A stretch of 64,000 bases of DNA from Bdellovibrionales bacterium (GTDB lineage Bacteria; Bdellovibrionota; UBA1018; CAIMNF01). The stretch lies in NCBI GenBank assembly GCA_040380025.1, contig JBEIJY010000003.1, positions 1-64,000 of the forward strand, written 5' to 3'. Under the pieces are notes generated by a model. The model made no database searches, had not been told where the DNA came from, and was given only the letters and a program-made list of their open reading frames with translations. Made by a program: the position numbers and the translations under genes. Shown here piece after piece: positions 1 through 64,000 of the stretch. Within the stretch, counting starts at the first letter, position 1, and each line of letters opens with the position of its first letter.

Positions 1-172
1 GGCAAAAACCAAATCATTCCCCCGCCCTCTCCCCATACCGCTTCATCGAGCACACTCAAGGGGGGGGCAGTTCGAGAAGTGCGCCCCCGTGCTTTGCGAC
101 ATTATCTAATATTTTCAGGATGTTTGTGCTGTTCTTAGATGATCTTAGACAAAATTCGTTTTGGTGCAAAAG

Positions 173-280
173 TTATCAACACGTTTTTGAAAGTTATCCA
201 CCAAGCGCAAGTTGATGAAATAAAAGAGGTTTTTTTGATAATTTTTTCGTTTTGGAGTGATTTCTCGAAAACTATCCACA
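173..280 (+). promoter_or_regulatory. Cluster of DnaA-box-like 9-mers in an AT-rich intergenic region
   Basis: TTATCAACA (173-181), TTATCCACC (194-202) and CTATCCACA (272-280), each one mismatch from TTATCCACA, same orientation, in an AT-rich non-coding stretch. Confidence 0.5.
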
Positions 281-374
281 AACTTCGTAAATTCCGGTGT
301 TTTTTTGACTCATTTCTCGGGAGTGTTGTGATTTGAGGCAAAACTCAGCTCAAACTCAAGTGCGGGCAAAAATG

Positions 375-1334
375 TCACTGATGGTCGTTTGTTTGTTCTT
401 TGGATTGCTCTTTGAGCTGTTCTTTTGGTGCAGGAACTTCATCCGAAAGAGGCTTGGAGCCAAGCTCGCTCCCCGAATATGCGGCGGGTGAGCCTCCCGC
501 CGAAATCTCAAAGCGGTTGGTTTCGAGCGGCTGGAATGGGCCCGAGCCTTTTTTGTAGCGGAATTTGCCTGACGGGCTCGATTCAAAAAGAACCCGGCCC
601 TTCGCTTTGATCGCAATCGATCGGCCTTTGCGAAGAATCAGGACCCCGATCGGCTTGTCGTCCGAGCGGTACCGAATCCAGGAGTCGTTTTCGGCCTGAA
701 GGATGATTTTGATCTTTGCGTCTGCGGAAGAGAGATCGTCCCCCTTGTTCAGCATGTCCGGAGTCGCAGTCGGGGAAGGACTGGGCTCAGGCGTCGGTGT
801 TGCGACAGGTGTCGCAGTCGGATCGGGCGAAACGGTGGCAGAAGGCGATGGCGACGAAGAAGTCAGCTCAGCCGGAGTTGCGTCCGTGGCCTCGACTGGG
901 CTGGGTGCGGCGACCGGCTGGAACTCCTTGTGCTTTTCTTTTCGGGTGTGGTTGCCCGGCTTGAAAATCAACACGACGGCAATTGCAAATACGCCCGCAA
1001 CCGAGAGCCCGATCCAGGTCCAGCGACGGTTTTGCTCGAGTTCCTTCCCTTCGAACACATACCCTTGGTGTCCCTGATCACGATCCGCGCGCTCCGGGAA
1101 CTTCTGTTCCAGAAACTCACGATGGCGCTCCAGAAGCTCATTCGGATCGAGCTTCAGCGCTTTGGCGTAATTGACGATGAAGCCACGGGTGAAGGCTCGT
1201 GCGGGAAGATCGGCGTAGCGATCTTCTTCGATCGCTTGCAGGATCTTGAGATGGATTTTCGTCGCGGCCGAGATCTGCTCCAGGCTGCGGCCGATTTCGA
1301 TGCGTCTTTCCCTGAGTTCCTGCCCCAGGGTCAC
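375..1334 (-). CDS. rodZ: RodZ-like cytoskeleton protein (XRE-type HTH, TM helix, Pro/Thr linker, C-terminal periplasmic domain)
   Basis: N-terminal LGQELRERR...SLEQIS..TKI....LQAIEE...LP..FTRGFIVNYAKAL motif, one TM segment, PT-rich linker; lies downstream of a PilF-like TPR gene as in the usual pilF-rodZ order. Confidence 0.8.
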   Translation of the reverse strand: MTLGQELRERRIEIGRSLEQISAATKIHLKILQAIEEDRYADLPARAFTRGFIVNYAKALKLDPNELLERHREFLEQKFPERADRDQGHQGYVFEGKELEQNRRWTWIGLSVAGVFAIAVVLIFKPGNHTRKEKHKEFQPVAAPSPVEATDATPAELTSSSPSPSATVSPDPTATPVATPTPEPSPSPTATPDMLNKGDDLSSADAKIKIILQAENDSWIRYRSDDKPIGVLILRKGRSIAIKAKGRVLFESSPSGKFRYKKGSGPFQPLETNRFEISAGGSPAAYSGSELGSKPLSDEVPAPKEQLKEQSKEQTNDHQ

Positions 1335-2104
1335 GGAATGCCTCGCAGGGATTTGGCGGCCTCATCCGAGGCGTCGCTATCCGGAAACAATCGCTGGATC
1401 TCGATCATTTTGGCACGGGCTTGGTCGAATCGTTTTTGCCGGATCCACGTCTGGCCGAGAGTCAGGTGAATCTCGCTCAGGCCCGAGCAGGTGCCTTTCA
1501 GGGAGTTCTGAAGGTTCCTTGAGGCCGAGCGAAGGTCTTGCCGTTCGAGATTCACTTTTCCGAGGTAATACTGCGCGTAGCACGAAAACGGACCTCCGTC
1601 CGAGATGGCACGGGTCAGCCAAGTGGCGGCTTTTTCGAAGTCCATTTTTTTGAAGTACAAAATGCCGAGGTTCGTCTTCGGAAGGGCGGAGTCCCGGTAC
1701 AGAAGGTCCGAGGCCGCTTCGAGCAAAAACGGCTCCGCCTCTGAGCTTTTTCCCCGTTCCATCAAAATTTTTCCGAGGGCGTTCTTCGCGGCCGAGAAAC
1801 TCGGGTCGAGACTCAGCGCTCTTCGGGCCGAGTCCTCGGCCAGGGAGAGCTCGTTTTTGTTCAGGTAAGCCAGAGCGTACAAAAGGTGTTCGCGAGGGAT
1901 CGAATCGTCGAGCTCGCGGATCCGGTTCAGGGTCTCGAGAGCGCTGATCGAGTCATTCTCGGCCACGGCGGCGGCCGCGATGGTCATGAGTGCTTCGATT
2001 CGCTCGGCCTTCGTAAGCGAACGTTTCGAATCGGGAGATCCGGCGCAGGCCGAAGCCAGAGCGAGGAGGGCGCAAAGAACCCATGGATTCGCACCATTTT
2101 TCAT
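1331..2104 (-). CDS. TPR lipoprotein, PilF/PilW/Tgl-like pilotin
   Basis: Lipobox LASAC, several TPR-like repeats (AKNALGKIL, TNLGILY, YYLGKV), adjacent to rodZ. Confidence 0.7.
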   Translation of the reverse strand: MKNGANPWVLCALLALASACAGSPDSKRSLTKAERIEALMTIAAAAVAENDSISALETLNRIRELDDSIPREHLLYALAYLNKNELSLAEDSARRALSLDPSFSAAKNALGKILMERGKSSEAEPFLLEAASDLLYRDSALPKTNLGILYFKKMDFEKAATWLTRAISDGGPFSCYAQYYLGKVNLERQDLRSASRNLQNSLKGTCSGLSEIHLTLGQTWIRQKRFDQARAKMIEIQRLFPDSDASDEAAKSLRGIP

Positions 2105-3237
2105 ACTCTTGAGTGTAGCGCCGATCCCGAAAAAAGTGCAAGCGATTCAACGTGCGGAGTTTGCGGAAACAGATCCAGAACGCCCAGGCGTTCCAGCCGG
2201 AATCCGGCCCTGAGCAAGCCGCGGGTGTCCCGGGTGAAGGCATCGACTTCGCAGCCCACCAGAATCAGCGATTCCATTTTTTGGTGCGAGAGCTTCTGAA
2301 GAATCGGGTCGAGCGTGCGCGAGATCCCCTCGCGGGGAGGGTCGGCGATCACACAAGTGCTCTTGCCCTTCCGGGACTCGGGCAATGCGGTTCGGGCCCA
2401 TTTTTCGATGTCCATCCGTACGAATCGAAAATGTTCCGGAAGATGGGCGGCCCTGTGTTTCGGGGTGAATGTGTCCGCGCATTCCACTTCCTCGAACCGG
2501 TCCGCCACGCCAAGGCTCAGGTTCCCGTCCCCTCCGTACAGGTCGAACAGGATTTCAGCAGGACGCAGATGCGTGCTGATCCAGGCGCGGAGCTTCGAGT
2601 TCTGGGAGTCATTCACCTGACGGAATCCGAAGGCGGCATTCCTCAGATTCCAGGCGGCGCGGACCTCTCCTTCGGGCGAAACGTCGAGCTCGAGTTTGAA
2701 GTCCTCTTGAAACTCCGAAAATCCCTGTTCGCGAAGTGCGGGGATGGCCCGGTTGATCCGCTCGTCGGCGATCGCGCAGGCGTTCAGATCGACGATCTCC
2801 CGGGTTCCGGGCCTGAAAAATCCGAGTTCGCGGCGCGAGGCGTTTCCGTGGAGCTGGATCCGGTTCCGGTAGCCGTACGGGGCATCTGCCGGGAGCTCAT
2901 CCACGGGGATGTCTTTGGTTTCGACTCCGGCGCGGGAGAGTGCATGCAGAAGGCCCTTCTTTTTGACTTCGAATTGGAGCGAATAAGGAATGTGCTGCCA
3001 ACTGCAGCCTCCGCACTTCGTGAAGTGCGGGCAGGGGGCGGGAATCCGCCCCGAAGACGGAGTGATCACCTCGATCAGCTCGCCCTGGGAATAGTTCTTT
3101 TTTCGTTCGAGGATCCGGACCCGCACGAAATCGCCGGGAGCCGTGTGAGGCACGAACACCACTTCTCCGGAGGCAAGTCGCGCAACGCCGGCACCGCCCC
3201 GCGAGAGGTCGTCAATTTGAATCTGGAACTCTTCCAC
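2101..3237 (-). CDS. rlmD: TRAM-domain RNA (uracil-5)-methyltransferase, RlmD/TrmA family
   Basis: TRAM N-terminus, CPHFTKCGGC Fe-S motif, YRNRI, DLYGGDG, DPPREG, DLFPQTPHVE. Confidence 0.85.
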   Translation of the reverse strand: MEEFQIQIDDLSRGGAGVARLASGEVVFVPHTAPGDFVRVRILERKKNYSQGELIEVITPSSGRIPAPCPHFTKCGGCSWQHIPYSLQFEVKKKGLLHALSRAGVETKDIPVDELPADAPYGYRNRIQLHGNASRRELGFFRPGTREIVDLNACAIADERINRAIPALREQGFSEFQEDFKLELDVSPEGEVRAAWNLRNAAFGFRQVNDSQNSKLRAWISTHLRPAEILFDLYGGDGNLSLGVADRFEEVECADTFTPKHRAAHLPEHFRFVRMDIEKWARTALPESRKGKSTCVIADPPREGISRTLDPILQKLSHQKMESLILVGCEVDAFTRDTRGLLRAGFRLERLGVLDLFPQTPHVESLALFSGSALHSRV

Positions 3238-3249
3238 GAAAATCGAAAA

Positions 3250-3630
3250 TCAGTCCGAACACCGGGAGGTGTCGCGGTATTCCGGCTTCACCCAGCGAGT
3301 GCAGGTGCCCGATTCGCCCTGTTCCTCTGCCGCAGCCACATCGCGGCCGTTCATTTCGCCCATCTGGATCAGCGTGCCGTCTTTGAAGTCCACAAAAAGG
3401 CTCCGTCCCTTTTTCGGGCCCGAACGGAACTCATAAACCCAGCGATCGCGATCTTCGGTCCGGACCACGGTGTCGGGGCGTCCGAGGTAATGCATCACGC
3501 GGGGCTGGGTCATCCCTTTCTCGATCTTCGCCAGGTTCTCGCTGCTTTCGGCGCCGAAAAAGAAAGTCGCGCATCCCGCGAGGGCGGTGAGGAGGAGAAA
3601 ACCCGGGACCTTCAAGAGTTGGTTCTTCAT
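3250..3630 (-). CDS. SmpA/OmlA (BamE-like) lipoprotein
   Basis: Lipobox LAGC and IEKGMTQPRVMHYLGRPD...WVY motif of the SmpA/OmlA fold. Confidence 0.7.
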   Translation of the reverse strand: MKNQLLKVPGFLLLTALAGCATFFFGAESSENLAKIEKGMTQPRVMHYLGRPDTVVRTEDRDRWVYEFRSGPKKGRSLFVDFKDGTLIQMGEMNGRDVAAAEEQGESGTCTRWVKPEYRDTSRCSD

Positions 3631-3638
3631 ACGACTTC

Positions 3639-3667
3639 AGTATAGTCCTTGGATCGCCCGCTGTTAA
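3639..3667 (-). promoter_or_regulatory. Sigma70-type promoter directly upstream of the bamE-like start (leaderless)
   Basis: TTAACA-17 bp-TATACT, then 8 nt to ATG at 3630; no Shine-Dalgarno. Confidence 0.6.
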
Positions 3668-3745
3668 GGAAAATGCGCGAAACCGGCCCTGATTCGGGGG
3701 TGGCATTCGCGGGCGCTTCCTGTTAGATTCTCCGGAACACCGATC

Positions 3746-5542
3746 ATGTCAAAAAACATCCGTAATTTCTGTATCATTGCCCACATCGACCACGGGAAGT
3801 CCACCCTCGCCGACCGCCTTCTGGAGCGGACCGGCACGGTGACTGCCCGGGAGATGGAGGCTCAATTTCTTGACAACATGGAGCTCGAGCGCGAGCGGGG
3901 CATCACCATCAAGGCCCAGAGCGTGCGGCTTCGGTACAAGGCAAAAGACGGCCAAGAGTACATCATGAATCTGATTGATACTCCCGGCCACGTCGATTTC
4001 ACCTACGAGGTCTCGCGCTCGCTCGCGGCCTGTGAAGGCGCGATTCTGGTGGTCGATGCGACCCAAGGGGTGGAGGCGCAGACCCTTGCCAACGTGTTTC
4101 TCGCCCTCGAGAACAACCTCGAAGTCTTTCCGGTGATCAACAAAATCGATCTTCCCTCGGCTGACCCCGAGAAGGTCAAAAAAGAAGTCGACGAGACGAT
4201 CGGGCTGGTCGATGTCTCGCGGGCCGTGCTGGCCAGCGCGAAGTCGGGCATCGGCATCGACGATGTCCTCGAAGCCGTGGTGAAGTATGTACCTCCTCCG
4301 CCCGATGACGATCAGGGCGATTTGCGTGCGCTCATCTTTGACAGCTGGTTTGATCCCTACCAGGGCGTGATCGGGCTGATCCGGGTGTTCAACGGGGTGG
4401 TGAAGCCCGGCATGAAGATCAAGCTCTATCATGTGGGCAAGGAATTCGAGGTTCAAAAACTCGGCGTGTTCGCGCCGAAGTACAAAGATGTCGATCAGCT
4501 CGCCAGCGGCGAGGTGGGTGCGATCATCTGCGGAATCAAAGATGTGCGCGACATGAAGGTCGGCGATACGGTCATGAGCGCGAATGCTCCGCTCACCGAG
4601 CCGCTTTCGGGATTCTCCGAGGCGAAGCCCATGGTGTTTTGCGGAGTCTACCCCGTCGAATCCGAGAACTATCAAGACCTGAAGGAAGCCCTCGAAAAGC
4701 TCCAGCTGAACGACTCGGCGATCTCGTTCGAACCCGAGACTTCGAATGCGCTCGGCTTCGGGTTTCGATGCGGGTTCCTCGGACTTTTGCACATGGATGT
4801 CGTGCAAGAGCGCCTGGAGCGCGAATACGGGCTCAACATCATCACCACCGCCCCTTCGGTGGTGTATCGCGTGACCAAGACCGATGGCGAAGTGATCATG
4901 GTCGAGAACCCGGCCAAGCTTCCCGATCAGGTCAAGATCCAGACTATCGAGGAGCCGTATATCCGGCTCAGCATTCACATGCCTTCCGAGTACGTCGGCG
5001 TGGTGATGGCTCTTTGCAATGATCGCCGGGGGCTCCAGGAAAAACTCGATTTCATCACGAGCGACCGCGTGACCCTCGTGTATCATCTGCCGCTCGCCGA
5101 GATGGTGTTCGATTTTTACGACAAGCTGAAGAGCTGCACCCGCGGCTATGCCTCGATGGATTACTCGCTTCTCGATTACCGCGCCTCCGAGCTCGTGAAG
5201 ATGGACATTCTCATCAATGCCGAGCCGGTGGACGCCCTCTCGCTCATCATCCACAAAGACAAAGCCCACATCCGCGGGCGCGAACTCGCGAAGAAGATGA
5301 AGGAGCTGATCGAACGGCAGATGTTCGAGATCGCCATCCAGGCGGCGATCGGATCCAAAATCGTCGCGCGCGAGACGATCTCGGCGTACCGCAAGAACGT
5401 CACGGCCAAGTGTTATGGCGGCGACATTTCGCGGAAACGAAAGCTCCTCGAGAAGCAAAAAGAGGGCAAGAAGCGCATGAAGCAGGTCGGCTCGGTCGAG
5501 ATTCCGCAGGAGGCGTTTCTCGCGGTTCTCAAGGTGGATTGA
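3746..5542 (+). CDS. lepA: Translation factor LepA (EF4)
   Basis: [59 protein letters not shown]. Confidence 0.98.
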
Positions 5543-5545
5543 TCG

Positions 5546-7084
5546 ATGCCCCGTTGGCTCGGAGCCGTTGCAATCCTTTTGCTCGGCCTGAGAATCGCGC
5601 TTTCGGTTCTGTTCCCGGTCTTCGGCGACGAGGCCTATTACTACTACTGGGGGGCTCACCCGGCGGGCGGATTTTATGATCTTCCTCCGATGATCGGCTG
5701 GTGGCTCTCACCGATGGTGGCGGTGTCCTCGTCTCCGGTTTGGGTCCGGCTTCCGTCGTTCCTTGCCTCGCTCGCAGTGGCCGTGGGGCTTTTTCGTCTG
5801 ATCCGCGGGGATCGGGGCGCACATGAGGCCCGGACTGCGGCCTGTTTGTTCTTTTTTCTCCCCTTGCCGTTTCTGGCATTGATTCCCTTCCCGGATTTGC
5901 CTCTGATGGTGTTCTCGTTCTTCTCGGCTGCGGTCTTCTTTCGTGGAGTGCGCGATCAACGCCGGTTTTTCAGCGCGTCCCTTGCGGGCGCGGGGCTTCT
6001 TTGGGGATGTGCGTTTTTATCGAAGTACTTTGCGGTCTTTTTGCTTCCCGCGATGCTCCTTTGGGGCTGGACTCGCGGGCGGCATCGATGGGGCGGAATC
6101 GTTTCCTTCGCGCTCGGCGCTGTGCCTCCGGTGCTTCAGCATCTCGAGTGGAATCACGGTCACTGCTGGTCGAATTTCGTGTTCAATCTGGTCGTGAGGC
6201 AAAAAGCATTCGAGGGCACCGTGGTCCAGACCACGGGAATGCTGATTCTTCATTGCTTGCTTGTCGCCGCTCCGGTTCTGCTGGCTTTCCTTCCCTTCGC
6301 GAAACGGCCCGAAAAGGGCGGAGTTTCTGATCAAACAAAGAGTGCTGATCTTGAACGGTATCTCTTCTTGCTTTGGGCGGTCCCACTCGGAATCTTTGCC
6401 CTCACGGCCCTGCGCGGGCGGGGACAGGGACTCCATTGGCTCTTGTTTTTGATTCCGTTCTTTGCGGGCTGGAGCGTTCTTCGGGCTGGGGAACGGCGCG
6501 GGCTCTGGTCCCTGCGGATCGCCATGGCGATGTCGTTTTTGTTTTCTTCGGCGCTGATCGGGAGCATGGCGTTTCCGCGCGAGGTTCTGGGCGGATTCTT
6601 CATGCAGAGAAATCACTCCGAGTTCGTGGCCATCACCTCGAAGGGGGCGATGACGGCAAGTTTTGCCGGTCATTTGGCGGGAACCAAGGCCTTCTTCATC
6701 GACAACTATTCTCTTGCGAGCTTTTTCCATGTCGAATTCCGGAATCATCCCGATGCGCGGTCGCTTCCGCCGGTGAATTCATGGATGACCGGTTCCCGCT
6801 TCGGGCGTGCCTTCGACTGGACGGTGCGATGGGCGGAGCTCGAGGGGCAGGAGATCTCGTTTTTTCGATACGGGCACGGTGGGGCTTCCGATCTTGCCCC
6901 GTACTTTGACGAGATCGTGGCGAATCCGATGGCTTTCGAGGATGTGAACTTCACCGTTTTTCGGGGCAAGGGATTCCGGGCCCGCGAATTCTGGCTTGCG
7001 CGGGTGAAGCCCGAGCTCGAGTCGTTTTATCCTCCGTTTTTGCCGGGGAAGTGTCCGATCCAGGAGCCTTTCGATGCAATCTGA
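5546..7084 (+). CDS. ArnT/PMT-family (GT-C) membrane glycosyltransferase
   Basis: DEAYYYYWG...GFYDLPPMIGW, multiple TM helices, AFLSKY motif. Confidence 0.8.
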   Translation: MPRWLGAVAILLLGLRIALSVLFPVFGDEAYYYYWGAHPAGGFYDLPPMIGWWLSPMVAVSSSPVWVRLPSFLASLAVAVGLFRLIRGDRGAHEARTAACLFFFLPLPFLALIPFPDLPLMVFSFFSAAVFFRGVRDQRRFFSASLAGAGLLWGCAFLSKYFAVFLLPAMLLWGWTRGRHRWGGIVSFALGAVPPVLQHLEWNHGHCWSNFVFNLVVRQKAFEGTVVQTTGMLILHCLLVAAPVLLAFLPFAKRPEKGGVSDQTKSADLERYLFLLWAVPLGIFALTALRGRGQGLHWLLFLIPFFAGWSVLRAGERRGLWSLRIAMAMSFLFSSALIGSMAFPREVLGGFFMQRNHSEFVAITSKGAMTASFAGHLAGTKAFFIDNYSLASFFHVEFRNHPDARSLPPVNSWMTGSRFGRAFDWTVRWAELEGQEISFFRYGHGGASDLAPYFDEIVANPMAFEDVNFTVFRGKGFRAREFWLARVKPELESFYPPFLPGKCPIQEPFDAI

Positions 7085-7826
7085 GTTGTTGCTGATTTTT
7101 GCCGGTCTGGTCGCGGGGTCGATCGACAGCATCGCCGGGGGCGGCGGGCTGATCACGCTTCCGGTCCTTTCGGGGCTGATCGAGGCCGGTCCCCACGCCA
7201 TCGGCACCAACAAGATCGTGGGCTTCACGGGGGCGCTCATCGCGTTTTTGGTGTATCTCCGGCAACAGCCGCTTCACCTCAAAAAAGGATTCTCGTTCAT
7301 CGCCTCGGTGGGAGTCGGTGCGGTGCTCGGATCGTTGGCGTCCCCCCTTCTTCCGAAGCTTTACTTCCGGTATCTTCTGATTGCCGCCTGCCCGCTCGTT
7401 TTGTGGGTGGTGTGGAACCGGCAGATGTTTGTCCGCGAGATCAAGGACCACGGAAAGCGCGGGCTCGGTGTTCTCGTCGGGGTGGGCACCGCAGTCGGGT
7501 TCTATGACGGATTTTTCGGGCCGGGCGGAGGAACATTCATGTTGCTCGGTCTCCTTTGGGGCGTGAAACTGCCTCTTTTCGAGGCCCTCATGCTCTCGAA
7601 GCTCGCAAATTCGCTCTCGGCCGGGGCCTCGCTCGTGTCGTTCGGTGTGCAAGGATATGTGCATGCCCGGGCCGGAATCATCATGGCGATCGGAATGATG
7701 GCCGGAAGCTATCTCGGGGCCCGTCTTGCCTCCAAACGCGCTGAACGGGTGGTGCGTCCCGTACTGGTGCTCGTGGTGCTCATCCTTTTGGGTGTCCAGC
7801 TTCGGGAAGCGTTGAATTCGAATTGA
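7074..7826 (+). CDS. TSUP (TauE/SafE, YfcA-like) transporter
   Basis: IDSIAGGGGLITLP, GTNK, GFYDGFFGPGGGTF motifs. Confidence 0.9.
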   Translation: MQSELLLIFAGLVAGSIDSIAGGGGLITLPVLSGLIEAGPHAIGTNKIVGFTGALIAFLVYLRQQPLHLKKGFSFIASVGVGAVLGSLASPLLPKLYFRYLLIAACPLVLWVVWNRQMFVREIKDHGKRGLGVLVGVGTAVGFYDGFFGPGGGTFMLLGLLWGVKLPLFEALMLSKLANSLSAGASLVSFGVQGYVHARAGIIMAIGMMAGSYLGARLASKRAERVVRPVLVLVVLILLGVQLREALNSN

Positions 7827-7871
7827 AATCCGGCCTCGAAATGATAGGTTCGAATTCCGGGAGGAACAGCC

Positions 7872-8801
7872 ATGTTCCCGGTGTCGTTCACGTCCGTTCA
7901 CGGTCAGTCTGCAGAGCTTCTTCGCACGCTCCTTGCTCTTTCGTTTCGAATCAAAAACGATCCTTCCCGGTATTCGGCCGTGCTGAAGAACCGGACGGTG
8001 CTTCAGATGTTTGTCGAGAACTCGACCCGCACACGAATGTCGTTCGAAGCGGCGGTACGGAAGCTCGGCGGCTCGAGCATCGGGTTTTCGTCCTCGGGTT
8101 CGAGTGTGAAGAAGGGCGAGACCCTGCTCGATACCGCGCGGGTGATCTTGCAGTACGGAGTCGACGGGATCGTGCTCCGGCACTCCTCGGCCGGAGCGCC
8201 CGAGTGGATCGCGCATGCGACCGTTCGCCCGGTCATCAACGCGGGCGACGGCGCGCGGGAGCATCCCACGCAGGCGCTTTTGGATGCCTTCACCCTTGCG
8301 GAGCACTGGCAGTCCAAGGGGACTGCGAACTTTCGAGGGCGCTCGGTCCTGATTCTCGGCGACACGCTCCATTCCCGCGTTGCGCGGTCCAATCTTCATT
8401 TTTTAGCGGCGCTCGGAGCGCGGGTGATTCTCTGTGGTCCGGCCACTCTCACGATCCGCGATCGTTCGCTGTTCCCCGAGTTCGAAGTGGTGTCGTTTCC
8501 CGATCGGATTTTGTCCGAAGTCGATGCCGTGATGGTGCTTCGAATCCAGCATGAACGGCAGAGCTCGGGCGCGATTCCTTCTCTGCGGGAGTACCGGCAT
8601 TTCTGGGGTCTGACCCGCGAGCGCGCATCCGCGCTCAAAGAGGACGCCGTGATTTTGCATCCGGGGCCCGTCAATCGCGGTGTCGAGATCGACTCCGAGG
8701 TGGCCGATTCCCCGCGCTCGCTCATTCTGAACCAGGTCGAGAACGGCGTGTACGTCCGCATGGCGGTGCTCGCGCGATTCGTGGGAGGACTCGAGGCATG
8801 A
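7872..8801 (+). CDS. pyrB: Aspartate carbamoyltransferase catalytic subunit
   Basis: FVENSTRT, NAGDG.REHPTQALLD, HSRVARSN, LRIQHER, HPGPVNRGVE. Confidence 0.97.
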   Translation: MFPVSFTSVHGQSAELLRTLLALSFRIKNDPSRYSAVLKNRTVLQMFVENSTRTRMSFEAAVRKLGGSSIGFSSSGSSVKKGETLLDTARVILQYGVDGIVLRHSSAGAPEWIAHATVRPVINAGDGAREHPTQALLDAFTLAEHWQSKGTANFRGRSVLILGDTLHSRVARSNLHFLAALGARVILCGPATLTIRDRSLFPEFEVVSFPDRILSEVDAVMVLRIQHERQSSGAIPSLREYRHFWGLTRERASALKEDAVILHPGPVNRGVEIDSEVADSPRSLILNQVENGVYVRMAVLARFVGGLEA

Positions 8802-10096
8802 AGCTCATCAAGAACGCCCGCGTGGTGGATCCTTCGCAGACTCTCGACGACATTCGCGATGTGCTCGTCGAAAACAGAACCATCCGTGCCCTCGAACGTC
8901 CGGGATCATTCGATTCGACTCCGGTGCAAGAAACCACCGATGCAAACGGTCTGGTGCTGACTCCCGGGTTCATCGATGTCCACGTGCATTTGCGGGAGCC
9001 CGGTTTCGAATCGAAAGAGACGATCGCATCGGGGGCGCGTGCCGCGATTCGCGGAGGGTTCACCTCGATTGCGCCGATGGCGAACACCGAGCCGGTGAAC
9101 GATCACGCGGCGATCACCCGCCTGATCCTCGAAAAAGCGGCTCTTGCCGATCTTTGCCGGGTGTTCCCGATCGGTGCGGTCACGCGGGGCCAAAAAGGCG
9201 AGGAATTGGCCGAGATCGGACTCATGGCCGAGGCGGGGATTCGCGCGCTCAGCGATGATGGCATGCCGGTGATGAACTCGCAGGTGATGCGGCAGGCGAT
9301 GGAGTATGCGAGCATGTTCGATCTTCCGGTGATCAGTCACGCCGAGGACTTGAACCTCTCGCGAGGGGCTCCGGTGACCGAAGGCGCGGTTTCGTCCCTC
9401 TTCGGCTGGCGCGGAAACCCGAACGCCTCCGAAGAAATCATGGTTGCCCGCGAGATCGCGCTTGCCCGCCTCACAGGCGCGCGGGTCCATATCGCGCACA
9501 TTTCCACCCGCGAAGGGGTCGAGCTGGTTCGCCGCGCGAAAGAGTCCGGTCTCGCGATCACAGCCGAGGTGACGCCTCATCATTTGCTTTTGAATGAGCT
9601 CGATCTTTTGAAGACCGCTCATTCGTGCACGCATCATCAGCCCCGCGCGGACTTCCGGATGGCGCCTCCTTTGCGGAGCGAGCGCGATCAGGACGCCTTG
9701 CTCGAAGGCCTTCGCGCGGGCGTGATCGACATGGTGGCGTCGGATCACGCGCCTCATGGTTGTGTCGACAAAGATGTCGAATTCGAGATGGCCGCGAACG
9801 GGATCCTCGGGCTTCAGACCACCGTTCCCTTGCTGTTGGGCCTGGTGCGCGAGGGGCGCCTTTCGCTCTCGAGAATGATCGAAAGCCTGACCGTTGCGCC
9901 GGCAAGGCTGCTGGGGCTTCGGGGACTCGGAACGCTTCGTCCGGGCGCGGAGGCCGATCTCGTGCTCCTGGACCTGAACGAGCCGTGGGAGCTTCTGCCC
10001 GCGGCGATCGAGTCGATCAGCAAAAATTCGCCCTTTCTCGGGCGAAGATTTCAGGGCCGGGTCAAGCGCACCATGGTCGGAGGGAGCTGGAAATGA
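8798..10096 (+). CDS. pyrC: Dihydroorotase
   Basis: PGFIDVHVHLREPG, EVTPHHL, PPLR, ASDHAPH, SKNSPF. Confidence 0.95.
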   Translation: MKLIKNARVVDPSQTLDDIRDVLVENRTIRALERPGSFDSTPVQETTDANGLVLTPGFIDVHVHLREPGFESKETIASGARAAIRGGFTSIAPMANTEPVNDHAAITRLILEKAALADLCRVFPIGAVTRGQKGEELAEIGLMAEAGIRALSDDGMPVMNSQVMRQAMEYASMFDLPVISHAEDLNLSRGAPVTEGAVSSLFGWRGNPNASEEIMVAREIALARLTGARVHIAHISTREGVELVRRAKESGLAITAEVTPHHLLLNELDLLKTAHSCTHHQPRADFRMAPPLRSERDQDALLEGLRAGVIDMVASDHAPHGCVDKDVEFEMAANGILGLQTTVPLLLGLVREGRLSLSRMIESLTVAPARLLGLRGLGTLRPGAEADLVLLDLNEPWELLPAAIESISKNSPFLGRRFQGRVKRTMVGGSWK

Positions 10097-11229
10097 AGGG
10101 GTTGATCGTACTGCGAAGCGGGCAAGAGGAGCTGATCCTCGAGGGGACGCTCTTCGGTGCTCTTCGGTCCGCCGATGCCGAGAACGTGGTGTTCGGAGAG
10201 TTCGTGTTCAATACCTCGATGACCGGGTATCAGGAGATTCTGACAGACCCTTCGTATGCGGGGCAGATCGTATGCTTCACGACTCCGCACATCGGCAACA
10301 CCGGCGCAAACCGCGAGGACCTCGAGAGCACCCGGATTCATGCCGAGGCACTCGTGATCGCGCGTTACACTCCGCGACCCTCGAACTTCCGCTCCGAAGA
10401 AACGCTCGAAGAGTTTTTGGTGCGAAACAAAAAGTCCGGAATCCACGGCGTCGACACCCGCAGGCTCACCCTGTTTTTGCGCGATTGCGGAGTCGCTTCG
10501 GGGATGATTCTTCCGGCGGCCCTTCGCGATTCCATTCCGGCGCAATGGGGGCGATTCGAGTCCGCCGGGTACGATAAAATCGACTGGATCAGGCAAGTCA
10601 CCACGAGAGAGGTCCGGGTTCACGAACCCGCTCCGCACGACCCGAGTCCGCGATTCCATGTCGTGGCCTACGATTTCGGCATCAAAGCGCAGCTCTTGCG
10701 CGATCTCTCGCGCCGCGGTTGCAAAGTCACCGTGGTGCCGGCGGATTTTCCGGCAAGCGAGGTCGAGCGTCTCCGGCCGGATGGAGTATTCCTTTCGAAC
10801 GGCCCGGGCGACCCGAAGCTCGCCACCTACGCTGTTCAAAACGTGAAGCTTCTTTTGGGCAAACAACCTGTTTTTGGTGTTTGCATGGGGCATCAGGTGC
10901 TGGCGCTCGCGCTCGGCGGGAACACCTACAAGCTCAAGTTCGGTCATCGCGGCGCGAATCAGCCGGTGCTGGATCTCGAGCGAAGCTCCGTCGAGATCAG
11001 CTCGCACAATCACGGCTATGCGGTCGATGCCTCGTCTCTTCCGGCCAGGGTAAAGCTGACCCATGTGAACACGAACGACCAGTGCTGTGAGGGAATCTCG
11101 GTTCCTGACCAAATGGCATTCTCGGTACAATATCACCCCGAGAGTTCTCCCGGCCCCCACGATTCCGGTCATCTTTTTGACCGTTTCGTGCACATGATGG
11201 ATGATTTTGTGCGTCATAAATATATCTGA
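10093..11229 (+). CDS. carA: Carbamoyl-phosphate synthase small subunit
   Basis: FNTSMTGYQEILTDPSY, LSNGPGDP, GVCMGHQ, KFGHRGANQP, QYHPE; ATG 10093 overlaps the pyrC stop. Confidence 0.96.
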   Translation: MKGLIVLRSGQEELILEGTLFGALRSADAENVVFGEFVFNTSMTGYQEILTDPSYAGQIVCFTTPHIGNTGANREDLESTRIHAEALVIARYTPRPSNFRSEETLEEFLVRNKKSGIHGVDTRRLTLFLRDCGVASGMILPAALRDSIPAQWGRFESAGYDKIDWIRQVTTREVRVHEPAPHDPSPRFHVVAYDFGIKAQLLRDLSRRGCKVTVVPADFPASEVERLRPDGVFLSNGPGDPKLATYAVQNVKLLLGKQPVFGVCMGHQVLALALGGNTYKLKFGHRGANQPVLDLERSSVEISSHNHGYAVDASSLPARVKLTHVNTNDQCCEGISVPDQMAFSVQYHPESSPGPHDSGHLFDRFVHMMDDFVRHKYI

Positions 11230-11267
11230 TGATTTGAATTCCCGACTTTTGTTATTGTGTTTGAAGG

Positions 11268-12635
11268 ATGATTGGTTTTGCTTGGGCATGGATGCTCGTT
11301 GGTTTTTTTTCTCTTTCTTACGCCAATGAATTTTGCGGATTGAAATGCAATCCACCGGATCCCGTGACCGGACTGGTGGAACAGGCACAGAGTGCGGTCG
11401 CGATGAATCCCGCAGCGGACTGCGAACCGGCCGAAAAAAATTCCGAAATTCTTAAAGAAACCCCGCTTGCGGGCGGGGCGCGGAAGATGATGGCGATGGT
11501 GTACGGGAGCTGTGCGGTTTTGAAGCTGAAAGCACGGCAGAAGTTGAATCCGAAAGAACCGAAGATCAGAATCGAAACCATGTCGATTCCGACAGGAACC
11601 GATGCCGCCCGCACGAATCATCCCTATCTCGGGCATTTTCGTGATCCCGGCTGCACCAATGCCGCTGAGTGCTCGGATGCGAATCTGAACAAGCCTGTCG
11701 TGGGCATCCCCTCCGCATGCAAAAAGATCGTGTGCGATGCCTATCGATACCCCTCCGCGTATCGGTATGGCGGCAAAGCCAAGAACGAGTCCGAGGTGAC
11801 TTCGCATGAGTTCAGGGCTCCGGCGTCCGTGCAAACGGGGGTGGATTGTTCTTACTTTGTGTTTCAATCGATGAATCAGGGCGGGTTGCGGTTCGAGAAA
11901 AACAAAGAGAACTACTATCGGGCTTCCTCCGCCTTGAGCGTTCTCGGACAAAAAGACAAAGATGGAAACCGCCTGGATTGCTTTGATCAGGTGGTGGATC
12001 AGGAAGGGGGCATTCACCCCGGAGACATGATCGTCATTCCCGGAAAGCACGCCGCCCTGGTCGATACGGTGGGACCGGATCCATTCGGGATCAACGCCAT
12101 GATCGAAGACCCGACTCAGTGGAAAGGGCTGGATTGGGAGAAAACCAAAGGAACTCCGAACGGCACCGCGCTGACTCTTCGAGGGTCCGTCGAGAAAATC
12201 GATCAGATCCGGCAGGGGACTTCGACCATGTACACCGATGAAAAAGTGAAGTTCTTGAACGATCTCTCTACTTATCTTTGTTCCAATGCGCTCCATTGGG
12301 ATCGATTCAAACTGACCATCATCCACAGTTCCAGCAACGGAAATCACACCGGAGTCCAACGCGAGGACAATCCATCGGGATGCATGCGGCCTCCATTGCT
12401 TCAGTTGTCGAAAGCCCAGTGCATTCGGGCCATGAAACAGAAATGGCGGGAACAGGTGCCGGAGTTCGCGGATGCCCCGAGTGCGATCATTCAGAATATC
12501 GCCCGATCCAGTACCTCGAAAATTCTCCGGCACGCATCCGATGAGCCGGACTGCCGGACCAATCCTCCGTCGGTGCCCGAAAGCGCTTGCGCCGATTGTT
12601 GTGATTTGAATTCAACCTACGAAGAAATGATCTGA
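11268..12635 (+). CDS. Secreted Cys-rich protein with NlpC/P60-like catalytic motifs (putative peptidoglycan peptidase)
   Basis: Signal peptide; YRYGG...GVDCSYFV...PGDMIV...HAALV...IIHSS pattern; 17 Cys. Confidence 0.6.
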   Translation: MIGFAWAWMLVGFFSLSYANEFCGLKCNPPDPVTGLVEQAQSAVAMNPAADCEPAEKNSEILKETPLAGGARKMMAMVYGSCAVLKLKARQKLNPKEPKIRIETMSIPTGTDAARTNHPYLGHFRDPGCTNAAECSDANLNKPVVGIPSACKKIVCDAYRYPSAYRYGGKAKNESEVTSHEFRAPASVQTGVDCSYFVFQSMNQGGLRFEKNKENYYRASSALSVLGQKDKDGNRLDCFDQVVDQEGGIHPGDMIVIPGKHAALVDTVGPDPFGINAMIEDPTQWKGLDWEKTKGTPNGTALTLRGSVEKIDQIRQGTSTMYTDEKVKFLNDLSTYLCSNALHWDRFKLTIIHSSSNGNHTGVQREDNPSGCMRPPLLQLSKAQCIRAMKQKWREQVPEFADAPSAIIQNIARSSTSKILRHASDEPDCRTNPPSVPESACADCCDLNSTYEEMI

Positions 12636-12644
12636 GGAGAGAAG

Positions 12645-13124
12645 ATGAATCGCTGGTTTGCCCCGTTTTCTTTGTTTTTTTGTTTCGCCGCGAGGCCGGC
12701 TTTCGCCGTGGTTTTCGATCCCGGGCTCTGCAAGGACGCGGCACTCGTCGCGGCCGAGATGGTCGAATACCATCTTTCGGGTGCCCTCTGGCAGGCGAAG
12801 GTGTCGTCTTGTCTTGATCAGTCCCGATTCAAAACCATCCTTGCCGAGCACATCACGGCTGGAGAGGGCCCCGAAGAGCCGGAGTTGCTGATCCCGAAGG
12901 GCGCCAAGGTCGAGGTGTTGTCCCGGAAGTCCTTCGATCGCGGCGCGATGGAAGTGAAGTTCCAAGTGAGGCACAAAAAAGGCGGGAAAGAATTCCTGTA
13001 CCGGGATTCCCTGACTTTCCTTTGGAATCCCGAGATTGTCCGCAAGGATGACGGCTGCGCGATTCCCGAGGAGTCTCCGAAGAAATTCGCGCTCCGCGAG
13101 GAATGCCAGCGCGGAAATGAGTGA
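12645..13124 (+). CDS. Hypothetical secreted protein (4 Cys in mature part)
   Basis: SD GAGGAG, signal peptide ending AFA, 9 nt after the upstream stop. Confidence 0.7.
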   Translation: MNRWFAPFSLFFCFAARPAFAVVFDPGLCKDAALVAAEMVEYHLSGALWQAKVSSCLDQSRFKTILAEHITAGEGPEEPELLIPKGAKVEVLSRKSFDRGAMEVKFQVRHKKGGKEFLYRDSLTFLWNPEIVRKDDGCAIPEESPKKFALREECQRGNE

Positions 13125-13133
13125 GCCTTGCTC

Positions 13134-13784
13134 TCAGAACTTCGATTGGAACCCGTAGATGTGCTTCACGTCGATATGCGAGAAGCGCTGATGCTTCAGC
13201 TTCATCTGCGCGAGCTGGAGGATGAGCTTCAGGTGGCGGGATTTTTCCTGGAAGCGGATCTTCTTGATCTCCCCGGTGATGAACGAGCGCATCTCGACCG
13301 GATGAAAACAGAATCCGGTCGCGAAGTGCCACTTCCCCTCATGCGGAAAAATCCGGCCTTCGAAGACATCGCCTTTTGAGAAGGCGAATTTGAGTTTCGG
13401 GTCGACCACGAGATATTTCTTTCTCGAAAACAGATCCTGCACGATCAGGTTCCGTCCGAACCAGGTGAAGCGGCTCAACAGGAACAGGGAATGGATCGAA
13501 CTCGAGAGATCCTCGAATACCTGTTTGTCCTCGGGGCTGAATTCGGACTGATGCTGGCGGATGTAGTAGCGGATCGGGGGGAGGTCCACTCCCGGCAGGT
13601 CCCGGTCGAACAGGTACCAGTCCATGAACAGGTTCATTCTTTGTTCGAATTCGGCGTCGTCCTCATGGACCACGCCGGCGCGATCGAGGAATTCTTCTTT
13701 GGCCCGGAACACCTCGGAGTAGTAGTCCCCGGTGGTGAATTCACGGATCACGGGCTCGAGTTTTTTCTGCATTCCCTCTGTCAT
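13134..13784 (-). CDS. Hypothetical cytoplasmic protein
   Basis: Protein-like ORF with genome-typical codon use (FMDWYLFDR core); start taken at ATG 13784, 8 nt after a TAAGCT box. Confidence 0.7.
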   Translation of the reverse strand: MTEGMQKKLEPVIREFTTGDYYSEVFRAKEEFLDRAGVVHEDDAEFEQRMNLFMDWYLFDRDLPGVDLPPIRYYIRQHQSEFSPEDKQVFEDLSSSIHSLFLLSRFTWFGRNLIVQDLFSRKKYLVVDPKLKFAFSKGDVFEGRIFPHEGKWHFATGFCFHPVEMRSFITGEIKKIRFQEKSRHLKLILQLAQMKLKHQRFSHIDVKHIYGFQSKF

Positions 13785-13830
13785 ACCGGACGAGCTTACT
13801 GGATTTCGCGGGGGGCGCAACCGCCTAGAT

Positions 13831-13866
13831 TGTCGATGATTTCGACAGGTGTAAAAGAAGTCGACG
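13831..13866 (+). promoter_or_regulatory. Putative enhancer (bEBP upstream activator) sites
   Basis: Palindrome TGTCGA-N5-TCGACA (13831-13847) followed by degenerate TGTAAA-N5-TCGACG (13850-13866), 60-95 bp upstream of a sigma54 motif. Confidence 0.45.
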
Positions 13867-13925
13867 GTTTTTGGTTGATTTTTTTGGTCGGGATCAATTT
13901 ATTGCGTGCAGAGCAGGAATTCTTC

Positions 13926-13941
13926 TGGCATGAAACGTGCT
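13926..13941 (+). promoter_or_regulatory. Sigma54 (-24/-12) promoter
   Basis: TGGCATGAAACGTGCT with GG and GC 12 bp apart, followed by SD AGGAG and ATG 13964. Confidence 0.65.
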
Positions 13942-13963
13942 TTATGCGCCGCAGGAGAATTTT

Positions 13964-14536
13964 ATGAAAAACAGGTGGAAGCCCGCCGTATGGTTTGCCG
14001 TAGCGGCAGTTTTGAGCGCGTGCGGATCGGGTCAAGCGCCGGTCGTGAACATGGGGCAGAACGGATACAACGCAGGTTGGAATTCGGGCTACAATTACAA
14101 CCCATGGAACCCGAACGGGGGGTTCACCCAGCAACTTCCGGGAGGCGGCACCATGACCGTGATTCCGGTCGCCCAAGGGACGATGCAAGCCCCTGCGAAC
14201 CGGGTCCTGGTCGGGGGCGCGCAAGTTCAGGCCGGAGACCAAATTCGGGTGAATGCCTACAACGCTGGCATAGCGGGGATGAGCACCGGCTTTTTTCAGA
14301 TGTCCGGCAGTCTTTATCTGACCGCTCTGCGAGTGTCTTTGAACGGAACCCTTTTGGGTGCCAGCTTGAACGCGCAGTACTCCGCTCCCCAATCGGGTAC
14401 CTTGCAGGTGAGTTTTACCGCTTCCGGATGGCCGACCGACAACTATGATCTGTACCAGGTCATGCTTCCCCAGAACGCGGTGTCGATTGTTCGCTGTCGC
14501 GACGCGGGCAATCAGCCGATGACTTGTCCGAACTGA
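13964..14536 (+). CDS. Hypothetical lipoprotein (Gly/Asn/Gln-rich)
   Basis: SD AGGAG, lipobox LSAC, C-terminal Cys pair. Confidence 0.75.
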   Translation: MKNRWKPAVWFAVAAVLSACGSGQAPVVNMGQNGYNAGWNSGYNYNPWNPNGGFTQQLPGGGTMTVIPVAQGTMQAPANRVLVGGAQVQAGDQIRVNAYNAGIAGMSTGFFQMSGSLYLTALRVSLNGTLLGASLNAQYSAPQSGTLQVSFTASGWPTDNYDLYQVMLPQNAVSIVRCRDAGNQPMTCPN

Positions 14537-15157
14537 TTAATTTCCACGGGGAATTCTGGTTTCCAGAAAAGCCCCGGACTCCCGGGCAAGGATCATGACC
14601 TCTTGGATCAGGGCCGAATCTTCGTGTCTGCGAAGGAAGGGAAGCCGAAACTCCACATATTCGATCGCCACCGCCAGATCCCATCCTGCCTGGGTGAGGT
14701 TTGTTTCCCGCATCCAGAGCGTGCGGGGCGAGCCCGCAATGGCCCGGATCGTCCGCTCGATGGTCTCGGCGTGGTCGCGGGCCCACATGGGCGAGGGAAC
14801 CTCATGCATGGCGGTTTCTTGGTAAAACAGAACCGCACTTTGCATGATGCCTTCCGCCAGCACCGATGCCTGCCGCACACGCGTCCGATCCGGAAGGACT
14901 TTCGGCCAGACCTCTCCGGTCTGATCGTCCAGAAACTCCAGAATCGCGGCAGAGTCGAAGATCGAGTCGCCTTCGGGGGTTCTCAGGGCGGGAATCAACC
15001 CCAAGGGGTTTACTTGCAGCAATTCCGTAGGGTCAGCGAACACATCACAGGGTTTTTCGACGATCGGTAGGCCCAGTCGTCGCAATGCGAGCCTGACCCG
15101 CCGGACAAACGGGGAGCGCGGACTGATGAATAACTCGTAAGGAATCGGGTGGCTCAT
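14537..15157 (-). CDS. Glutathione S-transferase family protein
   Basis: SPRSPFVRRVR, NPLGLIPAL, IFDSAAILEFLD. Confidence 0.9.
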   Translation of the reverse strand: MSHPIPYELFISPRSPFVRRVRLALRRLGLPIVEKPCDVFADPTELLQVNPLGLIPALRTPEGDSIFDSAAILEFLDDQTGEVWPKVLPDRTRVRQASVLAEGIMQSAVLFYQETAMHEVPSPMWARDHAETIERTIRAIAGSPRTLWMRETNLTQAGWDLAVAIEYVEFRLPFLRRHEDSALIQEVMILARESGAFLETRIPRGN

Positions 15158-15185
15158 GGCGAGTTATGCTATCATTCCCCCCATC

Positions 15186-16283
15186 ATGCTCAATCCAAAA
15201 CGCATCCTCGTGACGAAGTTCCGCGCCATGGGAGACACGATTCTCCTCACCGCGGCACTGAAAGAGTTGCAAAGGAACTTTCCGAACGCACAGATCCATG
15301 CGGCAGTGACCGACCCTTGGATCTGGTTGCTCGAAGGGTTTCCGGGTGTCACCAAGCTGATTCCCGTGACCTGGCACAACGATCGTGCCGCGCGAACCAA
15401 GGCCGCAACCCGGCTCGCATTCCAGCTCCGCAAGGAGTCCTACGACCTGGTGTGCGCGTTCCACTCCTCGCCGGCGGCGGCGATGGTGGCCCTCTCGACG
15501 GGTGCGAAGGTGCGTGCGGTCCATTTTCATAGTTTCAAGGCCAAGAACCTCTATTCGACGGTTTCGATTCCCGGCAAAGGGGTCATGAAGCCCGTGGTGC
15601 AGCGCGATCTCGACACGATCCGCGGGCTCGGAATCGAGGTGCGGGACGAGGTGATGCCCGAGCTGTTTTTGAAGCAATCCGAGAAGGAGCTCGCCGAAGA
15701 GGAGTTTCGAGCCTGGGGCTTGTCGCGTCCGGTGCTCGGGATCGCCCTCGGGGCCTCCCGTGCCACCAAGATCTGGCCGATCCATCGCTTCGCCGAGGTG
15801 GCACAGAAGTGGGTGGCCGAGACCAAGGGTTCGGTTCTCGTCATCAGCGGTCCCGGAGAAGAAAAGCTGAACGAGGAATTCTTCCATGCCGTTCCGAATC
15901 TTCCCGGCCTCAGGGAGCAGATTCAGATCATGCCCTCGTGCAATGTGAGGCTCCTCGCGGCGCGGATTTCGCGGTTGAATGTGCTCCTCGGAAACGACTC
16001 CGGCCCGCGGCATCTCGCGGCGGCGCTCGGTGTTCCCACCGTGACCTTGTTCGGCCCCGAACATCCGCTGGAGTGGCATCCGTATGCGCAAGATCGCCAT
16101 CCTCGTCTTTTTGTCGAGGGTCTTGCATGCAGGAATCAAGAAGAACCGGGATCCCCCCCTTGGTGCGGACTTCAGGAGTGCATCGTGCAGGCCCATCAGT
16201 GCATGACCCGGATCACAGCAACGCAGGTGTTCGACGAAGTCGCACGGGTGTTTTCGAGCCATGGAAAAGATCTCAGGATTTAG
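15186..16283 (+). CDS. Glycosyltransferase family 9 (LPS heptosyltransferase-like)
   Basis: RAMGDTIL, K.WP..RF, GNDSGPRHLAAALGVPTVTLFGP, C-terminal Cys cluster. Confidence 0.9.
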   Translation: MLNPKRILVTKFRAMGDTILLTAALKELQRNFPNAQIHAAVTDPWIWLLEGFPGVTKLIPVTWHNDRAARTKAATRLAFQLRKESYDLVCAFHSSPAAAMVALSTGAKVRAVHFHSFKAKNLYSTVSIPGKGVMKPVVQRDLDTIRGLGIEVRDEVMPELFLKQSEKELAEEEFRAWGLSRPVLGIALGASRATKIWPIHRFAEVAQKWVAETKGSVLVISGPGEEKLNEEFFHAVPNLPGLREQIQIMPSCNVRLLAARISRLNVLLGNDSGPRHLAAALGVPTVTLFGPEHPLEWHPYAQDRHPRLFVEGLACRNQEEPGSPPWCGLQECIVQAHQCMTRITATQVFDEVARVFSSHGKDLRI

Positions 16284-17202
16284 CCTCGTCCGGAACGGAG
16301 TCCGCTTCGATTATCCGTTTTTGGAATCCCTGCGCTCCTTGCTTCCGGTGGTCGATGAGCTTGTTTTGAATGTGGGAGTCGGAGACGACGAGACTCTTGC
16401 GCGTTGCCAGCGGTTCGCCGCCGAGGAGGGCCAGGGCAAGGTCGTGATCTTCGAGTCGGAGTGGCCCCTGAATGACCCCGAAAAGAAGCGATCCGGGATC
16501 ATCCTGTCGGAGCAAACGAATCTTGCGCTCGACCGGTGCACCCATGATTGGTGCTTGTATCTTCAGGCCGACGAGGTCCTTCACGAGGATGACTACGGAG
16601 CCATCCGGAACGCCGTCCGGTGCGCGAGCCGGATGGGGCTCGATGCGGTTGTTTTTGAATACCGGCATCTGTACGGATCCTTCGATGTCATCCAACACTC
16701 CCGCTCCGCATACCGCCGTGAGATGCGGCTGATCCGAAAGTCCTCGGGTGCGCGGAGCATCGGCGACGCCCAGAGTTTTCTGAAGTCGGGCGGAGAGAAG
16801 CTCGATGCGGTCCTGTCGCGGGCCCGGATTTTTCATTACGGGTGGGTCAGAACCCCCGAGGCCATGCGCGAAAAAACCCGCTTCATGGACGAGCTGTATC
16901 ATGGCGACACGGCCGCCGGCTCCGAGCTCCCCCATACGGGAAACAACTACCGTTACCGGCGATTCTGGGGATTGTTTCCCTACCGGGGCGGACATCCTTC
17001 GGTGATGGCGACGCGAATCCGCGAAAAAGGCTGGAATTGGGATCTGAAGAGCTCGCCCTTTTTGTTCACGGCGCGCGACGGGTTCAAGGTGATCCTGGAC
17101 TTGTTCGAAAGGGCAACCGGAATCCGGCCCTTTGAATTCCGGAATTACCGCGTGAAAGCCGTTTTGGATCGGGCGGAACCGCCGGTAGGATGGAATCGAT
17201 GA
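16261..17202 (+). CDS. Glycosyltransferase family 2
   Basis: ISGFSLVRNG..FDYPF, WCLYLQADE, HYGWVR motifs. Confidence 0.85.
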   Translation: MEKISGFSLVRNGVRFDYPFLESLRSLLPVVDELVLNVGVGDDETLARCQRFAAEEGQGKVVIFESEWPLNDPEKKRSGIILSEQTNLALDRCTHDWCLYLQADEVLHEDDYGAIRNAVRCASRMGLDAVVFEYRHLYGSFDVIQHSRSAYRREMRLIRKSSGARSIGDAQSFLKSGGEKLDAVLSRARIFHYGWVRTPEAMREKTRFMDELYHGDTAAGSELPHTGNNYRYRRFWGLFPYRGGHPSVMATRIREKGWNWDLKSSPFLFTARDGFKVILDLFERATGIRPFEFRNYRVKAVLDRAEPPVGWNR

Positions 17203-17939
17203 ATCACCTCAGACCCTTCCGGATTTTGATCCTCGATAACACTCGCGAGCCCTCCTCGTTCGGGAGTCCGAACTTGTTCCGTCTGGTTCAGGCGACCGCG
17301 CCTCGCGGGGCTGAGCTGATCGTGCGACGCACTCCCGAGCTCGATTTTTCGTCTGACATGGCGGCCGATGCGATCGTGATCTCGGGCTCGGCGACCTCGT
17401 GCCTGTCGCCCTACGAACCCTGGGTCGGGCACTTCGACGGGTTTGTTACCGATCACATCCAAAAAAGAACGCCGATCCTCGGGGTGTGCTTCGGCCATCA
17501 GACCATCGCTCGCTGTCTCTTCCGCATGGCGGGAAAAACCCCTGCCCTCGGACGCTCCCGCGATGCCGAGATCGGATGGCAGACCCTGAAGGTGGTTTCG
17601 AAATCTACTTTGTTCCGGGGGCTCGGTCCCCGGTTCGTGAGTTATCAGTCCCATTACGAGGAGGTCTCGGAGCTTCCTCCCGGAACGAGGCGGACCGCCG
17701 AATCCGATCGGTGTCTCATTCAGGCATTCGAGATGGAGTCGGCACCCGTGTTCGGAATCCAATTCCATCCGGAGCACGGTCCGGCCTATGCCGAAGAGGC
17801 GATGAGCAAGAAATTGAAAAACGGAGAGCGACCTGATTGGGTGCTGAATCCCGGAAAGAGTCATGAGCTTTATGATGAGAACGTCGGAAAAACCATTTTC
17901 GGAAACTTCTTTGGTCATGCCCGCGCCAGAAGGGCTTGA
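17199..17939 (+). CDS. Type 1 glutamine amidotransferase-like protein
   Basis: ISGS, GVCFGHQ, EIGW, QFHPE catalytic triad motifs. Confidence 0.9.
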   Translation: MNHLRPFRILILDNTREPSSFGSPNLFRLVQATAPRGAELIVRRTPELDFSSDMAADAIVISGSATSCLSPYEPWVGHFDGFVTDHIQKRTPILGVCFGHQTIARCLFRMAGKTPALGRSRDAEIGWQTLKVVSKSTLFRGLGPRFVSYQSHYEEVSELPPGTRRTAESDRCLIQAFEMESAPVFGIQFHPEHGPAYAEEAMSKKLKNGERPDWVLNPGKSHELYDENVGKTIFGNFFGHARARRA

Positions 17940-18918
17940 TTCTGCATCCCAAGGCGTGAGTCTGAAGGAGCGCGCGAAGCTTCTGCTGAAGTTCTCGCTC
18001 GTGGGCGCGGTATTTTATTACTTGCACCACAAAGGCCTGATCACCGCGGAGAGCTTTCAGAAGCTGTTCTCTTCGCCGGAGACCTGGATCGTCTGCACGG
18101 TGCTCACCGCCTTGAACACCGTCTTCGGATCCCTCCGGTGGCAGGTGTTGCTCCGGACCCAAGGGGTGGAGCTGCCCTTTCGCGAAGTGCTTCAGCTCAA
18201 TCTGATCGGCGGGTTCTTCAATATCGCGCTTCCGGGTGCGGTGAGCGGGGACTTCGTCAAGGCCATGATCGTCTCGCGCAAGGTCGAGGGCAGCCGGGCG
18301 GGAGTGTTCGGGAGCATGATTTTTGACCGGATTCTCGGGGTTTCGGCGATGGTTCTCGTGGGGGCCGTGTCGGCACTCCTTTCGGTTCTCATTCCGTGGG
18401 GCGGGCGTCTTCCTGCTGTTCTCCTCGTTTCGGTCGGCGCGGTCGGAGCAGCGGCGATTGGTTTTTTCCTGTATCTCTTCCTCTCCCGCCGACGCGATCC
18501 GTTTCATGGCGTTCTCCGCTTTTTTTCGAGCCGGAGCGAAAAGTTCGGCTCTCTGGAACGGCTTTATCTCGGCGTGATGGGATACCGCGCCCATCCTCGC
18601 CGGGTCGGAAAAGCGATCGCGCTCTCGGTGGTCATTCATCTGTTTCTGATCCTGATGTCGTTTTTCATCACCGAGGCGATCTCGCCCGAGCGCGTTCCGG
18701 TGTTCGCGATCGCGGTGATCGTGCCGATCGGAATGCTCGCGACCGCGATTCCGGTTCTTCCGGCCGGCGTGGGAACCGGACATGCCGCCTTTCTCGGTCT
18801 GTTCCACTTGGTGGGGTCTCCGCTCGGTGCCGAGGTCTTCAGCATGATGGTGCTGTATCAGGTTTTGGTCGGTGTGATCGGCGGACTGGTGTACCTCCGG
18901 ATGCTCTCGCGCCGCTGA
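17917..18918 (+). CDS. Lysylphosphatidylglycerol synthase TM domain / UPF0104 flippase-like protein
   Basis: LRWQVLL, FFNIALPGAVSGDFVKA, DRILG, PAGVGTG; many TM helices. Confidence 0.85.
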   Translation: MPAPEGLDSASQGVSLKERAKLLLKFSLVGAVFYYLHHKGLITAESFQKLFSSPETWIVCTVLTALNTVFGSLRWQVLLRTQGVELPFREVLQLNLIGGFFNIALPGAVSGDFVKAMIVSRKVEGSRAGVFGSMIFDRILGVSAMVLVGAVSALLSVLIPWGGRLPAVLLVSVGAVGAAAIGFFLYLFLSRRRDPFHGVLRFFSSRSEKFGSLERLYLGVMGYRAHPRRVGKAIALSVVIHLFLILMSFFITEAISPERVPVFAIAVIVPIGMLATAIPVLPAGVGTGHAAFLGLFHLVGSPLGAEVFSMMVLYQVLVGVIGGLVYLRMLSRR

Positions 18919-18963
18919 TTCCCGGTTTTGTTTTTTGGCCCGCTCCGTGCTTTCAGGAACCGC

Positions 18964-20070
18964 ATGAAGCTGAAGCCTTTCCAGCGGGAGGCCGTGGAGT
19001 CCATCCGGAATCATCCGCACACGCTCCTGATCGCTCCGACCGGGAGCGGAAAAAGCCTTGTCTTTCAGAGTTATCTTCTCGAACAAGCCCGTTCGATCCG
19101 GGCGATTCTGGTGTCGCCGCTGAATGCGCTCGCGCGCCAGCATCATCAGAAGCTCTGTGATCTCGGAATCCGGAGCACTCTCGGGGTCGGAAAATCCGGC
19201 ATGGGTCCGCCGGACGGACCGGGAGTGTGGATCGTGAACCCCGAGCGTCTTTCGGTCCGGGGCGGTTCCCCCGCCCGAAGCTGGAAACCCGGCTTTTTGA
19301 TCGTCGATGAGGCCCACTGCATCTGGGAGTGGGGGAATTCTTTTCGTCCCGCATTCGCCCCGATTCCGGACCTTCCCGCGGAACTTGCGATTCCGAAAAG
19401 CTTCTGGTGTACCGCCACCCTGCCCGGGCCCGCGCGACTGGAACTCCGGAAGCGCCTCGGGGCTTCCTTGCGGAAGCTGGGCAAGTTCTCGGTTCCGGAG
19501 AGTCTCTCCATCCGCCGGATCCGTTCGAGGAGTTTCGAGCGGGTCGATTTGCTCCGTTCGCTGATCCTGCGCAAACGGGGGAGTTGCGGAATGATTTTCG
19601 TGAACACCCGGTCTTCTTCCGAGCGTATTCAGGCATACCTCGGGTTTTGGGGCATTCCCTCGGTGTTTTACCATGCGGGAATGGGGGCGGATGAGCGCAT
19701 CGCCCTCGAAAGACGATTGAGTGGTCATCGCGCCGGCGACGGATCTCTTTGGGTAGTCGCCACCTCGGCCTTCGGGATGGGAATGGATTACGGGTTCTTG
19801 GAAACCTGCATTTTGTTCGAGCCTTCCTTTAGTTTGCTTTCGCTTGCACAAGCCTTGGGGAGGGTGGGGCGATCCGGTCGGACCGCCGAGGCTTTTGTTC
19901 TTTGGGATCCCGATGATTTCATCCGGGGGGAGTGGATCGTGGCCCTTTCCCCCGAAAACCGATCCCGTTTAGAGGAGGTTCGTGCTTGGTGCGAAAGCCC
20001 TGAGGATCCGCGGATCAGTCTCGAAAAATTTTTCAATGAGGGGTATGAATGGGCGGATGAGCATTCCTAG
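18964..20070 (+). CDS. RecQ-family DEAH helicase, short form
   Basis: APTGSGKS, SPLNAL, DEAHCIWEWGNSFRP, TATL, YHAGM, ATSAFGMG, QALGRVGR. Confidence 0.85.
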   Translation: MKLKPFQREAVESIRNHPHTLLIAPTGSGKSLVFQSYLLEQARSIRAILVSPLNALARQHHQKLCDLGIRSTLGVGKSGMGPPDGPGVWIVNPERLSVRGGSPARSWKPGFLIVDEAHCIWEWGNSFRPAFAPIPDLPAELAIPKSFWCTATLPGPARLELRKRLGASLRKLGKFSVPESLSIRRIRSRSFERVDLLRSLILRKRGSCGMIFVNTRSSSERIQAYLGFWGIPSVFYHAGMGADERIALERRLSGHRAGDGSLWVVATSAFGMGMDYGFLETCILFEPSFSLLSLAQALGRVGRSGRTAEAFVLWDPDDFIRGEWIVALSPENRSRLEEVRAWCESPEDPRISLEKFFNEGYEWADEHS

Positions 20071-21013
20071 CGATCCCCAGGCCCTGATCAGCGAAGCCCG
20101 CGCGGGCAATCCCGCGGCGCTTGCCCGTCTCATCTCGCGGATCGAGTATCGGAATGAGGACACCCGCCGGATCATCGAGCTTTTGTATCCGATGACCGGC
20201 AATGCCCAGGTTTGGGGCATCACCGGCCCTCCGGGGGCGGGGAAGTCGACCCTCGTCGATCGTCTGGTGGCCAAGCTCCGCGAAAAAGGAAAACGCGTCG
20301 CCGTGGTTGCGATTGATCCGTCGAGTCCCTTTTCGGGCGGGGCCATTCTGGGCGATCGGATCCGCATGCAGAGTCATAGCTCCGATAGCGGCGTGTACAT
20401 CCGAAGCCTCGGAACCCGGGGCCGGCATGGAGGTCTCTCGCACTCCACAAAAGAGGCCGTTCTTGCGCTCGATGCCGCCGGATTCGATGTCGTTCTCGTC
20501 GAGACCGCGGGCGTCGGGCAAACCGAGCTCGACATCCTGAAGCTCGCTCAAACCGTGATTGTGGTTCTTGTTCCCGAGAGCGGCGATTCCATTCAGGTCA
20601 TGAAGGCCGGGCTCATGGAAATCTCGGATGTGTTTGCTGTCAACAAGTCCGATCGCCCGGAAGCCGACAAGCTCGTGCGGGAGCTGGTGGCGAATGTGGG
20701 CTTGAATCCGCATGACGAGCACTCGTGGATGATCCCGGTTTGCAAGACCGAGGCGAATCGCGATGTCGGAGTCGATGCCCTGCTGACGGAAATCGAGAAT
20801 CATCAGAATCACCTCGAAAAATCAGGAAAAAAGGCCCAAAAAGCAAAGGCATTCCTGCGCGAGGAACTCGTCGACATTCTGATCGAGGGGCTCCGTTCCT
20901 CGCTCGATGCCGTCCTGAGAACCGACGGCGGGCAGGATCTTTTGGAACAGCTCTACAAAAAAGAGCTGGCGCCGTATGAGGCCGCGAAACTGCTTTCCGG
21001 GCAGGCCCGTTGA
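20057..21013 (+). CDS. meaB: MeaB/ArgK GTPase (methylmalonyl-CoA mutase chaperone)
   Basis: GITGPPGAGKST, DPSSPFSGGAILGDRIRM, VETAGVGQ, NKSD. Confidence 0.92.
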   Translation: MSIPSDPQALISEARAGNPAALARLISRIEYRNEDTRRIIELLYPMTGNAQVWGITGPPGAGKSTLVDRLVAKLREKGKRVAVVAIDPSSPFSGGAILGDRIRMQSHSSDSGVYIRSLGTRGRHGGLSHSTKEAVLALDAAGFDVVLVETAGVGQTELDILKLAQTVIVVLVPESGDSIQVMKAGLMEISDVFAVNKSDRPEADKLVRELVANVGLNPHDEHSWMIPVCKTEANRDVGVDALLTEIENHQNHLEKSGKKAQKAKAFLREELVDILIEGLRSSLDAVLRTDGGQDLLEQLYKKELAPYEAAKLLSGQAR

Positions 21014-21059
21014 TTTCGAGAAAAAGTGGATTCGCGAAAAAACAGCCGCCGATTTTTGG

Positions 21060-21089
21060 TTGACAACAAGGCCCCCGGCCACTCATGAT
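21060..21089 (+). promoter_or_regulatory. Sigma70 promoter of the tRNA-tuf operon
   Basis: TTGACA-18 bp-CATGAT, GC-rich discriminator, upstream A/T tracts. Confidence 0.65.
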
Positions 21090-21132
21090 GGTGCGCTACG
21101 ATCAGTCTGAAGAGTTCGGATTTCGGATCTAA

Positions 21133-21208
21133 GCTGGATTAGCTCAGTTGGTAGAGCAGCTGTTTTGTAAACAGCAGGTCATCGGTTCGAGTCCGGTCTC
21201 CAGCTCCA
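21133..21208 (+). tRNA. tRNA-Thr(TGT)
   Basis: Cloverleaf, anticodon loop TTTGTAA, GTTCGA T-loop, CCA end. Confidence 0.95.
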
Positions 21209-21241
21209 GTTCCGATTCTGGTTCTCCAGGCGATTTTGGAT

Positions 21242-21327
21242 GGTGAGGTTCCGGAGCGGTCAAACGGACCAGACTGTAAATCTGGCGGCGTCAGCCTTCG
21301 AAGGTTCGATTCCTTCCCTCACCACCA
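21242..21327 (+). tRNA. tRNA-Tyr(GTA)
   Basis: Anticodon loop CTGTAAA, long variable arm, CCA end. Confidence 0.95.
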
Positions 21328-21375
21328 CTCCATGATTCCGATTGCGGGATCGGTGGGGGAGTTTTGAAAATATGG

Positions 21376-21452
21376 GCGGGAGTAGCTCAATTGGCTAGAG
21401 TATCAGCCTTCCAAGCTGAGGGTTGCGGGTTCGAGACCCGTCTCCCGCTCCA
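21376..21452 (+). tRNA. tRNA-Gly(TCC)
   Basis: GCGGGAG acceptor stem, loop CTTCCAA, CCA end. Confidence 0.95.
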
Positions 21453-21504
21453 ATTTTCAAAAGTTCCAAGGACAATCCGTCAACAGGCCGTTTCAGTGAT
21501 TCGT

Positions 21505-21579
21505 GCTGATGTAGCTCAGGGGTAGAGTACTCCCTTGGTAAGGGAGAGGTCGTGGGTTCAAATCCCATCATCAGCTCCA
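21505..21579 (+). tRNA. tRNA-Thr(GGT)
   Basis: Loop TTGGTAA, GTTCAA T-loop, CCA end; classic Thr-Tyr-Gly-Thr-tuf order. Confidence 0.95.
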
Positions 21580-21695
21580 CTGAATCTCCCGGTCGTCGTA
21601 AAAAAAAGCTGGAAACAAGCACGGTTTTTTTGGTATGAGTTGGCAGATCACCACAAAATTAGTGAATTATTTCTTTATCGGAAAGGGATGACGAA

Positions 21696-22886
21696 ATGTC
21701 GAAAGAAAAATTTGAGCGGTCAAAACCGCACTGTAACATCGGAACCATCGGTCACGTTGACCACGGAAAGACGACGCTGACTTCAGCGATCACCAAGGTT
21801 CTTGCGAAAGCAGGAAAAGCCAAGGCGATGGATTATGCCTCCATCGACAAGTCTCCCGAAGAAAAAGAGCGCGGGATCACCATCAATACCACTCACGTGG
21901 AATACGAAACCGACACCCGTCACTATGCGCACGTCGACTGTCCTGGTCACGCCGACTACGTGAAGAACATGATCACCGGTGCTGCTCAGATGGATGGCGC
22001 GATCCTCGTCGTTTCTGCTGCGGACGGTCCGATGCCGCAAACCCGCGAGCACATCCTTCTCGCCCGTCAGGTCGGCGTTCCTGCGATCGTCGTGTTCCTG
22101 AACAAATGCGACATGGTTGACGATGCAGAGCTCGTGGACCTCGTCGAGATGGAAGTTCGCGAACTCCTCTCCAAGTACAATTTCCCCGGCGACAATATTC
22201 CATTCGTTCGCGGTTCCGCGCTGAAAGCGTCGGAAGGCGACAGTGGTGAGTTCGGTGAGCCTTCGATCATGAAGCTCATGGAATCGGTCGACAAGTACAT
22301 CCCGCAACCTGCGCGGGTTCTGGACAAGCCGTTCCTGATGCCTGTCGAGGACGTGTTCTCGATCTCTGGTCGCGGTACTGTTGTGACCGGCCGGATTGAG
22401 CGTGGTGTTCTGAAAGTGGGCGATGAAATCGAAATCATCGGGATCCGCCCGACCACCAAGACCACCATCACCGGAATCGAAATGTTCCGGAAGCTCTTGG
22501 ATTCCGGCGAAGCGGGCGACAACATCGGTGCGCTCCTTCGTGGTACCAAGAAAGAAGATGTCGAACGCGGCCAAGTTCTTGCGAAGCCGGGAAGCGTCAC
22601 TCCGCACAAGAAATTCAAAGGCGCGGCGTACATTCTCACCAAAGAAGAGGGCGGACGTCATACTCCGTTCTTCAAAGGGTACCGCCCTCAGTTCTACTTC
22701 CGCACCACCGATGTGACTGGTGTTGTGACTCTTCCTGAGAATGTCGAAATGGTCATGCCTGGCGACAATATCTCGATGGAAGTTGAGCTCATCACTCCGA
22801 TCGCAATGGAAAAAGACCTCCGCTTCGCGATTCGCGAAGGTGGCCGCACTGTCGGCGCCGGCGTTGTGTCCGAGATCGTGGAGTAA
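21696..22886 (+). CDS. tuf: Elongation factor Tu
   Basis: [40 protein letters not shown]. Confidence 0.99.
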
Positions 22887-22894
22887 TTGTTTGC

Positions 22895-22931
22895 AATCAG
22901 GTGGCTCCGGGTTCCGGGGCCACCTGATTTT
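22895..22931 (+). terminator. Hairpin after tuf (terminator or processing stem)
   Basis: AATCAGGTGGCTCCGG-GTT-CCGGGGCCACCTGATT followed by TT. Confidence 0.6.
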
Positions 22932-22935
22932 GCGG

Positions 22936-23011
22936 AGGCCGGTAGCTCCAATGGTAGAGCAACGGATTCCAAATCCGTGGGTTGTGGGTTCGAATCCCTC
23001 CCGGCCTGCCA
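22936..23011 (+). tRNA. tRNA-Trp(CCA)
   Basis: AGGCCGG acceptor stem, loop TTCCAAA, CCA end, upstream of secE. Confidence 0.95.
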
Positions 23012-23053
23012 CAAACCCGATTAACCCCGACGAAACAGCGAGCAGAAACGAAA

Positions 23054-23419
23054 ATGGAAAACCAGAGACAAAAATGGGTCAATCTCGTGTTCACCGGAGT
23101 CGCAATTCTGGTTGCGTGGGTGTCCAGCATCGGTTTTACCAAAGTGAGCTCTGTTTACAATCTTGAGTCCAGCATCAAGCAGATCGATCTGATCATTCGG
23201 TTCGGATCCCTTGCGGTAGGCGCCATTCTCGGGTTCGGCTTGTACTGGAATGACAAGGCCAATGCGTTCATGAACGAAGTGGTTCTGGAGATGTCTCGCG
23301 TGACCTGGCCCGCAACCAAGGAGTCCACGGGAGCGACGATCTGGGTAGTGGTTTTTGTTTTGATCGCAGGAGTGCTTCTGGGCGGGTTTGACACCCTCTG
23401 CGCCTGGGTCCTGAACTGA
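23054..23419 (+). CDS. secE: Preprotein translocase subunit SecE (3-TM form)
   Basis: EVVLEMSRVTWP motif, position between tRNA-Trp and nusG. Confidence 0.92.
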   Translation: MENQRQKWVNLVFTGVAILVAWVSSIGFTKVSSVYNLESSIKQIDLIIRFGSLAVGAILGFGLYWNDKANAFMNEVVLEMSRVTWPATKESTGATIWVVVFVLIAGVLLGGFDTLCAWVLN

Positions 23420-23438
23420 TCCGAAATTGGTGGTATTT

Positions 23439-23996
23439 ATGGAAAACACTCAAACTCCCGCACTTCCTGAAATGGCATGGTACGTGGTTCACACGTATTC
23501 CGGCTTCGAGCACAAGGTGAAGATTTCCCTCGAGGAGCGCTCCAAGCAGCTTAAAAAAGAGCAATTCTTCGGAGAGGTCGTGGTTCCCGAAGAGAACGTC
23601 GTCGAGCTGGTCAAAGGACAGAAGCGGACGACCAAAAGAAGATTTTTCCCCGGCTACATTCTCGTCAAAATGATCCTGACCGACGAGACCTGGCACATCG
23701 TGAAGAACACTCCCAAGGTTACCGGTTTCGTGGGCGACAAGCTCAAGCCCGTTCCGGTCCCCGAGTCCGAGATTCAAAAGATGACCAACCGGATTGTCGA
23801 AGGCCAGGCAAAACCCCGGCCCAAGGTTTCCTTCCAGGAAGGTGAAAACGTCAAAGTGGTGGACGGACCGTTCTCCAACTTCAGCGGGATCATCGAGGAA
23901 GTGAATCAGGACAAAGGAAAAGTGAAGGTGTTGGTCAGCATCTTCGGCCGCTCGACTCCCGTTGAGCTGGATTTTATTCAAGTTGAAAAAGTCTGA
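23439..23996 (+). CDS. nusG: Transcription factor NusG
   Basis: WYVVHTYSGFE, FFPGYILV, KOW motif DGPFSNFSG, IFGRSTPVEL. Confidence 0.97.
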   Translation: MENTQTPALPEMAWYVVHTYSGFEHKVKISLEERSKQLKKEQFFGEVVVPEENVVELVKGQKRTTKRRFFPGYILVKMILTDETWHIVKNTPKVTGFVGDKLKPVPVPESEIQKMTNRIVEGQAKPRPKVSFQEGENVKVVDGPFSNFSGIIEEVNQDKGKVKVLVSIFGRSTPVELDFIQVEKV

Positions 23997-24020
23997 GACT
24001 TCTGATAGGAACTGACGCTT

Positions 24021-24446
24021 ATGGCAAAAAAGGTTACTGGTCAAATTAAGTTACAAATCCCCGGCGGAGCCGCGAATCCAGCGCCCCCGGTCGGTCCTGC
24101 TCTTGGTCAGCGGGGCGTGAACATCATGGAATTCTGCAAGGCGTTCAATGCAAAGACCGCCGACCAGAAGGGCATGGTGATTCCGGTGATCATCACGGTC
24201 TATTCGGACCGTTCGTTCACCTTCATCACCAAGACCCCTCCTGCCGCGGTTCTTCTTTTGAAGGCCGCCAAGCTCGAAAAGGGATCGGGCGAGCCAAATC
24301 GTAAGAAGGTGGGCTCGGTCACCCGGAAGCAAATCGAAGACATCGCGAAACTGAAGATGCCGGATCTGAACGCTGGCTCGGTCGAGACCGCGATGAATTC
24401 GATCGAGGGGACTGCAAAGAGCTGCGGTCTCACGGTACAGGGATAA
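24021..24446 (+). CDS. rplK: 50S ribosomal protein L11
   Basis: [25 protein letters not shown]. Confidence 0.98.
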
Positions 24447-24459
24447 GGTACAGGGATAA
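24434..24459 (+). repeat. 13-bp perfect tandem duplication at the rplK stop
   Basis: GGTACAGGGATAA repeated twice. Confidence 0.9.
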
Positions 24460-24480
24460 ACCAACCCGAAAGGGTATTTT

Positions 24481-24517
24481 TGGGAGCCGCCCGTAAAATC
24501 GAGCGGCGTTTGCACCA
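24481..24517 (+). promoter_or_regulatory. Putative L1-binding autoregulatory mRNA element
   Basis: TGG-GAG-CCGC...GCGG...CCA helix/internal loop/helix ending at the rplA SD. Confidence 0.5.
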
Positions 24518-24528
24518 AGGAGAAAACA

Positions 24529-25281
24529 ATGGCAAAGAAAAAAGACGGCGCCGCAAAAGCGCCCAAGAATCCGATTGCCGCGAAGTTCGGAAAGCGTTAC
24601 GCCTCCGCATTCGCCATGGTCGATGCGGACAAATCCTACAAGCTGGATGAGGCGTTCGAGCTGATTTGCAAGCTTTCGTCCGCTAAATTCGATGAAACCG
24701 TCGAGGCTGCCTTCAATCTCGGCGTCGATACCAAACAAGGCGACCAGCAAGTGCGCGGCGCCGTGGTTCTTCCTCACGGAACCGGCAAGAAGCTTCGCAT
24801 CGCGGTTGTTGCAAAGGGCGAAAAGGCGAAAGAAGCCGAGGCGGCTGGCGCCGACATCGTCGGATCCGACGACCTGATCGAGAAGATCCAGGGTGGTTTT
24901 CTTGATTTCGATAAACTCATCGCGACTCCGGACATGATGGTGGCGATTTCGAAGGTCGGGAAGATTCTCGGACCTCGCGATCTCATGCCGAACCCAAAGC
25001 TCGGAACTGTGACTGTCGATGTGTCAAAGGCGATCAACGAACAGCGCAAGGGTAAGGTCGAATATCGTGCCGAGAAGGCCGGTATCGTTCACGTTAAAGT
25101 AGGTAAAAAATCGTTCGGATCGCAGAAGTTGAAGGAAAACTTCCTTGCTGTGGTGGGAGCCGTACTCCGGTCCAAGCCACCGACCAGCAAGGGAACTTAC
25201 CTCCAGGCACTGACCATCGCATCGACCATGGGCCCGGGCATCCAGCTCGACGTCTCGGATGCGACCTCGAACGCGGGCTGA
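24529..25281 (+). CDS. rplA: 50S ribosomal protein L1
   Basis: [36 protein letters not shown]. Confidence 0.98.
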
Positions 25282-25302
25282 TCAGGATAAGGAGAGATTC
25301 AA

Positions 25303-25827
25303 ATGGATCGTACAGGCAAAGAAACTCTGGCGGGCGAGCTTCGTGACAAATTCTCCAAAGCGAACATCGCTCTGTTCGCAGATTACAAAGGTTTGAAGTC
25401 CACCCAGGCGGATTCCCTGCGGCGCGCATTGCGCTCCAAAGAGACTGAAGTCGTGGTGCTCAAAAACAATATCGGTCGTCTCGTCACTAAAAATGGCGAG
25501 ATGGGCGAGGATGCAAAAGGGTTGATGGACCGTGTGGTGGGTCCGACCCTGGTTGCATTCGCGTACGGAGATCCGGCGGCGGCGGCAAAGGTGCTGAATG
25601 ACTTCGCCAAGGATCACGAAGCGCTGAAAATCAAGGAAAGCCTTTTCGGGAAGAAGCTTCTTTCGTCAGCCGAGGTATCTCAGCTTGCGGAACTTCCTTC
25701 GAGGGAAGTCCTTCTCTCGATGTTGCTGTCGGTACTCAATGGACCGATCCGCAGCTTCGTGACTGTGCTGGGTCAGCTCGAAAAGAAGCGGTCTGAACCT
25801 GCTGCAGCAGAAACCCCCAACACCTAA
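25303..25827 (+). CDS. rplJ: 50S ribosomal protein L10
   Basis: ADYKGL, VLKNN, GPT, LAELPSRE; operon position. Confidence 0.95.
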   Translation: MDRTGKETLAGELRDKFSKANIALFADYKGLKSTQADSLRRALRSKETEVVVLKNNIGRLVTKNGEMGEDAKGLMDRVVGPTLVAFAYGDPAAAAKVLNDFAKDHEALKIKESLFGKKLLSSAEVSQLAELPSREVLLSMLLSVLNGPIRSFVTVLGQLEKKRSEPAAAETPNT

Positions 25828-25861
25828 CCACGTCTAGAAAAAAGAAGAAGAGGATACAAAG

Positions 25862-26239
25862 ATGTCATCTGTAACCAAAGAACAAGTAATCAGCTATATC
25901 GAAAACCTTTCCGTGATCGATCTTTCGAATCTCGTGAAGGAACTGGAAACCAAATTCGGCGTTTCTTCCGCTCCTGTGGCGGTTGCAGTTGCCGGTGGCG
26001 CCGCAGGCGCTGCTGCCGCTGCCGAGAAGACCGAGTTTGACGTTGTGCTCACCTCCGGTGGCGACAACAAGATCAACGTGATCAAAGAAGTTCGCGCCAT
26101 CACCGGCCTCGGACTGAAAGAAGCGAAAGACCTCGTCGAAGGCGCGCCTAAGACCGTAAAAGAAGGCATCGCGAAAAAAGACGCAGAAGAAATGAAGAAG
26201 AAGCTCGAAGCCGCTGGAGCCAAAGTAGAGCTCAAGTAA
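25862..26239 (+). CDS. rplL: 50S ribosomal protein L7/L12
   Basis: [29 protein letters not shown]. Confidence 0.98.
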
Positions 26240-26302
26240 TTGAAAGGCTTGGGGTTTTGACCGTCCTTGGGTGGTCCATTCCCCCTCTTCTTCCAGTTGT
26301 TC

Positions 26303-26354
26303 GGACAGGCGCACTCCCGGTGAAGCACGGGTTGCGCCTGTCCTATTGTGTTTT
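26303..26354 (+). terminator. rplL-rpoB attenuator/terminator hairpin
   Basis: GGACAGGCGCA...TGCGCCTGTCC 11-bp stem followed by TATTGTGTTTT. Confidence 0.65.
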
Positions 26355-26565
26355 TCCGGAAAATTCTGTATGAAAGGGGATTCGGATCATCCCCTCATTT
26401 CGAGATTCGAGCTTTGGCTGGTGCGGAATATTGCCTACCCCCGTCTGATCACGGCAGATCAACGCGAGGATGAGAATCGGTTTTCCCGGTTCATCGAGTA
26501 GGCGGACTCATCGTCCGGCGGCAAACGAATTTGGCGGTTTGTTTTTGTTGGCTAAAGGAGAATTC

Positions 26566-30708
<4,143 letters not shown>

Positions 30709-30726
30709 GGACAAAGGGGCATAACG

Positions 30727-34869
<4,143 letters not shown>

Positions 34870-34889
34870 TCGAATTTGAATTTTCTCGG

Positions 34890-34916
34890 GAGGGTGCCCG
34901 GGCTCCGGGCACCCTC
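34890..34916 (+). terminator. 12-bp perfect hairpin after rpoC
   Basis: GAGGGTGCCCGG-GCT-CCGGGCACCCTC; no U-tract directly after. Confidence 0.55.
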
Positions 34917-34993
34917 GACCGCGACCAAGCCGATTTTCTTCTGGATTTCTTCTGGATAAGTTGGTAGACCAAACAGACTTTCATTCTTTGGAA

Positions 34994-35069
34994 GGGCGAT
35001 TAGCTCAGTTGGTAGAGCAGGATGTTTACACCGTCAAGGTCGGGAGTTCGAGCCTCTCATCGCCCACCA
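34994..35069 (+). tRNA. tRNA-Val(TAC)
   Basis: GGGCGAT/ATCGCCC acceptor stem, loop TTTACAC, GTTCGA T-loop, CCA end. Confidence 0.93.
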
Positions 35070-35184
35070 AAATTTCTTCGTTAAATCAAATCCAGTCAAA
35101 ATAAAATAAGACCTTGGTACTCCTGCGGACTTCGTGTCCTCTTTAGAATTCGCTCAAGTTTCTTCGCGTGTGTGTCGATGAGTC

Positions 35185-36054
35185 ATGGAGATGAAGACTC
35201 AAAGAGCGCGATGCGTGTTGATCATTCTGATGGTACTGGGAGCGACCCCTTCGGTCGGTAATGCGGCCAAGACCTTGAAGTTCAACGCCAAAAACAAATC
35301 GTGTGTGGCGAAGACCTGGGACGGGACCAAGTGGGTTCCGGTGGATCGTGCCATTCTTGCGGGTCGCCCGGTCACCCGGGTCGAGGCGTTCAAAAAAGAA
35401 ATGACCCGGTTCCGGGTCGATTCAAAGTGGTACGTCGCTTCGAGTCGATGCATCCAGACCGCGAAGCCCAAACCCGAGCAAGCATCCGAGCTCGTAGCAG
35501 ATCAAGTCGAACCAGCTGCGAAACCAGCAGAACAACCGCGAGACGGCCTGGTGGTTCGTGCAGCACTCGAATACGGAAATTTCAGGCGGACCCTCGGCTT
35601 CGGGGGAACGAATTATCGGGTCTCGTTGTCGACGATCGCGGCGAAGGCCGGTTTCGGGCAGCGCAAGTTTTTTGAATCCAGCTCGTTCTACTGGGGCTGG
35701 AACATCGACGCATTTTTCGGTGTCTCGAAAGTCGAGGTCGAGTCGGGGGCTCCCTTTGCCTATTCGGGCACGGGAGTGTTCACGGCAGGGAGCCGGGCCA
35801 GCGGCGCGATCGGATCGCGGCTTTCGAATCGGATTGATTCGCAGTTGGATCTCGGCGCGGGGCTGTCGTACGCGAGCATGAAAGAAACGGGAGTGGCGGG
35901 CGCCACCAACCCGAAGTCCGTGATGGTGTTCCCTTTATTGAAGTTGGGATTCGTGTATCAGACCGATTCGAAGCTCGGGTTCGGGGTTGAGGCGATGTCA
36001 CAGGGGATTTTACGGGACTACGCGTTTTCGGGGGGTGTGCAATGGGTGTTTTGA
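35185..36054 (+). CDS. Outer-membrane beta-barrel protein with basic N-terminal domain
   Basis: Signal peptide, Cys-paired N-domain, Pro/Ala linker, amphipathic strands, C-terminal VQWVF. Confidence 0.65.
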   Translation: MEMKTQRARCVLIILMVLGATPSVGNAAKTLKFNAKNKSCVAKTWDGTKWVPVDRAILAGRPVTRVEAFKKEMTRFRVDSKWYVASSRCIQTAKPKPEQASELVADQVEPAAKPAEQPRDGLVVRAALEYGNFRRTLGFGGTNYRVSLSTIAAKAGFGQRKFFESSSFYWGWNIDAFFGVSKVEVESGAPFAYSGTGVFTAGSRASGAIGSRLSNRIDSQLDLGAGLSYASMKETGVAGATNPKSVMVFPLLKLGFVYQTDSKLGFGVEAMSQGILRDYAFSGGVQWVF

Positions 36055-38279
36055 AGCAGATTCGACGATCGGGAAAATCATGGTTCGTTTTGTTGGCGGT
36101 GTTGTCGGCCAGCGCCTGCTCGAAGTGGCAGGTCGGCATGGGGTATGGCAGTTCCCCGAAACAGATCATCGCGATCGCCACAGGAGCCAATCACACCTGT
36201 GCCGTCGTGGATGGCGGGCTTCAGTGCTGGGGAAACAATCTCAATGCCCAGCTCGGCATTGGCGTGGCCGGAGGGGTTGCGATCAGCCCTGAGCAAGTCA
36301 TTCCTCCGAACAGCGGAGTCACCGCAGTCGCGTCGGGGGAGAATCACACCTGCGCTGTGGTGCGGGGCGGACTTCAGTGCTGGGGAAGTGATGCGGCCGG
36401 ACAGCTGGGAAATGGTGCGGCCACCGGGGTTGTTTTGAGCCCTTCAGAAATCCTTCCGCCGGACAGTGGTGTCACGGCAGTTGCTGCTGGTTCTTCTCAC
36501 ACCTGTGCCATCGTGAATGGAGACCTGAAGTGCTGGGGAAGAAATGATGCTGGTCAAATCGGAAACGGCGGATTGAATAACGTGCCCGCGGACGCCCCAA
36601 GCCCGGTCACTGTGATCTATGGCGGAGTCACCGCGGTGGCAGCGGGGGCATCGCATACCTGTGCCGTGGTGAATGGCGGGCTTCAGTGCTGGGGAAGTGA
36701 TGGTTCGGGCCAGCAGGGAAATGGAAATCCGACGAACAACGTTTTGATTCCCGTCCCTGTATCGGGTTTCGCGAGCGGAGTCACCGCAGTCGCGACGGGG
36801 GAGGTTCACACTTGCGCCGTCAGGAATGGCGGGCTTCATTGCTGGGGAAGTGACGGAAGCAATCAACTTGGAAATGGCGCGAACGGCAGTACCGACATCC
36901 CGGCGGCAATCTCCCCGCTCGACACCGGGGTCAGCTCGGTTGCGGCGGGACGGTTGCACACCTGCGCCGTTGTCAATGGTGGGCTTCAGTGCTGGGGAAG
37001 CGATAGTTTTGGTCAGCTCGGAAACATCCCCGATGCGAATTCCGAAAGCCCGGCAGAAATCCTTCCTGCGAATAGCGGAGTCACCATGATCGCGGCGGGG
37101 GATTCGCACACCTGTGCCGTGGTGAATAACGGGATCCGGTGTTGGGGATCGGACGGATACGGACAAATCGGGAATGGGTTGCCGAACAGCTCTCTTACGG
37201 CGCCAAGCGCATCGATTGTAACTGGAATCACCGCGGTCGCGGCGGGCGAGTCTCACAGCTGTGCCGTGGTGAATGGCGGTCTTCAGTGCTGGGGAAGCAA
37301 CAGTATTGGTCAGCTTGGAACTGGTGCGACCGGAGGCAATTCCACCACTCCTGCGCAGATCATTCCGCCGAGTAGCCAGGTCACCGCGGTCGCGGTCGGA
37401 GATGCTCATACCTGTGCCGTGGTGAATGGCGGTCTTCAGTGTTGGGGAAGTGATCAAAGAGGTCAGCTCGGAAATGGCTTAGGTTCTAGCAACCCCAACC
37501 CCGAGCAGATCATTCCGATCAACAGTGGGGTCACTGCAGTCGCGGCGGGGGCATCGCATACCTGTGCTGTGGTGAATGGCGGTCTTCAGTGCTGGGGAAG
37601 TGATAGCTCTGGTCAGCAGGGGAATGGCATTCCGACGGGCAACGTAACCAGCCCTGCTCCGATCTTTCCGCCGGGTAGTCAAGTCACCGCCGTCGCGGCG
37701 GGTTCCTCTCATACCTGTGCCGTGGTGAATGGCGGGCTTCAATGCTGGGGAAGTGATGGTTCGGGTCAGCAGGGGAATGGCAATCCGACGGGCAATGTAA
37801 CCAGCCCTGCTTCGATTTTTCCGTCGGGTAGCCAAGTCATCGCCGTCGCGGCGGGGACATCGCATACCTGTGCCGTGGTGAACGGCGGGCTTCAGTGCTG
37901 GGGGAATGATAACTTTGGTCAGCTCGGAAACGCTGCGGGGGGGGATGTCAATAGCCCCATGGAAATCATTCCGCTGAATAGCGGAGTCACCGCAGTCGCG
38001 ACGGGTTTGTATCATAGCTGCGCGATTCGGAGTGGGGCTCTCCAATGTTGGGGAGGAGACAGCTTCGGTCAGCAGGGGAATGGCAATCCAACAGGAAACG
38101 TGGACAGCCCTGTGACTGTGCCTGGTTTCGCGACCGGAACCGCCGCGCTGGCGACAGGTGCGAACCACACCTGTGCCGTGGCGAACGGTGTACTGCGGTG
38201 CTGGGGACGAAACTTATTGGGCCAGCTCGGAATCGGAGAAGACGGAATCGTCCGGTCTCCGGTGGCGATCAGCCTGTAG
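36042..38279 (+). CDS. RCC1/BLIP-II repeat lipoprotein (14 repeats)
   Basis: Lipobox-like SASAC; 14 copies of V.AG..H[TS]CA...G.L.CWG.(N/D)..GQ.G. Confidence 0.9.
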   Translation: MGVLKQIRRSGKSWFVLLAVLSASACSKWQVGMGYGSSPKQIIAIATGANHTCAVVDGGLQCWGNNLNAQLGIGVAGGVAISPEQVIPPNSGVTAVASGENHTCAVVRGGLQCWGSDAAGQLGNGAATGVVLSPSEILPPDSGVTAVAAGSSHTCAIVNGDLKCWGRNDAGQIGNGGLNNVPADAPSPVTVIYGGVTAVAAGASHTCAVVNGGLQCWGSDGSGQQGNGNPTNNVLIPVPVSGFASGVTAVATGEVHTCAVRNGGLHCWGSDGSNQLGNGANGSTDIPAAISPLDTGVSSVAAGRLHTCAVVNGGLQCWGSDSFGQLGNIPDANSESPAEILPANSGVTMIAAGDSHTCAVVNNGIRCWGSDGYGQIGNGLPNSSLTAPSASIVTGITAVAAGESHSCAVVNGGLQCWGSNSIGQLGTGATGGNSTTPAQIIPPSSQVTAVAVGDAHTCAVVNGGLQCWGSDQRGQLGNGLGSSNPNPEQIIPINSGVTAVAAGASHTCAVVNGGLQCWGSDSSGQQGNGIPTGNVTSPAPIFPPGSQVTAVAAGSSHTCAVVNGGLQCWGSDGSGQQGNGNPTGNVTSPASIFPSGSQVIAVAAGTSHTCAVVNGGLQCWGNDNFGQLGNAAGGDVNSPMEIIPLNSGVTAVATGLYHSCAIRSGALQCWGGDSFGQQGNGNPTGNVDSPVTVPGFATGTAALATGANHTCAVANGVLRCWGRNLLGQLGIGEDGIVRSPVAISL

Positions 38280-38316
38280 CGGTTCGCGAGATCACCTCTG
38301 CAAACGGAGCGAGCGA

Positions 38317-39084
38317 TCAAAACTCCCCGCGCACGCCGAGGGTCAGGTAGTGAAGCCAGGCGAAGCTGTACACCTCGTCGTTTGAGGCACCGCCTTCGAG
38401 CGTGCGGTAGCCGCCAAAGCCCGAAAAGCGGGTGCCGGGGATTTTTCGCTCCAGAAAAAACGCGGCATCGAACGCACGGCCCTGAGGGGCCGCGAGTCCG
38501 TCGAGGTCGAAGCGAAACCGCCATTCCGCAACGAGCGCACGACTCGCCCGAAAATTCAAAAGCGGCACGAAGCCCACGTTCTTCTTACTCCTGCTCAACC
38601 CGCCTTGTTCGAGCCTGACTTCGGCATCGCGGATTTTCGCCGTGAACCCGAGGCCGAGGTCCCACCCCCCGATCGGATCAAAAAAATAAGTGTAGGTGAG
38701 GCGGTAAGAGTTGAACTTGTAAAACGCGGCCGTGGGAGTGTCTGCGGCGAAGGTCGAACCCATGAAGTCGATCGGGTTCGCGAAGCGCGCATTCAAATCG
38801 ACCGAAAACGGCGCATAAAGGGCGCGGATCTCGTGTTTTTGGTTCCAACGGTGTCCGACATAAACCCGATAGGTCCCGAAGGGCCCGGTCTCGGGGTCGC
38901 TCAACGAAAAGCGCGTGCCACCGACCCCCGGAATGGCCTGCTCATTGCGAGTCTGCCAGGTGAGCGCACCCTCGAGCGAGGCATAGGTGAGCCCCTCTGC
39001 GCGCGCCTCGAGTCGGGTCGAAAGCAATCCAAGGAGCGCCCAAAAAAATGCCGCAAAACCGAAGGCAGGGATCGTGTTTCTCAT
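38317..39084 (-). CDS. Outer-membrane beta-barrel protein
   Basis: Signal peptide from ATG 39084, amphipathic strands (SYRLTYTY, GYRTLEGG), C-terminal Phe. Confidence 0.7.
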   Translation of the reverse strand: MRNTIPAFGFAAFFWALLGLLSTRLEARAEGLTYASLEGALTWQTRNEQAIPGVGGTRFSLSDPETGPFGTYRVYVGHRWNQKHEIRALYAPFSVDLNARFANPIDFMGSTFAADTPTAAFYKFNSYRLTYTYFFDPIGGWDLGLGFTAKIRDAEVRLEQGGLSRSKKNVGFVPLLNFRASRALVAEWRFRFDLDGLAAPQGRAFDAAFFLERKIPGTRFSGFGGYRTLEGGASNDEVYSFAWLHYLTLGVRGEF

Positions 39085-39214
39085 GGCCCCGAAGAGTATA
39101 CGAAAAAGTGCTTTGGTGTCGAGCAGACCCGCCTGGGCGAATGCCCGTTCTGCCTTCCTTTCGAGCGGTTTCGGAGCTTGATCGGGCGGGGAATCTGGGA
39201 TATGGTTCGCCCGC

Positions 39215-40414
39215 ATGAAAAAGGTGCTTTTGATCGGCTGCGGAATGCAATCCTACGGGGCTGCGCTGGATCTCCTCCGCTTCGGAAACCCCGAAGAGCT
39301 GATCCTGGCCGATGCCGTTCCGGCGACGACCGCAAAGCTCGCGGAGTTTTTAAAAAAGCACACCAAGCCCAAGATTCTCACTCCAATCGCACTCGATGCG
39401 TCTGATGCTCAGGCCGTGATTGTGGCCGCAAAGGGCTGTGATCTCATCCTGAACGCGGCCCCGTATCGCTTTGCGCTCGACATCACGAAAGCCGCGATCG
39501 CGGCGCGGGTCCCGATGGTGGACCTCGGCGGCGATACCGACATGGTTCTGCGCCAGCTGGCTCTTTCGGACGACGCAAAGGCCGCCGGCATCACGATCAT
39601 TCCGGACTGCGGGATGGGGCCCGGAATGACCAACATCACCGTCGGTCATGCAATCGATGTCCTTGATGTCGCCGATACGATCATCACGCGCGACGGGGGG
39701 ATTCCGCTCCGGCCCGAGCCGCCTCTTGGTTATCATTTGGTGTTCGCGATCGAGACCCTCGTGAACGAATACACCGGAATGACCACCCAGCTCCGGAATG
39801 GCGAGCTCGTGCAGATCGCCCCGATGACCGAGATCGAAGAGTGCACCCTCCCCGTGGTCGGACGGGTCGAGGCCACCCACGGAATGGGCATGCTCTCGAC
39901 ACTTCCATGGACCTACCGCGGCCGGGTTCGAAATCTCGAGAACAAGTTTGTCCGCTACCCCGGGCACTTCGCGTTCTGGAAGACCTTGCGCGATGCCGGG
40001 TTCTTCTCGCGCGAGACAGTCCAGACCGAAGCCGGTCCGTCCGAGCCGCGTGCGCTCACCAAGGCCCTGCTCGAACGGTTCTTGATGCCCAAAGGCGGCG
40101 AGCAGGATGTGTCGATCATCCAGACGATCTCGGAGGGAACCAAAGACGGCAAAGCGGTTCGAGTCGAGCACCTCATTTGTGACCGTTCGGATGCGGCGAC
40201 CGGGCTCACCTCGATGCAGCGAACGACCGGGTTCACCGCTTCGATCGTCGGGCAAATGATCGTGGCCAAAGAGATTCAGCAAAAAGGAGTGCTTCCTCCC
40301 GAGCTCGCCGTGCCCAAGATGGCGTTTTTCGGGGCGATTCAAAAGCGGGGCATTCAGTTCGAGTGGCGCATCACCGACCGGGATTCCGTCCCGACGACCA
40401 GGAGCGGTTCATGA
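39215..40414 (+). CDS. Saccharopine dehydrogenase / lysine 6-dehydrogenase family protein
   Basis: Rossmann start VLLIGCG, DLGG, PDCGMGPG.TN, GGIP, RYPGH, MQRTTG. Confidence 0.88.
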   Translation: MKKVLLIGCGMQSYGAALDLLRFGNPEELILADAVPATTAKLAEFLKKHTKPKILTPIALDASDAQAVIVAAKGCDLILNAAPYRFALDITKAAIAARVPMVDLGGDTDMVLRQLALSDDAKAAGITIIPDCGMGPGMTNITVGHAIDVLDVADTIITRDGGIPLRPEPPLGYHLVFAIETLVNEYTGMTTQLRNGELVQIAPMTEIEECTLPVVGRVEATHGMGMLSTLPWTYRGRVRNLENKFVRYPGHFAFWKTLRDAGFFSRETVQTEAGPSEPRALTKALLERFLMPKGGEQDVSIIQTISEGTKDGKAVRVEHLICDRSDAATGLTSMQRTTGFTASIVGQMIVAKEIQQKGVLPPELAVPKMAFFGAIQKRGIQFEWRITDRDSVPTTRSGS

Positions 40415-41466
40415 AGGAGCGGTTTCCGAACGTCTCCCGTTGGATTCTGCCGTTCTTGGTTCTTCCGGCTTTCGCTTGGGCCGGGCCCCATGGGAACAAC
40501 CCCTGCGCGGAGCTCCTCCTGCGGGCCGTGGTCGAAAATCACGGGGTGAATGAGCAGTTTCCGAGAGGGTTCAGCCGGCACCGGACGCTCCTTGATTATC
40601 TTCGGATGTTTCCGGCCGAGGTGGGCGAGAAGATCGCGAACCTCGGGCCCGAGGATGTGATTCTCGAGGCGGGTTCGGGCGAGGGGGTGGCGGCCGAGCA
40701 GATTCTTCTGCGCAAGCTGGAAGGTCTGCTCCTGAACGAAGAAGAGATGTTCGAGCGCACGAAGGTCACCTGGGAGCTGGCAACCGACCCCTCCGCGGTT
40801 CTGAAGCGGATCGGAGCAAAACCCCTTCGGGACAGGCCCACCGTGATTGCGGTTTCGAAAGAAATGGAGCGCACCCTCGATGTGACTCCCTACCAGGGAA
40901 AGCTCATCGTGAACACGGGGCGGTTCTTCGAGGACATTCCCGCAGAAGAGCTCGGGCGTCCGAAGCTGATTCTCGATGCGATCGGGGTCATGTCGTACAC
41001 CGCGCACCCGACCGAGGTGCTCGAGCGGTATCTCGAGATCCTCCAGCCGGAGGGCGATATTTATCTTTTCATGGATCTCGCGCGGGTCGAGATCGAGCTT
41101 CGCAAGGGGCAAACGGTCGCCGAGGGCATCGAGGCGATGCGGTTCCTGAGGCCCGTGTACGCAAACCAGCCTCGTTGGATCGTCAAAGACGGACATGGCG
41201 CGAGCAAGTGGCTCCATTATTGGTTGCTGTCTCTTGATCAGCCGGGCCTCTCGGTCGAGGCGCTCGAGTCGCGGATGGTTCTTGGTTTTTTCGAGGGTCA
41301 AAAAAAGCATCTGCGCGAGAACCGGTATTTGACGATTCACATGAAGAAAACCGGCAAGGGCAAGATCAAGATTCCCCAGCTGACGCTCGAAGCGGCGGAA
41401 TTCGAATTGAATCCTCCGAGCCGGACCTTCCTTCAGCACGGCCCCCTGCCGCGCCGGCGGCACTGA
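40411..41466 (+). CDS. Secreted protein with class I SAM-methyltransferase-like motifs
   Basis: Signal peptide (..LPAFAWA), VILEAGSGEG motif I, LILDAIGVMSY, L.P.G.IY. Confidence 0.55.
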   Translation: MKERFPNVSRWILPFLVLPAFAWAGPHGNNPCAELLLRAVVENHGVNEQFPRGFSRHRTLLDYLRMFPAEVGEKIANLGPEDVILEAGSGEGVAAEQILLRKLEGLLLNEEEMFERTKVTWELATDPSAVLKRIGAKPLRDRPTVIAVSKEMERTLDVTPYQGKLIVNTGRFFEDIPAEELGRPKLILDAIGVMSYTAHPTEVLERYLEILQPEGDIYLFMDLARVEIELRKGQTVAEGIEAMRFLRPVYANQPRWIVKDGHGASKWLHYWLLSLDQPGLSVEALESRMVLGFFEGQKKHLRENRYLTIHMKKTGKGKIKIPQLTLEAAEFELNPPSRTFLQHGPLPRRRH

Positions 41467-41514
41467 TTCCAAATGGTTTTTTTTGAATCCCGAACCTGCT
41501 AGCATCCTGAGAAA

Positions 41515-42741
41515 GTGACGCTACCGATCTGGTTTGCTCCTCTCTTGGTTTTGTTCGTTCTTCCACACTCCTCTGGCGCTTCCTTGCGCATGGACGAGAT
41601 CGGCGCCCTGGCCCGCGCCCATTCCCCGGCACTGAAGGCCCGTGAGCTCGAGACGAAAGCACTCGGGCATGAGGCCGGTTTTCGGGGCAAGTGGCAGAAT
41701 CCCGTGCTCTCGACCCAATTCGGAGGGCTCAGCTCCGGAAGCACCTCGGGGCCGACCTTCGAGGTGAGTCTCACGCAGGCGGTTCCGGTGACGAACCGGT
41801 TTTCGCTCAAGCGCGAACTCGCCGAAAAGACGCTCGAAAATCAGATTCTCTCGAAGAGCCGCTTCGAGAACTGGGTAGAGCATCAGGCACTTCTGGCCGC
41901 TTGGAAGGCGCGGGTTCAGCTGGAGTTGTATTCCCACGGAGTCGAGCGCGCCGAGCGGGTTCGACTGATCGAGCGGTATCTCGCCGCATCTCCGCGCGCT
42001 TCCGTTCGACAAAAGGTCGAGCTCTCGGTGGTTTCGGGGGTGGTGCTCCAGCTCCAGCGCGAGCTCGACCGAAAAGAATTTGAACTCAAAAAAGCCGAAG
42101 ACGAGTTTTCGTTCTGGATCGGCCGCGAAGCGAAGGCCGGCGAGATCATCGGGGCGATCCCGTCTCCCGATCGGGTTCGCATGCCCCCCGAGGGGACTCA
42201 CGAAAAAGACCCGGAATGGCTCGAAGCACGCCGGAACCTCGATCTGGCCGGTCTCGAAGCACGAATCGCGGCCAAAGAGCGATGGCCCGATTTGATTGTG
42301 GGAGCAGGGTACCGCATCGAGCGCGTGAGCCCGGCGAATCAGTTTTCGTACGGGATTTTGGGCCTCTCGCTCCCTCTCTGGGACACCGGTGCATCGCGGA
42401 GCGAGGCCGCGAGGGCGCGACTTGTGAAGTCCGGTTTCGAGCTCGAAGAGGCCGAGCGCAGAGTCCGCTGGAAGCACCTTCGGCAGCTCGAACAGGCGCG
42501 GTTCGACCTCTTGCAAGTAAAGCGGTTTTCGATTGCGCTCGTGCCCGGCCGCGAGAAGACCATCCGTGAGGCCGAGCAGGGGTTCAAGCAAAAACTCATC
42601 GATGTGAACACCTTCGTACAGGCCGAGACCCAGACCCATGAGGTGCTCGATCAGATTTATCTGAGCTGGCATGCGTATCTGGAGAGCCTGAGCGCGCTCT
42701 TGCTCATGCAGGACGAGCCGTTCCGCTGGGAGAAACCATGA
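41515..42741 (+). CDS. TolC/CzcC-family outer-membrane efflux factor
   Basis: Signal peptide, NP.L...SLTQ.VP and PDL..G....GLSLPLWD repeats; translationally coupled to an RND gene. Confidence 0.8.
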   Translation: MTLPIWFAPLLVLFVLPHSSGASLRMDEIGALARAHSPALKARELETKALGHEAGFRGKWQNPVLSTQFGGLSSGSTSGPTFEVSLTQAVPVTNRFSLKRELAEKTLENQILSKSRFENWVEHQALLAAWKARVQLELYSHGVERAERVRLIERYLAASPRASVRQKVELSVVSGVVLQLQRELDRKEFELKKAEDEFSFWIGREAKAGEIIGAIPSPDRVRMPPEGTHEKDPEWLEARRNLDLAGLEARIAAKERWPDLIVGAGYRIERVSPANQFSYGILGLSLPLWDTGASRSEAARARLVKSGFELEEAERRVRWKHLRQLEQARFDLLQVKRFSIALVPGREKTIREAEQGFKQKLIDVNTFVQAETQTHEVLDQIYLSWHAYLESLSALLLMQDEPFRWEKP

Positions 42742-45700
42742 GCAAGCCGCATCCTTTGTTCCGGCTGATCGACTGGGCGCTTGCGAATCCGCTCCTGGTG
42801 CTCGGGGCCTCTTTTGCGCTCGCCGTGGCGGGCATCAAAAAGGCCCCGGACCTTGCGATCGATGCCGTACCGGACATCACGCAAGTGCAAGTGGTCGTGA
42901 ATACCAAGACGCGCGGGCTCGACCCCGAGAAGGTCGAGCTTTCGGTTACCCAGCCCATCGAGTACGAGGTGATGGGAATCCCGGGGCTTCATGATCTGCG
43001 CTCGATCTCGAAGTCCGGGTTGTCGCAGGTGACTTTGGTATTCGACGAGGGAACCGACATTTACTGGGCACGCCAACAGGTGGGCGAGCGCCTGCAAACG
43101 GCCCTGGGCATGCTTCCCGAGGGCCTCCAACCCGAGCTCGCCCCGATCACCACGGGGCTGGGCGAGGTGTTCATGTACTCGCTCACGCTGAAGCCCGATT
43201 CTCCGCTCCGGTCGAAGTCGAAGCTCGATCAGTTGCTGTATCTGCGCGAAATCCAGGAGTTCGAAGTCCGGCCGCTCCTTCGCCGCATCCGGGGCGTGGC
43301 GGATGTCGACAGCAACGGCGGCTTCAAAAAAGAACTCCATGTGAATCTGCTTCCCGAAAAAATGGTGCGCCACGGACTCACCCTCGACCGGATCCGCGAC
43401 CGGATCGACGGCATCGGTGAAAGCTCGGGCGGAGGCACGATCGAATCGGATGCGAAGGCATTGATTGTCCGCTCCTCGAGCCCGGTCGAGAAGGCCGCCG
43501 ATCTGGAGCGCATGAGCCTCGGTGTTCGCTACAACGGAGATCGGGTTCTTTTGGGCGAGGTCGCCTCGATTCGAACCGACGGGCAACCGCGCCTCGGAGC
43601 GGCCACCGTCCGGGGCGAGGAGGCGGTGCTCGGAACGGTCCTCATGATGACCGGCGAGAACGGGCGGCGGGTGAGCCTCGAGGTCGATCACGCGCTCGAC
43701 AAGATCGAGCTTCCGCCGGATGTCGAGTTGTCGAGATTGTATTCGCGGGGATTCCTCGTGAATACCGTCTTGAAGACGGTACTCAAGAATCTGGCCGAAG
43801 GGGCGATTCTCGTCATGGCGGTGTTGCTCCTGGTCTTGGGGAATCTGCGGGCGGCCCTCCTGGTCTCGCTCGTGATTCCGCTCTCGATGCTCGGGACCGT
43901 GCTGTGCATGCAGGTTTTTGGAATCTCGGGAAATCTCATGAGCCTCGGAGCGATCGATTTCGGGTTGGTGGTCGATGGCGCGGTCGTGCTGATCGAGTCC
44001 CTGATCGCGGGCGCGGTGCTGAAGGCGGGAGCCGGCCGCACGAACGGCGAGGATCGGGAGCGTTCGCCCACCGAAACGCTCGCACTGCGCCTGAAGAGCG
44101 TCGTACGCCCGGTGGTGTTCGGTGTATTCCTGATCCTGCTCGTGTATCTGCCGATTCTTTTGCTCGAGGGGATCGAGGGAAAGATGTTCCGCCCCATGGC
44201 CCTCACGGTGATGATCACGCTCGCATGGGCGCTGTTTTTCACGCTGGTTTTGATTCCCGTGCTCGCTTCGCGATTCCTCCCCCTTGCGGTCCGCGAGTCG
44301 CTCTCGCACGAGACCCGGTTTTTTCGGGCCCTGAAAGCCGCATATGCCCCGATCCTTCGTTGGTCGGTCGAACACCCGACGCGCATCCTTGCCGGCGGGG
44401 CCGCGATCATCCTTGCGGGCCTCCTCGCATTCCGCTTCATGGGAATGGACTTCATTCCGAAACTCGACGAGGGCGATCTTGTCATCAATCTGACCCGCGA
44501 TGCGGGAATCTCGCTCACGGAGTCGGTTCGCCAGCAAACGCTGGTCGACCGGGCCTTGATGAGCGAGCCCGAGGTCGAGACGGTGTTCTCGCGGCTCGGG
44601 ACTCCGGAGTCCGCGACCGATCCGATGGGGGTGCATCTGGTCGACATGTTCGTGATCCTGAAGAAGGATCGGAGCCTCTGGACAGTGAAGACAAAGGACG
44701 AACTGTATCAAAAGCTCCACCGCACCATCGAGGCGCTCGGAATGAATCAGGAGATTTCGGCCAACCAGCCGATCGAGATGCGCTTCAACGAAATGCTCGA
44801 AGGATCACGAGCCGATGTTTCGCTCCGGGTGATCGGGCCTGATCTTTCGTACCTCTTGACGACGATCGATGCGTTGACCTCGAAAATGAGCGGCATTGCC
44901 GGGCTCGAGAGCTCCGAGATGGATCCGCTCACTGCGCTCCGAAAGAGCGGGGTCATCGAGATCGCACCCAAGATTCCCGAACTCTCGCGACTCGATGTGA
45001 CCCTGCGGCAGTTCCACAACACCGTCGAGGGGTTCATGCAGGGGGTCCGGGTGGGGCAGTCGATTCAAGGAACGAGACGCTTCCCGATCGTGCTTCATCT
45101 TGACGAAGAACGCCGCGACCGCATCGAAGAAATCCGGAAGCTCCCCGTTGTGCTTCCGGACGGGGGCAGTGTTCCGCTCGATCAGTTGGCAGACATCCGA
45201 ATTGCCGAGAAATTCACCACGATTGCCCGGACCTGGGGCCAGCGGTATGCCGCAGTGGCCTTGAATCTCGGGGACCGCGACATCACCGGATTCGTCTCGG
45301 ATGTGAAGAAGATCCTCGCGCAGACCCCCCTGCGGAACGATCATCGCTATTCGCTCGGCGGCCAGTTCAATCATTTGGAGCGCGCGAAGCTCCGGCTCTG
45401 GCTCATCATTCCGGCGACTTTGTTGGTGATTTTCTTGCTTCTCTGGCGGGGCTTCGGGTGTTTTCGCGATGCGGGCATGGTGTTCCTGAGCATTCCCTTC
45501 GCGACCGTGGGAGGGATCTTCGCCCTGCTCCTCCGCGACATCCACCTGAGCCTCTCGGCCGCGATCGGGTTCATCGCATTGATCGGAATCGCGCTCTTGA
45601 ACGGAATCGTCCTGCTTTCGGTGTTCCGCGATCTCGCGCAGTCGCATCCGGGGCTCGGGGTGAAGGAGCGGGTGCTCGAGGGAACGCTCACGCGTCTCAG

Positions 45701-45884
45701 GCCCGTGATCATGACGGCGATGGTGGCTTCGATCGGGTTTTTGCCGATGGCGCTGAACACCGGCCTCGGGGCCGAGGTGCAGAGGCCTCTTGCCACGGTG
45801 GTCATCGGCGGGATTCTTTTTTCGACGGTGCTGACGCTGGTGGTGCTTCCGTCGGTGTATTTGCGCATTCACGAGCGATCGTGA
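42738..45884 (+). CDS. CzcA/CusA-family heavy-metal efflux RND permease
   Basis: IDAVPDIT..QV, NLMSLGAIDFG.VVDGAVV.IE, EGKMFRPMA, RLRPVIMTA, GAEVQRPLATVVIGG. Confidence 0.95.
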   Translation: MSKPHPLFRLIDWALANPLLVLGASFALAVAGIKKAPDLAIDAVPDITQVQVVVNTKTRGLDPEKVELSVTQPIEYEVMGIPGLHDLRSISKSGLSQVTLVFDEGTDIYWARQQVGERLQTALGMLPEGLQPELAPITTGLGEVFMYSLTLKPDSPLRSKSKLDQLLYLREIQEFEVRPLLRRIRGVADVDSNGGFKKELHVNLLPEKMVRHGLTLDRIRDRIDGIGESSGGGTIESDAKALIVRSSSPVEKAADLERMSLGVRYNGDRVLLGEVASIRTDGQPRLGAATVRGEEAVLGTVLMMTGENGRRVSLEVDHALDKIELPPDVELSRLYSRGFLVNTVLKTVLKNLAEGAILVMAVLLLVLGNLRAALLVSLVIPLSMLGTVLCMQVFGISGNLMSLGAIDFGLVVDGAVVLIESLIAGAVLKAGAGRTNGEDRERSPTETLALRLKSVVRPVVFGVFLILLVYLPILLLEGIEGKMFRPMALTVMITLAWALFFTLVLIPVLASRFLPLAVRESLSHETRFFRALKAAYAPILRWSVEHPTRILAGGAAIILAGLLAFRFMGMDFIPKLDEGDLVINLTRDAGISLTESVRQQTLVDRALMSEPEVETVFSRLGTPESATDPMGVHLVDMFVILKKDRSLWTVKTKDELYQKLHRTIEALGMNQEISANQPIEMRFNEMLEGSRADVSLRVIGPDLSYLLTTIDALTSKMSGIAGLESSEMDPLTALRKSGVIEIAPKIPELSRLDVTLRQFHNTVEGFMQGVRVGQSIQGTRRFPIVLHLDEERRDRIEEIRKLPVVLPDGGSVPLDQLADIRIAEKFTTIARTWGQRYAAVALNLGDRDITGFVSDVKKILAQTPLRNDHRYSLGGQFNHLERAKLRLWLIIPATLLVIFLLLWRGFGCFRDAGMVFLSIPFATVGGIFALLLRDIHLSLSAAIGFIALIGIALLNGIVLLSVFRDLAQSHPGLGVKERVLEGTLTRLRPVIMTAMVASIGFLPMALNTGLGAEVQRPLATVVIGGILFSTVLTLVVLPSVYLRIHERS

Positions 45885-45894
45885 ATCTTCGCGA

Positions 45895-46179
45895 CTACAA
45901 GATGTAAATCAGGTCGTTGATTTTTTTCGTCTCGACGGTCAGGGCGATGATCTCATCGGCGCTTCCTGCGCGGTAATCGTAGGTCAGGGCGAGATGATTG
46001 CCCGAGGCGCTCGAGCGCTCGCCGGTGCGGGAGAGTCCGATGAACTTGGTTTCGAACTCCGCAACCGATGTGCGGAAGATGGGGGAGTTTTTTCCGATGA
46101 ACTTGTGGGTGTAGGTGCACGGAAACAAATAGTTCTGTTCGAGGAGGGTCCTGAATTTCTGGAACGGATCTTGGGTCAT
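45895..46179 (-). CDS. DUF493 (YbeD-like) protein
   Basis: FPCTYTHKFIG...RSSASGNHLALT pattern. Confidence 0.75.
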   Translation of the reverse strand: MTQDPFQKFRTLLEQNYLFPCTYTHKFIGKNSPIFRTSVAEFETKFIGLSRTGERSSASGNHLALTYDYRAGSADEIIALTVETKKINDLIYIL

Positions 46180-46193
46180 GGGTGAGCTCGATG

Positions 46194-46224
46194 AAAAAGC
46201 CCGGAAGGAAACTTCCCTCCGGGC
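46194..46224 (-). terminator. Rho-independent terminator
   Basis: Minus strand GCCCGGAGGGAAGTTTCCTTCCGGGC-TTTTT. Confidence 0.7.
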
Positions 46225-46241
46225 CCCGAAAACGGTTGGAA

Positions 46242-46826
46242 TCAGAATCGCATTCCCACGCTCGGAAGGATCATGAATCCTCCGGCAAGGGTTCCGAACG
46301 GCATCTCGGCGAAGTAATTCCCCTGAAACCGAACGCCGGGGGTCACGAATCCCGCGAATTTCACACGTGTGTCCGAAAAGGTGGCCACCGAGACATGATC
46401 AATCGAAATCCCGAGGTCCACGTTGAAGTAGGGAGTCAGTCCCCCTTGAGGGGCGAATTCATACCCCGCCGTGGCGGTCATGGGGATCACCCATCCGCTC
46501 ACATCGTCGAGGCTCAGAAGAAAACCGGTCCGTCCGCCCACCGTGATCGGTGTTCCCTCGAAATCAACGGTGGTTTCGACTTTGCCTGTGACGCCCAGAT
46601 AGAACCGGGAATCAATGCTTCCCAGTCCGAAACTCGCGCTCGGAGTCCAGTTCAGGGTGCTGCCTCCTGACCGGCGCGGTTCGGAGGAGACCGGAGCGGG
46701 GGAGTAGGTGGTTTCGGCTGCGGGGGCAGCGGGCTTCACTTGGGGTTTCTTTTTCTTCGGCGCCGCGAATGCGGAAGCCGAGAGGAGGAAAGACGCGATG
46801 ACAGGAATTAAGATGGTTTTCTTCAT
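46242..46826 (-). CDS. Small outer-membrane beta-barrel protein
   Basis: Signal peptide SAFA, Lys/Pro linker, about 8 amphipathic strands, C-terminal GMRF. Confidence 0.7.
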   Translation of the reverse strand: MKKTILIPVIASFLLSASAFAAPKKKKPQVKPAAPAAETTYSPAPVSSEPRRSGGSTLNWTPSASFGLGSIDSRFYLGVTGKVETTVDFEGTPITVGGRTGFLLSLDDVSGWVIPMTATAGYEFAPQGGLTPYFNVDLGISIDHVSVATFSDTRVKFAGFVTPGVRFQGNYFAEMPFGTLAGGFMILPSVGMRF

Positions 46827-46877
46827 GAGGGGGGATTAAACCAGAACGGATGCGATTCGCCAACCACGAAGAGCCCT

Positions 46878-47186
46878 TCAGGGTGGCCCGAGCATGGTTC
46901 TGATTTCCGTCAAGGACGCAGATTCAATGAAGTACGTTTTCTGGCGTGAGGACTCCCCCCGAATCAGGTGGATCCGCATTTTCGGTATTTTGAGGCATTT
47001 CGAAAGAAAATCGAGAATGGCGAGGTTTGCGGCGCCTTCGACCGGCGGGGCCTTCACGGTGATTTTCAGGCGTGAGCCGTGGGTTCCTTTGATGGCGGTT
47101 CTGGAGGCTCCCGGGCTTGCGTGAATCTCGAGCAAGATGCCGGATTTGTTCTGGATCCGTGAGGGTTTGCACCAATCTTCCGCCAT
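46878..47186 (-). CDS. DUF167 (YggU) family protein
   Basis: PGASRT, LKI.VKAPPVEGAAN, RGESSRQK; start taken at ATG 47186. Confidence 0.85.
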   Translation of the reverse strand: MAEDWCKPSRIQNKSGILLEIHASPGASRTAIKGTHGSRLKITVKAPPVEGAANLAILDFLSKCLKIPKMRIHLIRGESSRQKTYFIESASLTEIRTMLGPP

Positions 47187-47235
47187 GAAATCACCCTTGC
47201 AAAACAACGAAAAATCCGCTAGTTGTTTTGAACAT

Positions 47236-47314
47236 AACACACACTTCCGCAAAAACGTGGTGTCGGCATCCGGAGGCAGCTCCGGGGTCGATTCGGGAAG
47301 TGGAGGAACCAACC
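47236..47314 (+). ncRNA. rpsB leader (S2 autoregulatory / t44-like element)
   Basis: AACACACACTTCC...GGGGTCG...GGGAAGTGGAGG.ACCAACC resembles the enterobacterial rpsB leader layout. Confidence 0.65.
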
Positions 47315-47387
47315 GCGGGCTTTTCAAATCATTCCACTTCGAATCCGATTTGCATTCCCGCCTGAACCGTAAAGAAAGGGAAGGCAC

Positions 47388-48245
47388 ATGCCTACAATCT
47401 CAATGAAAGACATGCTCGAAGCGGGAGTCCACTTCGGGCATCAGACCAATCACTGGAACCCCAAAATGAAGCCGTACGTGTACGGTGCGCGCAACGGGAT
47501 CTACATCGTGGATCTCCAGCAGACCGTCGAACGCGCCCGTCAGGCATGCGAGTTCATCAAGGGAATCGCGGCCGAAGGCAAGAAGGTGATCTTCGTCGGC
47601 ACCAAGAAGCAAGCCCGCGACGTGGTCGAAGCCGAAGCGAAACGCGCCGGAATGTATTGCGTGACCGAGCGCTGGCTCGGCGGAATGCTCACGAACTTTC
47701 AAACCGTGAAAGCTTCGATCGACCGTCTGAAGAAGATCGAGTCCCTGAAGTCCTCCCAGGCGTGGAATGACTACACTAAGAAAGAACAATCCGGTTTTGA
47801 TCGCGAGCTGACCAAACTGAAGCGCGGTCTCGGCGGGATTCAAGAAATGAAGAAGCTCCCCGGCGCGATGTTCATCATCGACACCACCAAGGAAGCGAAC
47901 GCGATCAAGGAAGCCCGCCGTCTCGGAATTCCGACTGTCGCCATCGTCGACACCAACTGTGATCCGACCGGAATCGATTTCGTGATCCCGGGCAACGACG
48001 ACGCTCTTCGTGCGGTTTCGCTTTTCGCGAAGATGATCGCCGATGCATGCCTCGAAGGCACCGCGCTCTTCCAAGAAAAACTCCGCGCCGCAGGCGAAGG
48101 AACCGGCAAAGAAGACGAAGATGCGAGCGGAAAAAAGGTTTCGCGCTTTGAAGGCGATATCGACCTGAAAGGCGTCGATGCGGCCGATCTCGAGGCGATG
48201 GATCAGACCGAACCCTCGACCGAATCCTCCACCGAAACCAAATAA
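47388..48245 (+). CDS. rpsB: 30S ribosomal protein S2
   Basis: MLEAGVHFGHQT..WNPKM, RWLGGMLTN, DTNCDP, PGNDDA. Confidence 0.98.
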   Translation: MPTISMKDMLEAGVHFGHQTNHWNPKMKPYVYGARNGIYIVDLQQTVERARQACEFIKGIAAEGKKVIFVGTKKQARDVVEAEAKRAGMYCVTERWLGGMLTNFQTVKASIDRLKKIESLKSSQAWNDYTKKEQSGFDRELTKLKRGLGGIQEMKKLPGAMFIIDTTKEANAIKEARRLGIPTVAIVDTNCDPTGIDFVIPGNDDALRAVSLFAKMIADACLEGTALFQEKLRAAGEGTGKEDEDASGKKVSRFEGDIDLKGVDAADLEAMDQTEPSTESSTETK

Positions 48246-48264
48246 CCCGAAAGGACACCGAATC

Positions 48265-49170
48265 ATGCAAATCACTGCAGAACAGGTTTCTAAATTGCGC
48301 GAGCGCACCGGCGCCGGGATGATGGATTGCAAGAAGGCGCTCACCGAGAACGCGGGCGACTTCGAGAAAGCCGTCGAATACCTTCGCAAGAAGGGGATCG
48401 CTTCGGCCGCGAAGAAATCCGGACGGACCGCGAAGGAAGGCACCGTGTACTCCCTGATCGACGCCGACAGCAAGGCTGCGGTGCTGGTCGAGGTGAACTG
48501 CGAGACCGACTTCGTGGCCAAGACCGAGAACTTCCAGAAGTTCGTGGGCCAGATCGCAAAGCACATCGCAAAGGCGGCTCCGGCAACTCCTTCCGAACTC
48601 ATGACTCAGAAGTTCGACGCGGTCAAAACCGTCGAAGAATTCGTCCGTGAGGGGATCGCCACTCTCGGAGAAAACATGATGGTCCGCCGCTTTGTTCGCT
48701 ACCCCCTCGGCGAGGGCAAGGAAGTGAAAAGCTACATCCACATGGGCGGCAAGGTCGGAGTTCTGGTCGAGCTGAATCTCGCGAACGGATCGAAAGCGCA
48801 AAGCGAAGGGTTCCAGACCCTGATTCGCGATCTTTCGATGCACATCGCGGCTGCAAGCCCGCTCTATCTGAAGCCCGAAGAAGTTCCGGCCGATGTGGTG
48901 GCGAAAGAGAAAGAAATCGCTCTGGCCCAGCTCGCCGGACAGAACAAGCCTGCTGATGTTCTCGAGAAGATCGCTTCCGGGAAGATCAACAAGTACTTCG
49001 AGGAAACCTGCCTCGTGAAGCAGAAGTTCGTGAAGGACGACAAGAAAACCGTCGAGGCGCTGGTGAACGAAACCGGCAAGGCGATGGGTGAGGCGATTTC
49101 GATCGCCCGTTTCTCGCGCTTCGTGCTCGGTGAAGGCGTCGAAGTCGCCTCCGAGGAAACCCAACACTAA
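48265..49170 (+). CDS. tsf: Elongation factor Ts
   Basis: LRERTGAGMMDCKKAL, EVNCETDFVA; SD AAGGA before ATG 48265. Confidence 0.98.
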   Translation: MQITAEQVSKLRERTGAGMMDCKKALTENAGDFEKAVEYLRKKGIASAAKKSGRTAKEGTVYSLIDADSKAAVLVEVNCETDFVAKTENFQKFVGQIAKHIAKAAPATPSELMTQKFDAVKTVEEFVREGIATLGENMMVRRFVRYPLGEGKEVKSYIHMGGKVGVLVELNLANGSKAQSEGFQTLIRDLSMHIAAASPLYLKPEEVPADVVAKEKEIALAQLAGQNKPADVLEKIASGKINKYFEETCLVKQKFVKDDKKTVEALVNETGKAMGEAISIARFSRFVLGEGVEVASEETQH

Positions 49171-49175
49171 GAAGG

Positions 49176-49214
49176 AAGGGGCCTTGATCGATCCGGTCAA
49201 GGCCCTTTTTTTTT
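49176..49214 (+). terminator. Rho-independent terminator after tsf
   Basis: GGGCCTTGATCG...CGGTCAAGGCCC followed by T9. Confidence 0.85.
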
Positions 49215-49218
49215 CACT

Positions 49219-49935
49219 ATGAAACGAGAACCGTACAAAAGAGTCCTTCTGAAGATCTCGGGCGAAGCGCTTGCCGGGGATCAGGGGTTCGGCATCGACA
49301 CCGATGTCCTCGACAGCATCGCCAACGAGATCGGTGCGATCCACGCATCCGGCATCGAGGTTGCGATCGTCGTGGGCGGAGGGAATATCTTTCGCGGCGT
49401 GAAGGGTGCCACCCGCGGAATGGACCGGGCGACGGCCGACTACATGGGCATGCTCGCGACGGTTCTGAACTGCCTCGCGCTCCAAGACGCCTTGGAACGC
49501 AAGAATATCTATACCCGTGTCCAGAGCGCGATCGAGATGCGTGCGCTCGCCGAACCGTACATTCGCAGAAAAGCCGTGCGGCACCTCGAAAAGGGCCGCG
49601 TGGTGATTTTTGCGGCCGGAGTGGGAAGCCCGTACTTCACCACCGACACCACTGCCGCACTCCGTGCGATGGAGATGAATTGCCAGGTGCTTCTGAAGGC
49701 CACGAGCGTTGACGGCATCTACACGGCAGATCCGAAACTTCATCCTGATGCCACGAAGTTCGAACAGCTCACCTATATGGATGTGCTGCAAAAGGGGCTC
49801 AAGGTGATGGATTCCACGGCCATTTCGCTTTGTATGGACAATAAATTGCCGATCATCGTCTTCAATCTTCGCGAGAAGGGGGCGATGGCCAAGGTCACGG
49901 GGGGAGATTCGATTGGGACCCTCGTTCACAACTGA
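49219..49935 (+). CDS. pyrH: UMP kinase
   Basis: [28 protein letters not shown]. Confidence 0.98.
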
Positions 49936-49969
49936 ATCCGGCTGAAAACCCGGAAGGAGAACTCACACC

Positions 49970-50524
49970 ATGTCTGCCGTATTGAATGAACTTTCGACCC
50001 AAACCGACAAAAGCATCCAGTCCCTCCAGAAGGATCTTCTGAAAGTCCGGACCGGACGCGCTTCGACCGCGCTCATCGATCATATCCACGTCGATTACTA
50101 CGGGTCCAAGACCCCGATCACCCAGGTCGCGAATCTGACCACCCCCGATGCCCGCACGATCCAGATCGTTGCTTGGGAGCCCGCCATGCTCGGACCGATC
50201 GAGAAGGCGATTCTCGAGGCGAACGTAGGCTTCACGCCCCAGAATGACGGAAAAGTCATCCGCATCACGATGCCGCCCCTCACCGAGGAGCGCCGCAAGG
50301 AGATGGTGAAGATGGTCAAGAAAATGGGCGAAGACACCAAGATCGCAATCCGGAATCATCGCCGGGATGCGAACGAAGAGGTGAAGAAGCAAGAAAAAGA
50401 CAAGGCCCTCTCGTTGGATGAGTCGAAAAAGCTCCAAGAGCAAATCCAAAAGAAGACCGACGACAAGGTCGCCGAAGTCGACAAGATCGTCGCGACCAAA
50501 GAAAAAGAGATCATGACGATCTAG
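49970..50524 (+). CDS. frr: Ribosome recycling factor
   Basis: RTGRAS, VDYYG, PPLTEERRKE, IRNHRRDA. Confidence 0.98.
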   Translation: MSAVLNELSTQTDKSIQSLQKDLLKVRTGRASTALIDHIHVDYYGSKTPITQVANLTTPDARTIQIVAWEPAMLGPIEKAILEANVGFTPQNDGKVIRITMPPLTEERRKEMVKMVKKMGEDTKIAIRNHRRDANEEVKKQEKDKALSLDESKKLQEQIQKKTDDKVAEVDKIVATKEKEIMTI

Positions 50525-50530
50525 CCCGCC

Positions 50531-51244
50531 ATGAACGAGACACTTCCCCGGCATGTCGCCATCATCATGGACGGAAACGGGCGTTGGGCCCGCGCCCGCG
50601 GCTATCCCCGCTATTACGGTCACATCCGCGGTGCGGCCCGGGTGAAGGAAGTCGTGCGCCTTTCGCGCGAGATCGGCATCCGGAGCCTGACTCTCTATGC
50701 GTTTTCGACCGAGAATTGGAAGCGACCCGTCGAAGAGCTCGATGTGCTCTGGAAGATTTTGCGCAAGTATCTGCGGCGCGAAGTCCGCGAGTTGAAGAAG
50801 CAGGGGATCCGCCTTCACATCATCGGCGAATACGATCGTCTTCCGCCCGATGCGGTGGCGGAGCTCCGGAGCGCGATGGAGGAGCTGTCCGGCGGAACCG
50901 GAATGGATCTCACCTTCGCCCTCTCGTACGGAGGCCGGAGCGAGATCCTCCATGCCGTGCGCTCGATTGCGCGCGAGGTATCCGAAGGCAGGCTTTCGCC
51001 CGAAGAGATCGCAGAAGGGGACGTTTCGAGAAACCTTTGGACCGCTCCGCTCGAAAATGCGGGCGATGTGGACCTTCTGATCCGGACGAGCGGCGAGAAG
51101 CGGATCAGCAACTTCATGCTCTGGCAGTGCTCGTATGCGGAGTTTGATTTTCCCGGAATGCATTGGCCCGAATATTCCGAGCAGGAATACCGGAAGTCCC
51201 TGGACGCGTTCGGAAACAGGAAAAGGCGGTTTGGGGCGGTATGA
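50531..51244 (+). CDS. uppS: Undecaprenyl diphosphate synthase
   Basis: HVAIIMDGNGRWA, FSTENWKR, IRTSGE.RISNF. Confidence 0.97.
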   Translation: MNETLPRHVAIIMDGNGRWARARGYPRYYGHIRGAARVKEVVRLSREIGIRSLTLYAFSTENWKRPVEELDVLWKILRKYLRREVRELKKQGIRLHIIGEYDRLPPDAVAELRSAMEELSGGTGMDLTFALSYGGRSEILHAVRSIAREVSEGRLSPEEIAEGDVSRNLWTAPLENAGDVDLLIRTSGEKRISNFMLWQCSYAEFDFPGMHWPEYSEQEYRKSLDAFGNRKRRFGAV

Positions 51245-52110
51245 ACAGGAATCTCAAGCTTCGGGTGATGACGGCGATCGTCGGGGTTCCGGTGATCCTC
51301 GCGTTTTTGTTGTTCATGGGGATCGGCGGGGTGGCATTCCTATCGTGGGTCATCTCGACCGGGATGCTGTTCGAATACTGCCGGATGAGCTTCCGGCTGA
51401 AGGACGCGCGACAAAAAACCACGATCGCGCTGGTGACGAACGGACTCATTCACGGATTCAACTATGCGGTTCCCGCTTCGATCAGCCTTGCGTTTCTGAG
51501 CACCGCACCGGCGCTGGTCTTCTTTTCGATTTTCCTCTTCATGGTGCCGCCGCTTTTGGGTCATGGTGATGCGTCGGCGACCGAATCGCCTGAAGGGGTG
51601 GCGATTCTGAGGCAACACGTCCAAGAGCTCATGGCTCTCTGTTTTGGCGTAGTGTATTGCATTTTATTCCCCCTGTTCATGGTGGCGATCCGGGAGCTTC
51701 CCTTCGGCGAGCATTGGCTGACTTTGACGCTCTTTGTGATCTGGGCCAGCGATACGTTTGCGTACTTTGCGGGTCTCTCGTTCGGAAGCCGCAAGCTCTA
51801 TGAACAGATCAGTCCCAAAAAAACCTGGGAAGGGGCCTTGGGCGGAGCCTTGGGTGCCGTCCTGATCGGAGTCTTGTACGGTGCATTGTTTCTCCCCCGG
51901 GTGTCATCGGGATTCATCGCCGTGCTGGCTGTTGTTTTGAGTGCCGTGGGAGTGGTGGGAGACCTTGCCGAGAGCCTGCTCAAACGGGCGACCGCATGCA
52001 AGGATTCCGGCTCGGTCCTTCCCGGTCATGGCGGGTTTCTGGACCGGTTTGACGGGGTCGTATTTGCTCTTCCTGTCATGTATTTGGTTCTCGTTCTGTA
52101 TTATCACTGA
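51241..52110 (+). CDS. cdsA: Phosphatidate cytidylyltransferase
   Basis: SDTFAYFAG, ISPKKTWEG, KDSG.VLPGHGG.LDRFD. Confidence 0.95.
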   Translation: MNRNLKLRVMTAIVGVPVILAFLLFMGIGGVAFLSWVISTGMLFEYCRMSFRLKDARQKTTIALVTNGLIHGFNYAVPASISLAFLSTAPALVFFSIFLFMVPPLLGHGDASATESPEGVAILRQHVQELMALCFGVVYCILFPLFMVAIRELPFGEHWLTLTLFVIWASDTFAYFAGLSFGSRKLYEQISPKKTWEGALGGALGAVLIGVLYGALFLPRVSSGFIAVLAVVLSAVGVVGDLAESLLKRATACKDSGSVLPGHGGFLDRFDGVVFALPVMYLVLVLYYH

Positions 52111-52172
52111 TTTCTAGGATCTCCGCCCGTTTGCCGGTATAATGGCGCAGTAAGGAAAGGGCAGGTCTGACA

Positions 52173-53786
52173 ATGATTTCTGTCATCGGTTTTGTTCTCG
52201 TTCTGATTCCCCTCGTCGTCGTTCACGAGCTCGGGCATTTTCTGTTCGCAAAACTGTTTCATGTCCGGGCGGACGCGTTTTCGGTGGGGTTTGGCCCGGT
52301 GATTTTCAAGAAGAAATGGGGCGAGACGGAGTTCCGCGTCTCGGCGATTCCGCTCGGGGGCTATGTGAAGCTTCTCGGCGAGGATCCGAGCCAGGAGCTT
52401 TCGGACGAGGACAAAAAGCGCTCGCTCCAGTATCAGGCCCGGTGGAAGCGGTTTTTTGTGTTTTTCGGCGGGCCCCTGTTCAATTTTTTGTGGGCCGCAC
52501 TGGTGTTCATGGTGATGATGGCGATCGGGGAGCCGCATCTTTCGACCGTGGTCGGGCGAGTGCTCAAGGATTCTCCTGCGGCAACGGCGGGCATTCAGGC
52601 CGGCGACCGCATCGTCGCGATCGACGGGCTGAAGGTCCGGAAGCTCGAAGAATTCATGAATGCGCTCTCTGAAAAACCCGAAATCCGGGTTTCGCTCGAA
52701 ATCGAGCGCGGAGCCGGAACGGTGACGATTCCGGTCACGACCGGTGCCGAAGAGGGGTTCTCGGTTTACGGAGAATCCCGCATGGTCGGCATTCTGGACG
52801 GGATCGTCCCGAGCGCGCGGATGACCAAAGTGGCCATCTCGGACCCCGAGTCGCGTGCCGCGAAGGCGGGACTCCGTTCGGGCGATGAAATCGTGGCCGT
52901 TCAAGGTCGGCCTGTCGAAACTTTCGAGCAGTTCGAGACCACGTATGCCGCATTGTCGGGAAGCGCCCTCGATCTTCGGGTCCGATCGGCCGATTCGGAA
53001 CGGGAGGTCCGCATCGAAGGAACCTTGGCCGGGAATCCCGCCAAGGACTTCGGCATTCATTCCTCGGAGCTCTTCGTCGAGCAGACTGTGCCGGGTTCTC
53101 CCGCCGAGAAGGCCGGAATTCAAAAAGGCGATCAGCTGCTTGCCGTGAACGGTTCTCCGATCGGGAGTTTTTTTGAGCTTCGAAGAAAGATCCAGAAGTC
53201 GGGCGAGGATCACGGCAAGGTATCGGTGACGGTCATGCGTGCGGGCAAAACGACGGATTTCGACCTCGTGCCGAGCGAGTCGACCGAGCGCGATCCCCTG
53301 CTGAAGAAAATGAAGCAGTTCACGATCGGCATCATGCCGGTTCCCTCGATGATCGAGCCCGTGATGGTGACCGAGAGAACCTGGAATCCCTTCGTGCTCG
53401 TGTACCGCGGCTTCGAGCGCATGATCGAGATGAGTGCACGGAATCTCATTTCGATCGGCAAGATGGTGACGGGGCAGGTCTCGGTGAAGTCGCTCGGCGG
53501 GCCCATCCTGATCGGCAAGCTCGCCGGCGATTCGATCTCGCGCGGTCTGATGGACTTCCTGCGGATGATGGCGATTCTCTCGATCGGTCTTGGCGTTTTG
53601 AACATCCTTCCGATTCCCGTGCTCGACGGAGGCCACATTGTGCTTCTCGGAATCGAGGCGATTCGCGGACGCTCCCTCTCGCTCAAGCAAATCGAGGTGG
53701 TGCAGACCGTGGGTCTTGCGGTGATCCTCTTCATCATGGTGATCGTCATGAAGAACGATATCTCGCGACTCCCGGTGTTCAACTGA
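52173..53786 (+). CDS. rseP: RIP metalloprotease RseP (three PDZ domains)
   Basis: HELGH, IPLGGYV, NILPIPVLDGGH, three S.A..AG...GD PDZ motifs. Confidence 0.95.
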   Translation: MISVIGFVLVLIPLVVVHELGHFLFAKLFHVRADAFSVGFGPVIFKKKWGETEFRVSAIPLGGYVKLLGEDPSQELSDEDKKRSLQYQARWKRFFVFFGGPLFNFLWAALVFMVMMAIGEPHLSTVVGRVLKDSPAATAGIQAGDRIVAIDGLKVRKLEEFMNALSEKPEIRVSLEIERGAGTVTIPVTTGAEEGFSVYGESRMVGILDGIVPSARMTKVAISDPESRAAKAGLRSGDEIVAVQGRPVETFEQFETTYAALSGSALDLRVRSADSEREVRIEGTLAGNPAKDFGIHSSELFVEQTVPGSPAEKAGIQKGDQLLAVNGSPIGSFFELRRKIQKSGEDHGKVSVTVMRAGKTTDFDLVPSESTERDPLLKKMKQFTIGIMPVPSMIEPVMVTERTWNPFVLVYRGFERMIEMSARNLISIGKMVTGQVSVKSLGGPILIGKLAGDSISRGLMDFLRMMAILSIGLGVLNILPIPVLDGGHIVLLGIEAIRGRSLSLKQIEVVQTVGLAVILFIMVIVMKNDISRLPVFN

Positions 53787-53787
53787 G

Positions 53788-54639
53788 ATGTCGCCCGATC
53801 CGGTCAAAAAATATCTCGCCTGGGACACCTCCTCGCTCGTCGGAATGATCGCCGCGTTCGAGATTTCGCAAGGGGTATGCCGCAAGGTATGTGCGTTCAC
53901 CCTGAGCCTCGAGACCTCCCGCCATTCCGAGCGTCTGCTCTGGAGCATTCATCAGGTGCTCGAGGCGGCAGGCTGGAAGCTCGCGGATCTTTCGGGAATT
54001 GCCGTGGGAACCGGCCCCGGTTCCTTCACCGGGCTCCGGATCGGACTCACGACCGCGCGGATTCTGGCCGGGGTGGTCCGCATTCCCCTGATTCCGCTCT
54101 CGAGTCTCGCCCTGCTCGCCCGCGGGGTTCTTCCTGCCTTGGAGCTTTTGCCGAAATCCGAAAAAATCCTCGTGATCGCTTGTACCGACGCCACGAAGGG
54201 CGAATGGTTCACGTGGATGGGAAGCTCGCGCATGATCCGCGATTGCATCGCCATGGCCGAAGGAGATCATGCCGGGATCTGGGGGCGGGGAGTGATCGAA
54301 GCCGTGTTCACTCCCGATGCCCTGATCGAAGAAATCGCGAAGCGGCTGAAGAAGGATCCCGATCTTCGCTGGCTCGCGGTGGGGCAGTCGGTGGCCCGGT
54401 ATCCGGAGATCTGGAAGGGACTTCCGAAGCAGTCACGAATCTGTCTTTCGGCGACGGATTTCAATCGGATCCACGAAGACGCGTTGATTCGTATGGCGTC
54501 CGAGGCGATCGCGCAGGGCCTCGAACGACAGGCGGATCACGTGAAACCCCGTTATCTTCGCGCATCCGAAGCCGAGGTGAAGTTGAGCAAGGGGCTGTTG
54601 AAGACGAGCCCGGTTCATCCCCGCGGAGGCACGGGTTGA
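53788..54639 (+). CDS. tsaB: tRNA t6A biosynthesis protein TsaB
   Basis: LAWDTS, HSERLL, GPGSFTGLRIG, PRYLR. Confidence 0.9.
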   Translation: MSPDPVKKYLAWDTSSLVGMIAAFEISQGVCRKVCAFTLSLETSRHSERLLWSIHQVLEAAGWKLADLSGIAVGTGPGSFTGLRIGLTTARILAGVVRIPLIPLSSLALLARGVLPALELLPKSEKILVIACTDATKGEWFTWMGSSRMIRDCIAMAEGDHAGIWGRGVIEAVFTPDALIEEIAKRLKKDPDLRWLAVGQSVARYPEIWKGLPKQSRICLSATDFNRIHEDALIRMASEAIAQGLERQADHVKPRYLRASEAEVKLSKGLLKTSPVHPRGGTG

Positions 54640-54700
54640 TCACGCGACGGGCCGATTCTTTTGCCCGATTTTTGAATTCTGATATCATGAAAGGCAGGCC

Positions 54701-55453
54701 ATGAGGAAAATCTACATCCTTCCGAATCTGGTGACGACGGCGAATCTTGCGTGCGGGATTCTCTCGATGATCCATTCCATTCGCGGAGACTTCACCAAAG
54801 CGGCCTGGTTTGTCATCATCGGCGCGATCTGCGATTCGCTCGACGGCAGGATCGCCCGCTTCGCGCGCGCGACCTCGGCCTTCGGGGTCCAGTACGATTC
54901 CCTCTCGGATCTGACTTCTTTCGGAATCGCTCCGGCGATCCTGCTCTATGCCTACGGACTTCGCGGAATCGAGATCGGCGTGAGTGCGGTCGTGCTCTAC
55001 GCGATCTGCGCCGCACTCCGGCTCGCCCGCTTCAATGTGAGCGCCGAGGAGAAAGATCCCTCCAAACTCCGAAAAATCAGAAAAGGCTATTTTCAGGGTC
55101 TTCCGTCGCCGGCATCGGCGGGGCTGATCGTGACCGCCATTCTGGTCCAGATTGAATTCTCTTTGCTTCCTCCCGGAATGATCGATACGGCGACCTTGTG
55201 CCTGGCCCTCGGGCTCGGCGTGCTCATGGTGAGCAATGTCCCGTTTCCCTCGTTCAAGGAGGTCAACTGGAGATCCAAAGGAAAAGCATGGATTTTGCTG
55301 ATCCCCGTGATCTTCGTCTTGTGTGTGATGCAGGCCCCCGAGCTGACGTTGTTCCTCTCGGGGTACTTGTATCTCACTCTCGGCCTCGGATGGGCCGCTT
55401 ATCTCTGTTGGTTCAAGGATCGAAACAAAGGAGAAACGCTTGTGCCGGAATGA
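54701..55453 (+). CDS. pssA: CDP-diacylglycerol--serine O-phosphatidyltransferase
   Basis: LPNLVT, DSLDGRIAR...FGVQYDSLSD, RLARFN, FQGLPSP. Confidence 0.93.
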   Translation: MRKIYILPNLVTTANLACGILSMIHSIRGDFTKAAWFVIIGAICDSLDGRIARFARATSAFGVQYDSLSDLTSFGIAPAILLYAYGLRGIEIGVSAVVLYAICAALRLARFNVSAEEKDPSKLRKIRKGYFQGLPSPASAGLIVTAILVQIEFSLLPPGMIDTATLCLALGLGVLMVSNVPFPSFKEVNWRSKGKAWILLIPVIFVLCVMQAPELTLFLSGYLYLTLGLGWAAYLCWFKDRNKGETLVPE

Positions 55454-57674
55454 AACGAAGGTCCGACCACTTTTGATTTTCATCTTCCTCCCGCTTCTCG
55501 TCCCCGGATGGGTTCGTGCGGGCGTGCTGGTCAATGCACCGCCACCGCACGATCAGCACCAAATGGGCGAAGCCAGCTACACGATCCATCAGGGCGGGAA
55601 CAATACCGGGGTCCCCGCACAGACCGGAACCTTCAATTCCACTCTGGGCTATCGATTCATCAACACGACCCTGAACACCGTCGAGAACCTGATCTGGCTC
55701 GATGTGAGCACGGACGACACCATCCAGGTGGATGCCGGAAAAAAACTCGTGGTGACCCTCTCGACCGGCACCAGTCCCGGTACCGAGATTCCGCTGACCG
55801 GTGCGGGACAGCCCGCGGCACCTAATGCTCCTCCTCCGGCATGCAACTTCGGGACGGTCACCTGTCAGGGGGGAGCGGGCGGAACGCTCTCTGCGATTTA
55901 CCAGCGGGGCTCGGTTCTCAGGGTTTCGTTTTCGGTGCAGGCCCTCTGCGGAGCGGGCGCCACGGGAACGCTCTGCTCGGCAGGTGTCCCCGCGAACTTC
56001 GGGTCGGGGGCGACCCTCTCCCAGTCCATCACGGTGAGCTTCAGTGCCGTGAATGATGGAACCACCGGGACTCTGGGCGGAACGAATTCGGGGACGTTCA
56101 CTCTTGCCGTTTCTGACATCCCTCCGGTGATTTCCTGCCCCGGAAGCGGAAACGTGGTCGATTATTACTTTCCGGGCGACGGCATGGTCTTTTTGGATCC
56201 GTCCCGGTACGGGCTGACCGCGGGTTCCTCGGGGAGTTATGCGGGCTTCGATGTGAAGTCGGTTGTGGTTCTCGCGAATCGTGGCTCTGTGAACGGGTTC
56301 ACCGGCAACTTCGTGCCTGCGAACGAGGTGATCGCCTATGCAAAGGTGAACGGGGGGACCCAGGCGATTCCGGGCTTCGTGAACACCACCAATGGTACGG
56401 ACAACAAGTACCAGGTGAAGCTCTACGCGCAGAACCTTGCCGGAATCGTTTCGCCGCTCGCCTGTGAGGTGACCCATCCGGATTTTCAGTTCCAGTCCCA
56501 GCCCATTCAGGGGGTCTTGAACGAGAGCAAGTGCTTCATCGCGACCGCCGCCTATCAGGACGGACGGGCCGCACCGGTGATGATGCTCCGGCGATTCCGG
56601 GACACGATCCTTGCCAAGCGGGAATGGGGCAGGCGCTTCATCGAAACCTACTACCGGCATTCCCCCGCTTGGGCGGAGTGGGCTTGGGACAAACCGCTGA
56701 TTCGCTCTCTCGCTTTGCGCTTGCTTGCGCCGATCGAGCTTGCGGCCTGGCTCATTCTGAAGGCCTCGCAGGCCGAAGAGGTTTCCCCCCAGCCCTACAT
56801 CGACAGCCTGAAGCAGGAGCTTGGGCTGTCCGGGCCCGCAGTGGCAGAAAGCTATATCGAGAGCGAGAAAGCCAAACTCGAAATCCCCGCTTCGAGCGGG
56901 GATCCAGAGGAATACATCAACCGGCTGAAGGGCGAGATCGGCCCCGGTGACTCGGGAGCCGGATACGCCGAGAGCGAACGGGTGAAATTACCCGAGCAGA
57001 AATCCGGACCGGGACCCATCGAGATGGTCTTGCGGGGCGAGGACCGTCTTCCCGAGCCCGAGAGGCCTGCGATCCATTCTGCTTTGGGGTTCATGGTCGG
57101 AGTCGCCCCCGGCATTGAGGTCACGAATACCGGAGGAGCCTTGCAGTATAGCGACGTATACGGAGGAAAGTGGCAGCCTGAGCTTTTGGTCCATTACGAA
57201 CGGCAACTCTTCCATTCCGAGACATTGGGGAGCTTCGGTCTGGGCGTCGACGGAGGGCTCTCGTTCGCGGACGGGTACGGAAGACTGACTTACCAGTTCA
57301 ATGGCTCCACCGTGTCGCAGACGAAGTTCACGTTTTATCAGTTTCCGGTGCTGTTCTCGGCCTATTACCGCTTCAATTTTTTGAAATTCATCAGACCCTA
57401 CGCCGGCGGAAGCCTCGGTTCGATTTTTTACATCGAAGATCGGAATGACGATGTCGACACGAAACGGGGTTACAATTTCGTGTACGCGGCTCATGCCGGC
57501 GTGAGCATTCTCCTCGATTTCTTCGATTCTCGCACCGCACGCGACGGGTACCTTTCTTCGGGCATCCAGCATTCCTACCTGTTCGCCGAATACCTGTACC
57601 TCGACAGCTTCAATCAAAGCGGCCTCGTTCTGAGCCGTTCCGGGATTTACACCGGATTTCTTTTCGAGATCTGA
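55440..57674 (+). CDS. Exported protein: Thr/Gly-rich N-domain + internal CFI-box domain + C-terminal outer-membrane beta-barrel
   Basis: TTG start with SD AAGGAG, signal peptide; CFIATAAY...LRRFRD..L....GR.FI..YY..SP; barrel strands ending GFLFEI. Confidence 0.75.
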   Translation: MCRNETKVRPLLIFIFLPLLVPGWVRAGVLVNAPPPHDQHQMGEASYTIHQGGNNTGVPAQTGTFNSTLGYRFINTTLNTVENLIWLDVSTDDTIQVDAGKKLVVTLSTGTSPGTEIPLTGAGQPAAPNAPPPACNFGTVTCQGGAGGTLSAIYQRGSVLRVSFSVQALCGAGATGTLCSAGVPANFGSGATLSQSITVSFSAVNDGTTGTLGGTNSGTFTLAVSDIPPVISCPGSGNVVDYYFPGDGMVFLDPSRYGLTAGSSGSYAGFDVKSVVVLANRGSVNGFTGNFVPANEVIAYAKVNGGTQAIPGFVNTTNGTDNKYQVKLYAQNLAGIVSPLACEVTHPDFQFQSQPIQGVLNESKCFIATAAYQDGRAAPVMMLRRFRDTILAKREWGRRFIETYYRHSPAWAEWAWDKPLIRSLALRLLAPIELAAWLILKASQAEEVSPQPYIDSLKQELGLSGPAVAESYIESEKAKLEIPASSGDPEEYINRLKGEIGPGDSGAGYAESERVKLPEQKSGPGPIEMVLRGEDRLPEPERPAIHSALGFMVGVAPGIEVTNTGGALQYSDVYGGKWQPELLVHYERQLFHSETLGSFGLGVDGGLSFADGYGRLTYQFNGSTVSQTKFTFYQFPVLFSAYYRFNFLKFIRPYAGGSLGSIFYIEDRNDDVDTKRGYNFVYAAHAGVSILLDFFDSRTARDGYLSSGIQHSYLFAEYLYLDSFNQSGLVLSRSGIYTGFLFEI

Positions 57675-57675
57675 G

Positions 57676-58554
57676 ATGAAAGTCGCTCTTCGAATCGCTT
57701 ACCTCGGAAAAAACTACTGCGGCTGGCAACGCCAGAGCCGCGAGGTCCTTCCGGCGCGCCTGCCGAGCATCCAGGAGACCATCGAGGGCGCGCTCTCCCG
57801 CATTCATGACTCCCGGATCACCATCGTCGGAAGCGGCCGGACGGACGCCGGCGTGAATGCGCTCGGACAGATCGCGCACTTCTTCTCGCCGAATCCGAAA
57901 TTCACCCCGAGGATTCTCATGAACGGACTGAACTCGCTTCTTCCGCAGGACATTCGCGTGCTGGAGGCATTCCGGGTGGAGGACTCCTTTCATGCCCAGC
58001 GTTCGGCCGTGAAGAAGCAATACAGTTATTACTTCCAGCAGGGGCCTGCGCCGCTCCCCCAGTGGATGGACACTTCTTGGTGGATCCGTCGCACCCTCGA
58101 TGTGGCCGCGATGGACGAGGCGGTGAGGATCCTCCTCGGAGAGCAGGATTTCGCGAGCTTTCAGGCATCGGGGGGGAATCCCGGAAAATCCACCGTGCGG
58201 ACGATTCTCGAAGCCGGAGTTTCTCTTGTTCCGATGCCGGAGTTTCCGGGGGCGGATCTCAACGAGCGGGGTTTCGGAATGGTGCGGGTGCGGCTCGTGG
58301 GCACCGGTTTTTTGAAGCAGATGGTAAGGGGAATTGCAGGAACGCTTCTTCAGATCGGCGAGGCTCAACGAAAAGCATCTGAGATGCGCACAGTCCTCGA
58401 ATCGCGAAGGCGCGAGCTGGTGGGGCCCACTGCCCCTGCAAAAGGGCTGACTTTGGAGCGGGTTTGGTATATACCTGACCTTTATGGAAATTCAGATCAA
58501 GTTAGAGAATGTATCGGCGATCCAGAAGAAATTCATCGTCACGATCCCCGCTGA
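57676..58554 (+). CDS. truA: tRNA pseudouridine(38-40) synthase
   Basis: YLG.NY.GWQRQ, SGRTDAGVNA, FLKQMVR, TAPAKGL.L. Confidence 0.95.
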   Translation: MKVALRIAYLGKNYCGWQRQSREVLPARLPSIQETIEGALSRIHDSRITIVGSGRTDAGVNALGQIAHFFSPNPKFTPRILMNGLNSLLPQDIRVLEAFRVEDSFHAQRSAVKKQYSYYFQQGPAPLPQWMDTSWWIRRTLDVAAMDEAVRILLGEQDFASFQASGGNPGKSTVRTILEAGVSLVPMPEFPGADLNERGFGMVRVRLVGTGFLKQMVRGIAGTLLQIGEAQRKASEMRTVLESRRRELVGPTAPAKGLTLERVWYIPDLYGNSDQVRECIGDPEEIHRHDPR

Positions 58555-59815
58555 AAAAGTTTCGAAAACCGTCGAAAAGAAGTTCCTCGAGACCCAAAAG
58601 GTCGCGAGTCTGAAGGGCTTTCGCCCCGGCAAGGTGCCTCTTGCGATGGTGAAGCAGTTTTATGCCGCAGACGTGAAGCAAAAGGCGCTCCAGACGCTCA
58701 TCAGCGAATCGTATTCGGAAGCAGTCCGCCAGCATCCGCTTCGCATTGTGGGCGATCCCCAGATCGAGGGCGTTCCCCACGGCCATGACCACGAAGAAGG
58801 CCACGAGCACCACCACATTCACATCCACGAAGGCGAGGCGCTTTCGTTCGCCGCGACCGTCGAAATCGTGCCCGAGATCGAACCGAAAGAGTACAAAGGG
58901 CTTTCGCTTCAGAAGGTTTCCGGAGACGTCACCGATGAAGACGTGGCCGGTGTCCGAAAAAGCCTTCTCGACCGCAAGGCCGAGCTGACTCCCGTCGATC
59001 GCGCCGCCGCAATCGGCGACCAGGTGGACTTCAAATACGAAGGACGCGTGAAGACCGAAAACGGCTGGGAGTTGAGTCCTGACCTGAGCGGTGATCGTTC
59101 GGCCGAGCTCGGATCGGGCCAGCTTCTTCCGGAGTTCGAAAAAGGAATCGTGGGTGTGAAGGCCGGCGGAACCAAGACCTTCACCATGACCTATGCCAAA
59201 GATTACCGCGAACAGAACCTCGCCGGAAAAGAAGCCGAGTACACGGTGGATGTCCGCGAAGTGAAAGAAAAACGTCTTCCCGAGTGGAATGAAGAGTACG
59301 CAAAAGAGTTCGGCTACGAGAGCATCGCGGACTTCGAAAAGAAAGCACGCGAGCGCCTCGCAAAAACCAAGCGCGAAGAAGCCGAAAACACCCTCCGCAA
59401 CGGAATGATCACCAAGCTGATCGAAAAGAACCCGTTCGAGGTGCCGCAAGCGCTGGTGTACAGCCAGATCCGTGCGCTCGCCGACGACTACTCGAACGAG
59501 CTCAAGCGCTACGGGTTCAACGAGCAGATGATCCAGTCCGCGGTGGTCAGCCAGCTCGAGGATTTCCGCAAGCGCGCCGAGACCCAGGTTCGCGCGGGTA
59601 TTCTGCTCGATGCGATCGCGAAAAAAGAAAAGATCGAGCCGAAGGCCGCCGATTATGAGGCCGAACTCGCCCGGATGGCCGGCAATTTCGGGGTCGAAGT
59701 GAAGGTCCTGCAGGACCGGTTCGAATCGAGCCCGCGCGAGAAGGCGAACTTCGAGTTCCGCGTGCGCGAAGAAATGACCATTCGCTTGATCCTCGACAGC
59801 GCCAAGATCAAATAA
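58484..59815 (+). CDS. tig: Trigger factor with His-rich insertion
   Basis: GFRPGKVP signature, FKBP-type domain (GDQVDFKYEG...LPEFEKG), C-domain. Confidence 0.93.
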   Translation: MEIQIKLENVSAIQKKFIVTIPAEKVSKTVEKKFLETQKVASLKGFRPGKVPLAMVKQFYAADVKQKALQTLISESYSEAVRQHPLRIVGDPQIEGVPHGHDHEEGHEHHHIHIHEGEALSFAATVEIVPEIEPKEYKGLSLQKVSGDVTDEDVAGVRKSLLDRKAELTPVDRAAAIGDQVDFKYEGRVKTENGWELSPDLSGDRSAELGSGQLLPEFEKGIVGVKAGGTKTFTMTYAKDYREQNLAGKEAEYTVDVREVKEKRLPEWNEEYAKEFGYESIADFEKKARERLAKTKREEAENTLRNGMITKLIEKNPFEVPQALVYSQIRALADDYSNELKRYGFNEQMIQSAVVSQLEDFRKRAETQVRAGILLDAIAKKEKIEPKAADYEAELARMAGNFGVEVKVLQDRFESSPREKANFEFRVREEMTIRLILDSAKIK

Positions 59816-59918
59816 GGCCGGATTCGGCGGTTCCCACCAGAATCTGACAATCCGATCATTCAATTTCATTGATCCCCCCTGACTCCTTGTGGCAGAACAA
59901 GGGCGGGGGGGACCTTGA

Positions 59919-61100
59919 ATGCTCCGACCGATTGCCGCCAGATTCGGAATTTTCATTTTTTCATTCGTCTTCCTGATTGGCCCGGCAAGGGCCGATGCGG
60001 AGCTCGATCGCTTGTACGAGAATGCCAGCGGAGCCCCCCAACTCGCGATGATCGAGCAGGCGAAGACCTCGATCGACATCGAGATTTACTCAATGAAGGA
60101 CTCGTCCGTGTTCCAGGCGCTCACGCGCGCGCTCGATCGCGGCATCACCCTCAGGATCGTCCAGGAACCGAGACCGGTCGCCGACCCGTGCCGGGTGTTT
60201 GATCCGCCGACCCAGGCCGACGAGCCGAAATGCCGTGAACAGAAGAACTTCGTCGGGCTGGTCCGCTCGAAGGGCGGTCGCTATGAGCCTTTCGAAAAGG
60301 CCCTGTGCGGTCCGGGGGACGGTAGCGGAATGTGCTATCAGCACGGCAAGATTCTGATCGTCGATGCGAATCTGGTGGCGATCAGTACGGGCAATTTCGA
60401 TGCCTCGAGCTTTTGCCATCGCGAGCAGGGGCCATCGAAGTGCAATCGCGACTACACGGTCGTCTCGCGCGATCCCAAGGTGGTGCGCGCGATCCGGTCG
60501 GTGTTCGAGGCGGATCTGGCAAAAAAAACCACCGATATTCCCTCGATTCTCGCATCTGCGCCCAGGGTCACCGTGAGTCCGCATTCTCTTGCCCCGATTC
60601 TTTCGTTTTTGAACTCCGCAAAAAAGACGATCCAAATCCAAAATCAGTACCTGAAGAATCCCGATGTCAATGCTGCCTTGATCCGCGCCGCCCAGCGAGG
60701 GGTGAGGGTGTTCGTGATGGTGGTGAGTGCCTGTTTCTTCGGTAGGCCTGATCAGAACGCCGTGGAGCACTGGACCCGCATCTATACCGCATTCGATGCC
60801 GCGGGAATCCAGACGCGCGTGTTCAACTCGAGCATCCAGATCGGCGGGCTTCCCGGCTACTTGCATGCCAAGGCGATTCTGATCGACAGCGCCCGCGCCT
60901 GGGTGGGCTCGGTGAACGGCTCGACAACAAGCCTTGCCGCGAACCGCGAATACGGGATTTTTTCGGACGAGCCCGCGGTGGTGCGGGATCTGGGATCGTT
61001 GATGTACACCGACTATGTGGCGCCCGGCGCGGGCACCTGGCGCGAGAGCCTGCAGTGCAGGCCGGATCACTCCGCATCGAGACTTCCGGAAGAGCCCTGA
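59919..61100 (+). CDS. Secreted phospholipase D superfamily protein
   Basis: Signal peptide ARA; two HxKxxxxD motifs (HGKILIVD, HAKAILID). Confidence 0.88.
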   Translation: MLRPIAARFGIFIFSFVFLIGPARADAELDRLYENASGAPQLAMIEQAKTSIDIEIYSMKDSSVFQALTRALDRGITLRIVQEPRPVADPCRVFDPPTQADEPKCREQKNFVGLVRSKGGRYEPFEKALCGPGDGSGMCYQHGKILIVDANLVAISTGNFDASSFCHREQGPSKCNRDYTVVSRDPKVVRAIRSVFEADLAKKTTDIPSILASAPRVTVSPHSLAPILSFLNSAKKTIQIQNQYLKNPDVNAALIRAAQRGVRVFVMVVSACFFGRPDQNAVEHWTRIYTAFDAAGIQTRVFNSSIQIGGLPGYLHAKAILIDSARAWVGSVNGSTTSLAANREYGIFSDEPAVVRDLGSLMYTDYVAPGAGTWRESLQCRPDHSASRLPEEP

Positions 61101-61111
61101 GGGCCGGTCTC

Positions 61112-61153
61112 AAAACAAAACCGCGCCCCTGGCAGCTTGCCGGGAGCGCGGTT
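61112..61153 (-). terminator. Terminator between convergent PLD and parB
   Basis: AACCGCGC-CCCTGGCA...TGCCGGG-A-GCGCGGTT hairpin with an A-tract on its left (U-tract on the minus strand). Confidence 0.7.
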
Positions 61154-61174
61154 CGGGTTGAGTAATCTCTCGCG

Positions 61175-62071
61175 CTACTTCAGATTCGCGAGCGTGCGAT
61201 CGACCGCCTCCGAGAGCCGCATCAGCTCCGCGCGCATCTGCTCCAGACGCTCGCGTCCTTCGCCGGCCTTCCAGGTGAACCCCGGGATCTTCACTTTCTT
61301 CGGAGTCACCGCATAGGTGAACGGCTTCGGCCCCGTTGCAGGCTTGCTTTGGTTTGTCTTCAGGATTCGCGCCTTCGAGATCAGCAGATCGCCCTCGTCC
61401 TCGCGCGAGGCATTGGCGATGATCGACACATGCTCCTCGACCGGTGCGTTCAGGAGATTCCGGAGGAGGGAGCGGTTCTTCAGGTTCTTCTCTTTCAAAA
61501 GCTCCTTGGTTTCGGCCGGAAGTCGCGTGAATCCGATGCACTCGGTGATGCGGGATTTCTTCTTGCCGAATCCGGTCGCGATCGCCTCGTGGCTCGAATA
61601 CGCACCTGCGGTCAGAAGCGAGTTGTAGCCTTCGCCTTCTTCGATCGGGTGGAGGTCGACGCGGTCGAGGTTCTCGCGCAGGGCGATCTCGTGAACCGCC
61701 TTGTCGGTCGAGTTGATCACGCGCGCGGGAATCCGCTCGAGTCCGGCCAGTTTCGAGGCGCGCAGACGGCGCTCACCGGCGATCACCTTGTAGCGGTCGC
61801 CGTCTTGCACCACGAGGATGGGCTGGAGCACGCCGTGCTCCTTGATGGAGTGGGCGAGGGCCGCGATTTCTTCGTCATCGAAATGCGTCCGCACCTGGAG
61901 CTCGGATGCGTCGACTTTTTCGACCGGGACGAAGTTCACCAGAAACGTGGTGAGGCCCTTCAGTCCGCTGTGGGTGTTGTCGGCGCTCACCCGCGCGGTC
62001 GAGTAGAGTTGCTTCAGATATCCGCTTCCTTGGCGGGTTTTTGCTTCTTTTTTGTTGTCTTTGGTTTCCAT
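61175..62071 (-). CDS. parB: ParB/RepB/Spo0J family partition protein
   Basis: LA.SIKEHGVLQPILV, IAGERRLRA, ENLDRVDL.PIEE, HTH SHEAIATGFGKKKSRITECI; SD AGGAGG. Confidence 0.92.
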   Translation of the reverse strand: METKDNKKEAKTRQGSGYLKQLYSTARVSADNTHSGLKGLTTFLVNFVPVEKVDASELQVRTHFDDEEIAALAHSIKEHGVLQPILVVQDGDRYKVIAGERRLRASKLAGLERIPARVINSTDKAVHEIALRENLDRVDLHPIEEGEGYNSLLTAGAYSSHEAIATGFGKKKSRITECIGFTRLPAETKELLKEKNLKNRSLLRNLLNAPVEEHVSIIANASREDEGDLLISKARILKTNQSKPATGPKPFTYAVTPKKVKIPGFTWKAGEGRERLEQMRAELMRLSEAVDRTLANLK

Positions 62072-62102
62072 TCGTTCCTCCTTGATTTTATGAGAGTTCC
62101 GC

Positions 62103-63161
62103 TCAGTTCAGGAGCTCGCGGGTGAGCTCGGTCAGATCTTGCGCGCCATTTCCCTTCGAGTTCACGTCGAGCACGACGGTCCGGCGCTTGGTGGCCTCGT
62201 TCAGGTCGGCGCTCCGGTTCACCACCGATTGGGCGCAAAAATCGGCGAATTGCGAGCGCAGCTCACCCAGCACTTCCTGGCTGATCACCTCGCGGTTGTC
62301 GTACATGTTCGGGATGATCTTCACATCGAGGGTCCGCCGGAACTCGCGTTGCATCTCATCGATGGTCGCCATGACGAGCGACATTCCGTGGAACGAGAGC
62401 GGATTCGTCGCGCAGATCACGTTCACGCGATTCGAGGCCACCAGCATGGAGCCGTTCAGGATCGATGCGGCCGGGTTCGTGTCGGCGATGATGAGATCAT
62501 ACTGGTCCGAGATGCGGGTGATCGCCTCGGAGAGGCGGTATTCGCGCCGGGTTTTGTTGTTCAGCGGGATCTCGATGTTGCAGAGCTGAAGGTTCGCCGG
62601 AATCAGATCGAGTCCGGGAGAAACATTCATCACGGCCTGATCGATCGGGAGATCATTGATGAGCACATCGTAAATGGTGGGGCGTTCGTGCGCATCGAGC
62701 ACATCGAGATTCACGGTCAGGTGGCCTTGACCGTCGAGATCGATCGCAAGCACGCGGTAGCCCAGGATGGATGCGATCATGACGAACTGCGCCGTAAGAG
62801 TGGATTTGCCGGTTCCGCCTTTTACGTTGTAGAACATCTGGATTTTATTTTTTGGATGCGGCGCGACATGCCTGGTCGCCGCGGCGATCGCGTCGCTCAC
62901 CACAAGAGCGCTTCCTGCGGCTTCCGCGCCTGCGCCCATCAGTTCGGCGCGCACCGATTCGTGAACGCTCAGGTCGAATTCCCGGAGCATTCGAAAGAAA
63001 TTTTGAACCTCCTCAAGGGCGATGACTTTTCGATCGACGTTCCCCACGCGCTTTTTTTGCGTGTTGATGATGCCGTTGTTTTCGAATGCTGGAATGAGAT
63101 TTTTATCGATTTTGGCGAGCTGGGCAAATTCGTTGGGTGTAAAGACCATGTCTCGTAGCAT
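62103..63161 (-). CDS. parA: ParA-family ATPase with N-terminal HTH extension (type Ia-like)
   Basis: SD AAGGAGG before ATG 63161; N-terminal FTPNEFAQLAKIDKNLIPAFENNGII (MerR/excisionase-like HTH); deviant Walker A KGGTGKST, DLDGQG, DLIPAN, DTNP. Confidence 0.9.
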   Translation of the reverse strand: MLRDMVFTPNEFAQLAKIDKNLIPAFENNGIINTQKKRVGNVDRKVIALEEVQNFFRMLREFDLSVHESVRAELMGAGAEAAGSALVVSDAIAAATRHVAPHPKNKIQMFYNVKGGTGKSTLTAQFVMIASILGYRVLAIDLDGQGHLTVNLDVLDAHERPTIYDVLINDLPIDQAVMNVSPGLDLIPANLQLCNIEIPLNNKTRREYRLSEAITRISDQYDLIIADTNPAASILNGSMLVASNRVNVICATNPLSFHGMSLVMATIDEMQREFRRTLDVKIIPNMYDNREVISQEVLGELRSQFADFCAQSVVNRSADLNEATKRRTVVLDVNSKGNGAQDLTELTRELLN

Positions 63162-63187
63162 AGATTCCTCCTTGATCTGTCTCACTG

Positions 63188-63215
63188 AGTGTAAATCGAG
63201 AAGATCAAGAATCAA
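63188..63215 (-). promoter_or_regulatory. Sigma70 promoter of parAB
   Basis: TTGATT-16 bp-TACACT on the minus strand, with a T-rich UP-like element upstream. Confidence 0.6.
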
Positions 63216-63241
63216 TCAAAAACTAAACAAAAAGAGTAGAC

Positions 63242-63357
63242 CGGTCGCCGTGGCGACCGGTGGAGAAAATACTCTCGATGGTGTTGCGTCGGACTCAAGT
63301 CGGTCGCCGTGGCGACCGATGAAGATGGGTTACCCTGATCGGTCGCCACGGCGACCG
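63242..63357. repeat. Three copies of 18-bp palindrome CGGTCGCC-NN-GGCGACCG (candidate parS centromere)
   Basis: Exact copies at 63242-63259 and 63301-63318, reverse-complement copy at 63340-63357, all intergenic upstream of parA. Confidence 0.85.
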
Positions 63358-63377
63358 GTGATTTCATGGATCGCGTC

Positions 63378-64000
63378 TTACGAGCTCGCGCTCTGGTAGC
63401 GTCGCAAGCCGGCTCGCCACAAAAAGCGAATCAGCAATCCGTAGCCTGCCAGAACCGCAAGCACGAGCGGATACACCCAGATCGAGATTTTTCCGGTCAG
63501 TACCTGGGCCGGAATCGAGCCCATGAAGGCGAAGGGTAGAGCGGTCTTCAGGAGGTATCGAATCGCTTTCGGGTAGATCGCCTCGGGTTTGTTTGCGAGC
63601 GCGTAGAGCTGATAGTAGAGGTGCGAGACCGAGATTCCCCGCTCAAGCCAGAACACCCAGATCACAAAAAAGAACCGAAGCAGGTATTGGGTCGCAAGCC
63701 CGATCAACACCCACAGCACGAGCTCGGCCCATCCCCATCCTCCTGCGAATCCCGCCGCTGGCCCGTAGTGGTTCACGATGAAGATCCCGAGGGCGAGATT
63801 CACGATCTGCGAAAAGTTGATGTCCCGAAAGGTGGCAAGAAAAGCCGTGTTGATCGGCTTCGTGAGCAGAATGTCGAGATCCCCCTGGTTGATCATGTAC
63901 GGCAGGGTCCAGAACGATCGCTGAAAGAACGTCGTGAAGAGCGTGTCGCTACAAACAAATATGCCCAAAAAAAAGAACACCTGCTCCCGGGTCCAACCAT
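63378..64000 (-). CDS. ABC-2 family transporter permease (5' end outside window)
   Basis: Frame open to the window edge (GWTREQVFFFLG); INQGDLD..LTKP, LPFAF...PA, GLRRYQSASS. Confidence 0.85.
   Translation of the reverse strand, partial: GWTREQVFFFLGIFVCSDTLFTTFFQRSFWTLPYMINQGDLDILLTKPINTAFLATFRDINFSQIVNLALGIFIVNHYGPAAGFAGGWGWAELVLWVLIGLATQYLLRFFFVIWVFWLERGISVSHLYYQLYALANKPEAIYPKAIRYLLKTALPFAFMGSIPAQVLTGKISIWVYPLVLAVLAGYGLLIRFLWRAGLRRYQSASS

What the first reader, a model, noticed from the sequence alone, without database searches (positions are those of the whole stretch)
61175..63357. Plasmid-type ParA-ParB cassette with its own non-canonical centromere among chromosomal genes
Seen: parA-parB operon flanked by a PLD gene and an ABC permease, with no rep, integrase or transposase in the window. 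Upstream are three copies of CGGTCGCC(GT/AC)GGCGACCG at 59 and 39 bp spacing; copy 1 extends to a 22-bp palindrome (63240-63261). Known: chromosomal Soj/Spo0J systems use parS TGTTTCACGTGAAACA and a ParA without an HTH, whereas type Ia plasmid systems (F Sop, P1 Par) have HTH-ParA and private centromeres; F sopC also has palindromic arms around a 2-bp spacer. Inference: a second, orthogonal parABS system on the main chromosome with a parS sequence I do not recognise, possibly positioning this locus or aiding segregation during filamentous multi-progeny growth.
Basis: partly seen in the sequence, partly recalled or inferred. Interest (0 to 1): 0.85.

Follow-up and report, generated by a model that had tools for sequence, protein, structure and literature searches.

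The report
Plasmid centromere tamed on bacterial chromosome
An uncultured order of Bdellovibrio relatives keeps, besides the normal chromosome-partition system, a second, likely plasmid-derived ParA-ParB pair with its own palindromic DNA site on the main chromosome, which likely acts as a second centromere.

Summary
Confirmed and wider than reported. Window 61175-63161 encodes a type-Ia ParA (winged-helix N-terminus) and a ParB with an intact CTP pocket and a re-specified helix-turn-helix. Three exact CGGTCGCC-NN-GGCGACCG palindromes lie upstream; a fourth, degenerate copy lies inside parA. The genome also has a canonical parAB-parS near dnaA. The cassette is not a stray insertion: ParA2 occurs in 60 of 70 genomes of this Bdellovibrionota order and 0 of 230 others. 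It is more conserved than the canonical pair and shares a contig with dnaA in six genomes (75-310 kb away). The motif is present in all 45 ParA2-positive relatives and absent at clean deletions. The nearest named relatives are partition cassettes on AT-rich endosymbiont plasmids; a Ca. Megaera plasmid carries the identical 16-mer just after its parB. Binding and partition activity are untested, and some lineages lost the system. No link to multi-progeny growth was found. The scan noted analogous second ParABS systems in Acidobacteriota and Chloroflexota (unchecked notes), not this one. Verdict: new variant of a known kind; interest 0.62.

The parts
62103..63161 (-). parA2: type-Ia ParA ATPase, 352 aa. 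N-terminal winged helix (about aa 5-65), variable linker, Soj-like ATPase with deviant Walker A KGGTGKST
   Evidence: Pfam AAA_31. AlphaFold model, pLDDT 89.7, aligns over residues 1-352 with V. cholerae ParA2 (7npd, Z 27.5, rmsd 3.2, 305 aligned) and with 3ez9 (plasmid ParA, recalled as P7; Z 21.1, rmsd 3.5, 277 aligned). The best PDB hit of the N-domain profile is 3ez9, E 0.042.
61175..62071 (-). parB2: ParB CTPase clamp, 298 aa. Near-invariant N-terminal peptide (aa 11-26), CTP pocket (QVR, GERRLRA, ENLDR), recognition helix KSRITEC, second motif R200-x3-R204
   Evidence: Pfam ParB_N and HTH_ParB; invariant columns in 52 orthologues; alignment to M. xanthus ParB 7bnk, E 1.7e-38
63240..63261 (.). 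parS2 candidate, copy 1 (22-bp palindrome, GT spacer), nearest the parA2 promoter region
63301..63318 (.). parS2 candidate, copy 2 (GT spacer; 20-bp palindrome 63300-63319)
63340..63357 (.). parS2 candidate, copy 3 (AC spacer)
62873..62890 (.). degenerate parS2 copy inside parA2, in the DNA encoding the variable linker
   Evidence: 2 mismatches to the 18-mer. A site with <=1 mismatch to the 16-mer lies within 200 nt before Walker A in 66 of 75 orthologous loci, in two different reading frames.
63188..63193 (-). inferred -10 element (TACACT) of the parAB2 promoter
   Evidence: Position; similar hexamers read by eye at like distance in relatives. The consensus scan did not call a promoter here, so this is tentative.
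61118..61138 (-). terminator-like hairpin after parB2, facing the convergent PLD gene
   Evidence: 4 found against 3.4 expected in shuffles, so weak

Best explanation
This is a second ParABS system, likely domesticated from a plasmid in the ancestor of one Bdellovibrionota order, that sits on the main chromosome arm and likely works as an auxiliary centromere. Shown: the genes, the palindromes, their order-wide co-occurrence, a separate canonical parAB-parS near dnaA, and the same palindrome beside the related plasmid ParB. Inferred: ParB2 dimers read GGTCGCC-RY-GGCGACC, close on CTP and spread over the neighbouring kilobases. ParA2-ATP on the nucleoid would be stimulated by the conserved ParB2 N-terminal peptide and would pull the locus by the usual diffusion ratchet. 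A point 75-310 kb from oriC would then be positioned or separated independently of, and just after, the origin centromere. Autoregulation of the operon (ParA2 winged helix, ParB2 spreading) is a likely side role. That ParB2 binds the motif: about 0.9. That the system actively positions or segregates this locus: about 0.55.
For: (1) Co-occurrence: all 45 ParA2-positive genomes of 61 have the exact 16-mer, and 13 of 16 ParA2-negative genomes have none. The other three have sites near contig ends: one inside a cut parA2, one beside the usual ABC permease, one unexplained. In the phylum sample, ParA2 is in 60 of 70 order genomes and 0 of 230 others; the motif is in 59 of 70 and 0 of 230. (2) Plasmid link: the two best plasmid ParA hits (38% and 36%) sit upstream of a parB. 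The Ca. Megaera plasmid (33% GC) has the identical 16-mer just after parB, once in 48 kb against 0.01 expected. The Ca. Bandiella plasmid has the arms GGTCGC/GCGACC right after parB. A Cardinium plasmid, a second Megaera plasmid and a 28% GC contig carry related TCGC-core palindromes next to related ParBs. (3) Architecture fits parS: variable number, spacing and orientation; an intragenic copy kept in two reading frames in 66 of 75 loci; Pu-Py spacer in 241 of 250 exact sites. In G031 the sites lie 1.6-3 kb from parA2 after a rearrangement. (4) Main chromosome: same contig as dnaA in six genomes, 76-309 kb apart; tig within 13 kb in 30 of 60 genomes; ABC-2 operon upstream in 13 of 15 loci. (5) Selection: in 21 genomes, mean pairwise identity is 75% for ParA2 against 68% for ParA1, and 69% for ParB2 against 58% for ParB1; distances correlate (Spearman 0.72-0.81). 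Walker A/B, the CTP pocket and the ParB2 N-terminal peptide are invariant or nearly so.
Against: There is no binding, localisation or expression data. The system is dispensable in some lineages: in G008 (same genus) and G020 the ABC permease abuts tig with no parAB2 and no motif, and four more ParA2-negative genomes have unrelated genes there. Canonical ParABS1 and an SMC are intact, so no need is evident. Distance (2.5-11% of the assembly), arm (4 right, 2 left) and orientation (5 of 6 facing oriC) are not fixed. The ParB tree joins ParB2 with the plasmid ParBs only weakly (61/55) and does not reject a ParB1+ParB2 clade (p-AU 0.14). The proximal site lies close to the promoter, which also suits a regulatory role. 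All genomes are metagenome assemblies and kin are not independent.
Confidence: 0.55

Rival explanations
1. Regulatory or DNA-organising module without mechanical partition: ParB2 (KorB/VirB-like clamp) or the ParA2 winged helix binds the palindromes to control parAB2 and neighbouring genes, or to mark a local domain.
For: 193 of 287 sites with <=1 mismatch lie upstream of parA2 and the nearest is usually 80-200 bp from the start. ParA2 has the winged helix that autorepresses plasmid par operons (function from established knowledge). ParB-family clamps act as regulators (KorB, VirB; recalled).
Against: A module that regulates only itself has no evident benefit, and the neighbours change. Sites persist 1.6-3 kb away in G031 and lie downstream of parB on the related plasmids, unlike an operator. 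A full ATPase and the ParB2 N-terminal peptide are under strong selection.
Confidence: 0.22
2. Plasmid-handling device: the chromosomal copy excludes incoming plasmids of the same parS family by partition incompatibility, or partitions small replicons that carry only the site.
For: An identical parS-like 16-mer exists on a free plasmid. Related HTH-ParA genes occur on mobile-looking contigs in the phylum (G354, G276). Partition-based incompatibility is established knowledge.
Against: No plasmid with this site was seen in the order; the sites cluster at the chromosomal locus. The site has not diversified across the order, unlike a defence target. The known carriers are endosymbiont plasmids.
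Confidence: 0.1
3. Neutral or selfish relic of an integrated plasmid, kept without benefit to the host.
For: Plasmid ancestry; repeated clean losses.
Against: More conserved than the canonical ParAB; no stops inside any of the 62 ParA matches listed; GC3 equal to host genes (0.75-0.80 against 0.73-0.76); no other plasmid genes remain.
Confidence: 0.07
4. The palindromes are terminator hairpins of the upstream ABC-2 operon or REP-like repeats, unrelated to ParB2.
For: Copy 1 is followed by a T-run and is called terminator-like; a GTAG precedes it on the + strand.
Against: Only 14 of 147 upstream exact sites have a T-tract. Arms are sequence-invariant, not covarying, and flanks show no GTAG. There are at most 8 copies per genome. 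Sites are missing behind the permease where parAB2 is gone, stay with parA2 where the ABC operon is gone, and occur inside parA and after plasmid parB.
Confidence: 0.03
5. The locus lies on a chromid or megaplasmid and is that replicon's ordinary partition system.
For: Type-Ia ParA and a private parS are typical of secondary replicons (PMC5450999 passages); the own assembly is in 53 contigs.
Against: Same contig as dnaA and canonical parB in six genomes of four families; neighbours rpoBC, tufB, rpsB, tsf, tig; no rep gene, DnaA-box cluster or dif-like site beside it in 14 loci with up to 10-kb flanks.
Confidence: 0.03

Closest known systems
Type Ia plasmid/chromid ParABS (F SopABC, P1/P7 ParABS, V. 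cholerae chromosome II ParAB2)
   Same: ParA with N-terminal winged helix superposing over its full length on V. cholerae ParA2 and on 3ez9; parA-parB operon; private palindrome with F sopC's 7-2-7 layout, CC-Pu-Py-GG core and purine-pyrimidine spacer rule (sopC consensus from PMC3177203 passages).
   Different: Fixed on the primary chromosome of a whole order beside a canonical system. No Rep gene. Arms match sopC at only 3 of 7 positions and are not in 43-bp tandem repeats. ParB2 matches SopB only at E 0.4-0.7. ParA2 lacks the first ~35 residues of the P7/V. cholerae proteins.
Partition cassettes of endosymbiont plasmids (Ca. Megaera CP113872.1 and CP113871.1, Ca. Bandiella NZ_CP104165.1, Ca. 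Cardinium CP101108.1)
   Same: Same ParA family with N-terminal extension; ParB with the same two one-residue insertions, Glu at the N178 position and an R-x-x-L-R motif; identical or related TCGC-core palindrome beside parB.
   Different: Those are on plasmids, beside a DnaA-like rep in the two Megaera records, with one or two sites, mostly after parB. Proteins are only about 35-38% identical to ParA2. Their parS was not found described.
Canonical chromosomal ParABS (Soj/Spo0J; B. bacteriovorus ParA3/ParB/parS)
   Same: Soj-like ATPase fold (8ray, Z 35.6, rmsd 1.6, 248 aligned); ParB N-domain closest to M. xanthus ParB, Noc and Spo0J; chromosomal and vertically inherited.
   Different: Different site; extra winged helix; R173/N178/G201 (PMC7383237 numbering) replaced by K/E/S; 75-310 kb from dnaA, not about 15 kb; coexists with the canonical system; ParA2 lies outside the Soj clade.
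Plasmid ParABS integrated in a chromosome (Ralstonia pickettii 12J)
   Same: A plasmid-type par system with its own parS on a chromosome (PMC5450999 passages).
   Different: 12J is a strain-level integrated plasmid; here only parABS remains, at a conserved site across an order.
Noc-NBS (Firmicutes)
   Same: A second chromosomal ParB-family CTP clamp with a re-specified HTH; the best PDB hits of the DNA-binding domain are Noc (E 7e-8).
   Different: Noc has no ParA partner and its sites are scattered (PMC4331003 abstract listing); here there is a ParA and a single cluster.

Membership tests
Type Ia ParABS | Walker-type ParA with deviant Walker A | tested here: met
   KGGTGKST; K114, G118, K119, D141, D143, D227 invariant in 66 sequences
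Type Ia ParABS | N-terminal winged HTH on ParA | tested here: met
   Model has helix-helix-hairpin-helix at pLDDT about 90; full-length superposition on 7npd and 3ez9; profile hit to the 3ez9 N-domain, E 0.042, sharing the wing motif
Type Ia ParABS | ParB with CTP-binding N-domain and HTH, in an operon after parA | tested here: met
   a ParB2 match follows parA2 in all 30 loci
Type Ia ParABS | Cognate palindromic parS at the operon, bound by ParB | tested here: inconclusive
   Co-occurrence, placement and the plasmid copy fit; binding itself needs an experiment
Type Ia ParABS | Active partition of the DNA that carries parS | not testable with these tools
   needs a plasmid-stability or imaging assay
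Type Ia ParABS | Located on a plasmid, prophage or secondary replicon near its origin | tested here: not met
   same contig as dnaA in six genomes; core-gene neighbours; no rep
F Sop subfamily | sopC consensus TGGGACC-PuPy-GGTCCCA in 43-45 bp tandem repeats | tested here: not met
   Arms match 3 of 7 positions and spacing is irregular (consensus from PMC3177203 passages)
F Sop subfamily | SopB-like ParB sequence | tested here: inconclusive
   SopB chains hit only at E 0.4-0.7, below Noc and Spo0J; not listed
Canonical chromosomal ParABS | Universal 16-bp parS near the genes | tested here: not met
   The only canonical-type site (2 mismatches to the Bacillus form) is on C6 beside parAB1; 18 of 21 parAB1 loci have it and none has the new motif
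Canonical chromosomal ParABS | R173 and G201 in the ParB DNA-binding domain | tested here: not met
   ParB2 has K and S/A at these columns (the second is uncertain by one residue); ParB1 keeps R and G (numbering from PMC7383237 passages)
Canonical chromosomal ParABS | Short Soj-type ParA next to rsmG near oriC | tested here: not met
   That role is filled by parAB1 on C6, about 14 kb from dnaA; ParA2 is outside the Soj clade, which has SH-aLRT 100
REP / intrinsic terminator | Many intergenic copies genome-wide with a GTAG end, or hairpin plus U-tract | tested here: not met
   1-8 copies per genome; no conserved flank; T-tract after 14 of 147

The most novel reading that the evidence does not exclude
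A whole bacterial order runs a dicentric chromosome. A plasmid partition system of an undescribed parS family (TCGC-core, shared with endosymbiont plasmids) was captured once, stripped of its replicon, and kept under stronger constraint than the native ParABS as a second active, orthogonal centromere on the origin-proximal arm.
Probability: 0.5. Interest if true: 0.8.

Novelty: new variant of a known kind. Interest (0 to 1): 0.62.

Why it matters
Textbook chromosomes have one ParABS at the origin; private parS systems belong to plasmids and secondary replicons. An order-wide second system on the main chromosome, more conserved than the first, would show that a plasmid centromere can be domesticated, and would let one ask how two motors share one chromosome. 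The finding also gives a candidate parS for Megaera, Bandiella and Cardinium plasmids, and a natural series of recognition helices paired with related palindromes for testing the ParB specificity code. A new ParB-parS pair could also serve as an orthogonal DNA label.

Tried and rejected
Complex prediction of the ParA2 dimer with the ParB2 N-terminal peptide: no verdict (score 0.04); not used for or against. Sequencing runs: no RNA holder listed. Cluster look-up for the nearest outside ParA relatives could not be made, so P0125-P0136 have no taxonomy or context. The ESM Atlas gave no usable hit for the ParA2 N-domain. Terminus link, as in the scan's Acidobacteriota notes: no dif-like match and no DnaA-box cluster at parAB2 in 14 loci, using simple recalled patterns; the locus is origin-proximal. 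Link to rpoBC: close in the own genus but 204 and 346 kb away in G060 and G027; rejected. Viral contigs: 5 single matches, none beside a ParB motif. A short-word plasmid search gave chance hits in GC-rich records; none of the 30 rows shown of 164 was annotated as par. Five other plasmid ParB loci with weak DNA-binding-domain hits (Streptomyces, Variovorax, two Pseudomonas, Stutzerimonas) lack the motif. The repeat finder missed the single palindromes on the two plasmids; a direct palindrome scan found them. A plasmid-type Rep query found nothing in the own genome, without a positive control. Literature: no paper held the motif strings together with 'parS' (it required two terms, so a paper with one string alone would be missed), and searches listed no description of this system. 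Subscription papers and supplements were not searched.
Full report
OBSERVATION. The window holds parA (62103-63161, minus strand, 352 aa) and parB (61175-62071, minus strand, 298 aa) between a PLD gene and an ABC-2 permease. Three exact copies of CGGTCGCC-NN-GGCGACCG start at 63242, 63301 and 63340; copy 1 is a 22-bp palindrome. A fourth copy with two mismatches lies inside parA at 62873. Four matches compare with 0.13 expected in shuffles, and the three exact 18-mers are the only ones in the 2.35-Mb, 98% complete assembly. Two lone 16-mers with a TC spacer elsewhere read as the same short peptide and are probably coding coincidences, although an order-5 model expects only 0.05 of them. The neighbours are core genes (tufB, rplK-rpoBC, rpsB-tsf-pyrH-frr, truA, tig); no rep, integrase or transposase family was seen in the 58 plus 4 ORFs scanned. 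GC3 of both genes equals that of host genes.

A CANONICAL SYSTEM EXISTS TOO. Contig C6 carries a Soj-type parA1, parB1 and TGTTCCACGTGGAACA about 14 kb from dnaA, and the genome has an SMC. Of 21 parAB1 loci, 18 had this site within the fetched 5 kb and none had the new motif. The window's pair is therefore a second system, called ParAB2 here.

DISTRIBUTION. ParA2 was found in 45 of 61 relatives and the exact 16-mer GGTCGCC-NN-GGCGACC in 48 of the same 61, at 1-8 copies. All 45 have the motif; 13 of the 16 without ParA2 have none. Of the other three, G034's site is inside a parA2 cut by a contig end, G059's follow the ABC permease at a contig end, and G045's three sites lie at a contig end with no recognised neighbour. 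In 300 phylum genomes of at least 90% completeness, ParA2 was found in 60 of 70 of the order and 0 of 230 others, and a 17-base form of the motif in 59 of 70 and 0 of 230. Kin are not independent, so these are descriptions, not tests. Record titles name Bdellovibrionales or Oligoflexia MAGs (one is titled Lysobacteraceae, probably mislabelled). That this is the GTDB UBA1018 lineage is my recall and inference, not a tool result. That class is described as probably predatory (PMC13200544, passages).

POSITION. ParAB2 shares a contig with dnaA in six genomes: G024 76 kb, G027 159 kb, G048 167 kb, G060 180 kb, G016 297 kb, G012 309 kb. Four lie on the arm downstream of dnaA and two on the other; five of six point towards the origin. 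In the own genome it is on the lagging strand by GC skew. An ABC-2 operon lies upstream in 13 of 15 loci. tig is within 13 kb in 30 of 60 genomes; in 29 it is on another contig and in one 286 kb away. This points to one ancient insertion between the ABC-2 operon and tig. Losses are real. Of ten ParA2-negative genomes checked, eight had the permease; G008 (same genus) and G020 have tig directly behind it with no motif, five have other genes and no motif there, and G251 has six copies of a one-base variant at a contig end.

PROTEINS. In 21 genomes, mean pairwise identity is 75% for ParA2, 68% for ParA1, 69% for ParB2 and 58% for ParB1. Distances correlate at 0.72-0.81 between the systems, against 0.84 within ParAB1 (ParB1's variable N-terminal tail lowers its figure somewhat). 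The ParA2 model (pLDDT 89.7) superposes along its whole length on V. cholerae ParA2 (Z 27.5, rmsd 3.2, 305 aligned) and on 3ez9 (Z 21.1, rmsd 3.5, 277 aligned), starting at their residue 36. The N-domain profile's best PDB hit is the winged helix of 3ez9 (E 0.042). ParB2 keeps the CTP-pocket residues of M. xanthus ParB. Its recognition helix KSRITEC, R200, R204 and most of an N-terminal peptide (aa 11-26) are invariant in 52 orthologues. At the specificity positions of PMC7383237 (passages) ParB1 keeps R173 and G201, while ParB2 has K and S, with E for N178. SopB is only a marginal hit (E 0.4-0.7).

THE SITE. In 77 ParA2 loci, 74 had an exact 16-mer in the fetched stretch. The three misses are two contig edges and G031, whose sites lie 1.6-3 kb away after a rearrangement. 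Number, spacing and orientation vary; arms are nearly invariant with no covariation and no conserved flank. The spacer is purine-pyrimidine in 241 of 250 exact sites, the same rule as F sopC, whose consensus shares the CC-Pu-Py-GG core but only 3 of 7 arm positions (PMC3177203, passages). A site lies in the DNA of the variable ParA2 linker in 66 of 75 loci, in two reading frames (54 and 27 sites), which indicates selection on DNA, not protein (G006, which has such a site, and G031, which has none, were not in that run). Only 14 of 147 upstream sites have a T-tract, so terminators are unlikely, although copy 1 here could double as one.

ORIGIN. The best plasmid matches to ParA2 are on plasmids of Ca. 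Megaera (38%) and Ca. Bandiella (36%), each followed by a parB; the Megaera one lies beside a DnaA-like rep gene. Both ParBs also rank among the top plasmid hits of the ParB2 DNA-binding domain. The Megaera plasmid, at 33% GC, has the identical 16-mer with AC spacer just after the parB stop, once in 48 kb against 0.01 expected. The Bandiella plasmid has GGTCGC-AACT-GCGACC right after parB. A Cardinium plasmid (two copies), a second Megaera plasmid and a 28% GC contig have related TCGC-core palindromes, and the outer bases change along with the start of the recognition helix (five cases, suggestive only). In the ParA tree, ParA2 forms one clade (SH-aLRT 100) within a group of N-extended ParAs that includes these plasmid proteins (93), apart from the Soj clade with ParA1 (100) (quick tree). 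The ParB tree agrees only weakly (61/55) and does not reject a ParB1+ParB2 clade (p-AU 0.14), but ParB2 and the plasmid ParBs share two one-residue insertions and key residues. Direction of transfer is inferred: the family is otherwise seen on plasmids and rep-bearing contigs.

MECHANISM. Most likely ParB2 loads with CTP on the palindromes and spreads, ParA2-ATP coats the nucleoid, and the ParB2 N-terminal peptide triggers hydrolysis, so that a locus 75-310 kb from oriC is moved or held independently of the origin centromere (0.55). The loading step has strong circumstantial support (about 0.9); movement is inferred from family knowledge and from the conservation of the ATPase and the peptide. 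Rivals: regulatory or domain-marking clamp (0.22), plasmid exclusion or helper (0.10), relic (0.07), terminator or REP (0.03), chromid (0.03). Against the main reading: no functional data, clean losses, an intact canonical system, and no fixed distance or arm.

COMPARISON AND NOVELTY. By protein anatomy it works like a type Ia plasmid ParABS, but it fails the location feature, and it is neither a Sop-subfamily member nor a canonical chromosomal system. Known precedents are strain-level, such as the integrated plasmid of R. pickettii 12J (PMC5450999, passages). The SopB secondary arginine (PMC3597684, passages) may correspond to R200, which is untested. Searches of the open library listed no description of this system or site; subscription papers and supplements were not seen, and papers not named as read in passages were seen only as listings. 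The scan's own unchecked notes report second chromosomal ParABS systems in Acidobacteriota (beside dif) and Chloroflexota, but none with this motif or in other genomes of this order. I rate it a new variant of a known kind, interest 0.62.

Noticed in passing
L074:4630-4649 (CP113872.1), L075:4628-4651 (NZ_CP104165.1), L246:2332 and 4180 (CP101108.1), L160:3410 (CP113871.1), L167:1498: Candidate parS sites of Megaera, Bandiella and Cardinium plasmids: GC-rich TCGC-core palindromes beside parB in AT-rich DNA, whose outer bases vary with the ParB recognition helix.
   Followed up: partly
L169:3209-3685 and L176:2861-3585: Two metagenome contigs carry an HTH-ParA/ParB pair with three GTGTGGGACRTCCCACAC palindromes upstream, within 3 kb of a canonical parB; L169 also has a Rep-like gene and two tyrosine-recombinase-like ORFs (read by eye). 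Possibly a plasmid integrated at the chromosomal parB.
   Followed up: partly
L112 (G251:C22:1-420): Six copies of a one-base variant of the site (GGTCGCCGCCGCGACC) behind the ABC permease at a contig end; its ParB2 is not in the assembly, so covariation could not be checked.
   Followed up: partly
L117 (G045:C351:18148-19119): Three exact sites near a contig end without parA2 or the ABC operon, in a 72% complete genome; unexplained.
   Followed up: partly
L142:3953-6806 (G354) and L143:1286-3888 (G276): HTH-ParA of the wider family followed by a 500-600 aa low-complexity ORF, with no ParB recognised by eye, on mobile-looking contigs in Bdellovibrionota.
   Followed up: no
P0125: A 713-aa protein made of two tandem HTH-ParA units.
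   Followed up: no
window 62075-62086 and 63165-63176: An identical 12-mer containing the ribosome-binding site precedes both parA2 and parB2.
   Followed up: no
G270:C3:1403728-1462024 and G057:C3:119484-189424: Several DnaA C-terminal domain matches clustered near the origin in single assemblies; duplication, mobile DnaA-like genes or assembly error.
   Followed up: no
window 36042-38279: 745-aa RCC1-repeat beta-propeller protein directly after rpoC and tRNA-Val.
   Followed up: no
G016:C4:31438 and 110255: Two extra divergent RNA polymerase beta-like matches on one contig, suggesting a co-binned large phage or virus.
   Followed up: no
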